This document shows, in pieces, positions 1 through 64,000 of a DNA stretch of 64,000 bases; position 1 is the stretch's first letter; every line of letters begins with the position of its first letter. The translations under genes and the position numbers were made by a program. The notes under the pieces were generated by a model. The model was not told where the DNA came from. It made no database searches and was given only the letters and a program-made list of their open reading frames with translations. The DNA is from Geosiphon pyriformis uo1 (lineage: Eukaryota; Fungi; Glomeromycota). The stretch spans positions 124,001 to 188,000 of the forward strand of contig JAAOMT010000661.1 of assembly GCA_016748015.1 (NCBI GenBank), given 5' to 3'.

Positions 1-2277
1 TCCATTTCAAGTTTCGGCCATGTTTTAGTAAGAATGAAATTTTTTAATAATGAGCAAAATAATTGAAGTGTAGATGCATGTTCTTTGAACCAGGAAATCT
101 TTTTGACTTACAAGGGTTATTGATGCAATAAGACATTTATTTCCGAAAAGTGAATATCTTAAAAGAATGCAGCAACCATTACTTTTAAAAGTGTAATACT
201 TTTAATTCATGCATGTGAATTGACAAATAAATGAAATTATTTCATTGATATTCCTTTTTTTTGTTCATAAAGCTAATAATTATGTAATTTCAATAAGGTT
301 TCATTCAGAAGTTACTCAAAACTAACAATAAAATTTTTAGCAGCCTTCTTGATCTTATTTAAAGATTGGTTTTAAATAAATAAATATATATATATATATT
401 ATAATTTGTTAATAATAGTTTGAATTATATTTAATAAAGCTGAAATACCCTTGCAGATGGTAATACAAAATTGTTGTTTAGAATAACTCAGTAGAAGATT
501 TGAAATACTAGTTTGTAATGTTCTTAAATTTGAATGAAAAACTATTGAATTAATAAACAAATTAAAATAGAAAGTTATACAAAATTATATTAGCAAACGT
601 TTTTTTATTCATTCAAAAAATATTTTAGATTCACAATATATTATTTTTGTAATAGTCAATTTTAATTTATAAAATATTTATATATATTTTGTTTTTTTTT
701 ACCCTATTGACAACCACATTTATGGCAAGATTTCATTTTAATCGTGTTTCAGCATTTTCTAAAATTGTCTTTTATATTAAAAAATTTAAGCCACGAGGTA
801 ATAATCTACTATTTACGAGTTTCAAAGAAGTATGTCATTTATTAATTTGAGTTTTTGAGTTAACTTTTTTGGTCAAAACAAATTTTACCTTGTTTTATCT
901 TTTATTTTGTTGAAAAAGTTATAATATTTAGATTTAAATCTTTTTTATCTCAATTTAGATAAATCTCTTTATTTCTTTTACTTGAAAATTTTTAATAATC
1001 TTTTAGATAATTTAAAAAATCTTTGTAAAAAATTATCTTAGATTTATAGGGTATCAGAATTAAATTAGAACCAAACCTAAAGATACATGTATATTTGAAA
1101 TTGATATAATGTTCAACAACTTATATATCCTTAATAGAGGCTGCTTCATTCTAACCATGGATAAAAGAAATTAATTAACTATATTTCTTGAATAATGTCA
1201 TATAGTTATCCTATTGTTTTTATTAAAATTGATCATCGGTAGTATAAAAACTAAGCTATTTTAGATATGACGTCTATGAACACAATGAACAAAAAAATCC
1301 AAGTTTGGAAAGATTTCACTCAAAGATATTTTTGCTGATAAACTGTAAAAATTTCCAAATCACCTTCAAACCATAAAGAGGCAAGCTTAAAAATTTGAAA
1401 TGATATCTGATTATGACCGATTAGAATATCAAGCCAAAGTTTAAAATATCTTGAAAAACTTATATGTCAAAATCTTGTTATTACATGTATCAAGGTGTAT
1501 GAAAAATTTCTTTATTGGAATGAATGAGCCCAAGTAATCCTCACCAAGCGATCCAAATTTCTTTTCCTTATAGAATTTCGGATAAGAGATAAATTTTAAC
1601 TGGGCCATTTGGTATGACTATAGGTAAAAACGCCCCCACTTTAATCTTTATAGGATAAATTCATGAACACTAGTATAATTCAACCAATTTAAATTTTAAA
1701 AGTTAAAAATTAGTTTACCTGATTTTGATCTATATATTTTAATTACTTAGGACTCATTTATGACACAATTAAACTTGAATATCCATGTATATTGCTTTAT
1801 GTATTTGAAATATAAAAAGATCTAAAAAAGGTTAATAGGTATCAAAAAGCCTGTGTTTGAGATTTTTCTCAATAGTGGGATAAATGTAAGTCACGTTATG
1901 CTAAATGATTGCGATTTCCATAAAAAGTTTAGTCGCATTAGATAAAAATGATGAGGTCTATTACTTTCGGCCATTTTTCAAAATTTAAAGTCCCCTTTCA
2001 AGAAGCATGGCTACTTTAACTCTTTTTTTGATTTTGATTTTTCATTTTGCTCAATATTTCTGATTTTATTCTTACTAAGCATTACGAATAAATCAACATT
2101 TGACGAACCCCGCGGTATGAAGGGTCCGAGAAACTTGTTAAAACTTAAATTTATGCTCGCGAGTGTTAGAGTATTTATAGGCACACAATATTGCTAACTT
2201 TTCGTTGCTTCATTGTTCTTGTGTTTTCAGGTATAAACTATCCATTCCTAAACATTAAATTATACTTAAAAAAACTC

Positions 2278-2928
2278 ATGGAGAATTTTTCCCAAAATGG
2301 CTTTGAAATTTCTTCCTTAAAACCGCCTTTTCCCCCACGCATTACATCAGAGGAATTATTTTCAAATGCTGTTACAAAACTGAAAGAAACAGGAGAAATC
2401 CAAAAAACTCCAAATGCCTTTTTTGTTTATTCAAAGGTTTTCAGAAATCATATAAAGACAAATACTAATTTCTCTAAAATGCCTATACAATCAAAAATTG
2501 TCGCGAGGCTTTGGAAACAAGAGCCAGATTATGTAAAATTAAAATATAAACAACTTGCCAATGAAGCAAAAAATCAATTTCGCAAATATTCGGAATCTTC
2601 TCATCCTCTACAAAATATTTTTCATTATGTGCCCCCTCGTCCTGCTGTAAATAATGTGACTTCTGAAAACAGTCATTCGCAAGAAAATATTTCAACTTCC
2701 ATAGAACCAATCCAGAACCCAGTTAGCATTCAGACATCCCCTCTGGTTCAGCCTAATGAAATTCTCCCTCAAACTAATCAAATTAATACACCATACCTAT
2801 ATTTTTTATATGAACCTTTATATTTACAATTTATTTCAAACCAGCACCCCTATTTTACCTTCTATACATCTTCGAATGCTCCTGAACCCGATCAAAATCA
2901 ACCCGAAGGGTTTGAACCTTTTTCTTAG
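2278..2928 (+). CDS. MATA-type HMG-box transcription factor (216 aa, intronless)
   Basis: KTPNAFFVYSKVFR...IQSKIVARLWKQEPDYVKLKYKQLANEA is a MATA/SOX-type HMG box, preceded by a PPFPPRIT motif and followed by a P/Q/N-rich tail. The first ATG is at 2278; the track start at 2191 is TTG. Confidence 0.88.
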   Translation: MENFSQNGFEISSLKPPFPPRITSEELFSNAVTKLKETGEIQKTPNAFFVYSKVFRNHIKTNTNFSKMPIQSKIVARLWKQEPDYVKLKYKQLANEAKNQFRKYSESSHPLQNIFHYVPPRPAVNNVTSENSHSQENISTSIEPIQNPVSIQTSPLVQPNEILPQTNQINTPYLYFLYEPLYLQFISNQHPYFTFYTSSNAPEPDQNQPEGFEPFS

Positions 2929-4765
2929 AATAGTCGTGGAAATTAAGAATCCTACTTTTGACGCAATTTCTGCGAGATAGTTTTTGAAAAATAGTATTTA
3001 TAATCGATCTGCTTTAAATTTTAAATTATTTTATTTTAAAAGAAAAATTTCAAGCTTTTCGGATTTTTCATGATATTAATTTGTTTGACACAAAAAATTT
3101 TCAAACCATTTATCTTAAATCTATTATATAATTTAGAGGCTGAAAAATTTTGAGAGTCTAAAAATTTAGGTCTTTTATTTGCGAGTTTATATTGGGTTTA
3201 TGAAATATCTCGTTCAAATTGTATTCAAAAATATTATTTTTATAATTAACTTTTATGTTTTGGATAATTTTTTATGCATATTAATTGTGTAATCAGAAAT
3301 TTCATTCATTATTTTTTTTTAAAAATTTATTGCTTCATATTAAAAAAATAAATTTTGTCTAATTTTGATCTTTCTCATTAATTTATATAAAAATATTTTC
3401 TTCAGCATTGAGCTTTGAAGGATTTCAAAAAATAAAATAAATTTATACTTCTTGCAAGAAAATTGTTCGAATGTGTTACCGAGTCTCGTTCATCTGGCTA
3501 GATCATCTCTGTGACGGCAAGGAGTAAAATCAATTTTTCCACTAATGAGACAGGCAAAGATTTCTTTAGAAACTAAAACTAGAGAATTGCATGCAGAAAA
3601 TCAAACTCTGATCGCATGTTGGAAATTCATAGAAAATGTCCATAATAGTTAGATTATAATTATTAAACTAGTAATTTTCTAATGAATTTCCTCAGCCCAC
3701 AATGGAATTTTTTGTAAAACCTGAAACCTAAGATCCTAAGATTTTCGCCGGGAAAAATATGTTATGAATGAAGGAAGTTGAAATTTCGAAAATAAATTAC
3801 AATGCAATTATTCCAAAAATTTATTTTTTGATTTATTTTTAATTTTGACTAAGCAACTTGCAACAAACCTAAGACATTAAACTTTTCGGTAGAGAAAATC
3901 CCAAAACCTTATTTTCTTAAAAAGCTCTGAACCTTGTAAATAAGCTCTCAAAAATTAGATCTATTTCTTTCAAATGTCAATCGTCATAAATTGAGAAAAG
4001 GATTTTACGGAAAAGTTTACTTTACTTAAAACAGTGTGAAGAAGGACATGATTTTGTCTTGTTTATTTATGTAAAGTAAAAAAAAAAAAAGAAATTAACT
4101 CAATATAATTTTAATCTTCAAATATTGTAGCAAATAAATTAATCGTTCAGAAAAGGAATTGTGAAAATTTTTAATTGTCAATTTTTTTTATTTTATGCTA
4201 AATGCAATTTAAATTGAAATATTTGGGATTGGTAAAAAAAAAGTTTGCGTAGTGAAAGAGACTTAAGTTCAACAAATTATGTAGACCCAACTCAAAATTC
4301 AAATTGTAAAAATTATTTGAGCACATAAGTCAACATAAAAACATTACTTCGTAGTATAATCGATTGGATGAAATATTCTCTTAACAATATCAAGAGGGCT
4401 AAATCATATTTTTTCAATTTCTAATTTTAATGGTTCAAAATTATACTTGAAAGTGGATGACAATTTTTTAAATCTTGAAGCGCAAGCTGAATTTTAACAA
4501 TGAAATTTTCATATTACTTGGTTTCAAAGGAAGATAAATTTACATAGTTCAGTTTTCCAGAATTCATGAATCAGTTCATATTGTTGATAGAAGCTTTCAT
4601 TTGTTCAATGATGAGCCGTGAATCCAGGAAAACATTAGTAGGGAAAATATTCAATGAACAATATAAAAAGAAACCTTGGCCAGAGAAATTAAAAAAGTGT
4701 AGGTATCGTCACCCTTATAATTATCAAGTGAAGAATATATACACACCAGATCTCTTAAGGCAACT

Positions 4766-5869
4766 TTAGGAGAATTGTGGGAAGAAACCGGCGACGTACG
4801 CTTGTGGATCCACCCTAATGTAAATTTCGTCATCATGGATTTCAGATAGGCCATGGACTTGACTCCTTAAGTGAGCATACATATCATCGTAGCAACACAA
4901 TTCCCTTTCATCTGCCTGACATAGACGACATTGAAATATCTGACGATCTCTCATTCGAAAAATAATAGCCTCCTTTACAGTCAAGAATAGAGCTGGTTCT
5001 TTTTGAACTTCTAAAGCTTCTCGACCCAAAAGAGGAAGCAGTTTATTGAGAAGAAATTTATCCTCCCAAATTGCCAGTGGATCACCTTTGCTGGAAGGTA
5101 AATTACGAAAGGAAGGACATCGTGAAAGCAAGAATTCTCGAGGTTCATAAAATAATTCTGACAATTCCGGAACAAGACGCCCTGTTTCATCGGGATAAAT
5201 TCGTGTGACAGTGATAGTTTGAATGCTGGTTTGTCCTTGATGTCTCTCTTGGGTTGCCACCATAAAGGGCATTACATCCGACTTTGAGGCAAAAGAGTCC
5301 AAAGTGAGTGCTAGAGAAATTTCCGAATTTGTAGGAAATGCTGGAATCGGCCACAAAAGGCGAATCCATGAAATTATTTGTAATCTTTTTCTCCGTGTAA
5401 CTTCTTGAAAGACATACTTTTCTTGATCCGATATAGGATATGGTTCAAAGTTTAGAGAGGACATAGAGCTTGTGTTAGACATTACTTCATCAGAATTTGT
5501 TGAGGATACAGTGAAAGAATTTGTGCAAGTTGGATCTGCACCCTTCTTCTCTTTGAGATTGGTTTCATTTTCATTTCGAGATACAGGAGCAATAGTGACA
5601 TTTTGTTCCACACCTTTAATTTGTTGTTTTTGGTCTTCTTTGTTATCATCCCTTGCGAGTAAAACCTTCTTACTTGGCTGTGAAGATGATTCAAGTTTCT
5701 TCGCTTTGCTCATTAAATCTTTGAGACTAATAAAAATTTTATCAGGCATAGTTTCCATGCTTGAATCACTTGAAAAAGATTCAGAGTCTTCGTCGTTAAT
5801 TTTGATATTCAAAGCTGTTATGGAATCGGAAATTGGGGTTTCGGCGGAGATTGGATGAAAATTTGACAT
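4766..5869 (-). CDS. Hypothetical protein: disordered Ser-rich N-terminus, conserved ~210-aa domain and C-terminal CxxC...H...H zinc finger; paralog of 6399-7115
   Basis: Open 367-codon ATG ORF. Blocks WIRLLWP, PREFL, FLLNKLLP, PAxFLTVKEA, CxLC, HLxSxxH and IHDDEI are shared with the neighbouring ORF. Confidence 0.8.
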   Translation of the reverse strand: MSNFHPISAETPISDSITALNIKINDEDSESFSSDSSMETMPDKIFISLKDLMSKAKKLESSSQPSKKVLLARDDNKEDQKQQIKGVEQNVTIAPVSRNENETNLKEKKGADPTCTNSFTVSSTNSDEVMSNTSSMSSLNFEPYPISDQEKYVFQEVTRRKRLQIISWIRLLWPIPAFPTNSEISLALTLDSFASKSDVMPFMVATQERHQGQTSIQTITVTRIYPDETGRLVPELSELFYEPREFLLSRCPSFRNLPSSKGDPLAIWEDKFLLNKLLPLLGREALEVQKEPALFLTVKEAIIFRMRDRQIFQCRLCQADERELCCYDDMYAHLRSQVHGLSEIHDDEIYIRVDPQAYVAGFFPQFS

Positions 5870-6398
5870 TGTTTACCTATTCAAATTCTGAAATTTCCCA
5901 AATAGTTTTGGTTTCAAGTGGATGGATAGTACGAAAAGACAAATATTTATTCTTTACATTAACATACATAAATTTAATTAGTTTTCCTCTTAATATGACT
6001 GTGTAACGCTGAAATTATAAAACCATTTTAATATTCATATTGTCGAGCTGACAGGAAATTTTCAAAGGATCATTTAAAACATGAAGATTTGCCTTTGTCA
6101 CAATGGACAGAGTGAAACAAAATTCATTAGCGGTTTTAGAATAACATGATTATAAAAGATTTCGGCTAATAAAGTTTAGCCGAAACAGTAATTGAACAAT
6201 ATCAATCACATGTATCTTGATAACAAAAAAAAGCCGATCATTTCTTCAGAATGATGAAACCCATAATAGCAATATTTTAATTTTAAAAAAAACATTAATT
6301 TTTACCCCCAAAAATTGTATTTTATTTAAAAATTTGTCGTCGATGACTTGAAATATTTGTTTATTTTGAGGTCTCTATTTTAGGTAAAATATCTCGAT

Positions 6399-7115
6399 TT
6401 AATCGTCTTTAATAATTTTCCACTTGGTTGAGCTTGGATAAAAGGACATAAGATATGCTTTTGGATTGACCAAAATAAAAATTTCATCATCATGTATTAG
6501 ACTAACGTTATGCTTGCTACTCTTCAAGTGTTCAATTATTGCACTATATCGATAAAGTTTGTCGCATGAGTTTTTGCATAATTGACATTTAAATATCAAT
6601 TCGTCCTTCTTTCCTCGCAATAAAGCTTCCTTAACAGTCAAAAAGATAGCAGGTAATTCTTGAATCGACAAAGCTTCCTGACTGAGACGTGGCAATAGTT
6701 TATTGAGCAGAAAAGAGTCATCCCAAGGCAAAAAGGGATCATTCTTAAAGGCAGGTGGTTTTTGGAAAGAGTTACATTGAGATACAAGGAATTCACGTGG
6801 ACCATAAGTAAATTCACCAATTCGGTATATAGGAATTCCATTTTCGTTTGATGATTCTTTTATTACGTTATACGTATGGATTGCATAGCCGCCAAGATAT
6901 GCTTCTTTTTGTGCCACGATTGAAGGACGAGTTTGGCCATATTTGAGCAGTAATTCCTTTGTCAATTCTCGCGCAAGTTCAGAATTGGTTTTAAAATTCG
7001 GATAAGGCCACAGTAATCGAATCCAAGCTAAAATTTGAACCCGTTTTTGCTGATAAATCTGAACCAAATTTACTTTGTTCTCTATGAGTACTTCTTTGGA
7101 AGTCTTTTTATTCAT
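6399..7115 (-). CDS. Hypothetical protein with C-terminal CxxC...H...H zinc finger; paralog of 4766-5869
   Basis: 238-aa ATG ORF, colinear with the C-terminal ~215 aa of the adjacent ORF (FKCQLC...HLKSSKH...IHDDEI). Confidence 0.8.
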   Translation of the reverse strand: MNKKTSKEVLIENKVNLVQIYQQKRVQILAWIRLLWPYPNFKTNSELARELTKELLLKYGQTRPSIVAQKEAYLGGYAIHTYNVIKESSNENGIPIYRIGEFTYGPREFLVSQCNSFQKPPAFKNDPFLPWDDSFLLNKLLPRLSQEALSIQELPAIFLTVKEALLRGKKDELIFKCQLCKNSCDKLYRYSAIIEHLKSSKHNVSLIHDDEIFILVNPKAYLMSFYPSSTKWKIIKDD

Positions 7116-8254
7116 AATAGAATAATTTTATTTCCTATATTTATAAAAGAATAAGTTTCAATAAAGCCTAAAAGGCAAGAGTAAATTCAGAATATATAAA
7201 AGTTTCCCTCATACCATCTAATGATGTTTCGCTTGCCCCACTTGTAGTCAATTTATAATTTAATAGAAAGAATGGGAAAGTCCAAAGATTCTAATTTTTT
7301 GAAAGAGTTCTAGTAAAATTGGTTATCCAAGAGTAGCATAATAATAACAAAAGCTAGAAATTATGGAGAGATTCAGTTTTTATATGCGAAATATTTCCAC
7401 GCTGGAAAGCCTTTGTGAGTATGACGCATATACAATTGCTTATCTTATCAAGTAACAGTGGATTTTCCTATAGCTGAAATGCCAATATTAAGAGCTGATT
7501 TTTTTCATTTTTAAATTTAAATAGCAATTTTTTTTGTGCAACTTTCTGTTGCATGGTTGTACAAACAAAGTAAAACAGTGATCATTTTCAAAAATTCGGC
7601 AAGTCAATATATATGAAAATCAAATCAAAAAGTTGCTCACCTCTTTTTGATCCAAATAATTTTAGGGAAGTTTGTATTAATGCATAAACTTGATTTAGCT
7701 ATAATTTTACAGAGTCTGTGGAGATATCAAACTTTTAAATTTTAAAATGCTTTAATTATAAAGCTTTTGAATATGAAACCAATTTAAGCGAAATTTTTGC
7801 TGTGAAGGAAAACTCATAATTTAGATTGTAAATTTGACTTGGATTCCTGTTGTTCCAGATTTATTCTTTAAAGGAAAAAAGTTGAAAATTACGAATTGTT
7901 TTAATCTAAAACTAAAATTTAAACGATAGTTTGAGTTCGGGCCAATTTTAAAGTGTTTGACAGTGCATTTAGAAATGAATATTATACAGATGGATTGAAT
8001 CAAAAAGAAATGGCCAGAGAAAAATTTCCCACATAGTCAAGTTAATGCGATAGACAACCCACTACCAATTCGCATTCTGTAGCATGGAAATGAAACATAT
8101 GCCTGTAAAAATTTTCGTGTTTGATTGCTATTATTTTTCTAATACTTTCAGTGTGAATGTCAAGAAGCACAACGCCAAACCCTATTACATTGTGGAACGA
8201 AGGTGTGCGGAATGCAAAAGCAATACAGACTGGGAAAAATATCCTCCTCTCTAT

Positions 8255-9140
8255 GATACATTATAACCTCAAAAAACTTGAAAAAAAGGAATAGTGAAAC
8301 ATATAGGTGCTGGAGAGCGACCAAAAAAGATGAAGGAAAGGCTTCGCGAGCGCTAGGACAATAAATTCTTCTAATTCGACAAGAATTTTGGCAACAAAGT
8401 TGTCAAAAATGGGTATAGAGGTATATGCTATAAAAAAATGGAAAGCATTTAGTAATTCTTGGATATAAAAAAGACCTTCCTTTAGCAACACCAATGCTTA
8501 TAAAGAAAAGTGCGTAGAATGAGCCCATAAACATTTGAACAACGATTGGAATCGGACCATTTTTACTAATGAAGCAGCTTTTTGTCTCTTTAGGGTTAAA
8601 CACGGTAGGAACACTGGTATAGAGGTTTTAAACCAACTCTCGCCCTACCAAAAGATCGAAGAAAATCTTTGCTTGGAGTGGTTTCTATAAGGAAGGTAAA
8701 ACAAGTTTATTCTGTTTTCCTAGAATAATGAATGTCGAATTTATTTAGAAATTCTTCATACCTATTTACCTGAGATGAGACGAAAGCTGGGAAAAATAGG
8801 TGGCGGTTCCAACAAGACAATGATAAAAAACATAAAAGTCAGATTACTCAAGAATTTCTTACCGCCAATATGCCCAAAGTTATAGACTGGCCCGCCAACA
8901 GTCCTGATTTAAATCCTATGGGAATATTGTTAAGAGTAATGTGGAAAAAAGAATACCCAAAAATTTAGAATTAGAATAATTTATATTCCCGAATATTACT
9001 TAATTGGGATTAGTCCGATCGATGAAGCGGCAGTGTGAGCTCGTGATTGAAATGAATGATGATCGTATATCTTATATGATTTTATGCATTTAATTAAGAA
9101 TTGATTAATTCCAAAAAAGATACTAAATGACAGTAATTTT
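8255..9140 (+). mobile_element. Degenerate Tc1-like (DDE) transposase remnant
   Basis: Frameshifted fragments read NDWNRTIFTNEAAF, WRFQQDND..H and PKVIDWPANSPDLNP. No intact ORF and no TIRs resolved; the ends are approximate. Confidence 0.8.
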
Positions 9141-11394
9141 TTGGAAATTTCGAGAGCTTGTTGCAATTTCACTTTTGTGATTGAAAAAAAATAGGACATG
9201 AATGACTAAGTAATTGAGACTGCAAAAAATAAGAAGATATAATAACTTTAGTGATTATTAAATTATTATATCCTTTACATATGCAAATAATGAAAGTTTG
9301 TCATATTGGGAAGTCTTTTCGTTATTAAAATGAAACCGAACCAAATTTTTAAAAAAGATGAACCTTGTTATGCCATATAATTTTCCTATAATGGACCAAA
9401 AATTTCTGTTTTTTAATTCACCTACCGCGCATCATTCATTCATTAAATAGAGTTCAGAATACGCCAAATGTGTTGCACAAAGTTTCTAACAATATAGTTA
9501 ATTAATGGGATTACCTGAGTACCAATTAAACTTTCACTTAATGATTTCCTACGTGTGAATTTAAACTTTAATTTTGTCACAATGCAATTCTAATTTCCTT
9601 TTTCTTAATTAGAATGGCAAGTGTTCAAAAAATAAAATAAAATACATAAACTGAATCAAATGGGTTTTTCCTGGGGTTCATTTGTTTATTATTCGGAGTT
9701 TCTAAATCTAAATTAAAAATTCTCCGTGATGACGCAAAAAGCATAACTGAGACAAACAATATGACTATTAATTATGACTTAATTTAATTTAAGGGTTGCA
9801 ATTCCCCAAATCTAAGATTGGCACTTTTCTAAATTAAACGCATTGTGAAAAAAAAAGATTTTAACAAAATATTTTTCCAAAGGTAGTGTTAAACTCTCTT
9901 CAATATTATTATTATTATTATTATTATTATTCTTTTCGCATTTGACACTAAAAAATTTTAAGGCATGTATAGTTATTCAAAACGTAACACTTTTTTCCAA
10001 AATTTATATTCGATTTTATGTATCACCAAGGATTCTCACAATTCTTGATGACGTTATATATACCATTTATAATTTTTATTCCACAGCAAGAGAACCAAAT
10101 TTAAGTTTTAAGAGGAATTCTCTTCTCAAGCATATCAAAAGTTAAATATATTTTTCAAGTAGCATTTCAATAGTTTAGTATATATGAAAACCTTTTTGCA
10201 TATATTATAAAAGATAACTTTTAAAAAATTTCAAATTATAGTCTAATTAAAGATAATCAAAAGTATTCTGAATTGATATAGTGACAATATGAATTTAACA
10301 AGAATGAGGAAACAAATTGGCCTCTAGATTTTACCACTTCTAGGAAAGCAGAACCACCATACAACACTGTTTCTTTACAAAACTTTTAATTCCCAAATTT
10401 TTTAAATTTGTTTCTCCTAATATTTTAGAAACTCAAAAGAATTCTTTACCCTTGATAATAATAAAAATATTGATATAATTTCTTAGTAAAAAAAATTAAA
10501 TTTATTTTTGAATAGATTCAGATTTATTCAATCGAAAACTAAAATAAAAATATTTTAAGCAAAAAAACTAAATTAGTTAGTAATAAAATGATTAACTTAC
10601 AATTAAAGCAAATTTGATTGGTCTTCCTCTTTAATGAGAATTCTAAAATTATAATTCGAAACCTGTTTTATTTAGTTTATCATCTATTTGAATGTTCAGT
10701 GCCTGTATCTGGCCATTTTTGTACCTAGGTACCAGATTATCATTATTGAACTGTAATGCTCATATACAAATTATTTTAAATTGGTAATTTGGATATAGTC
10801 TCATTTATTCAGTGTCAATGGGCTACTAAGTTAATGAAAATGATGACAAAATTAATATAATGACTATTGCTTGTAAGGGAGGCTCTCATTGGTAGAGACC
10901 CATAGATAAAATATAAAAAAAAGTTGCCTTTTGTTAAGAAAGATGACCGACTACGTTTGTTAATAAATAATCTACATTCAACCATTGCCTAAAAAGGTCC
11001 CATAGAGGGTTTCACAAATGTCAAATACCGACTATTTTTGAAAGTTTATGCAGGGAAACTAAACCTAGTTTCCAAATTTCCAGGGACTATTACCACGCGA
11101 TTTCCCATTTGCATTAGAAAAAATTAAGATTTACAAATACCCCTTTTATTTTTGAAATAAATTTTTTTGAACCAATTAAAAAATATATATTCATCCAAAA
11201 TATCAAGGGGGAATTTTGTGAAATTTCAAACATGAATAAATATGAGGCTTTATTTCAGTTTGAAATAAATGATTTAAAGCATCCCACCCTTTAATAATAA
11301 AATTACCGACTTTTCTTCTTTCTTTTATTTCACCTGATATTGAATAAAATTACTTAATACATACCTACTCTTTGTTAAAACCCTCTAATCAAGA

Positions 11395-12546
11395 ATGAAA
11401 TCTAGATCATTGGAAATTTTGAAAAATCATAGCTGTGTTTTAGTAAAGCAAACATGTAATGGTTTATTTTCAATCACAATTAACATCAAGATCGGATCAA
11501 AACCTATACTACTTGAAGCAGAAATCTTCAACATCTCAAAATTTGTGTCGCGATGTCAAACAAAAATTAGTCCCAATTCTTTCCTTCTTTATCGTATGGT
11601 CGTCCAAGAGGCTGTTAATCTGTCAGGGTATTGCATTGAAAGGAAAGAGGTTTCCCAAATCGCGAAAGAAACCTGGAAAAATTCTGATTGGCTCAAATCA
11701 CATTTTAAGTCGGTGTTCATGAAGGTTAAGGAGGCTTTGAAGACAGATCCGAGTCGTTTTATCGCCGAAAATCCTATTGATGGAAGTAGAACAGTAATTG
11801 AAAAAAGTACCCTTTCTCATGATGCTTCATCAATTGAAAGTATAAATAGTCAATATCTTGTGCCCGACTTCATAATTTCTCAAAGCGAAAATTCTTTGAA
11901 TTGTCCATCAAACCAGTTTTTCAGCCCACCCTACACCCCAAATTCTTTTGACTCGAAAACTTCTTTGATTGTACCCACGGAAGAATTTTTGAATATGCCC
12001 ATGTATTGCATTGAAAGGAAAGAGGTTTCCCAAATCGCGAAAGAAACCTGGAAAAATTCTTATCGGCTCAAACCACATTTTAAGTCGGTGTTCATGAAGG
12101 TTAAGGAGGCTTTGAAGACAGATCCGAGTCGTTTTATCGCCGAAAATCCTATTGATGGAAGTAGAACAGTAATTGAAAAAAGTACCCTTTCTCATGATGC
12201 TTCATCAATTGAAAGTATAAATAGTCAATATTTTGTGCCCGACTTCATAATTTCTCAAAGCGAAAATTCTTTGAATTGTCCATCAAACCAGTTTTTCAGC
12301 CCACCCTACACCCCAAATTCTTTTGACTCGAAAACTTCTTTGATTGTACCCACGGAAGAATTTTCGAATATGCCCATGGAAGAATTTGTTCAAATTCCCA
12401 ATCAAGCTTTGCAGTTATATCCAAAATTTTTTACTCTAAAAAATCCTATCTATGGGAATAAACTAGTAATTGACACTGAAATTATTTGTTCTCCGCCCGT
12501 TATACCATCACAAAAGGAATCTCAGCACTTTCATCCTATTTATTAA
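11395..12546 (+). CDS. Divergent HMG-box protein with a 125-aa internal tandem duplication
   Basis: SPNSFLLYRMVVQ...EVSQIAKETWKNS..LKSHF is an HMG box. Segment 11629-12003 is repeated at 12004-12378 in frame. Confidence 0.78.
   Translation: MKSRSLEILKNHSCVLVKQTCNGLFSITINIKIGSKPILLEAEIFNISKFVSRCQTKISPNSFLLYRMVVQEAVNLSGYCIERKEVSQIAKETWKNSDWLKSHFKSVFMKVKEALKTDPSRFIAENPIDGSRTVIEKSTLSHDASSIESINSQYLVPDFIISQSENSLNCPSNQFFSPPYTPNSFDSKTSLIVPTEEFLNMPMYCIERKEVSQIAKETWKNSYRLKPHFKSVFMKVKEALKTDPSRFIAENPIDGSRTVIEKSTLSHDASSIESINSQYFVPDFIISQSENSLNCPSNQFFSPPYTPNSFDSKTSLIVPTEEFSNMPMEEFVQIPNQALQLYPKFFTLKNPIYGNKLVIDTEIICSPPVIPSQKESQHFHPIY
11629..12378 (+). repeat. 375-bp direct tandem duplication (2 copies)
   Basis: Both copies start TATTGCATTGAAAGG and end AATATGCCCATG; I count 5 mismatches. 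Confidence 0.95.
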
Positions 12547-13300
12547 ATTAATTAATTAATTAATTAATTAATTAAAACTAGATTACTTCATTTTAATCCC
12601 ATAAATCACTAAGAACCTCTCAATTATAGAAATAAACTTTAGAATTATTAATTATGTAAATTTAAAGATAATTTTTAGAATTCATGAGAAAATTATAGGG
12701 CTATAGAGTATATATATTTTTTACTTATTATATTCGGTGTGAAAATTTCAATCAAAATTGAACTCTAATGGTTCAAATTAACATAAAGTATATATTTTAA
12801 TTTCTATTTGAATTATTAAAAATTCTCACGTAAGACCATAGAAAAAAATATTTATTAAACTAATGCTATAATAAAAATTTAAACAAATAAACTATTTAAG
12901 TAAATGCTTGCATTTTTGTTATAAAGTATTTTCGTGGAGGATAAGGTTTTAATGCACGATATAAGCAAGCCGCATTTTATGATTTACTACTTTCGGCAAT
13001 TATAGTTTGAGCTCTTAGTTATTCCCAAAAATGTATGCATTTAATTAGAGTGATTTAATTGAGACCAATTACGGACATGGGGAATTTCTCAAGCTATTAT
13101 GCATTTTATCATAATCAAATGATTATTTGGGGCTATGATACAGTTCTCAGTCTGTCATCTCTTTAGATTGGAAATGCCTCATATATTTTATCGGTTGACC
13201 ACTATATTTAAGCACGCATTTCAGTTATTAGCATCCTCTATAATCAAAAGCTCACTTCAAAAAATAAGCCTTTAGATTTCTTATTCTCGGCTTTTGCTCT

Positions 13301-15131
13301 ATGTCAACCCAAACCATTAATGGCACTTTTCAGTTTTCGTATCCACCTATTCTCATAGTTGGCCAAACGGGCAAGTAGGAAGTGATACATTGCATATGAA
13401 GAAATTTTAGGAAATTAACACCTTTTAATTAAGGCGTTGGAAAAAGTACTTTGGGAAACTTACTTCTTGGCCTTGACCCAAGTAATGGATATTTTTTAAC
13501 GGGTGATTCTGGGGTATGGAAAATGTATGTGCATTTCGATAATCTTCGCGGCTTAATCAGCTTTCAAGCTTCCATTTTAACAGGATTCAGTAACCACAGC
13601 TTGTCAAACTGCCTGCCTGAAAATTGATGAACAAAATTTTACGCTAATCGATACCCCAGGTCTCTTTGAAATCGGAATGAGCAACGCCGAAAATTGGCGG
13701 AAAATTACGAATAGCCTCAATCATTGTGCCTATGGAGTAAAGGCAATTCTTTTTGTCATGCGTATGTCTCCTAATAGCAAGTTTTTCCTTTTATATGAAA
13801 TAGAGAAAAAAAATTCGATTTTTTAAATATCCTTGAAAACAGGTGCAGGAAGATATTCCATTATCCAAGATTTCATTATTGAGGGAATTATTAATAATTT
13901 TGGGCTTTATTGTTTGGATCATGTAATCATTGTCTTCTCCAATTGCACTCGACTTCAAACCGAGGACCGGCAGAAATTTTTCGCGGGACTCAATGAACGT
14001 CAAAAACGTTTAATCAAAAAAGTTGATAACCGATATTCAATTTTCCCAAATCCTGATATTTACTGGCCAGACAAATACGAGATCATTGAAGAAAATATCA
14101 GGATCCTTAAAAATTTTATTTTAGCCATTCGAGGTCATTATAATCATAGAATTTCCCGGATAATTCGACAAGCGTGTACTACCCAAAATGAAACGCAAAC
14201 TATCGAGGTTCAACAGGCAATTTATACATATGAAGACAACTTAAAAATTATGACACCTGATGAAGCATGGTCTCATTTACAGAATGATATGAAGCGAATC
14301 TTTCAAAATTCTACAAAAGAGAATTTTCCGGAAAGTCCAGATGGCAACGATAATTCAAAAGCTATTCCCGAGGTCTTTCTCCCGGACAGCGACAAATCTG
14401 GCTGTTTTTCCCTTTCGACACAAGTCATTCTTGAGAATGGGAAAGCCATAAATATGGAAAAGCTTAGAGTTGGAGATAAAATTTTATCTCAAAGTATGGA
14501 TGGAAAATTGGAGTTTTCTGAGGTCTATGTCATCCCTCACGCCGATTATGATACTCCAACTGAATTTTTGGAAATTAAATTTCTTCTGCCGCAATTGAAG
14601 GGCAAGTTTCACGAAACTATATAATGATTTAAAAAAGGAACTTTTCAGATACTAAATTTTGATTTTTCCACAGGTATACGGCGACTTCTGGTAACTTCTG
14701 ACCATCATATTTTGGTTGATGGTGATAAGTTTCGATATGCGAACGAAATCAATCCAATGAAAACAACTCTTTTGGCTTTAATGGATGATGAATTGGACCG
14801 AGTTCGAGTGCTCAGCCTTAAAAAGGTTAAAAAGCCTTTTTTAGTCATGTTTTATTTTCAAATTAACTTATTTGAATATATTTAGGTTATCCGTAATGGC
14901 TATATTTCCGTTTTTACTCGTTGTGGTACTATAATTGCTGATGGAATCGTGTGCTCTTGCTACAGTTACTGCTATCCGTATCAAAACATGATTCATCTTT
15001 TAATCGAACCTCTTCGATTATATTCAAAGCTCTTTAATTTGAGTGCTTCAAAGGGCTCTCCCCATATCTATCTCAAGGGGCTAAAACTAATTTATGACGG
15101 ATCAGTAAAATTCTTGAAAACAATTAGTTGA
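13301..15131 (+). CDS. GIN1: AIG1/GIMAP-type NTPase fused to a Hedgehog-type Hog (Hint + sterol-recognition) autoprocessing domain; GmGIN1-like, 494 aa, 6 exons
   Basis: Exons 13301-13370, 13434-13513, 13584-13761, 13843-14601, 14674-14825 and 14886-15131 total 1485 nt with no internal stop. G1 is GQTGVGKST, G2 SVT, G3 IDTPGL. The cleavage junction is KSG|CF (Cys codon at 14403), block B is TSDH, the Hint end is GTIIADGIVCSCY, and the tail has HLLIEPLRL...HIY. The symbol is assigned by architecture; orthology was not tested. Confidence 0.9.
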
Positions 15132-15503
15132 GCTAGTATATCAACTTCCAAAAGTTGAAATTGAAGGCGTAACGCTTTTAGCCTTGAGATTTTTATTACC
15201 GAATACGGGTTTAAGCTAAATTTTCGCATTTTTCAATGCTCCGATGAAGGAGAGTTTCTATTAACCTAATATGCACTTTTCACCGAGTTGACCCTCTATA
15301 TTAGCTTGTTATTTCAATTTGTAATAATATACAGTCAAACCTGAGATAACCCATACGCTTGGTGGATACAAATTGCTATGGGTTATTAAAGGTTATGGGT
15401 TTTCTCAGGTTTAAGTATATATAGTATACATATAATAAAAATAAATATAATATTATTAAAAAATAAATTTATTTGCATATTCTTATAAGAATCTTTAATT
15501 AGA

Positions 15504-17147
15504 TTATGCAATATTAAAGAAACTTGTAAGATTTGTTTGTTTTTGTACATCTTGCATTCTCTTATGAAGTATACGTTTAACATGAGCAAGCTTACTAACT
15601 GCATCATAAAATTCCATGCTATTTTCAAGCTCCATAAACTGTTCAAGATTTGTAATAGCAGTTAGTGCATCCTTAATACTCATTACTTTCTGTACTTCTT
15701 GTTCTTCATCAGAGCTATCATGCTTTGTTTCACGATTTGTTATAATATAATTTGCAATCTCATCATCATCCAGATGTTCCAAAGTAATTGTATCATTTTC
15801 TTCAGATAGATTTACCAACCCTTCAATTGATAAGTATGTACGATTTGGCTGTATGCAATTGAACTCTTTGTAGCAATCCTTAATTTTTTCTAATACTATC
15901 TCTTGATTATAATTAGCTATTATTTCCAAGTTTGTAGCTTCATTCTGAAAGTTGTCATTTGTATTGATTGGAAGAATGCCAACTTTGTGCCAGCAATAAG
16001 CGATTGTTTGATTTGAAACATTCTCCCATGCCCTATAAATTAGACGCATTGCTTGAAGTTGGTTAATTGCATAAATATCATCTGCACCATCATCAAAAAG
16101 ATCTAATACATGGCGAAGAAAATAGCGACAGTAATGTGCCTTAAAACAATGAATAATTCCAGCATCCATAGGCTGAATATGTGCTGTTAAGTTAGGTGCA
16201 AACCGTTCTACATGAATATTTGTAATAGATCTCATATCATAGTTGTGACCAGCAAAATTGTCTACTAACAACAATATTTTTCGGTTTTTTTTATGCAGCT
16301 GATAGTCCCAATCAACAAGCCATTGTCAAAAAATATCACCAGTCATCCAAGCACGAGTGTTTGAATAATATTGGAAACCAAGTTGCTCTCCTGTTTTTTT
16401 TTGAAAACAGTGTGGACGTTTAGCATGACCAATAATAAGTGGTGGCAAATGCTCGGTTCCATTAGCATTGGTTGTAAAGGCAAGTGTCAGTCGCACTTTT
16501 GATTGTTTGGTGCTATGACGTGGTATTGTAGCAAGACCTTGATTTGGTGATATGGCATAAAATAGTGCAGTTTCATCCATGTTGAAAATATCGTATAACT
16601 TCCAATCAGCAAGAAGTGTTATTACACGCACTCACTCATCTTCAATATGCTCAACATTGGCTGATGATCCATCACCATGAAAGCGAAGTGAACGCAATCC
16701 AACATGGTCTTTAAAGCTCTCAAGCCAGCCATTGGATAGTTTTTGGCACTCATTTTCTGGAATATCCAATTGATCATAGAACTTTATGCCAGCAGCTCGA
16801 ATTACATCTCCAGTAAGTGTCATTCCACGCGATTCTGCCTCTTGAACAAAAATAACAAGTGCTTTATCAAAGTCAGGATTACATACTGTGCGTATACACT
16901 TGCTAGTCAAGTCATGCATTGTATTTGCTCGTGCATGAAGATTTGGTTCATCTTTGACCCAAGCCGAAACTAGAGGCTGTTTCATGTATAGAAAACCGTT
17001 TTCCTTAAAGTGCCTTGCAGTTTTTGATTGGTTTTTATCATTTGCATAATACCAATCAAGCACCATAAGCTTATCATGAAGTGTAGCATTCTCACGACTT
17101 TGCAGAACGCAAGCTGAAGAGATAGCATGCTTTTTGCTATTAGGCAT
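15504..17147 (-). pseudogene. pogo/Tigger transposase, one reading frame of 547 codons broken by two TGA stops
   Basis: The three track ORFs are in one frame, with stops at 16632-34 and 16326-28. Motifs: CENP-B HTH LSNGWLESFK and the triad FNMDET / LLVDNFAGH / QPMDAGII (DD31D). Confidence 0.92.
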
Positions 17148-17202
17148 GGTGGAATCAAAAGGCAAAGGAAAAGTACGATTAGGATGAGGCTGATCCAAAA
17201 AT

Positions 17203-17455
17203 CCGACTTGATTACTCACACAATTGATAATAATTTAAAACTTGGAACAATTCGAAACTCTGATTTGATTACTCACACAATCAATAATAATTTAGAACTT
17301 GGGACAATTCGGAACTCCGACTTGATTACTCACAAGGTTTGTAATAATTTAAAACTTGGGACAATTCGAAACTCCAACTTGATTACTCATACAATCGATA
17401 ATAATTTAGAACTTGGGACAATTCGAAACTCCGACTTGATTACTTACACGATTAA
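17203..17455. repeat. 57-bp tandem repeat, ~4.4 copies, inside the pogo element upstream of the transposase
   Basis: Unit CCGACTTGATTACTCACACAAT...CTTGGGACAATTCGAAACT recurs at 17203, 17260, 17317, 17374 and 17431. Confidence 0.93.
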
Positions 17456-18104
17456 TGATCATTCTGTTGAATAAGTGATGTTACATTATCATATAGCATT
17501 TTTAGTCATGGAAATATTGGTTTGCTTTACTGCAATTTTACCAGAATTAGCAGAATTTAAACTAAATCTAGCACCTGAGATAACCCATACTGACAGTAAA
17601 AAGTTATGGGTTATAAACATAAGAATTCTTTAACTACCAAATTGGTAGATTCAAAATGCTATCACAGGTTATGGGTTATCTCAGTATGGGTTATTTCAGG
17701 TTTGACTGTATTAACAAAAAATAACTTTTGTTTATTAAAATAATTAACATGCTAAAATTTTTTGTTAATTAAACCTTAAATTGTTTAAAAAGTTTCATGT
17801 TGTATAAAATTTATTTAAAATATTTAAAATATTAAAATTTTGTTAATTTGATTATTAATTCAATTATTGTTTTTTAGGAAAAATAAATAGTATTTTATTA
17901 CAACCAACTGTTATCTCATTAAAAAAAATTATTTAAAATTTAATATATACATATTAACACAAATTATTCTTTAGCTTAATTTTTTATATACTTAATCAAA
18001 TTAACAAAAATTATTAACTTGATTAATTAATTTTTTAATTATACAATTAATATTTTTCAAGACTGCTATTTTATTTCTAATTTTTTATTTTGAAAAATAA
18101 TTAT

Positions 18105-20238
18105 CATATGGTGTAAGACATTTGAAGTCATTAAAAAATTGTACTTAATTTCTAGTCTTCCAAAATTTTAAATAATTTAAATTGCATCTGATAAAATGAT
18201 AAATTCGGTTAACTCGATTTCAGAAAGATCAGCAAGCATTCTGACCAATTAAGTCACAGTAACACATGATCAATTCTTCGAAAATTCGGTTTGAAAAAAT
18301 CTCACAATGTTCTGGATATAAAAATATTAAGGAATAATAAAGAGAAAGATTAGGGATAATGAAAAGGGAAATAGTTAAAAGAAAAATGACGAGAAAGGAA
18401 ATAGTGAAAAAAATATTGGAAAAATGGAAAGAAAGATAATTGGAAGAATGAAAAGAAGGAATATTGAAGCAATAATAAGGAAACATATTGGAAAAGTGGC
18501 AAGAAAAGAGATTGGAGCAATAATAATAATAATAGTTGAAATAATAAAATTAATTTAGAAAAGAAAACTAAAATTTAAAAACTAATAGCAACTAAATTGG
18601 ATTTAGCATAGAATAAAAATTCAACATTTGAATAAGAAAAATGTGGTTTTTATTTTACAGACAAAACCAAAAAATTAACTATTATGAAAAATATTATTGA
18701 AACAGATTTTGGACAAAAGCTGCCAATAATACTGCCAAGATTACACAATATTTTGTTGTAAGGAATATTGAATCTTTTTTACATGAATCTAATACTTATT
18801 TTAGTGTCAACCAAAATAAACAAAAATTCAACTATTATCCAATAAATTTAGAATCAATGCAAAAAAATATTAACAAAAAATAACCAAATTTTTAAATATT
18901 TTTAGCAATTAGATGAATATAGTTATGACAGAATGAATATTAGTTTAAAAGTTGCAACAATAGTATTTATTAATGATAGAATTTGGCATACACAACAAAT
19001 TAGATATTTAGCAAATTATTAGATAGTTAATAATATATTGCCAATATTACATTAAGAAAAAACAAAAAACAAATAAATTAACTAATGATAAAGATGTGGC
19101 TTTACATTGCAAAAAATGGTTAAAAACACAAAATTTTACTGTTACTTTAGCAAAATTCAAAAAATACAATAATTAATAAATATAAAAGTTGCAAAAAAAA
19201 TTGATTACAATTAGAACTGTTTTATATTGGCTTAATATATTGGGTTATAAATTTCAATAACACTATTAAAGAATTTTTATAATGGCTATAAAAGAAACAT
19301 ATATTAGTAATACATGATAAATGTATATTTTATTCTAATAATAACCAAAAAGAAAAATAAAGAATTGTCATTATACAAAAAAGAAAAGAAAAAATTAATT
19401 ATGGTTAATAAATTTCTTACAGAGGTAAAAAAATATTAAACTGCTGAATATTTAATAAACAATTAGAAAAAAAAGCAATTACAATTTTTAAAGTATTTTA
19501 TCCAAATTATATAGGCATTTTGCTTTTGATAACAGTTCAAATCATGCAGCATACCAAAAAAATGCTCTAATACAACAGTAAACCTGGTAGAAAACAACCA
19601 AAAATTCATGATACATATTTTAGACCAAATAATTAATGATATTTCTATCAAATTATTCTAATAAAAATTTAAGAAAAAAACCTAAAGGATGCATCAAATT
19701 TTATTAGAAAAACTTTTGGTCAAATACAAAAAATACAAAAAAAATTACAATCACAATTATACTTTTTGTTGTGTATGCTGAGTGATTTCTTTGGAACCAG
19801 ATTTCTTAGCACAAAAAAGTGCAATTACAGAAGTAATTGAAAAAACAAAACATAATGTATTTTTATCCTAAATTTAATTGTGAACTGAATTTTATTGAGA
19901 TATTGAAAAACAGCCAAATGTCATGTCAAAGAAAACTGTGATTATTTATGAACAGAATTACAACAAATTGTACCTTAAAGTTTCGAATCTATGTATTTAA
20001 TTACAATTCGAAGATTTACTAGAAAAACTTGGTATTATATAAATCTTTATAGAAAAAGAATTTGTGGTTGAATAAATATAGAATTTTATTTTAATTAATA
20101 AAATCGTTTTTATATAACTGAATTAAATAATAATATACAATTATCATTTTATCAGATCCCAATTTAAATTATTTAAAATTTTGGAAGATTAGATACATTT
20201 AGAATTTCTTGATGACTTCAAATGTCTTGCACCATATG
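18105..20238 (+). mobile_element. Heavily decayed DDE (IS630/Tc1-mariner-like) DNA transposon with ~97-bp TIRs
   Basis: 18105-18202 (CATATGGTGTAAGACATTTGAAGTCA...ATCTGATAAAATGATAA) is the inverted match of 20141-20238. Internal relics read RTVLYWLNILGYKF, FAFDNSSNHA, ISLEPDFLAQKS and FYPKFNCELNFIE. Confidence 0.88.
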
Positions 20239-21035
20239 AGTTACAATTATGCAGAAATTAACTTTATAAATAATTAAGTAGCTACTTTTATTATAAGTTT
20301 TTGGTTGTAGTATGAAATTCTTAACATTTAAAAAACAATATCTTTAACAATTTTTTACTTTCTTTGACTTGACAAAATTTTCATTTTTTAACCAAAAATA
20401 GAGCATTGTATTTTTGATTTTGTATGCAATAAATGAAATAATTATTTTAGTAATTGGGTTAAGTTGTTCAATCATAATAAAATTATCAAAATAATTATTT
20501 TCTTATTTTGGATTAAAGGTCAATAGAATAAATAATGACAAATTCTAAATATTTAGATTTATTTTGTTAATCTGAAGGTTATTACTTCTCTAGTTTACCC
20601 ATCTTCAGCTTAACGGGAGCCATCATGTACTTGAGCACCTTCTGACTTAGAATTTTGTCCGAAATATCGTTTCTGCTGTCAGTTGTTGGAATCATTTTTT
20701 AGTTATTAACCTAAAATACCTTTAAGTAAGAGTAATATCTTTATTGATTGTAAAAATTCGCAAACATTGATATAAACGAAAATAAATTATATTCTTAAAA
20801 TTTTTCATAGAAATTATTGCAAATTTAATTTATCATCCGAATTGATCATAAAACATAATCTTGAGAGCTTTAAAGAAATTGTAAAATTTAAGGGGCTTTA
20901 TAATCTAAAAATTTACGCTATTAATTTAAAAACTTTGTGGTTGAAAGTCTTGTACGCGTAGGCGCAAATAATTAAGGGTGTATCGTGACATATCATATAT
21001 ATTAGAATTTAAAAACTTTGCATGATTTTGGATAA

Positions 21036-24000
21036 TCAAGTGGTTTGATTATCTCCAAGCCATTGCAACAGCTTTTCTTTGAGCTGTAAAAGTTTAAGCG
21101 GTTTCGTTAAATAATCATTCATTCCACTCTCCAGGCATTTATCCCGAGTGCCTTGAACTGCGGAAGCAGTCAATGCGATGATGGGTATTTCAGATTTAGG
21201 TGGCCCCAAAGCACGAATTGCCTTCGACGCATCGAAACCGGACATAACTGGCTATAATATACATTTAAAATGCTCATTAGAAAATTGCAAAGTTGGGAGG
21301 GTTGGAATAAAAAAAGTAGCAATTACCATTGCACAATCCATTAGAATCAACGAAACTCTATCGGATCCAATGGAAGAGTCAAGATCGCCTTGCATAAGGT
21401 TTACGGCCTCTTGGCCGTTAGTAGCCGATAAACATTGGTACCCAAGTTTAGAAAGCTGATGTTGAATAACCTAGATAAATAAAAAAACAAAATATGAACA
21501 TTATCAAACATATGATGGATGAAAGTTCTTGTGACATAAATATTTTTTATAAAATAGGAACTTGGAGCACTGACCTTCAAATTAATAGGGTTATCTTCCT
21601 GCATGTCAAATTTGAGTTAAATAGTGAATTTTAAGATTCTTGGTCAAAAATAATTAAAGGACAAAATACGTACAACACATAATATACATCTTGATTGTGA
21701 GACAGCACGAGTTCGAGATTTATGATGTGTTTCAGGCTGGTCCGAGTCTTGAGCCTCACAAGAAGCCGACCTCTTACTTGGTGGCCTCTGGGATACATCC
21801 TTCAATGCTTTTGTTGGAGATTGTTGATCAGATGAGGCATTAGTTGATGAGGTGAGAAGTGTCTCACGAATCATATCCACGTCAATTTCAGAATTATTTT
21901 TCGCCTCCTTTAGCTCGGTAGTCGTATTTTTGGTCATCGTAGATTCTTGACTACTGCTTGAAGGAGTTGGTCGGTTGTGTTGTTCATAATCGTCAATTCG
22001 GAATCGATTAATAGAAAATCCGACGTTTGACTTGAGTTCAGCCACCTCAGTGGAATTGAATATTTCATTATTATGCAAACACTCCAACAATCTTCTCTGC
22101 ATGATAGGTTTGCAAATTGCAGCCGCATTTCCTCCAATCTTTCGGATTAGTTCTTTACCAAGAGCACGACCACACACGGACCAAAATACTAATAATCCAA
22201 TTGTCAGATTATTCTTTCCACAAATAGAAATGAATTCTTTGGCAGATTCCAAAACTTGCTCGGCATTCTTTTCAGTCACATTAAAAAAAACCATATCACA
22301 TGGCGATTTATGGTATTGCTGATGCCAAGCTTTTGCTGCCATAATTGCTTTGGAACAATCACTAAATGCCTCTACTTTTTGAACGCTAGGGCTTAACATT
22401 GCCGACATAGCAGATCGAGCAGTTTCAACTGGGTCTATTATGATTACACGTTTCGATTTAACTATGGCAGGTACAGCAAATAATGCTTCACCAGTTGCTA
22501 ATTGAGAAGGTGATGTCAATGGAGTGGCCGAAAGGGTGAGGGGTTCTACGTTCCAGGTGAACCAGAATCGACTGCCTTTTCCTAATTCACTCTGTACCCC
22601 TAAATCACCTCCATTAATTGACACTAAATGTTTACAAATTGAGAGACCTAAGCCAGTTCCATCCTGTCGCCTAGTCATTGAAGGGTCACCTTGTGAAAAA
22701 CTTTCCCAGATATCTTTCATGAAAGCTGGATCAATTCTAATAAAGAATTGAAAATAAAATTATGTTTCAAATATTTCATAATTGATAGGTTTGAACTAAA
22801 TCCCAGTGTCCTACCCAATTCCAGTGTCAGTCAATTCGACAAGAAGAGTGCCAGTTTTGACGATATTTGGTTCTGTATCAGCTCCTGTTTCTTTAACTTG
22901 TACATCGGATGAAGCTAAAGAAATTTTAAGCACGATTTCACCAGACTCGGTGAATTTCACACTGTCAAATGAGAAGTTATTTTAACAATTTCGATATGTA
23001 AAATAAAAACTATTGGCTGGGTTTGAGAATACTTACGAATTCGATAATAGATTCATGAGAATTTGTTGTAATCTATAGGTTTGTTTTCGTAATGGTCAGC
23101 ATTTAGGACTCAACTTCTCAAACTTAAATATCAAAAGAAAAAATTTAGATGGCAAGACTTCGTACCTTTCAGGATCAGACTTTACATATTTTGGCAGTTC
23201 AGTTGGTGCAAAAAGCAACACCAGTTCAATTTGCTTGGTGCCAGCCCGTTCGCCGAAAATTTCAATAGTTTTTTCCACGAGATCAAATAAATCAAAGGTT
23301 CGATTCATCAGCGTGATTTTTTGTGCTTCAAGTTTCGCGGCGTCCAAAATATCGTTTACAACGGAAAGAACCACATCAGAAGCACGTGTCATTATTTCAA
23401 CCATATCCCTTTGATCCGAGGAAAGAGGGGTATCTTCAAAAGCTGATAGTACACCAATTATTGCTCCTAAGGGTGTACGTAATTCTGATTTGAAGTTGAG
23501 AATTATGAGTAAATGCTTTCGATGTTAAAGGTTTGCTTGAAAATTGAAACGCAAGACTTCAAAGATACCATGGGAGGTATTGGCCAGAATTTGGCTTTTA
23601 GCCTCATTTGCCGCCTTGGCCGCTTCCATTTGCGCTTCACGTTTTAGTTTTTCTTCGGAAAGTTTGGAATGGGTGATAGCTAAGCTGATTTGATTGGAAA
23701 TCTGTTGCAAAAAAATCTTTTCTGCGTTGGACCAATTCTCATTGGGCTTTCGATGAGCAACAATCCAGCCCCAGAAAGAAGAATTCAGGCGAATAGCAAC
23801 TGACATTGAAGATACATGCTGATTAAGAATTTGGGAAAAATAATTTTTGTGACTTTCGATTTCCAAATCAAGAATATCATTATCGGTGTCTCCTATGTTT
23901 AAAAATGAGGGTAACTCATTGTTTACAGGTGCTGTTTGTTCCTGTAAGGCTCCGGTGAAAGATGCTAAAAATGATGAAAGCGGATAAGCTGGTGAATTGA

Positions 24001-27000
24001 CATCAGATGAGCCATCCAATTGGTCACCCCAAGATTCTTTAGAGTCAATTGCTTTACAAGAGATTTGGGTTCCAACCAAAGCTTGAATTTCGGGGTCAAA
24101 AGCTGAAGCTGCCATTATCTGTGCCGACCCTTTATTCATTGGATCACTAAAAAGGACAAGTAATGATTCACAGACTAAAATTCGATGAATTTCTTCAACC
24201 GCCGTCGATAAGATTTCTTTAATATTAAATCCGGAACGAATTTTGCTGCTAATAGAGAATAGCAATTGTTTGGTTTCAGCTTGAGAACGTTGTTGAACCA
24301 CCAATTCATGGCGAAGATTAGATAATTTAATATTGCTTCGTACACGAGCAATCAGCTCACGAGCATTAAAAGGTTTGATCAAATAATCATCAGCCCCTCG
24401 CTCCAATCCTTAAAATAAAAGTAAAGCATTTTTACAAGCTTAGATACTAGTGCTTTGAAATAAAATTTTTATGAACAAACCTTCGACGCTAGCCTCTTCA
24501 CCAGCTCGAGCCGATAAGAGAATCACGGGAATCATTTTAGTTGATGGATCCGAACGTAGAATTTTTAATAACTCAAAGCCATTCATGTTAGGCATCATAA
24601 TATCTATTTTTAAGTGTGTAAATAAAATTATCAATTTACATAATCAAGCAAAAATTCAAATTTTAACTATGATATTAACCGCTTAACACAAGATCGGGTT
24701 TTATCTCATGCTTAGTGATAATGTTAAGTGCGTCACGGCCGTCAGTGGCACTTCGCACCTCAAATTCTGTTTTTAAGATGTTACAAAGATAGTTTCTAAT
24801 CGGAGAGAGAAATAATTAGTCAATAAAAGCTTTGGCGTTACTGATACATCGAATCATAAAGGATATTCGATATCTTAGGATTCAAATACCTCATATCAGC
24901 ATTATCATCCACAACAAGAACACGTTTAATTCTGTTCGGATCACTTCCGAATTCTTCTAGTAAAAATGGAGATCGAACATCCTTAGCGGCGCCTAACGTT
25001 GGTGAAGCGATCGATAGAGTCTTCAAATGTTCAATTGTGTTCTTAGCTTCGTGATCGTCTTCCTCAAATTTAGTTTGGAAACCTTGGGAATCATGTTTTT
25101 CCGTATTCCATTGTTTACATTCCTCCAAATACAAATCGACATTTCTAGAAAACTGATTTTCCCGAAGTGATGGTATCGGATATTTCGCGTTTCCTTCTCT
25201 AATACCATTAATGTAAACATTTTTCCTAGGCAATTGATCATATCCGGTTGGTATCCATACTCGGAATGTAGTGCCAACATCAACTTCTGAAGTGACACTT
25301 ATATCTCCTCCGTGACGAATTGCTAATTCTTTAACTAGAGCAAGACCTATACCTGTGCCTTCATGACTACGGGATTGATGCGACTCAATTCGATAAAACC
25401 GTTGAAAAATATTAGGTAGATGCTCTGGGGAAATCCCGACACCTTGAAATTTGAATTAGATGAAGTATTTGTATGAATGGTTAAACTTTATCAAAAATTT
25501 ATATATATAAGAATATAGACTTATAAATTGGATAATTTTACCTGTGTCAGTAACTTCTAATATAACAACTTCTCCACATTCCATTTTGTCAGCATAAAGC
25601 CGAATGGTAACCCCTCCATCCCAGGTATATTTGAAGGCATTTGAACCTAGGTTGACATAGTAGTTTTGTGTGAATATGTATTTTCTATTATCCCAGAAAC
25701 TTTTTTATCAAGAGTAAAAAACTTACATAGGTTAAATACAATTTTTTCATACAAATCCAAATCCAAATAGACTTTGTGTTCCAACTGAAGTTGCAGCGTT
25801 TCATTGCTGGGAATGTCTAAAGTAAATGTTAGGCCAAAAGATTTGGCCATGCTCTCAAAGTTGGAGGCCAATTCGGTGGTGACCTTCGCAATATCTGTTT
25901 CACAGTAATGAGCTTCAAGACGACCTGCTTCAATTCGTGAAAACTTTATAGATCGGGAAAGACGTTACATCATGGCCGAATATAATCAAGAGTGATAATT
26001 TATTATGTCAATAACTAACCTGTAAGAGAGTATTCACTAATTTTAGTAGTCTTCTCGCATTACGTTGAATCATTTTCAAATTGTAAAGAATCGGTGAATC
26101 GGGTGCACATGAAGAGATTGCATCCTCCAGGGGAGCCAGCATGAGTGTAAGTGGAGCTTTGAAAACCACACATTTTTGGTGTAAGCAATTTTTCAATTGG
26201 TGAAAAATCAATAAGACACACTCTAATTTTTGAAATTAAAATATTACTTCGCAATTCGTGGCTAATATTTTGGAAAAACATTATCTTTTGACGATTAAGA
26301 TCGGCTAAAGTTTCTGCCTGCTTTCTTTCTTCTTCACGTGATCTTCCATTAGTTAGGCTAGAACTGACGTGGCCAACAACGAGCTGGGAAACAAACAAAA
26401 AGGATTAATTTTCAAATTTTATTTTCCCGAAATTCAAGCTTACTGACCTGGCAGAATTCCAAGTATTCTGTGTCTAACGCTCGGCGTACATTAACTCCAC
26501 ATATTAGGATTGCGGTTAAAACGGTTTTCCCAGCAAACGATGTTAAAACGGGAAGAAGTATTGCTTGCGATTTGTCAGCAAGTGTGACAAGTACATGTTG
26601 GTTTGTTCGAATCACTTGCTCAATAGGCCACGATTCAGGAGTGAACGAGGAAAATGATGATTTTGTTAAACTTTCTGTCTGTGTCAACGAGTCTGAAGAT
26701 TGTAACTGCGATTTTTGATCCATCTCATTATTTTTTGATTTTTGAATATCTTTTAAGAAAGCTTCCATCGCATTAGTAACATTTAAAACATGATGTGACT
26801 TTGGTAGCTGATCAGGTAAATTTCTTGAAGATTTTCCCGTAACAAATATTAATTCTTCGACTCCATCATCACCGGATTGGGTATGTAGATTATCATCAAA
26901 AGTGGTAGCAGTCAAACGAGCCACATAGGTTTGGTTATCTTCGCCTGCTTCATTCTTCCCGATGAGATATATGAGGGCATAGGTGATGTCGGCATTATTA

Positions 27001-28369
27001 TCTCGAAGAGCGGCAGTAGCTAAATGACAAGAAGCTTCAACAGATTTTGCACCTGATAAATTTAGATAAAAACGCAGGCATTTTGAGTATTCCATGTTTA
27101 TTGTACAATCATAGAAAAACCAGCAATTCCCTTCACCCTTTTTTTTTTTTTTTACTTACCAGGAGTTCGATTTCCCAACTCGCCCAAAGTTTTTAGACGG
27201 CGAGCAGACAGAACCCTTTGTGTTGTTTCCTGTACTGCGGTGAATACGCCACCAACTGATCCATCTTCCTGGAATACGGGACTAAATGTAAAGGAAAAGT
27301 AACATTCCTCGGTATATCCGTCTCGTAAGAGAAGAAGCATGAGATCGTCATTGAATTGTCCTTGACCCGTTGATACGACTCTAATATAGATCCAAATGTT
27401 ATGAAAGATGATATAAAACTCTTGATTTCTTTTGAATCGAATAAAATAAGATATTAACCCGTCAAAGATAGGCCCTATCACATCCCAGATTTCGGGCCAT
27501 ACCTCCCATGCTGGTTTACCCAGCGCTAAAAATTAAAATGAAATGGTGAAAATCTTTGAGCATGAAATGGGTAAGGCGAGGAACAAAAGTTAACCAATTA
27601 TTGAAATAATGCTACTTGAGATAATTAAAGACACGGGATCCGTGTAAGGAGATCACATGACTCAAATAGGAATTCCTAAGATGTTGGTATTTTGATTTAA
27701 CGAATCATTTAAAGTTTGAATTTCTCACCTTCTGGATGTTTCAATTTTAATATAGGCCGCCACACTAAAAATCACAAAAAGCAAAAAAATCTTAGGAATG
27801 ATAGCCTTCGAGAAAATATTTCAGGAATCAGCGGGAAAACTTACTTTGATTATAGATTAACAATTTTTGGGGCCCATAATACAATGCCATTGGGAACACC
27901 GAGTGAAGACATAGATCCTGTAATATGAAAAACCCAAAAAGATTGGATCTATAAATATTTGGACTGTAATTGGGGGCATGCGAACAAAAATTCAGAGATT
28001 CGAGTCTAAAGTTGTTTGGAGCCCAGACTAGGCTGAAAAATATTGGGGGGGGGGCGGTTGTTGAATTTAAATAACGTCTAGATATTGGTTGAACTTTATA
28101 GCTAGTTGAATTTTTGGGATCAAGCCCAAAGGGTATATGAATTTCCCGGGTATCATAATTGAATATGTTGCATATAATTTGGGTTTGGATAAATTTATCT
28201 AAACATTCACAACACACACCACAGTTGTTCTTAAAGACGTAGTCCATGTACTCATAGCCCCCAGTTGTGTTGTCGACCAGTCAAAAGAGTAGACAAGTTC
28301 GGCAACTGGTATTTCACCTTCATATGGGTTCAATATTTCCTTGTGAGAAGTGCTTTGACTGAACGACAT
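21036..28369 (-). CDS. Dual hybrid sensor histidine kinase (PAS-GAF-like-HisKA-HATPase-REC-GAF-HisKA-HATPase-pseudoREC-REC), many exons
   Basis: Spliced motifs: [13 protein letters not shown] / KHPEALGKP..EVWPEIW (PAS); H-box 1 NISHELR|TPL; [21 protein letters not shown]; [17 protein letters not shown]|DIMMP..KPF; GAF ([12 protein letters not shown]); H-box 2 NTSH|ELRTPL; [18 protein letters not shown]; final REC EDNPIN..LMDCAM|P..KPL. The junctions I traced are GT-AG. The ATG at 28369 is a best guess and an upstream exon is possible. Confidence 0.93.
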
Positions 28370-28434
28370 GTATTCCTCTGCTATGTTCACGAAAACCAGT
28401 CGATGTAAAAATGTTTTTTTTTGGATTGATTATA

Positions 28435-28478
<44 letters not shown>
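28435..28478. repeat. (ATG/CAT)n microsatellite ~65 bp upstream of the kinase start
   Basis: About 14 perfect ATG units. Confidence 0.95.
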
Positions 28479-28479
<1 letters not shown>

Positions 28480-29264
28480 AAGAAGAAGAAAAGAATCAAG
28501 AAAGAACAGAGAATGAGTATGAGTTTTAAAATAGCCTCTGAAAAAATGCCAACAGGCTCTTACAGCTATGTATTATCACGCATTTCTGTTATGACTTGTA
28601 CACCACGGCAACAGAAATTGGTCCCCGGAAATTTGAATAATAACAGATACTGACCACAAAGTAGTTTTGGGTCTGCTTCCAACGGCAAATTCATATTTTT
28701 TCTTGGAGTAGTTGATAAAATGGGTTGGGATATACGGTCGAGAGCGGTCCAGACCGCTTTTTTGTTCATTTTTTAAGTTGATGTTTTCATTGATCTACAA
28801 TAAGAATAATTTTTCTATTGTAAAATTTATTCTTAGATACATAAATGCTAATAAAATATTTATGTGTTTGTATAATGTAATAAAGATATGGTTAGATTTT
28901 CTTCATTAAATAAATTCTTTCTCCCCTGATCTACTGCAGTTTTACTTACCCATTCCATTTATAGATTAGTTTACAAATTTGGGTTTTTTATGCTATTATT
29001 GTCTAGATTCCGAGTTTTTTTGCTCAATGCCAAATTGGAAAACAGGGATAAAAAAACTGTATATATTCCAAGAGGAAAATTTTTTGAGATTAGGTACAGT
29101 TATTTATTTTGATAAAGCACGAGTTATCGCAAGATGTTTGTGTAATATCTTGTTTGCTTGCTTGTTTATTTGTTTGTCCATTTTGCTTACTTACCCGTTT
29201 TGCTTGCTTGTTTATTTTCTCTATGTAGTTTCAAATTTGTTTATCTCTTATAAAATTCTGTTAG

Positions 29265-29392
29265 TTTGCATTTGATGAGTAATGTCCAGATTATTATTTT
29301 TTGCATTTGATGAGTAATGTCCAGGTTATTATTTTTTGCATTTGATGAGTAATGCCCAGGTTATTATTTTTTGCATTTGATGAGTAATGCCA
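29265..29392. repeat. 35-bp minisatellite, ~3.6 copies
   Basis: GCATTTGATGAGTAATG recurs at 29268, 29303, 29338 and 29373. Confidence 0.95.
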
Positions 29393-31484
29393 AGTATTTA
29401 CTTATGTAAATAAAAACTCAAAACAAATTAATCCCGAATCAAGGTCGCAAGTTTATTTTATAATTTTCTATTCAGAATAAATATAGATAGATACTGTATT
29501 ATGATGAAAAATGCTTTTTTAAATGAAATTTTTTTTTAAAAATAGTTAATAGATAACTATCCAATTATTATTTTTGAATGATTAGTATATTTTGAACAGA
29601 AAAATATCCATTATCAATAAATATTCATGGAAAAGATTCAACTTTGACTTTTGTAAAAAATTAATTTATATATTCAAAATTGATTTGACATGTATGATAA
29701 TTTTTATTTTTATTTTACTTTGAACTTTTCATTAGGAAAAGATGGCAGCTGCAAACTGGTTTTGATAAAAGTTAATTTTGAAGCTTCATTTGTGATTAAA
29801 ATTTCAATCTCTACTTTCTATTATAAAGAATTTTGATCCTCTTTATTTAGCATCAAATGAATGATATGTACTTTTTAAGATATTTTTAAACTAATATTAA
29901 ACAAAAGTACTTTAAAAAAACAGTTTTAAATAAATAAGTGTGCAAACATTACTTGAGACTATTTTAATTTAAAAGGATATATAAAATTATGTAGTTATTT
30001 TTTAATAAATAATTTTCTGTGGCTTTAGAAAAATGATTTTTGATCTGAATATTGGGCATATAAATATATATAATTTGACAATATTTATCCCTATTAAATG
30101 TAAAAAATTCTCTAACAAGGTTGGAAATATAAAATGAAAATTTGAAAGATATTCTAATCTTTCCAAATGATTTTCTAAAATATGAGATGAAAAATCTTTC
30201 AATAATTATAAGAATCCTTCAATGGCTTGAAATTTTTATGTCTAAAAAAATTTTCAGGTGAAAAACTTATCTTGAAGAATGAAACCTTGTGATTTTAAAC
30301 CATCAAAAAAAGGCTAATACCTACATCTTTAATGAAGACACAAAAAATTGTCAAGACATTAAAAAATCCTCTCCCCTCAAATTAATAAATAAAAAATCCT
30401 GGAAATCAATTTAGCCGTTGTTTTTAAATTTCAAGTTTTAATTATTCTATAAAGTTGAATTTTGAACCCCTCCTAAAATTAAAAAGATATAAATGTGAAT
30501 ATTACGAAATATTCAAGTAAAATGGCTCTTGTAATACATTTGAGTCATTTTAATCAGTTCACAATAATGCGCAAAATTTCGCCAAAAAAATAAAAAATTG
30601 AAGAGAAAATTTTTAAACGAAAATTTAGTTTGAACATGAAAACGACAAAATTGGTTAATTTAGAATAAGGATTAATTGTAATTGGAAAATCCAAACTTCA
30701 TCAACGGGATAAAATTTGTTAATTAAAAAATCAATAATTTATTGATTTAACGAATACTTAATTCCTTATTATCAAGCATCTCTTATTAAAGAAGGCTATT
30801 TCTTGGTAAACTTTTTTAATCCTAATTTGAGAACTTTAATGTTAAAAAAAAATGAAGATGAAATAGACGAAGAATTTCTTTTGTATACTAAGTAAAGTTA
30901 CAAGAATGCCGAGAAAAATAAATAAATGGGTGGTTAGTTTCAATTTTATGTCTTGGGATAGAAGTATAAACAAGTCATAATAACAGAACAGGACAGGACA
31001 GGAGAGGACTATAGTTTAACACACGTTGAAAAAATGAAAAAAAAATTTCAGCCAATTTTTAAAACATTAACAATTCACTCGTACCTCAATTTTTAACGAG
31101 AAGAATTGAGAAAACTAATAATATTTACTATTTTGAAATTAAGAAAAAATTTATTTTGTAAATTACATTCTTGAAAAAATTCAAAGAAACCCTAAAACTT
31201 GAACAATATTTTGAAATGTCAAGAATCAAGAAGGCTATCCAGCACTGGTCGCGAGAGACTCAGACTCTCAAACATTTAAAATCTTCAACTAAAATTTTTT
31301 CAATAAATTCACACAACCAATTAGATATTAATAAAGGAGTGTAGCTTTTGTAGATTATTATTAAATCGAATCAAGGGGGTGTCATATTCAAATAAAATTA
31401 GTACTATATTACAATAAATCGGCTGAGCTTCTATAAAGAGATTGAACATCAAATATATTAAATCACTGAAAACCATTTTTAAAT

Positions 31485-32009
31485 TCACAAGTGCAAAGCA
31501 GGGTTGAAAAAACGATTTGCTATAGTAGTTTCAAGAAAAACCCCTAATACAAAAAGCTTCAAAAATCCGAATACGACTCCACCAAAAAAGATTTTGTAGT
31601 GGCTTATGGTTATATCTTGATATTCGGCCGATACAATAGGTTGAAATTGGAACCCAACCAAGTTAAGTGTGTATTTGCTACCAGATTTTTGGAGACGGTT
31701 CTGAGACTTATTATAAATGAGATCAAGTTCTTGGACTAAGAAGATTTCACCTTGTGAAGCCTCGTTAGCGTCATTTTGATTACTAGTAGGAAACTCGAAT
31801 TCAAAAATTTCTGAGGATACAAACATTTTGAACAAGCGTAAAAAAGTATGTATAATTTCTCTATCATCAATCATGTTAGATTTTATGATAATTATGTTTG
31901 ATTCTGGGGTTATTTTAATTTCAAGAAAGTTTGAAAAGTCCATCCCATGGTCTGAGAAGCATCTTTTCAATACATCTTGAAGGTTATTAGCGCCTCGAAC
32001 GATTTGCAT
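31485..32009 (-). CDS. Hypothetical protein (174 aa)
   Basis: Isolated ATG ORF with globular-looking composition in otherwise stop-rich DNA. No motif recognised. Confidence 0.55.
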   Translation of the reverse strand: MQIVRGANNLQDVLKRCFSDHGMDFSNFLEIKITPESNIIIIKSNMIDDREIIHTFLRLFKMFVSSEIFEFEFPTSNQNDANEASQGEIFLVQELDLIYNKSQNRLQKSGSKYTLNLVGFQFQPIVSAEYQDITISHYKIFFGGVVFGFLKLFVLGVFLETTIANRFFNPALHL

Positions 32010-33559
32010 TTTTATAATGTGAAATATGTTATAGTTTTGAACTTTTTTGAATTTTTTTAAAAAGCTATTGAACCTCTATATATATATATATATGATTTTT
32101 AATGAATGAAAGTGAAAATACAGACGGAAAAAAATATCCGCTAAGATGAATATATAAATTGCCAAACTTGTTTTTAAGGTTTACAAATGGAACTATCAAG
32201 AAATCACCTTCATTTAAACACTTCCATATTTCATATTGGTGATACGATTACATGACACATGATACCTGTTATTTATAACAACTAAAATGAACTTTTTCAT
32301 AAGCTTTCTAAATATTAATCTAATTCAGCAAGAATTCATTTTCCTCAATAATTAGCAAATGAGTATATATGCACGAAAATTTCTGTATCATAAAAATCGA
32401 AAATGAAATCTGGGACAGTCAATTCATTCATGGAATTTCTTTCTTCCATCGAGTCATTATGATGCAAAAATTAATTTCAAATTTATACGACACAAGCATT
32501 TGACGAAATATAAGTTTAAAATTCTAAAATTTTAATTAAAAAATTTAGGATGGTCATCAAAATTATTTATGAACACAATCGTGACCAATATTATCATACA
32601 ATCGCTAAGAATCTCTTTTGCAGCAGCAGCAGCAAAATTTTAAATATATCGGACTTTGATGCCTGTCACGTCACATGACTCACTTGGGCTCACGAACACC
32701 AAAATTGGTGATCAAGAAAAATAGAAGGATTGCTTTTTTCAGGTGAAAGTATTTTCCAGGAGACATTATTTCCATCTTTTATTTTCTAAAAATTTGATTT
32801 AGTTTTTATAAAGTATATTATCATAATTTTTTTTATCAAGTTCAAACTCCAAAATAATTTTTTGCTAGATTTTTATTTTCTTAGTCATGATTGATTTTCA
32901 AAATTCGATATTTAAATGAACGTTTTTATTAAATTGTTTATAACATAATTAATTACTGAACTTGATGCTACAATAAATTTTAATTACGAGAAATCTCTCC
33001 AAAGAATTTCTATATAGGAAAATTAAAATTATATGATTTAGTTTCCGTCTCAAAGAAAAAATTCAAACTTAAAAGGTCTAGTCGAAAATTTTTGAATTTG
33101 AACAATTTTTTTTGTCCAGTTAGGCAACTTGTCTGCTGAGAAGTTTTGTCAACGACTTCAATAATACTAAAATTTAGGACGGGAGCTACCTTCTCATAAG
33201 CTATCTTTAATAAAAAGAGACATCTATATTGAATAAAACTCCTTTCATTCTCTATTGCTTGGAAAGAAAAATAAACAAACTATTTTAGATATCTAAACTA
33301 TTTTTTACAAATTCATAATTTATTAGAAATATAAAGTTTATAATTAAACGCTAAAAATTATGCTATTACTTAATTTTTAATATAAAGAGAAAATGATTAA
33401 AATCAGAAAAAATGGCCATTAAATAATATTAACATTGGATAATTTTCTCCACTCTATAGAATTGTTGCAAAAAGCATATCAACAGATATAAGAAGACATT
33501 GTTTTTATATTGTAATCATAAAATTAGAAATAAGATTGTGTTGGAAGCTATTCAGTTTA

Positions 33560-34341
33560 TCTGGAAAACAGCTTCATTCATTGACGCTTTATGTGTGCTT
33601 CACAGACCAGAATAATTTTCTTCGTCCCGAAAACTGCCAAACTTTTAATGTTGATTGGTTTAAACGAAATATGCTTTCCTTTGAAAATATAGCTTGATTT
33701 CAATCAAAATCTTTATGATTTTTTCCCTATTGTAAACGGTTTTTTTGTGTTTGATGTTGAATAAAGGTTTGGAAAGTTTACCTATATATTTACCCTCACG
33801 TGAATGTGTCTACACTAATTTTAACCTTTTGTTTTTTCCTTTCCCGTTGTATATCAGTGGCGGTTAGATTAATTATTTTTTTTGCAAGTTGTACAATTTT
33901 GTCATCTTGCTTTGGGGGTTGTGATTCGATTTTGTCAGTTTTAGTTGGTCACTTAGTTCTTTTGTTTCCTCTCATTTTTTAAACTAATAAAGGGCTGTAG
34001 CTTCAAGTCCAAGTAGCTTCTTTGGCTTTTGAGCTTTAGGGATTGAACCTTCCCGCGGGGTCGTTCCCTTAGCTTGAGTTAGCACTAAAGAAGGAAATTT
34101 ACATCCGAATTTACAACGGCAGCAATTAGTGATCGATAATATGGATGGTGAAAATGAGAATGCTGGCGTAGCAGCTGTTGTCGCAATTGAAATTATAGAG
34201 GTTGATATTGAAGGAGAAATTGTAGATGTTGTTATAAAAACAGTTGTTACTGGCTACTCTTTAGGCTGACCATTTCTTTGGACTACCATTTAGTAACATA
34301 ATATTAGCTGCTGTCCGGTGTCCAAAAAGTGGAGAATTATG

Positions 34342-34405
<64 letters not shown>

Positions 34406-34427
34406 GGATGATTATCAGGAGGATTAC

Positions 34428-34462
<35 letters not shown>

Positions 34463-34701
34463 GTTGTGTTTGGATTGGTTGGAATCAAAACTGGTTCGAA
34501 TCCTTGTGGAATGAAGTAAAAATTTCCCTTTTTTTGTTCATACAAACTTATAAGCTTATAAATAGACATCATTTCAAAGGTAGGGGCCTTTATATTAGAA
34601 GAACACCAGGTAGAATCCAACGAATTCTTACTCGATGATGAAGTTTTGTTATTATTACTATTATTATTGGTTGACTCCGAAATATTTTTTAAAATTGTCA
34701 T
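33560..34701 (-). pseudogene. Disrupted gene (N/S/T-rich, microsatellite-broken), possibly a decayed HMG-box gene
   Basis: ATG at 34701 and complex sequence (YFIPQGFEPVLIP) until the microsatellites, then coding-like fragments in shifting frames. Weak HMG-like relics near 33560-33780: FIQHQ..NQAIFSKE..KVWQ..RKLF..FPD. Confidence 0.35.
34343..34461. repeat. (AAT)n followed by (ATT)n microsatellites
   Basis: About 18 AAT units (34343-34397) and about 11 ATT units (34428-34461), in mutually complementary orientation. Confidence 0.95.
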
Positions 34702-36409
34702 ATATTCATTTTGTCAATTGCTTTTTGCAATAATGTAACGATAAGCTTTGAACTAGGTGAAAGAAAGCGAAAATAAGCAAAGAGAATGAATGATGGGGTG
34801 TGAAGTAATATTGAGTTTACCAAGGTCTGTTATGATGATTATAATGATGACGACAACGATGATGCTAATGAAAAAGGTGTCGCGGAGTCTGCCAGAGAAA
34901 AATTATTAAAGAATTTCTTTTTGCAAATGGAAGTGCGAAAAGCTATTCTTTTTATCGACCTTGGTCTGGTAGTACAAATTTCATGTGTTGAAATAGAAAT
35001 GATCATCTTTATATTAGGTTATTTTAAAATTATAATGTCTTGTGAATATTTTTATATAATAAAAAGCTACTTGCATTGTCTGACAGATATTCGAAAACAG
35101 GAATTTGAAATAATATATATAGACTTCTATTAAACTAAAAAAAAATTTTTTTTTATAATAATAATAAGTTAAACCGATTTCTTAATATTTGATTTTCTTT
35201 CTGCTATGAAGCTTTTCCCTTTTATTTTAATTATATATCATTTCAAGGCAATTAAAAGGCGGGTTTTTAGTTTAGTATTATTGATAGGTAAAGGAAAAAA
35301 TGAAGTATTTACAAGAATTTTTTAATTTGTGGAACTGAAGATTTAATGCATTAACAAGTTATATGCATAGGATCTTTATCACCTCTCATAAATTATGGTT
35401 TTTTCAGAAATTTTGAATAAAGTGGCCTTTTTGAGATAAATTTGCCATTTGAATTTGTAAATCAAAATATTAATAAATTAAAGTAGTCTATTACTATTTT
35501 CCATTCCATTTTTGATTTTTTCTAGTCTTTACTCACCAAAAAATAAATTAATATATTTACAAAAAAAATTTTTTTTTTGCAGGACAGTCTATAATCTCTT
35601 GTAATATGAGAGATGAACTAATATTTTTTTTTTCAATAAATTTTTTTTCTCTTGTCTTCCATTTCTAGCAAATTTTTTTTTTTTAAAGAAGATGAACGAG
35701 ATTTAAAAGATTTACCAAAATTCTTTTTTGATTTTGGTTCACAATCTTTTAATGATAAACGCCGAAAAGGAAGCATATCGAACACATCAATTATTAAAGG
35801 AATTTTCGAAATTATTTATTTCAAAACTAATTTGGCTAGAAACAGTTTTTTGAATTATGAATTTGGTGTTAGTCTTTGAAATTATCTGCGCATTTAAAAT
35901 TCATAAAAATATGTTTTTTGATGAAGGAGATAAAATTTATCATTTCTTATAATGCATATTCACTCCTAATTTTCAGTAGATTCTAAAACTATTTGTTCAA
36001 TTGTTATTATTATTAGAAGAAAATTATAGGCTTAGTAGGACACCCCGTTTCCCGTATAGACCATTCAAATTTAAGCCTAACTTAAATAATGATTCATGAT
36101 TGAACAACTGAAATATCAAGGGCCTAAAATATTTTTGGGAATCTAAATTTTTAAATGAAAGACGGGCTAAACTAAGTTTCATGTACTGGGAATTTTATAA
36201 TTACTTGTAGCCTTTTTTTCAAAGTATAATTTGATCATACTATTATTCTATTGTATACGGTGTGTGTGACAAAAAAAAACAAACTTTGCAAATCGATCAC
36301 AGTTCCACGAAGATCACAGGAATCATATGATTAAATATGTTTTAGAAAGGCCAAAAGCCATTGATTTTATTTTTATAAAATTTAATATTTCATATATCAT
36401 CATATTTTG

Positions 36410-36850
36410 GTATAGATCCAGACTACACGACGGCCAGTCAATAACTTTGGGCAAATTTTCCATAAGAAACACCTTAGCTACTCGATTTATATGCTCGGGA
36501 TCATTATCCTATTGAAAACGCCACTTCTTCCCAAGTATTCCATTGTACTAATGTTTAATTGTGTTTGGGAACAGTTGAATGCTCTTTCATCCAAAAAAAA
36601 GTTTTTTCCATTTATCATTAAGATAAAATTTGGTCCATTCAACACGTTTTTGCTTTTGAACTTGGATGAGCATTGCCGTAGTAATTTGTAGGTTTTTCAT
36701 ATATCCAAATAATTTTAAATATTGGCAAATTGTGTGATATGAAATGTTTACTTCTTCTGTATCTAGTTTAGTAGAAATTTTTCGCAGAGACGAAAATTTT
36801 TATGAACACATTGATCTACTATCTTGGGTAGCTTAGTGATTACTTAATTT
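36410..36850 (-). mobile_element. Degenerate Tc1-like transposase remnant (same type as 8255-9140)
   Basis: The minus strand reads QKRVEW..LNDKW..FLDERAF, WRFQ*DNDPEH and LPKVIDWPSCSLDL, with internal deletions. Confidence 0.8.
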
Positions 36851-38076
36851 TGTGACCCTCACTTCAAGAGGAGATCAACTTTTGCTTTGTTACCGACAGA
36901 TTCATAAACAAAGCCGCAAATTAATTCCGAGTGGAAATGAAGTCTATTACATAGGCTTTTGTTTTATTTGTAGTAACTTTTGCCTGTTGATCGTCAAATT
37001 TTTTTGTTACACAACGCATATTTGTCCAAAGGCATGTTATTACAACTTTGAGCAATTTCATGAACATATTAATTTACAAACGGCCTTAATTTTAGAATTA
37101 TGTGGTTCTTTGTGAATAGCATATGGGCTATTAATGGAAAAAGTCTGGGATAAAGACCAACCGCCTCCGTTTAAAATAAATGAAATTTTTAGCAATGTAT
37201 TACCGATTTTTTGTAAAAAGTCTTTACCGACACTCACAGCCCAAGAGTTTACTATAGCTGAGGAGATAAGTTAATTGAAAAGCTGAAAGTTCATCCTCAA
37301 TTTATTTATACTAATCAACCCTTATATTTCTCAGAAGTGAAGAGTACTATAATAAAATCATGAAAATAATTTGAAAACCAATTTAGATTTTGTATCCTAG
37401 AAAAATATTTACAATTCACAGTTTTTGCTAAAATGAAAAAAATTTAGAACAAATGCTAATTTTATATTTCTCCACTGTTCTGTTTTATTTTATTCTTTGT
37501 ATCATAATAATGGCTTTTGCAAGAATTTTGAAATAATTTTTATTGACATCCAAATGATGAAAATAACATATATTTTTTTTCTTAAACTTTATGATATTTT
37601 TTACAAAAAAGAGTTTAATTTTTTGCTTAAAAGTTATTGAATTTATAAATTTATATTAGATTAGGCATTTTCAAGTTTCTGGCAAAGGCATTTTGAAAGA
37701 TTATATCATATTTTTAGATAAAAATTAATTTAAAGTTTTTATATCTTTAATAAAATGTAGAGTTGTTTAAGGGATTAAAAATTACACTGAATCAAATAAT
37801 AATAGATGGAAGATACAAAATAGTAAAAGCATTAGAAACAGGTTTTAACGAATATAAAACGTCTCAATTGCGCTATAAATTTGAATCAAAAATAGGTCTA
37901 ATAATTTACTATTCAAAAATATATTAAATTAATTACGTATAATGAAAATTCCTAATCCTTAAACAAAGTCTGGGTTTAACTCTTATTTTATTTTTATTCT
38001 TATTCTTAAATTTTAAAAATATGAAGCATAGAATCTTAAATGGATATTATAGAATGAGAATATAAAGTTTACTCAA

Positions 38077-38874
38077 TCATCCACTCAGATTAAAAACTGA
38101 TAATAGCATTTCCAGGTAAGATATTCTGTCTTGAAGTTCTGCAGTAGGGTCTGATAACAATTTCAGACCTTGAACTTGTAGCAGTTTATCAACAAAATTC
38201 TCCAAAAGAGCAACTCGATTTTCCAAGTTTTGAATCACTGAATTATTTTTCAAGAGAGAAACTTGATTTTCCATGTTTTGAAACCCTGAATAATTTGCCA
38301 ACAGAGCAACCAACGTTCCAGGAAACTCATAAGTTTCACTAGTAAGTGAATTTTCACGAATTGTTTCAGAGGTAATGGGAAAATTGTCGTTTTGAGGAAG
38401 ATGGTTATTCATTTCTGGATTACTCAATTGAATAGGACTTCCATTTTTTTTCGATATTTGAGATAAATAGGAAGATTGCATTGGGTGAAGAAACTCCCCG
38501 ATTTGTGAAGAATCCGTCTTGTCTGGTACTTGGAAATGGCGAATTGGAAATAATGTTTGACAAATCTCATTAAATCGAACTTGGGCCTCAAAATGAAGTT
38601 CGTTGTATTTTGTCTTAACATGAAGTTTTTCCTTTCCCCAAAGGACCGACGCATAGGATGCCAGTGCACGCATTTTTGTAGCTCCAATATTCCTTTTAGT
38701 ATATTCTTTTCGGAGGGCCATTAAGTATATCATGAATGCATTAGGAATTTTCGAAACTTTCCCAGCTTTCTCAAGTTTTTTAACTGCATTAAAAATTATA
38801 TCTTCAATTAAAACTTGAGGTGGAAAGGAAGGTCGTCGAATATAGTCGATTCTGAGAGAATTTAAATTGGACAT
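38077..38874 (-). CDS. MATA-type HMG-box protein with C-terminal coiled-coil module (265 aa)
   Basis: PSFPPQV...KIPNAFMIYLMALRK...LASYASVLWGKEKLHVKTKYNEL; tail LENRVALLE...LQDRISYLE. First ATG at 38874. Confidence 0.88.
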   Translation of the reverse strand: MSNLNSLRIDYIRRPSFPPQVLIEDIIFNAVKKLEKAGKVSKIPNAFMIYLMALRKEYTKRNIGATKMRALASYASVLWGKEKLHVKTKYNELHFEAQVRFNEICQTLFPIRHFQVPDKTDSSQIGEFLHPMQSSYLSQISKKNGSPIQLSNPEMNNHLPQNDNFPITSETIRENSLTSETYEFPGTLVALLANYSGFQNMENQVSLLKNNSVIQNLENRVALLENFVDKLLQVQGLKLLSDPTAELQDRISYLEMLLSVFNLSG

Positions 38875-40533
38875 TCTCTGACAATTTTGGAGGGTATAGA
38901 CAGAGGAGCTTTCGTTTAATAATAAATTACCCAATTTTAGAGGATTAAAACTGGACCCTGGTAAAAAAAACTTTCCAGCAAAATGTCTCTATTTATAAGA
39001 TACAGGCTTAAAGTCCAAGAGTTTATCGGAAGAATTTTACCTGGTTTTAAAGACCAAATTAGGTCTCATAAGGTATTTTGTCGCGTTCAATTATTTCTCT
39101 CGGAAATCGAAACTTTATTTTCACGTACTATATGACGTGAGATTTATTAAAATTGGAATTTCTAAGAATCTGAAAACTCTTTCTAATTTCAATTGTTTTC
39201 GTCACAAGAGCCTATAATTAAAATTTTATACATAAACTTTTAGGAAACCATTTTAAAATTTTCAAAAGAAATCCGTAGCTCTAAATGAAGTTTCTAAAAA
39301 GCTTTTCCCTTGTTATAGGTAGGATAATTGATAAAATTGAAAATATCTATGCAGACAATGGGAAAATTATGTCACAAAAGGCGATCGCAATGAAAAGATT
39401 TCATTGTTCGGGTGTGGCTGTGCGTTGTAGACAAGATTGAATTTACCAAAAAAGAGTTGGTGATTGATTTGATCCCACATGTTCAAATACGATTTTATTG
39501 TATTTATCAGTGATAAAGTTAGAAAAAAAAAATATCAATTTTTTTTTATTTGAATCCAGTTATAGAATTAAAAGTTCTAAAATTATCAAAGTATTTTTAA
39601 ACTGTCAACATTTAAAAAGAAGTCAGCTTTTTCTTTAATTTAAGGGCAAATTAAGGTAGCGGATATGATTAATTTGGCAATCCCAGAGAATCTCTCAAAT
39701 AGGATACATTTTTACACTATAAGTAAAAATATTTTCTGTGCGTTCTTTATTTTTTTTTTAATCTAAAATTTTTAGTATGACATATTTATTGATCATAATG
39801 ATCATGATGAAGAAAAATCTAAAAAAGAAATAAGAAAATAAAAGTTTCAGAGGAAGCCTTAGCCTAAAAAAGGAATTCATGAATGGAAAATACTACGAAA
39901 ATTTTAAGCATGATTTTTTATCAAGTACAATCGTGAAGCTGAAACTCAATCTCGTTGAAATTATAAAGTTAGTAAGGTAAGATAAAATGTATTGTCCATA
40001 AATGTGCTCCAAAGTAAAAAGATCAGCAGATGACATTTATTATTTTCAACAAAGGTGCTTAGGTAATTAATTTTTTATTTTTGGTCACACATTTTTATAA
40101 AAACCATTTTTCGATTTTCTTCAAAAATATTTATTTAAAATGAAAGATTAAATATGCTCAGAATAAAATTTTAATTTCAAAGAAATTTATTTTTTATTTT
40201 AATACGAATTATTATCTAAAAAATCTATAAAAAATAATCATTTGTATACAAAAAAAAAACTTGAACATTTATTTCCAAAACCATTGAAGAATGTTTATAA
40301 AATTTTTTATTCGTGTTTTGAATCTCTGAGAGAAAAACGATTACTACGTTCCTAAATTTAGCTATGTTCAAAAAAAGTAATAAATTCATTTGTTGTCTAT
40401 TATATTGTTTGAAATATATAAATTTGGGTTTGTGAAAAAAAAAATTTTATTTGTAATTGATTAGTAAAAATTTATCAGATTGTAAATTTTTTTTTAATAA
40501 AAACAGGAAACCGTTTTTCGTAAAATTAAACGA

Positions 40534-40619
40534 TTTTCATCTATTAAAATAGAAATAATAGTAAATTTAATATTTTTTCATCCATTAAAATAGAAATATT
40601 AGTAAATTTAATATTTTTT
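40534..40619. repeat. 41-bp direct repeat x2
   Basis: CATCYATTAAAATAGAAATAWTAGTAAATTTAATATTTTTT at 40538 and 40579. Confidence 0.75.
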
Positions 40620-42851
40620 TCAAACCCATTTTAATCTTGTACACTACTTAAAATGAATTACTTTTTTCTAAAAAAAAAAAAAAGATTAAGACGAGCATTA
40701 CTTAAATCAATCCTTAATTAAAAATTTATAAAATAGTTTTTTACTTTGCTAGCATTCTATTTTATTCCCAAAAAAAAAAGAAACTATCTTATGATTCAAG
40801 AGTTCTTTTTAGAAGACAGGCTTTCATAAGAAAGATCATCTTTAAGCTAACAATTAAGTAAAATTCTCATTATATATTTTTGTATGTTGAACTTTTCATT
40901 ATGCAGTGAGCTATAAATAAGTTTATTAAGTCTGGTGTCACAATTTGGTAGCCAATAGAATCTAACTAATTCTCTACAATTAACCCTTTTTTTCGGATAA
41001 ATTTTCTGAGACTATATTCATCGGAAAGTATAATTTTAAAAATTAAACTACCACTTTAGTGAAACATACTACACTTCTATTCATTTTAAAGATTAGATTT
41101 TATCAAATCTCATGATAGGCTAAAAATAGCTTCAAAGGTTTTTATGGTCTTAAAAGTAACAATCCATAAAGGATTAATCCGATATTCTAATTTCGAAGGT
41201 GTTTTTCAATTTATTTAAAAAAGTAAAATAAAGGTTTATTTACCTCATAAAATCTCTTATTATCGATCAATTTTATTGTGAAAAGGTAAAAACCTTATAT
41301 TAATATCATACTTTTGTGCTCATAACAATATATTAATCTGACATTTGAAATAAAAAGCAAATTACAGTACCCACATTAGTTTTGTGTTGAAGAAAAAGCT
41401 AATCAGAGTGATTATAGAAAAATTGAAATTGCTTTTTGGGAAATTCCTTTAGTCTTAAGTAAACCTTTTTTTAATATAAAGTTTAATCACTTTCGTAACT
41501 CATGAACCGAAAATCCGGAAAATCTTTTCCCAAGGAATACATATATGCTATAATACAATGTATGAGAGCAATACTCTTTGTTTTCAATCTATCCCCAAAT
41601 ATTGGGTATTTATTAAAACTTTTATTTAATAAATTGAACCAAACAGAATCGTTCAATTTTTACTTCAAGATGAATATTTCTCTAAAATTTCCGAATATAT
41701 TCTAAAGAATTAATATTTTGAATTTCACTTGTTAAACTTTTATGAAAATTCAATCATCTCCTCGTTTGACAGTAAGGTTTATTAAAGTAAGCCATTAGAA
41801 ACTGAATAGTTTTACACAAAAGATACTCTGTTTTTTAAAAAAACTAAAAAAACTAGAAAATAACTGATTGATTTTTTAACTTCTTTAAATGAAATATTAG
41901 AAATACAACAAATAAAATTTATTATTATAAACTAAAACCTCAACTTCACTTTTTTAAATTGAAACCAAATAAATGTTCGGGTATTCTAATGACAATATGG
42001 AGTCTGGCGCAAGAAATGAACAAATGTACGTATTTTAAACCTCTAACCATTAATTTTTTTGAAGAAATCTTTTAATAAGAAAATCTTTCCTAAAAAGTAT
42101 ATTTGAATGGTCATTTATCATGCACGGACAAGTGATTTTAGACTAGTAGTGAATATGCTTAACCGTATATATCGGTCATTAGTTCCGACTCTTTCCAATA
42201 ATATTTGAACTTTTTTTGTTAATAGAAAGTTGGGAAATTTGAAACGTTCAAATTATGCTCTTTTTTCCTTTATTAATGGTGTTGGATGATTCTGGATATA
42301 AAATTAAAAAATTAAATTTTTCGTACCTTATTATCCTTAATAAATTCAATATTTTTATTTCTTTAATAATGTTTTTTAACAATTTTCTTTAATTTTGTGA
42401 AATCTGACTCATGTTTCGGAAATTAATCCGGCTTTCCAAGAAAGATTTATCCTCGTTATTTTCTAAATAAAAGTTAACTAAATATTATGAAGCTATTATT
42501 CAAAAAGATTAAAAAAATTTTTAAGTTTCAAGTTTTAGGCTTTAACGCGCGACAAAAAGGAGGAATTATCGTAAAAAAGCAAAGATTGAATTTAATTTTT
42601 TTTATGCCCTTTTTTAGAAAAATTATAAAATAGTTTTTTATAATGACAAATTTAAATGTAAAAATAATAAAATTCCCCTCATAGATCAATTTTTTTTTCT
42701 ACATTTTTTTCCAAATTTATATCTTTATTTAAATAAATTTATTATTATTACTAAATCTTAGATGATCTTATCATAGAATCTTGAGCTAAACTATTTTTGG
42801 AACAGGTATTATAATCAAAAAAACATATATTCTAGCTGTAAGAAATTTGAT

Positions 42852-43649
42852 CTAATTTTCATCTTGTAAAAGAATTAATAAGATATTCTCTAGGAATGAA
42901 ACTCTTTCTTCAAGATTTCCCGGTGGTGGAAACTTAATGAACCTCCTTTTTACAGCAAACAAAGATTCGATTGCGTTCTCGAGAATTATAATCCGATATT
43001 TCAATTGATATTCGTCATATTGTTTGGATATACTTTTTTCAGAAAGTATAGGAAAATTCTGAGAAATAATTTGAATTCGGCTTAGTTCAGGTGGAGAAGG
43101 AGATATCACTTTATGAGTTGTTGGATTTAAATGATTTTCAAATGAAAAAAAATTAGGATCATCGTGACTTTCAAAACCCATAGGTGATGAAGATCCCATA
43201 TTAAGTGAATCTTGCCAAATAATATTTGCTTTTCCATAAGGAAAAATCTCTTCAGTTGCTATACAATTATTGGAATTTTCATAATAAGAAGGAATAATTG
43301 GAGGTGTAGTAGCTTTTGATATTTCATCAAGTCTTTGTTGAGCCTTCATTGTTAGTTGATAATACACATCTTTAACATGGGTAGGTTCCTTCGTCCAAAG
43401 GTATCCGGCGACACAGGATAAATGGCGCATTGCAGGACGTTGATTTTTTTTAATGAATTCTTTTCTTACTTCTTTTCTATAAATTATAAAAGCGTTTGGG
43501 ATTCTTCCGAACTTTCCAGTTTTTTGAAAATTGATCAAAGCACTCGATATGAATTCGTCGATTGTCAAGTTGGTTGGAAACTTTGGAGAAAAGGTTTCAA
43601 AATTTTTATCCATATCTAAAGCTACTTTATTTGATTTAGAATCTGTCAT
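42852..43649 (-). CDS. MATA-type HMG-box protein with C-terminal coiled-coil module (265 aa)
   Basis: PKFPTNLT...RIPNAFIIYRKEVRK...LSCVAGYLWTKEPTHVKDVYYQL; tail LKYRIIILE...LEERVSFLE. First ATG at 43649. Confidence 0.9.
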   Translation of the reverse strand: MTDSKSNKVALDMDKNFETFSPKFPTNLTIDEFISSALINFQKTGKFGRIPNAFIIYRKEVRKEFIKKNQRPAMRHLSCVAGYLWTKEPTHVKDVYYQLTMKAQQRLDEISKATTPPIIPSYYENSNNCIATEEIFPYGKANIIWQDSLNMGSSSPMGFESHDDPNFFSFENHLNPTTHKVISPSPPELSRIQIISQNFPILSEKSISKQYDEYQLKYRIIILENAIESLFAVKRRFIKFPPPGNLEERVSFLENILLILLQDEN

Positions 43650-44379
43650 CGTCACTGAATGTTTTTTTTTTGTTTTCTGGATAAGGGTGTTCAAAAATTT
43701 CTTGACACTAATATGGTGTATTAAGACCTTTAATATTAATATTTGAATTAAAATTTTTCATAAAGAATTGAAGTAGTGTCATTTCTCAATCTCTCTCAAG
43801 CAAAGAGTTTTCTATGAACTTTTAAACATGTTTTACCTTTGGACACTTGATTGTTTATATATATTTTTTTTATGAGTGGGCTGTGGTGATTATTAGATCT
43901 TACAATAAAATTTATTTTAATTTTAAAATATAATTCACTCAACTTCTAATTCACATTTTATACGGAAACCTCGGATTTCATTGTCATTCCAAAATTGGAA
44001 ATTTTAAATAGTCCCCACGTTCTGTCGTTGGTTTGGGGGGGGGGGAGGGAAAGGGGGAGAGAAAGGAGGAGGGTAAATATACTAAGAATTTTCGAATACA
44101 CAATCAAAATAAATTTGATCTAAACTTCTTTCAATTAAGGAAGGTTTTTTGGCACAATAATAAAATGAAGTTTATGCTGTCTTAATAGCCATAAATTGCT
44201 TACGCTCGTTAAAATTTTTAGAGGCTTAACAATATTGAAAATTTGTAGTCAAAATAAGTAAAATAAGGTTCATTGGATTGACAGTATTCAAAATTGAAAA
44301 TCAAAAACTTTAACATTAAAATATCCTTATTTAATTATTTTGTCGTTCAATACAAAAATTCAGATAGAAGCCGTGACTC

Positions 44380-44430
44380 TTATTATTATTATTATTATTA
44401 TTATTATTGTTGTTGTTGTTGTTGTTGTTA
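44380..44430. repeat. Compound (TTA)n(TTG)n microsatellite
   Basis: Directly visible in the sequence. Confidence 0.95.
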
Positions 44431-45559
44431 TGATCCAACTACAGCCTAAGGATATGTAATAAAAAATATATATTACATATTAGGATCTTTTTACCAATTT
44501 CTTTAGAATCGATTTCTATTTTTATCTATGCTCTAGAGGTTTTTTAAAGTAATCATACTAAAATTATCTTTTATGTATCCGTGAGTTTATTGATCGCTTG
44601 AGCTACTAAGCTTACTAAAAGTGTTAAACAATTTCTGCTGTCTTGAAAGACCTCTTTCGTAGCGAACTTATTTTTTTTAGTGTTCGGATCAAAAAACTGT
44701 CTTTGGGATGGGTATAAATTGGCGGAAATTGTCAAGAGAACAAGTTAAAAGTTATTAATAAACTTTTCAATATTAGAAGACAGAAAATTTTCTGTCCAAA
44801 TTTCACTTGGGGCATATTATGAAAACTATTTTTTAAAATGCCCTATTTCGGCCTTTGAAATGTACGATCGATTGTTTTTTGTCAAACTTTATTTGGAAGG
44901 TTCATTTGTAGAAATGTAAAACTATTCCCAATTTAGCACTGAAATGCCAAGCAATTAATTACAAGTTAAAGAACCTTTTTAAGCAATGTTAATGATTTCT
45001 TTTAAATGTATTCTTAGTTATTCAACCTCAGTTTGTGGATAGATTATATTATAGTATCGAGCCCTGTGGCTGGATCAATTCCTTTCTTAGTTATTCCACC
45101 ATATTATTAAAAAATAGTTTTTTTGAATATTTATAGCCATCTTTTTCTAGTTGCAAATAAATGACCCAACTAGCTTGTTTACCTTCTTTCGATTATTAAT
45201 AATATGGTTATTTTTGAATTTATAACAAATTCAAAATTTTTTATATAGTAAAATAAAAATTATGTTACATATTTCTAGCATACAAGAAAATGCTTCTTTA
45301 AAATGGGGAATTTTTTATTTAAAAATTTCCTTCTTTATAATTTGTTTAACAGATGATGATTGTTAAAAAACTATGACATCAAGTTATCATGCATGCGTGC
45401 ACGATTTTGTTGCATAATAATAATAATAATGATGTCACCTTCCATAAATGAGAAAATTAACGTTCCAGATTGTCCAGTTAAATACACTAAAACTACGCAA
45501 GTCACTTTGTGCCATGCAGCAAAAAAAAAGTTATTTCTTTTGGAAAATCAAGCAATTTA

Positions 45560-46010
45560 AGCGAGTATATTATTTATGACGTGTGTTATCTTTTCAGATG
45601 AAACGAGCATAAAAATCGAAAAAAATTATAACAATGAAGGTATGGCATCATATAGAAGAAAAATTATTAATGTAAAATGTTTAACTCCAACTTTCAAGAG
45701 TGGTCGGAGCTCGATAATGGTTTGAAGATGTTTTATAAAAGAGATGAAGAATTTGTTAGTATTTTTTAACAAATACAAAGAAGAAAAAAAATAAAACTAT
45801 GGATTGGCCAGCATCTCTCGCGACTTTAATCCTATAGAAGCTAATGAAGGTAATATTCAGAAACGCAAAAATTTTCCAAAGACTTAAGGCTGCTCTAAGA
45901 GAGGAATGGGTCTACTTTTACTTCAATTCTTCAAAAAGTTATAGACTCAATACCGCGAAGAATTAAAAAATTCTTGGATATGAATGGAAAGCCGACAAAA
46001 TATTAAAATA
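45560..46010 (+). mobile_element. Degenerate Tc1-like transposase remnant
   Basis: Fragments VIFSDET, CLTPTFKSGRSSIMV*, MDWPA..NPIE, LREEW and MNGKPTKY*. Confidence 0.8.
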
Positions 46011-46089
46011 TTCTAAAAAAATAATATAATCATGTATATATTTAAATTTTTATTTAATAAAAAGTTCGGGTGTTACTTTCTGAATTTAC

Positions 46090-46390
46090 AACCAATAGTA
46101 AAATTTTCTGGCGATGGCATTGTGGGTATAAAAAAAGCAGTTACCAGATGATTTCATCGAAAAACCTTAAACGGTTTGATTTGGGTACACAAGGCATCAT
46201 TTCCTAACATTGAGGATCCCCAGACCTAAATCCGATTAAACACTTGTGAGATGAGGTCGATTGACGTTTTCGTCATCTACCTGGGCAAGCTCATAGCAAA
46301 ACAAAGAGTTGTGGGAAAAATTCAAAACGTTTAGAAAAATATTGAATCCATGCCCAATACAGAAGGTGATAACGTAATAGGAGCATAACA
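46090..46390 (+). mobile_element. Second short Tc1-like transposase fragment
   Basis: PDLNPIKHL*DEVD*R at about 46219-46268; the flanks are decayed. Confidence 0.6.
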
Positions 46391-47619
46391 CAATTATCGT
46401 GAGCAAGTCGAATAAATGCCATATTCGTTACTATTAACGATTTGATATAGAACCGACGAAAGATCTAATATATTTTTCAAACTATTCTTGACAAAGCCTG
46501 TTGTTATTTGTACATTGCGCTGGAGAAATTTAAAATAAAATATCACAGAGTTGTCAGCAATAGATAAAAAGATTTGTCACGTAAATATCTGGGTCTTTAC
46601 AAACCAAAATGAATCTATCACTTGTTTACTATTAATTAAAAAAGAAACCTTTTATGCCTGTTTATTAAGGATAAGTCTTTAAAAAATACCAGTATTAAAA
46701 AAAGCTTTCCTTTTTAGGCGCATTAATGTAATTTGAAATTATTGAAGCATTTCCACGAGACGAATTTCCAAATCTTTATGTACTCCTTCTTGTACCTAAG
46801 AATCTTCAATGTCGTTCTTGGTCATTTAATATGTTACGATCAAAAATTAAATTTCTTACAAAATTGGCATCATCGCCAGATGATAAATATGACTTTGAAA
46901 ATTGTGTAATTAAAAGTATGTCCGATTTTTATGATTTTTGAATTCATAAATTAACCTGTAAAGAGTGAAAAGTAGGTAATTAAATATTGAATCTAAGCTA
47001 AAAACCAAAAAAAAAAATTATTTATTCTAATTTCAAGCAGAATATTTTTGATAAATATGGGAGGAAATATTATAATGTCTGAAAGGAAACATATGAGTAG
47101 TCTTAGTAAGAAAAGCCAAAAAATAATAACTACCATTCTGTACATTGGCTCATCGACCTTAAACGCTCCTATTAAAGATACTGCTATGACAGAGAAACCA
47201 ATAGGAAAACTTTAAACATATCTATACAATCTCCCCTTTAGAAGCTGGTAATCTCGAGTTCATCCGAAATTAAAAAATAATTTCCAAGTCTTATTTTTAT
47301 AAGGCCTAGCTATTGAATTAGAACCTTATAGTAATTGCAATTTTTAAAAATAACTTTCTAATAGAAAAAATTCATTTAATTGATAAAAAACTCAATAAAT
47401 ATTTTGAGTTTAACATTGAACAGTTTATCATATTCTCGTAAAAATGATTGATCTAAAAAAAGCATCATATCTCAACTGGTGTTTGGCATGATGAATAGAT
47501 ATCAATAAAAAGCTAATTAATGTGATATTCAAGCATCCAAAATAATATATATGTTAGTGGGATTAAAAAAAATAGATTTTACATATATGTTTGACAGCTT
47601 GAAAATATTTTTTACCATC

Positions 47620-48348
47620 ATGCTTTATGAAATTTTTCGATTTAACTTGATATTCCTCCTTTTTTCTTATGCTTATGCCCAAATAGAAGATCCAAAAACC
47701 GCTTACATGCCTCAAAATCTTGGACCAACAAAACTCAAAGATAAAAATCCTTTATTCAATGTTAATACGCAATGGGAAATTAATGATCGTCATTGTATGG
47801 ATGTTTTGACACCACCCCCAAATTCCGTTCTCGTTCCATATTACGATGTTTGGATTCGTTGGAACAAAACTGAAGAATGTAATCCTATTATACCGTTAAC
47901 AAATTTCGACATCACTCTTTATAACGATCTTAAAAGTTCAGGGAATCTACAAAATCCTAGGGTCAAGTCGGCTTGGGATAAACCGATAGCCCGAGGAGTT
48001 CAAGAGTTTCAATATAAATGGAAGGTACCTTTGATCCCTGATGATGAGGTCAAGAATATTAGCTTGTATTACATTCGTGTTTCTACTCAAACGAACATCA
48101 ATAGTGGAATGTATACGGTTTTTGGAGTTACTGGACCTTTGACAATTTGGACAACTCCTGATAAAGAAAACAAAACTCTTTTCAGCCCTCCAGAAATTAA
48201 AGATATTAGAACAAATAAGACTGAGAAAATAGGAAAGTTTGCAAGTGAATGTAATAACTTTATTTCAGAATTACGCCTTGGAATTCTGTTCAATTTAGTA
48301 ATATCTTGGTCTTTAATCGCTGCTAGTGTAGCATTTTTTTTCTTGTAG
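47620..48348 (+). CDS. Secreted, probably GPI-anchored protein with a Kre9/Knh1-like (Ig-like) domain (242 aa)
   Basis: Signal peptide MLYEIFRFNLIFLLFSYAYA|Q from the ATG at 47620; pattern TPPPNS..V.I.W..FDITLYN..Y.WKVP..YYIRV; hydrophobic C-terminus with no cytoplasmic tail. Confidence 0.72.
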   Translation: MLYEIFRFNLIFLLFSYAYAQIEDPKTAYMPQNLGPTKLKDKNPLFNVNTQWEINDRHCMDVLTPPPNSVLVPYYDVWIRWNKTEECNPIIPLTNFDITLYNDLKSSGNLQNPRVKSAWDKPIARGVQEFQYKWKVPLIPDDEVKNISLYYIRVSTQTNINSGMYTVFGVTGPLTIWTTPDKENKTLFSPPEIKDIRTNKTEKIGKFASECNNFISELRLGILFNLVISWSLIAASVAFFFL

Positions 48349-51300
48349 ACCAATAAGATGAAAATTCTTTTTTTGAATTCATTTCATAAAACAAACCAAT
48401 TTAAACCTTTTATTTTGTTCAATCAGGAAAGATTTGAAGAAATTTTTCAGTATTTGAACATTATATTTTAAACTTAGAATATCCAAATAGATTGTTTGGT
48501 AAAATTATTAGCATTTAATGTTTTCTTTAAATAGTTTATGATTCTGAAAGAGTTCTCAAGAGTCACTTAATATTTTATAAATTGCATATAATTTTTATGA
48601 AGAAAAAATTTTCATTCTTCATTTTTTAGAACCATCGATAAGTTTAAATTATGTAAAATAATGCCACAGTTTTGATGAGTTTTGAAGAGATGCCAAAATA
48701 TTAATAAATTCATAAAATACTTGCGCTTTTGATACTTTCTTTCGAAAGATTCAAGATACAATCTATTTGAAAACATTCTCAAAAAATGAAGGACCAATTA
48801 AAAAAAAGGGGTAAATAGTAAAAAAAAATTTTCGTTTGTTTGTATTTTTACGCAAAATAGAAAATTTAGCCTAAAAAAAGAAATTTCCATTGATATTGAA
48901 TTACTTAGAATTTCATATTTTAAATGATTGGCCAAGCCGACGTTTTCAAGATAAATTTTCCGTATAATTTGTAAGACATGATTTTATAGCATTTTCGTAA
49001 TTAAAAAAAAATTATCCCTATTTTAAGTGGTAAAACTTCATTCAACCTATATTAGGATATTTAAACTTTATTTTCTTTTAATCACTGTAGTTTGGTAAGA
49101 AAATATGCAAGCAAAACAAGATTAAATTTAATTCGGAAAAGATATGATCTTCTGATCCAACTGTGTTACCATCATGCTTTAAAAGCTTTTTGGTGGACAT
49201 AACAATTTTTATTTGTTCATTTCATTGAGTAACATAACTCTCAGAGATTATTTAGAAATAGAAAAACTATCTTATAAATAAAGAATACACTGGTGAAATT
49301 GTGTTTGTGAACCAATTTTGTTTGATGTCTATTTTTTCTATTCAGGGTTGTGAATAGTGATATGCCATGCTATTCTATGTAATAAAATTATCTCCACTTA
49401 AACAACTATAGCCATGATGTATTAGCAAGCTGAATTAATTTATGAAATCCTTAAATTAGTAAAGGAAAATAGTTATTTAGATATTGATTACTATTCAAAG
49501 CTAATATGGAATGCTCAAATTTATGGATTACTTTTGTTTTAACACCAAACCCTAAGCCTAAATTTCATCTCAACAATAAATACTCCAAATTAAATTTAAT
49601 TCAAATAGAATTTAAATACTTTCTGATTGTGTACAACACTTTGTGACTGTAGCTAGAATAGAATTTTCTCGAAAAAATCTATACTAAAATTTTCTGAAAT
49701 TTTTAATGCATAAAAATGATTAGAATGGTTTATTCATAAACATCTATAGCCTTATTTTTTCTAAGATCTTAATATTTATTAAAAATAATTTTTAATAACA
49801 CTATTCATAAAAGAAATATTCTGTAACCAAAATTTTTTAAGGAGAACAAGATGAATTTTCGATTGCCTTTTTGTTAATTAAGTAGCTTCTTTATGTTAGA
49901 GCAAAAGTATTATATTTGTCGTTTTTTTTTTTAATTTTAATGAGAATATATTCAGAATTAATATACATGGAAACTTCTTTCATAATAATCAATTTCTCTT
50001 TAATTAAAAATTCTCTTGCATTAATATTATTTATAATTAATTTTAAGTTTTCTTATTATGGAACCAATATTTCGTCGTGTGGGGTGACATTAATTGTTAA
50101 AATTACTAAAATTTATTTTCATAATAATCACAATTTAATAACAGTGAACATTTTCGACAAATTTATTCATCAAATCGTTTCATTGGCAGTGAACCTTGAC
50201 GACAAAGTCTTTTTTACACTTGATCGGTTATTATTTTTTGCTATTATTACCAGTACAGAAAATTTTTTACATCTTGAGCCGAAAATTGAAAAATATTTTT
50301 GTTCAATTTTGAGAAAATTCTTCGGCCATCTTTTGAAACACGGGAAAATTTTCAAAAAAAAGGACAACGATTTTTGAGAACAATGAGAACTTGAAATGGT
50401 AAAAATATACGATCATTGTGATATTCATCATGCATTCTGCGTGAATCATGTCGATCTATATCGTTTTACCTTAACTGGAGCAATTTTGTATTGTTAATCT
50501 ATATTTTAGGTTAATAAGCAACCTTGAAAAATCAAATCAAATTTATCGTCATTTTGATGAAAAACTTTTCTTATGTTCCTTTTAAATGTTATCAGTTCAT
50601 TATTAAACTTTAAATATTAATGATAAAGAATGAAAAACAGGAAATTACTAAATATATTCTAGGCGGGAAAATTTTTTCCATCAAAGGACGACCTTTGTAT
50701 GCATAAAAAACCATGTGTTTATCAATGCAAGCAACTCATATGACTTAATCAGATATGTTAAAGACTTGAGCGAAGTTTTGGTTCTGAAGAAATTTTAGGT
50801 TCAAATTTTTTTATTAAATTATGCATTTATGCAGAACACTGCTATGTTAATGATTTTAAATTCAAATCTTCTGCATTTAATTTAAACTTTCAAAAAACTC
50901 CCAATAGCAAAAAAAATTTTTACTCTTATTCTAAACTGTGACTGACCGAAATCTTATTTAAATTAGATGATCCATGCATTATATCATTTTTCGTCATAAA
51001 AAACACGAGGTTAAAACATACTTTTAAAGAAAAAAATACGAGAAAACCAAAGCTCGAATAAATTGGGTCCACACTGACCATAAAGTTAATCTTAATAATA
51101 AAACGTTCCTATAAAATTTTTTTAAAGTAAAAAGTGAATTTCTTACATAAATGTGCATCACATGAAAAACGTTCATGCAGTGGCGGAATTCCGGCGCCAC
51201 AATTACTTCTTCTTTTGGATATTTTTTGCCGCTTCAAATATTTGTACTTTTCATTTTTGATTTTTCTCGGTTACCGTTGCATTTGAAAAAATCTTTTTGA

Positions 51301-51553
51301 CTCCCAAATCTAATATCTTTTTACCTTGTAATTAATGTTGTGAGTCGAGATCTACAAGAAAATGCGAGAATCTTCGTCTAAGAATATTAACTAATAACAA
51401 GTCCCTGGCTTTTCAATTTCTATAAAATTATATTTTGGGATAGTTTTCTCCAAATATATAAACAGCAAGATTTCCTTAATCAATTCATTACAATTTCAAA
51501 GCTATCTTTTAGATAATTTTTTGGTTGAAGATTTTCTTTTATTTCTCTAAAGA

Positions 51554-52834
51554 ATGTCTCATCCGCCACCTTTTTCTCTCATTTTTGAAGGTCCTTTATC
51601 CAATGAAGAATTAAAGGAGCTTTACAAAACCCCACCACCTTGTCAGCTATGGTTAACAATAGATGAACTAACCATGCCAAAGACCATTGAAACCCCTTCG
51701 AAAAATAAAAAGCTTCCCAAAGTTCCTAATTCATGGATCCTTTTTCGAAAGAATTATTGTGCTGGTCTGGAAAAATCGCAACCAGGCAAAAAATTTCATG
51801 TTCATGAAGTTTCAAAAAGTGCATCAAAAGCATGGGAGGATTCATCAATTAAGGTGAAAACCTACTTTGCGAAATTATCAAATAAGGCCAGAACCGAATT
51901 TGAAAGATTGTATGGTGATAGTTCGTCCATTGTCCAAAAAAATAACTCTAACCAACCCTTAAATACTGTTCAAAAGCCATGGCCTTATTACAAAAAATCG
52001 GTAAAAGTGATCAAAGATTCAAAAAGTAAACGCAATCGAAAAAAAGGTGCACAAAAAGATTTTGGGGCAGAGCCTACAAAGGATTCTCTTTTGAACTTGC
52101 CAAAAGATGGAAAAATTCTCACTGAGCTTCCAACAATTGATCACTCTCATACCCAAATCATTTCAAGCATTTCAGAGAGTTCAATAACTAATGAAGTGCC
52201 AGCTTGCCAAATAAATAGCTCTTGCCAATCGAATTTACTTGATGTTTTCGAACAACTCCCTTCTCTAGAAACAGTTTCAAATCATTTTATTCCTGAAAAT
52301 CCAAACCAGGAATACTCTCCTGAAGTCAATCTTCTTGAAATACACTATGACTTTATGAATTCATCAGGTCATTTCTTAAATCGAACATGCGAGAAGCATT
52401 TAAATGAGAGGCTAGGAAGTATTTCACCAAATTCTCACCTATCTGAATATCAAAATATTTCACCTCGAGGTCAAGGTCAAAGAAATAATTCCTTAAATTT
52501 ACTGCCAAATATCGAAATACTTGCCGATGAAGATAAATCAATTCTTCAAGTCCCGACAAAGCAATTTTTTAGAAACGGGATCTTTGAAAATAACACTTTA
52601 AAAAAATCTCAGCCTGAAGCAAGCTCTCAGGGGTTTGAAAATATTACTCTTTCACAAACAGAAATTTTCGAGAAGAATCCTTCATCTATGTCAAATGAGT
52701 CTTCCTTTACATTTTTGGAAGGACTAGAAGTTCGAGACTCACTCGGTTTTGATTTCTTACCGATTGAAGTATCTGAATGCCCTCAAGTTCCAAATTCTTC
52801 ATTTGAAGACGCAACAAATTTCAAATCGTTCTAG
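51554..52834 (+). CDS. HMG-box transcription factor (426 aa) with a basic NLS-like segment and acidic/Ser-rich tail
   Basis: PKVPNSWILFRKNY...EVSKSASKAWEDSSIKVKTYFAKLS; basic stretch KSKRNRKK. Confidence 0.9.
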   Translation: MSHPPPFSLIFEGPLSNEELKELYKTPPPCQLWLTIDELTMPKTIETPSKNKKLPKVPNSWILFRKNYCAGLEKSQPGKKFHVHEVSKSASKAWEDSSIKVKTYFAKLSNKARTEFERLYGDSSSIVQKNNSNQPLNTVQKPWPYYKKSVKVIKDSKSKRNRKKGAQKDFGAEPTKDSLLNLPKDGKILTELPTIDHSHTQIISSISESSITNEVPACQINSSCQSNLLDVFEQLPSLETVSNHFIPENPNQEYSPEVNLLEIHYDFMNSSGHFLNRTCEKHLNERLGSISPNSHLSEYQNISPRGQGQRNNSLNLLPNIEILADEDKSILQVPTKQFFRNGIFENNTLKKSQPEASSQGFENITLSQTEIFEKNPSSMSNESSFTFLEGLEVRDSLGFDFLPIEVSECPQVPNSSFEDATNFKSF

Positions 52835-54639
52835 TTCAATACTCTTTGAAAACCTCCCTTTATAAACATGCCATCCAATCAACTTAATACTTTTCCCAAA
52901 CTTTCTTCTGATTAATGTAGGCTTTCTTAATGAATCACACTGTCTTAAATTTCCTGAAAAAAATAACAATGGAAGTCCTATGAGAAAACATGGAATGAAA
53001 TCTTAAAACTAATTAAGAGTCTAATTAAAGAATTCCTAATTTTTAAATTAAGAGTTATATAAGATATTTAAACAGTAAAATGAGGAAATTAATATTTTTA
53101 AGATGGTCATTTTTACAGAATGGTATTTTTAGTATAGTCAAGAATTTGTCTCAAATGAGATTATTTTCTCAATTTCTAAATAGCAAAAAAATTAAGCAAA
53201 ATGAGCAGTTAACACTCCAACATTAGCACAACCTAATCTAAAAGATATGAAAAAATAGTCCAATTTAACGGTTAGCAAATTTTTAGCTTTCACAAGTAAT
53301 ATATATGCAGCAAAATAGGTGCCTTCTTTGAGAATTGATGGAAAAACTAGAATTTTAATTATTATAAATACCTAATAATTTACTAAAAGATATTCCTAAA
53401 AAAATATGCTTAAGCAATGAGTTTTTATAAATAAATTTATAAAACAAATTTTTTATGATTCACTAAAAACCTTTCACACGTCAAGATTTTCCCGAGGAGG
53501 TAATCCCTTTAAAAAAACCAATCTCAATAAGCATAACTAAATGATTTTTTCTTAAAAAATTTTCAATTTCTTTTAAAAATACTGTTTTCACTTGATAGAA
53601 ACCAATGGCATTTTCCTCTAAATGAAAAAGACAATGATTTAAACACAAGTCGTTAAAAATTAACTTATTTAACAATAGATAATTTTGCCTGCAGATTTTT
53701 TGAGGTATAAATTATGACTCGTGATCTTAATTCATGTGCACTATAAAGGGCTATTGATTGAAAGTCACGTTTTTTTTGGTTTTACAAGGATCAATAAAAA
53801 ATGCAGGGGATTTTATAAGATAATGACCCAAGAGATCAGTTGTTAATGTAAGGTATCTGAACATTGGATTCTGTCAAGCATTCAAATGCTTAATTCTCCC
53901 ATGTTTGTCTAAATTATTTAGGCTGTCCATGCTTTTCTTGATTTTCCAGTTGCTGCTGTGCTGATTATTCTACAGCTGTGCTGATAAAGCGATCACTGTT
54001 TGGGCTTCTACGTTTCTTCTCACGTCGCTAGCTTTATCAGTTATTTCTGCAGAAATTTTACCGGACAATTGATACTCCCGTAAAAAAGCACAAGTATAAA
54101 ATCTCACCCTTGCCAAGTAAAGGTACCTTAAAAAGTTTCCCACTAACACAGCTAATTATTGGTGTTTAGATTTGGGTTTGATTCTAATGGTATTAAATGT
54201 GGAATAATAGCATTTTTTTTAAAAAGATGTTTATTTTGTAAGGCAATAGCTCTAAACGGTAAACCATATTATTATACGAAAAGCCTATTATAAAAACTAA
54301 CTAAATTTAAATTTGATATCATAAATATTTTCAATTTTATTGAACTCTCATTGGAAAAAAAATTCATATGGAACATTTTTATTTCCACTCCTGTATGATT
54401 TTGGCAAGAAATCCAATCCAATCATGTATTATCAGATTTTTTCTAAAAAAAATTTAATTTTCAATGCTTCATAAATAATCATTGAATAATATATCCATAT
54501 GAAAATAAATATGGATAACAATTACATAGGCTAATTTTCTGAATCCGGGAGTATACCTTTAAACAAGTTAAAATCTCATCCTGATTTTCAGTAGGATACG
54601 AAATTACGCAAAAAATTATACATCGAATGTAATTAATTT

Positions 54640-55380
54640 TGCTAATTTAAAAATGCCAAACGACATACTTTGTCGAAAATTTCTTAAATTGGACTAGGGG
54701 AAACACTATATTAGATGAGATTATTCAATTAACTCAAATGGAGTGCTGATTATTTAGAGCGGATCCCTTTCGATCAATTTAAGCCACTTGAATTTTATGG
54801 AAAGACACTTGAGGCATCTATGGAATTCGAATAGTTTTTAGAGCAAAATATAATAAAATTGGTTAAGCTGTAAAATTCTTTTATTTTACAGATTCGACTT
54901 TCTCACCATTGCATTAATCTAGGAGTTTAGCAGATACTTTGGGGTTATACGTTTTTAATGAAATTCTATGAAAACAGCAACTTATGTAATTTAAACCATA
55001 TACGTGGAAATATTTGCTTTGGGGAGTAATTGTTGATCTGGAAAACATTCATCATTCTGATCTTACTATGGTATGATTGAGGACGAGGCAATTTCTACTA
55101 ATGACAGAATATCCGATACCGGAATTTGGGAGTTCTCCCATTTCTGCGGAGATCGGCCTTTTGCAGATGTCCCACATGAAGGTCACTTTAGCACCCATCA
55201 GTGGAAATTAAAACCCTGGGATAAAGATCCAAAGAAAAGACCAAACTGCCTTTAAACTAAATGAAACTTTTAATCAATGGATTACCGATATTTGTGATAA
55301 TCCTTTACCGACACTCATTCCCAACAGTTTGCTATAATTGAGGAATATAGATGGGTTATTCTAAGATCAAGCGATAATAA
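54640..55380 (+). pseudogene. Protein kinase (TKL-like) pseudogene
   Basis: Relics WTRGNTILDEIIQLTQ, YLERIPFDQF, DLENIHHSDL, GDRPFADVPH and WDKDPKKRP, with stops, frameshifts and deletions. Confidence 0.78.
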
Positions 55381-57348
55381 GTTTTTGCAAAAAACCAGTT
55401 ACTTTGAGAAATTTTTAATAAACCATTTATGAGAGTTTGCAAATTTAAGAAATCAATTTTTTGGATTTTATTTTAATTTCGTTAATATATTTAAAGAAAT
55501 TCCATTTTCTTTTAATTAAAATTTGCATTCTTTTAATTTTTTTAAAAATTTTGTTTAGCAAAATATTTTTGATATTAATTGTATATAATAAATAGTGTTT
55601 TCAAAATACAAAAATATTATTCAATTAGATTATCACAAATTGATTTACATACTTTCAAAAAGTATTATTTATAACCTATTAGTTTAAATTAAGCATAGTA
55701 ATAAGGCTTTGCAAGGTGTTTTTATATGTGAAGTTTGATTTTTATTCATTCTATAATGGAAGAGTTTTCAGATGATAATGCATAACGTAGTATGAGTAAA
55801 AGAGAGAAAATTGAGCTGGTATAAACCCAAAAGGCCATTTAAGAGTCCAATTGGGATTATTACATGACTGTATAGTATAGTTAATAAATCACAAATTGCA
55901 ATTCACTAGATTAAGTATAATTATATAAAAGTGATCTTACAGGTATTGAAATCAATAATAATATCTTTTAATTTAATTATTGAAAACTGGCAATTGTATT
56001 AGGATTTTAATTAATCAACGATAAATAACGCGAACAATTTTATAATTATTTTGATAATAGGTTAAACCTCAGTTAAAAAATTCAAAGAACTTTGAATTTA
56101 AAAATTGACTGATTAATTATAAAGAGAGTTTGTTTAGCATTGAGGCTTCACTATCTATGATATGATATTATTAACCGCTTCAGAAATTAGTGCTATATAT
56201 ATTTAAGAAATTCGGATTTTCAATTCTTTTAAACGGTATTTAGGAATAAGCTATAATTTTTAATTTAATTTAAAATTTTTGCTGTTTTGAAAATAATAGT
56301 AAGTAACGGAAACGAATACAAACTTTTTCACAAACAAGTCTTTACAAATTCCTAAACCTTTAAATATTTGCTGCCATTTTTTATTTATTGGATAAATTTA
56401 ACTAGATATAACTCATGTCTAGAAAGTTATTTTATACAAGCAGAAGATATAAAATTTTCAATCGAGTTATTTTAATAGCAATATTTATATTATCTTCAAA
56501 TAAATATTAAAAATAAGATGCAAATGGAAAAATTATTCATTTTTCAATATTTTAATCTCGTGACCTTTTTTCTGCTCCCAAGTTTTGATTGGCCCCTTAA
56601 TTAGTAATATTCAAAGTTTTTGGATATCATCAAGGTTTTGGGTTTAAAAATTAAATAAGCCGTCCCATCTGGAATGATGTAAAACTATCCATCCGGCTAT
56701 GATGTAAAACTACCCGTCAAAGGAAAATGACGGTAAATAAAATCTGACCGTGATCTCTAATGTAAATAATTTTTTTTATTAAAAAATATAGTTTTTTTTA
56801 CTTTCACTATTGGTTTTGTTTTTTTCTTCTTAGACTCATAAGACGCCCATAAACAATTTTTTAATTTACCTCGACTATCTGTTTTTTTTTATGCAAATGC
56901 ATACTTTCTCTATTGGTTTCTCTTTCTAAACAACGTCTCTAATGTTAAAACTCATAAACGAGTTTACAATTTACCTGAATATTTGTTTTCATACTTTTCT
57001 TTGTCATTGTTTCTTTTTTCTTTTAGCTTATTATTGGCTCGTGCTACCCAAGGTGAAGAATTATATTTATCAGAAATAAATATACTTAAATATATATTTA
57101 TAGTAGATATAAGTTGTCCAAATAGCGGCTGATAAACCTATTACAATTCATCCCACCAAGTAGACCTGCAAATATGGAAACAGCGAATCCAAAAAACAAT
57201 GCCTCTAGGAGTGGTTCTTATAAAGTAAAAGCTTTACAACGGTTAATAATATGATAACAGATTAATATAAGAATTTTAATATGACAGTCTTTAATTCAGA
57301 AATTTGATTTTCTAACTGTAACGTTTCTTTAAAATTTAAAATGTTTAT

Positions 57349-57990
57349 TTTTTTTTTTGCTTAAACGGTGTGATCCAACTACAGCTCATGCTTTTTATAC
57401 ACGTGATAAGCCACCTGAGCCGATCGAGATCACACTATTCTACGCCACTCAGAGAACCAAATCCTCAACTAATTTAGTCGATTTCCTCATAGTCTAACCA
57501 CTAAATCCAACCGAATTTTAGGTTCAACAAACACCTCAATATGCGATCTTATCTCCACAGAAGGTTTCCAAATCTTTACACGGTGCAGATTTATGAACAT
57601 CCTAATCAAACCCTCAACCCCGGATTTAGTTGAGCTGGAATCAACAATCCATTCCTTAAAAACGAACCCTTTAACCAAATTAGCATACAAATCCATCACC
57701 AAATCAGCGCATTCCACCAAATCGGGATACATCAACGATGTAAAACTTCGCAAATGCTAGAGCGGATCCAAGGTTTCATAAGAACATCTCCCAAACTCCA
57801 AACATTCGCGTGCGATATCAACTTTGGTGTCTCTATTAGCACAGTAGACAATTCCACCTCACCCTACTTCACTGCTATAAACTTTTTTTCTCTCAGCAAC
57901 CGGCAAAAGGCCGTGTAAAGTCTTCATAGCGTATGTACGGAAACCAGCCGTTTTTCGGCTCGTTGTTCCTGATTTCAGATGCGAATCTTG
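57349..57990 (-). mobile_element. 5'-truncated non-LTR retrotransposon (LINE) 3' end with poly(A)
   Basis: GC-richer island. The minus strand reads FRTYAMKTLHGLLPVAERKK and LVKGFVFKEW..HRVKIW, and ends GCTGTAGTTGGATCACACCGTTTAAGC-A10. The family call rests on my recall of fungal LINE C-termini. Confidence 0.7.
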
Positions 57991-58502
57991 ATGCCTTTGT
58001 CAAAATATAAATGATATTCATTATTAAAAACCTTTGTTTTCTGATAGTCAAAATATTTAGTTATTTATCCTTAATATTAAAATAAAAGTTTCTAGATATT
58101 TTGATAAAATTAATTTAATGAAGATATTGAAAAAAACCTTTGAAAATAATACAATGCAAAATCAGTTAATTGAGCTATTTATACTGGTAACATATGCTCT
58201 CGACTGTAGGCAATCATCGGTTTACAAAAAGACAATATTACATGCTTTTAAACATAGTATAATACATAATTATACATTGGTGGCCAGGTATTTTCAAAAC
58301 TAACTTTCAATCGTTTTTAAGTTAACGAAACTAGTCATTTTCATATTTTTATTAAATAATAAAAAAACAAAATACAACACTGTTTTTATAACTTAATATT
58401 AATAAAATTTACTTCTCAAGTTAAAAATTTAAATTTAAATTTAAAAAATAAAAAAACATCAAAATAGGAAAATAGGAAAAGGATTGGAATTAATTTTTAT
58501 CG

Positions 58503-59072
58503 TTACCGAAAAGAAAGCGTCTTAACTGAGCTGATTCCCGCTCTAAATTCAAAAGGTGTTGAACCAAAAATGGGTGGGGGGTTTTGCTGACTAATTAAGG
58601 ATTGATTCAATTGGAAACTATAATTTTGAGTAAAGTCAATTTGTTTATCAGCTGGGAGAAAGTTTAGACCACTATTCTTCCTAGTGTATTGCAACTGGAT
58701 AGGCATGATGGATCTATTTTGTTCTTTTTGAATGGAATTATTCATAATTTCCAAACCTGAATTAAAAGAGGGTGGCATTTCAGATTGTGAATTTGATAGC
58801 TGACGAATTTCTGATGATCCTGGATGTGTTAATGTAAAAGCATTCACATAATCTTTGGTTTGGTTTAATGATGAATTTGCATCGTTCACATTATCATGAG
58901 CAAAATTCTGGTTTTGCTTATTAAAAAAAGTAATTTGTGATGGCTCCACATGACACTCATTTCTGACGAATTGATTTTGATAAAGTTGTTGTTGATAAGA
59001 ATGTCTGTTATCATGACAAATAGGTTGTCCAATAGAGTTTGATCTTTGATAAGGTTGATTTTCGAAATTCAT
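58503..59072 (-). CDS. Hypothetical N/Q/S-rich low-complexity protein (189 aa)
   Basis: ATG ORF of 189 codons in stop-rich DNA; no folded domain recognised. Confidence 0.55.
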   Translation of the reverse strand: MNFENQPYQRSNSIGQPICHDNRHSYQQQLYQNQFVRNECHVEPSQITFFNKQNQNFAHDNVNDANSSLNQTKDYVNAFTLTHPGSSEIRQLSNSQSEMPPSFNSGLEIMNNSIQKEQNRSIMPIQLQYTRKNSGLNFLPADKQIDFTQNYSFQLNQSLISQQNPPPIFGSTPFEFRAGISSVKTLSFR

Positions 59073-59206
59073 TTTTCTTGAGAAAGTGATTTTTAGAATA
59101 TAATGAAGTTTGATTAAATTTCAAACCTCCTTTAAATAAGAATAAATATTGGGGATCTTCATTCAATTTCAAATTTACTTTTATATAATTGTCTTACCTA
59201 AACAAG

Positions 59207-61860
59207 TCACAAAATGACTTGTACTCAACGCTCTGCGAACAGAAACTTCATTATTGCATGATTATTCTTTTTAATTAAATTTAAATTTCGTTTAATAACT
59301 AATGAGACATATGAAATTTTAATATTCAGAAATAGAAAATTTGATATTTTAAGAAAATAAAATAATATTGCTGTTGAAAATATAAAACAATTTTTAAAAA
59401 TACAGAAACTCATTCCTTATCGATTGGAAAATATAATATAATTAATAAAGTTATTTTATATTGATATAGTAGGTATCTCAGAACAAAAGGATTAAATAGG
59501 TAAAAAATTTAAATGCTATCTCATATTATAATATAAAGATCTCTCCGTGCCGTTATCTTTTTCTTTTCGTCCAAATTTGCATTTTTATTAATAAATTATG
59601 CAATATAATATGAGAAAGCTTTATTTAAATTAATTTCTTGACAAGATATTAGGATCTTTTTACATTTTATAAATTTACTAAAGATTTCAATTACCAAAGG
59701 CTAATAGCGAATATTTAATTCTTTAAAAAGTATATTATATTAGAACACAAATTAATTTATATCTTTTATATCTTATTAATTATGTATTCAATTCTTATTT
59801 TTTAAAGCTTCACAGTGATGATTCTGAATTTTAATTTCCCAATTCTTTTATGATATGTTTAAACAGTAAAAAGGTGACAACATAATTTAGAAAAAAGACA
59901 TTTCCGGCCAAATGTAAAAATGACAGGAGATATTGAGCAGATATTAACTTTAAATTTTACATTTATTTCTTGATTTTATGTTTAATCATTTTGCCAGTTG
60001 GGGCATTTTTGGACCCCATCTAACTTGCCAAGCCGCGTGAAACTGTTTTCTGACCGCCAAACCTTCAGATCGTTCTAAAAACATCAAGAAAGAAATTGTT
60101 GTTTGGCTTTTTGGCAAAAGATATAATGCATTGTGTGACATACGACATGAGATTTTAAGTCAGGGACGCCTCAAATAAACCATTCTATTTCCTTTGATGG
60201 TATATGCACATATCTGAATAATGACGCAGGCAAGCGTTACCTCTCTTTTTCACATTGTTTGTTTTATCAGGTTAAAAAGGACTATTTCTGCTGCGGTGTC
60301 ACTGTGCAATGCATCTTTTATTGTGGCCGAAACAAAAATTTATAATGTAAATTCCATGAATATACAATGATGTGGCGAAAATTTTTTCAAGAGATCAGCT
60401 GTATCATAATGAATTATTGAATTTTTGCTCCAGAAACATTATTTCTTGATATTTTCTAATTAATCGAAACAAAAATAATGAATTTATGAGTCCTAGCATT
60501 TAGGGTTTCATTGACAGTCAAATTTTCATGAGCTATGTTAAGAGAATATGTTGACTAAATTGATAATTAGCTACCCTTTTTCAGAAAACTTGAAAAATGG
60601 AATTTTACATTTATCAAATCATTTTGATGTGAAGATAACTGAGCTAAATCAATTACAACGTTTATTTTTGAAGAATAGAGAATACGAGAATCAAAATTTA
60701 TTTTGCGAAGAAATCAATTCTTTGTTCTTCATGCAAATAATTAATCCAGCGTTGACAAAGGAAAAATTTATGTCACACTAAAAATTACTTCAGTTTTTAA
60801 GAATGAATTTCAATATAATTACTTGAAGTAATTTTCTAAAAAGGTTGAGAAGAATCGCACAAAGTCTTCTTTAATTGAAATATGGGTTATTCAGGTGATG
60901 AGAGAGGAATATTCCTTTGATATAAAGAAACTTGAGATTAGATATCAAATCTGAAATAAAATCATATGCTTCGGATTATAAACCTTTTAATATGTAATTC
61001 CAAATTTGGTTGCAAATAGATAACAACTCACAAAATGACTTGTACTCAACGCTCTGTGGAACAAAAACTTCCGTATTAGATGATTATTCTTTTTCATTGA
61101 ATGACTATTGATCGGCGCGAAGAATTATGAGATTTTAATTTTCAGAAATAGAAAATTTGATATTTTAAAGAAAACCAATTTATTAAAGATTTAAATTACC
61201 AAAGGCTAATGGCGAATATGTAATTCTTTAAATTTAATAAAAATGAATGCTTATATTTAGAACACAAATTATCTTATAAATTTTATAGTTCATTAATTGT
61301 GCATTCAATTCTCATTCTATAAAGCTCCACCGTGAAGATTTTAGATTTTAATTCCCCAATTCTTCTATCATATGGTTAAACAGCTCCTTTCGCATTACAC
61401 CCATTTTCAGTATTTTTCTACATGAAATCAATATTTATACTAAAAAGGGTTATATACAAGCTGCATTCATATGACAACACAATTTAGGAAAAAGTCATAT
61501 CGAAATATTTATTGGTGCAGTTTCTATTAATAACGGTAATCTTTTATTTTTAGTATGATATTGAATGATTATTCTTTTAATTTTTTTTAATGACTAATGA
61601 GCTACCCGAACGTATTAAAGTTATCAAATTATAATATTCAGAGATAAAAAAATTAATGTTTTAACTCATTCTTAGGCTTCGTCACCCATTAGAAAATATA
61701 ATATGACGAATAAAGTTATTTATATTTATAAAAAATATATATTAGATATTTTAGAACAAAAAAATCAATTAGATTAAAAAACTAATTTATCTTGTTCGCT
61801 TTACTTTAAATCCGTATTTTCAGTAATGAATTATGCAATATATATCATAGAAAAGCTTCG
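59207..61860. repeat. Diverged non-coding direct duplication (59207-~59900 versus 61028-~61860, rearranged)
   Basis: TCACAAAATGACTTGTACTCAACGCTCTG at 59207 and 61028; AATTACCAAAGGCTAAT at ~59689 and ~61194; AATAAAGTTATTTTATATT at ~59444 and ~61709. Confidence 0.85.
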
Positions 61861-62437
61861 CCCAACTTTATTTCCTAACAGGTGAAGCAGCATCCTCTTT
61901 TTGCATTCTAAACCCTAATATTAACATGGCAGTTGTGTAATATATAATTACACAGAATATTCATAAAGTCATACCTCCAAACGGCTGAAAAGTCAAAAAT
62001 CTCTATTTTATGTTTCATTCCTAATTGTTTTGCAACTGAATGTAACTTTAAATTTAATCCTCTATAATTCAAAACAACTACTAGCACCAATGGCTTTTTA
62101 ATATATTTGAAGAGCTAAGTGAAAAAAACATCCAATCGAAAGTTTTCCTCGTCAAATTTTCAGATTTTAATTTGGTGAAACGTCACATTAAATTCCTAAA
62201 CCAATTTGAAATAGTCCATTACTATACAGTTGAAAAATAGTTTTTGAATTGCAAAAAATTAATTCCATGCATTTGAATGAACTTCACGGGCATAAATTTT
62301 TTCATCATATTTGTGATTTGTGGAACCGGTCAAAAAGTAAGATAAAAAGCTACTGCTTTAACAAAAGAATTTTCGAAATAAAATAAAAAAGCTCTTTTTT
62401 AATAAAAAAACATATCAAAAATCTAGTTATTGGGAAA

Positions 62438-63105
62438 ATGAATCCATTATCAATCAAATTACCCTTCCCACCGATCCTAACTGTCAATGAGTTTTCTCAG
62501 CGACTACAAGAAAAAGCAATAAACAACGAAGTCGAGCTCCCAATTGTTTTTTAATTTATCGTAAATGTTTTATTCAGGAAATGAAACTAAAAGGGATGAA
62601 TCTTCCTCCAATGCCTGAACTATCTGGAATAGTAGGTAAATCATGGAGACAAGAGCCGGAATATGTAAGAAACGAATATAAGCGTCTGGCAACTGAGGCA
62701 TACCAACTTCACCTTCAACATAAACGATTAGCTTCAGAAAGAAATTGGCAGCCCGAGCACTACAGCAAAGATATTGTCACCGTCTCCCGTGAAAATCAAA
62801 TTGACGTGAACAATCGAAATATGCCTAACCCAAATTTTATTATGACAAATGATTTCAATTAAAACAACGAGCCTTCATATCGAAGAGTAAATAATATACC
62901 AACATACGGTCTTCCATCACAATACGCGCCAAACTTTTCGAGCCAAAATTTTGCTCAAGAAAATCATCAATTACCAGTGTATGTTGAAATAACGAATTTT
63001 CCTATAAGCATTTCAGATAGTCACGGAAATAATTTTGTCATTTTAGAACGAATTGATCAACCAGAAGCTAATAATCAAGAAATGTTCATATGGTACAATT
63101 TTTAA
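62438..63105 (+). pseudogene. HMG-box gene with one frameshift and one in-frame stop
   Basis: ATG at 62438 (KLPFPPILT). A 1-nt shift near the A5 run at 62511 restores RAPNCFLIYRK...LSGIVGKSWRQEPEYVRNEYKRLA. After TAA at 62860-62 the frame stays open to 63105. Confidence 0.85.
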
Positions 63106-63428
63106 AAAAAAAATCAAAATAAATTCACATGATTTAGAACTTCTTGAAATAGCTCAAAGAAACTTTGATTTAACAATCTTCTAACAAGGCTGCCCTTAAA
63201 TATATCAAACTTCTAGGTATTTCAATTCATTTTTTTATACCTCTATGAATTAATCGCTCTTTGTATTGAATAATTGAGAATTATTTCTATTATTCTTATT
63301 GAATCTCGAAAAAATTAGAAAAAAATTCTATAATCATGTTCAGCAAAGATAGAATTTTTCTATTTTTCAACTGTTATAAATATTCTGGAGCTTAAAATAA
63401 CTTGCATCATAATTTCACATTGAAAGTA

Positions 63429-63731
63429 TTGTTTCAAGATCGCGCGAATTTGATTAGAGTTTATATCTTGTCACTGGTCACCGCGATCGGAACTGCTCTG
63501 GATCGAGAATCAAGCTATTTCTATAATTATTTTCTTAATCACTCATGCTTGTTTCACGATTGCACGAATTTGATTGGAGTCTATATTTTGTGACTGGTCA
63601 CCGCGATCGAAACTGCTTTGGATTGAGAATCAAACTATTTCTATAATTATTCTCCAAACAACTCATAATTGTTTCAAGATCGCGCATATTTGATTGGAGT
63701 TTATATCTTGTGACTAGTCACCGCGATCGGG
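63429..63731. repeat. 120-bp CpG-rich tandem repeat, ~2.5 copies
   Basis: TTGTTTCAAGATCGCGC...GTCACCGCGATCG recurs at 63429, 63549 and 63669. Confidence 0.93.
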
Positions 63732-64000
63732 AACCAAAATTTTATTTTTCACACAGATGTATTAATTTTCAGTTTTATTTATGATAATTTAAGAATTTGC
63801 ATTCGATAAACTTTAATACTTTGATATATGTAAAATTATTCCTTTTCTTTTTATTGAGATTACTTTCAAATTATTGAAATAACAGTTGGAAATATGCTAA
63901 GATTCTTAATGGAAGCTTTATATATTAGTTCTTGAAAGCTTAAAATATTATTAGAAATTCTTAATATAATTCTCTAATTTTGTAGTGACTATAAGAAAAG

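Follow-up and report, generated by a model that had tools for sequence, protein, structure and literature searches.

The central question raised by this locus is whether a fungus can release a cytosolic GTPase from a Hedgehog-type domain and, in the same reaction, furnish it with a sterol. At positions 13301-15131 on the forward strand of the window (the whole stretch of 64,000 nucleotides of Geosiphon pyriformis DNA that was analysed), an AIG1-Hog fusion gene was read in six exons, amounting to 1485 nt (494 codons and a stop codon). Judged by its predicted sequence, the precursor joins a cytosolic P-loop GTPase of GIMAP-like type to a Hedgehog-type autoprocessing domain at its C-terminus, with 296 residues up to a glycine (GGC 14400-14402) and 198 more from the cysteine that follows (TGT 14403-14405). 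The features on which the argument depends are listed below.

13301..13370, + strand: exon 1, with the start codon, the first beta-strand and the first half of Walker A (ending IVGQT plus the first base of a Gly codon)
13371..13433, + strand: intron 1, 63 nt, GC-AG with donor GCAAGT, phase 1 within the Gly codon of GxxG/VGKST
13434..13513, + strand: exon 2, with the second half of Walker A (VGKSTLGN...)
13584..13761, + strand: exon 3, with the switch regions including G3 DTPG (13650-13661); Pfam AIG1 1.9e-9
13843..14601, + strand: exon 4, with the remaining GTPase domain, a helical linker of ~110 residues, Gly296/Cys297 (14400-14405), the first 66 Hog residues and His46 in Hint numbering (CAC 14538-14540)
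14602..14673, + strand: intron 4, 72 nt, GC-AG with donor GCAAGT, phase 1
14674..14825, + strand: exon 5, with Hint motif B T-S-D-H (14694-14705) and the central strands
14886..15131, + strand: exon 6, with the last Hint strands, motif J S-C-Y (14955-14963; Cys 14958-14960), two SRR-like helices and the TGA stop (15129-15131)
14994-15017 and 15063-15071, + strand: SRR-like tail of exon 6, helix 1 with H..P.RL and helix 2 with H-I-Y, respectively

That this is a fusion gene with the predicted six-exon structure can hardly be doubted. An in-frame stop lies upstream of the start codon of exon 1, and the model, its two GC-AG introns included, is supported because intron positions are conserved in relatives. 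All five introns interrupt the identical codon in the identical phase in the Ambispora leptoticha homologue, three of the five positions are common to the Rhizophagus irregularis gene, and the GC-AG introns 1 and 4 are each matched in position and phase in both fungi. In fact, the homologues are consistent with the six-exon model at all junctions, exon 2 is 66% identical to residues 50-78 of the Ambispora protein, and a Hog-family profile runs collinearly along the three Hog exons (profile positions 1-72, 63-122 and 118-197 of 200). The division into a 296-aa NTPase and a 198-aa domain, proposed in a preliminary description of this DNA, corresponds exactly to these exon coordinates and gains support from the conserved introns. 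A search for RNA sequencing runs covering 13201-15300 returned none. A pseudogene was ruled out: each exon keeps an open reading frame, and at about 35% identity to relatives the residues of catalysis and of the tail are still in place.

A different product is given by the sole public model of the gene, a 442-aa protein (P0001) in which the P-loop and the sterol tail are both lost. P0001 shares the GC-AG intron 4 with the six-exon model; at intron 1 it uses a GT donor located 4 nt downstream, deleting GVGKS, and its tail is frameshifted. Were this the true product, the locus would encode a GTPase-like protein without P-loop and without tail, ending in a bare Hint domain, and the six-exon model would be over-optimistic. 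The presence of P0001 in public collections with those junctions and the canonical GT donor of its intron 1 speak for this reading. However, three of its junctions deviate and each of them removes residues conserved in homologues, they conflict with the intron positions conserved in Ambispora and Rhizophagus, and its 3' intron is in-frame coding sequence for SRR motif K, all of which makes it extremely improbable that P0001 is the real protein. With the six-exon model, the public annotation is corrected, and the P-loop and sterol tail that it conceals become visible.

At the domain level, the searches were carried out exon by exon and not on a joined protein. Pfam AIG1 (PF04548) recognises exon 3 at 1.9e-9 (37.6 bits, with a cut-off of 27) and exon 4 at 5.6e-5, reaching 67.7 bits when combined, while exons 1 and 2, too short when searched singly, gave no Pfam match. 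A family N-terminal profile retrieves GIMAP7, 4, 5, 2 and 1 with E values from 1e-35 to 2e-19, GIMAP7 being the best (1.5e-35). The AIG1-type NTPase named in the preliminary description is thereby upheld, with GIMAPs as its nearest solved relatives. Walker A reads GQTG-VGKST, legible only when the GC-AG intron 1 is removed, and is followed by the G3 motif DTPG at 13650-13661. The G4 region, in which FSNCTRLQTED aligns with FTRKEELEG of GIMAP7, displays no clear specificity residue, so that NTPase is the safer term. The P-loop strand begins already at residue 16, which leaves no room for a signal peptide. The earlier statement that the NTPase lacks both a signal peptide and a transmembrane anchor is upheld. 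Vertebrate GIMAPs have G1 and G3 in common with the fungal protein, as well as a helical C-terminal extension. Several GIMAPs carry a hydrophobic anchor at their C-terminus, whereas the fungal protein has the Hog domain in its place.

The second half of the precursor matches Pfam Hint (PF01079) in exon 4, residues 183-245 (1.8e-8, 34.7 bits, above the cut-off of 29.7), and in exon 6 (1.6e-5), with 59.9 bits over the neighbouring exons; exon 5 is too short to produce a Pfam or PDB match on its own. Both the AIG1 and the Hint models, which had been put forward as a check, therefore score above their cut-offs. When the family Hog profile is compared with Drosophila Hedgehog 256-443 (E 3e-32), C258, T326, H329 and C400 align with Cys1, TxxH and SCY. 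Accordingly, the putative cleavage site GGC-TGT-TTT (14400-14408), encoding Gly/Cys-Phe, falls on Drosophila G257/C258-F, and the S-C-Y at 14955-14963 on the Drosophila SCY containing C400; the role of C143 in Hedgehog motif J is documented elsewhere (PMC12054796). The AlphaFold model of the Ambispora homologue Hog domain (pLDDT 85) exhibits a Hint fold and, after it, two helices (151-168 and 180-197), and its best Foldseek matches are 6TYY and 1AT0 (TM 0.87), with intein and bacterial intein-like domains at rank 3 and below.

The tail retains equivalents of human SHH H374, P379, R381, H433 and Y435. It has been demonstrated in vitro that H433 and Y435 are the two residues required in SHH (PMC7242414), and it is precisely the H and Y of helix 2 that are invariant across the fungal family. 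Exon 6 aligns with Drosophila Hh 379-425, including the tail against Hh helix 1, and a profile built from the tail only ranks Drosophila Hh first among 177,635 PDB sequences, in two collinear pieces (404-434 and 437-461), with an E value of 0.02 that is marginal alone. In the Ambispora model, which represents a homologue and not the Geosiphon protein, the tail helices reach a pLDDT of only 60-73. The complete Hog module with an SRR-like tail described earlier is thus recovered, and each of its motifs (DSDKSG/CF, TSDH, SCY, H..P.RL and H.Y) is found in the sequence. Taken together, Drosophila HhC (1AT0/6TD6) and human SHH-C resemble the fungal domain in the Hint fold, the Gly/Cys-Phe site, TxxH, the SCY (C143) and a helix-loop-helix tail bearing H..P.RL and H.Y. 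The middle residue of the Hedgehog HWY, in contrast, is Ile in the Geosiphon protein and Pro in its relatives. The locus does not encode a Hedgehog proper, since the signal peptide and the N-terminal HH_signal domain are absent and the N-terminal part is an AIG1 GTPase from residue 16; the fungal cargo is a cytosolic GTPase without signal peptide instead of a secreted signalling domain.

A further departure from Hedgehog concerns the general base, which is Asp in Hedgehog and appears to be His in the fungal domain. At Hint position 46, His (CAC 14538-14540) stands where Drosophila has D303, and this is the rule in the family: among 119 aligned Hint segments that cover the position, 100 carry His and 7 carry Asp. 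The best PDB match of exon 4 is 6TYY, the D46H (D303H) mutant of Drosophila HhC, which is also the top fold match of the Ambispora homologue model. In this "base swap" mutant the structure and the cholesterolysis activity are both retained, and sterol tolerance is broadened (PMC9163320). By analogy, the natural His at position 46 would act as the general base. While 6TYY is an engineered mutant, the His base would be the natural state in the AIG1-Hog family.

Regarding the outcome of the reaction, the protein ends 55 residues past SCY without an Asn-Cys/Ser/Thr junction. An intein was ruled out as there is neither a C-extein nor a terminal Asn, and the earlier expectation that the domain should cleave rather than splice holds for the same features. 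Inteins and bacterial intein-like domains have in common with the fungal protein the Hint fold and the chemistry of the initial acyl shift; they differ in possessing the C-extein, the terminal Asn and the downstream nucleophile that it lacks, and in the Ambispora homologue model both fold and sequence lie nearer to Hedgehog (TM 0.87 versus 0.7-0.86; identity 30% versus 13-20%). Self-cleavage between Gly and Cys is quite probable.

How a sterol might enter the reaction can be proposed by homology. Cys297 would attack the Gly296 carbonyl and produce an N-to-S acyl shift aided by T-x-x-H, after which the thioester may, as happens in Hedgehog, move on to the S-C-Y cysteine. The two C-terminal helices would then dock on the membrane and present the sterol 3-OH, and His342 (Hint position 46), in place of the Hedgehog Asp, would activate this hydroxyl so that the sterol resolves the thioester. 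The reaction would yield a free Hog fragment of 198 residues and the 296-residue GTPase, now esterified with a sterol at its C-terminal Gly and thereby equipped, after translation, with a membrane anchor. The sterol would come from the fungus itself. Geosiphon pyriformis has a cyanobacterium as its partner, and the host sterol that had been entertained as an adduct is for this reason unlikely. Sterol attachment is compatible with the sequence, in which all the residue classes that Hedgehog cholesterolysis requires can be found, His taking the place of the Asp general base. The whole chain, from cleavage through sterol transfer to the GTPase, has about an even chance of being right; a sterol as the adduct on the cleaved GTPase falls slightly short of that, and the more specific version, in which a Hog domain with a natural His base esterifies Gly296 to a fungal 24-alkyl sterol, is put forward tentatively. 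Ideas of the GTPase as a "sterol-gated switch" or as the bearer of a "lipid-droplet anchor" are speculation.

Two further readings keep the gene and give its Hog domain another task. The domain may cleave without transferring any sterol, with water, glutathione or another nucleophile resolving the thioester, so that the role of Hog would be limited to deciding when the GTPase is freed from a C-terminal module that locks or localises it. Hedgehog processing takes place in the secretory pathway; the fungal protein is cytosolic and lacks a signal peptide, and there glutathione could resolve the thioester, a point against sterol transfer. The residue preceding Cys1 points the same way, being variable in the family (G, A, Q, E, K, S, W) and a fixed Gly in Hedgehog. 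In addition, sterol transfer has been demonstrated for metazoan Hedgehog members only, and the adducts of nematode and protist Hog domains are not established, hence the neutral "adduct recognition region" of Bürglin (PMC2362128), while Hedgehog mutants without SRR still undergo proteolysis (PMC7242414). Against this reading count the tail, which keeps precisely the SHH cholesterolysis residues (H, P and R in helix 1; H and Y in helix 2), with the helix 2 pair invariant even in deeply diverged family members, and the general base, conserved though unneeded for plain thioester formation. Cleavage alone is consequently considered rather unlikely.

The Hog domain might otherwise have ceased to process and persist as a non-catalytic membrane- or sterol-binding module still attached to the GTPase. 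The replacement of the canonical Asp by His would be in keeping with such a loss, and the literature searched yielded no experiment on any fungal AIG1-Hog member, autoproteolysis with sterol transfer included. Nevertheless, Drosophila HhC stays active after the D-to-H swap (PMC9163320), and Cys1, TxxH, SCY and His46 are all retained at an overall identity to relatives of only 30-57%, which would be difficult to account for unless catalysis were under selection. A non-processing domain is thus very unlikely.

The preferred reading, cleavage coupled to sterol transfer, must be placed in the context of the family. The gene belongs to the glomeromycotan AIG1-Hog (GmGIN1-type, MEROPS C46) family, of which it is an intact and apparently single-copy member. 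As later papers citing it report, GmGIN1 of Glomus (Funneliformis) mosseae, described in 2002, is a fusion of an AIG1/IAN-type GTPase with Hog, and the idea of sterol attachment dates from that description (PMC2362128, PMC6956056). The architecture was already covered by Bürglin in 2008 (PMC2362128), and in GmGIN1-type proteins, which lack a signal peptide, the Hog domain is a genuine one that carries motifs J, K and L (PMC2362128, PMC8778642). The Geosiphon gene is therefore a further member of an architecture already described, as the preliminary description had acknowledged for the fusion and as GmGIN1, Bürglin's survey, MEROPS C46 and Pfam all bear out. Compared with the family, without the GmGIN1 sequence itself, the protein shares the two-domain architecture, the P-loop consensus, His46, the tail motifs and the intron positions, at ~35-37% identity to the Funneliformis, Rhizophagus and Ambispora homologues. 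In a tree in which the public model P0001 was used as a stand-in for the Geosiphon protein, the gene pairs with the Ambispora copy (99/99) and not with the Funneliformis clade, the deeper order of the five family clades being left unsettled.

The question of sterol transfer is not a new one; the hypothesis goes back some twenty years, and any family member could serve to test it. Its importance lies in the fact that animal Hedgehog proteins are still described as the only ones to which a sterol is covalently attached (PMC7242414). Motifs J, K and L, missing from most protist Hog domains (PMC2362128), are kept in the fungal AIG1-Hog family, the clearest non-animal candidate for sterol attachment. 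If true, this would be the first case of a protein sterylated outside animals, and the first of a cytosolic enzyme so modified; sterol transfer would then be older than Hedgehog signalling and able to substitute for the C-terminal membrane anchor of GIMAP-type GTPases. The AIG1+Hint family is reported to be hugely expanded in Glomeromycotina. In contrast, queries with exon 4, Pfam Hint, Pfam AIG1, the Hog profile and the Ambispora G domain found this locus as the only Hint or AIG1 locus in the 128-Mb Geosiphon genome, a copy count that is a lower bound. A single copy makes Geosiphon a simpler test case than the many Rhizophagus paralogues, and the occurrence of the gene in this fungus argues against the sensing of plant signals as the core role of the family.

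When the region 13250-15200 of the AT-rich, clearly eukaryotic window (G+C 29.3%) is read in all three forward frames, six open reading pieces separated by short introns emerge, which compose the AIG1-Hog fusion gene:

13301-13370, + strand: exon E1
13434-13513, + strand: exon E2
13584-13761, + strand: exon E3
13843-14601, + strand: exon E4
14674-14825, + strand: exon E5
14886-15131, + strand: exon E6

The exons sum to 1485 nt and encode 494 residues before a TGA stop. Introns 2, 3 and 5 open with GT donors and introns 1 and 4 with GC donors, the latter lying within the strong consensus GCAAGT. At the cleavage junction, Gly296 (GGC, 14400-14402) ends the N-terminal part and Cys297 (TGT, 14403-14405) starts the C-terminal part, reproducing the 296 and 198 residues of the preliminary description. 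Mapped on its own locus, the homologue of Ambispora leptoticha (P0003) also has six exons, with 5/5 introns at the same codon and phase, the first of them within the same P-loop Gly codon. In Rhizophagus irregularis, introns 1, 4 and 5 lie at identical positions and phases, and the genomic gene structure has no intron in the tail region.

An exhaustive protein search with exon 4 as the query recovered a public prediction of 442 aa (P0001) that is 100% identical across this exon and differs from the six-exon model at three places (13371-13447, 14807-14825 and about 14964-15050). For intron 1 it takes a GT donor that lies 4 nt past the GC one, together with an internal acceptor, and so deprives Walker A of GVGKS; in intron 5, an upstream donor drops eight Hint residues; and an extra 3' "intron" of ~85 nt removes the first helix of the tail and shifts the frame, so that the whole sterol-recognition tail is lost. 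Straight read-through at all three places is found in the homologues from A. leptoticha (P0003), Funneliformis geosporum (P0137), R. irregularis (P0138), R. diaphanus, Dentiscutata, Acaulospora and Endogone, where GxTGxGKSTLGN, the additional strand and the motifs of the tail are all present. Because these homologues and the introns of both Ambispora and Rhizophagus agree with the six-exon model, it is favoured, and P0001 is probably a mis-spliced model.

The domain assignment made beforehand was confirmed by HMMER searches in which each exon was queried singly, both domains scoring above the Pfam cut-off. AIG1 was matched on E3 (1.9e-9; 37.6 bits, with the cut-off at 27) and E4 (5.6e-5), and Hint (PF01079) on E4 residues 183-245 (1.8e-8, 34.7 bits against 29.7) and E6 (1.6e-5); six-frame Pfam scans of the whole assembly gave combined scores at the locus of 59.9 bits for Hint and 67.7 bits for AIG1. 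Of the family profiles built from homologues and the exon pieces of the window, the N-terminal one matches GIMAP7, GIMAP4, GIMAP5, GIMAP2 and GIMAP1 (E 1.5e-35 to 2e-19), above Der/EngA, Toc34 and septins. The Hog profile matches residues 256-443 of full-length Drosophila Hedgehog (E 3e-32); among crystal structures it matches 6TYY and 1AT0, both fragments of HhC, at about 1e-27. All three Hog exons match it in collinear order, over profile positions 1-72, 63-122 and 118-197 of 200.

In the GTPase part, Walker A reads GQTG-VGKST, interrupted by intron 1, and G3 is DTPG (13650-13661). The G4 region is diverged, with FSNCTRLQTED aligned to FTRKEELEG of GIMAP7, and the cautious term "NTPase" adopted earlier is therefore apt. 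With the P-loop strand starting as early as residue 16 and an upstream stop in the same frame, the protein has no signal peptide, in agreement with the preliminary description, and no N-terminal anchor. A hydrophobic segment at the N-terminus is present in some Rhizophagus paralogues (P0004, P0013).

The Hog part holds the following motifs, the first three of them aligned by HMMER to Drosophila Hedgehog (Hh):

14400-14408, + strand: Gly296/Cys297-Phe, aligned to G257/C258-F
14694-14705, + strand: T-S-D-H, aligned to T326...H329
14955-14963, + strand: S-C-Y, aligned to the motif with C400 (C143, Hint numbering)
14994-15020, + strand: H-x4-P-x-R-L, helix 1 region of the tail
15063-15071, + strand: H-I-Y, helix 2 region of the tail

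A recent study showed that C143 bears a branched thioester as an intermediate (PMC12054796). At Hint position 46, whereas Hedgehog has the general base Asp303, the window's gene encodes His (CAC, 14538-14540), which is why exon 4 finds its top PDB match in 6TYY, a mutant engineered as a D46H "general base swap". According to a review, this mutant keeps structure, pKa and cholesterolysis efficiency and accepts more sterols (PMC9163320). Among the Hint-containing matches of the protein search, 100 aligned segments have His at position 46 and 7 have Asp, proportions biased by a retrieval seeded with a His-bearing query; His is present in every named glomeromycotan and Endogone member. The alignments show His, the putative general base, to be the natural state at this position in the AIG1-Hog family. 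In the tabulated Hint-containing matches, the complete set of SCY, H..P.R and H.Y is almost restricted to the AIG1-fusion family, and most other non-animal matches have S-P-F or S-S-F and no tail, a distribution that agrees with Bürglin's account of motifs J, K and L (PMC2362128).

Downstream of SCY the gene encodes 55 further residues. On its own, exon 6 can be aligned with a stretch of Drosophila Hh (379-425) that includes the first helix of the sterol-recognition region, and a tail-only profile (58 positions, from after SCY) ranks Drosophila Hedgehog first of 177,635 PDB sequences (E 0.02) in two collinear pieces, Hh 404-434 and 437-461, the second containing the HWY motif. Marginal if taken alone, this match becomes persuasive in context because it falls on the expected protein, at the expected position and with its pieces in the expected order. 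Cholesterolysis by human SHH requires H374, F377 and R381 of helix 1 and H433 and Y435 of helix 2, W434 not being needed in vitro (PMC7242414). Compared with the SHH tail, the window's retains H, P, R, H and Y and has Ile at both F377 and W434; the helix-2 H and Y are invariant across the family alignment. The AlphaFold model of the Ambispora Hog domain (mean pLDDT 85.4), from a relative 51-57% identical to the outer Hog exons of the window (E4 part and E6) and 32% to E5, shows a confident Hint fold followed by two helices (151-168 and 180-197, pLDDT 60-73). In the PDB this model is matched best by 6TYY and 1AT0 (target-normalised TM 0.87), with inteins ranking below.

The mechanism proposed is based on Hedgehog biochemistry (PMC9163320, PMC12054796, PMC7242414), to which our data add architecture, residues and the fold of a relative. 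By analogy, an N-to-S acyl shift would take place at Gly296/Cys297, possibly with a branched thioester on the SCY cysteine, the tail helices would dock on the membrane, His would activate the sterol hydroxyl, and the sterol-esterified GTPase would be released. Self-cleavage of the window's protein is predicted with good confidence; a sterol adduct on the GTPase is predicted more tentatively, its main rival being cleavage that proceeds without sterol transfer. The sterols of arbuscular mycorrhizal fungi are 24-methyl and 24-ethyl cholesterol, not ergosterol, and under the sterol-transfer reading these two would be the natural substrates of the Hog domain. A host sterol, also suggested as the source of the adduct, is unlikely: the partner of Geosiphon is a cyanobacterium, and therefore neither a host sterol nor a plant signal can be the conserved trigger. 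In vertebrates, several GIMAPs have C-terminal hydrophobic anchors that keep them on membranes or lipid droplets; a C-terminal sterol, if true, would be a functional stand-in for such an anchor.

The fusion is real, but its architecture is already known (PMC2362128, PMC8778642), as the preliminary description had acknowledged in citing GmGIN1. According to later papers (PMC2362128, PMC6956056), it was described as GmGIN1 in 2002; re-examination in 2008 defined GmGIN1 as a bona fide Hog protein without signal peptide (PMC2362128), and the fusion is on record in comparative genomics (PMC8778642) and transcriptomics (PMC6956056, PMC7490403). The literature searched contained no experimental test of processing or adduct for this family. 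The present analysis corrects the gene model, identifies His as the natural occupant of the general-base position, matches the tail at residue level to the positions that SHH requires for cholesterolysis, and adds a single-copy state in the Geosiphon genome (a lower-bound count) and the presence of the family in Endogone.

Five independent queries found no second Hint or AIG1 locus in the Geosiphon assembly (128.3 Mb, 792 contigs), these counts being lower bounds. In a maximum-likelihood tree with P0001 as stand-in, the gene pairs with the protein of Ambispora, the sister genus of Geosiphon (support 99/99); the tree does not settle the branching among the five family clades and hence gives no basis for calling the gene a one-to-one orthologue of GmGIN1. 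In comparative genomics the AIG1+Hint family (MEROPS C46) is reported to be hugely expanded in Glomeromycotina and missing from all other fungi that were analysed (PMC8778642). Contrary to that statement, Endogone sp. FLAS-F59071 encodes an AIG1-Hog fusion (P0019) that has His46 as well as the tail motifs, which shows that the family reaches Mucoromycotina. Odd architectures occur in Diversispora and Rhizophagus paralogues (P0002, P0004, P0013, P0145), namely one Hint start preceded by three AIG1 domains in tandem, duplicates of N-terminal Hint fragments, or a hydrophobic segment at the N-terminus; some of these may be annotation artefacts. In R. irregularis, a stand-alone AIG1 GTPase gene of 272 aa without Hint (L013:3500-4612, - strand) is the convergent neighbour of the AIG1-Hog gene P0138.

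In the window itself, the gene is preceded by a 383-aa ORF (11395-12546, + strand) with no Pfam match and an internal duplication of ~140 residues, in which the stretch beginning CIERKEVSQIAKETWKNS is present twice. Directly downstream (15504-17219, - strand) lies a decayed pogo/Tc5-type transposase in three ORFs, with DDE_1 as two pieces and an HTH_Tnp_Tc5 DNA-binding domain, and further on (21644-24406, - strand) a gene of histidine-kinase type, with GAF and HATPase_c domains, is present in pieces interrupted by introns.
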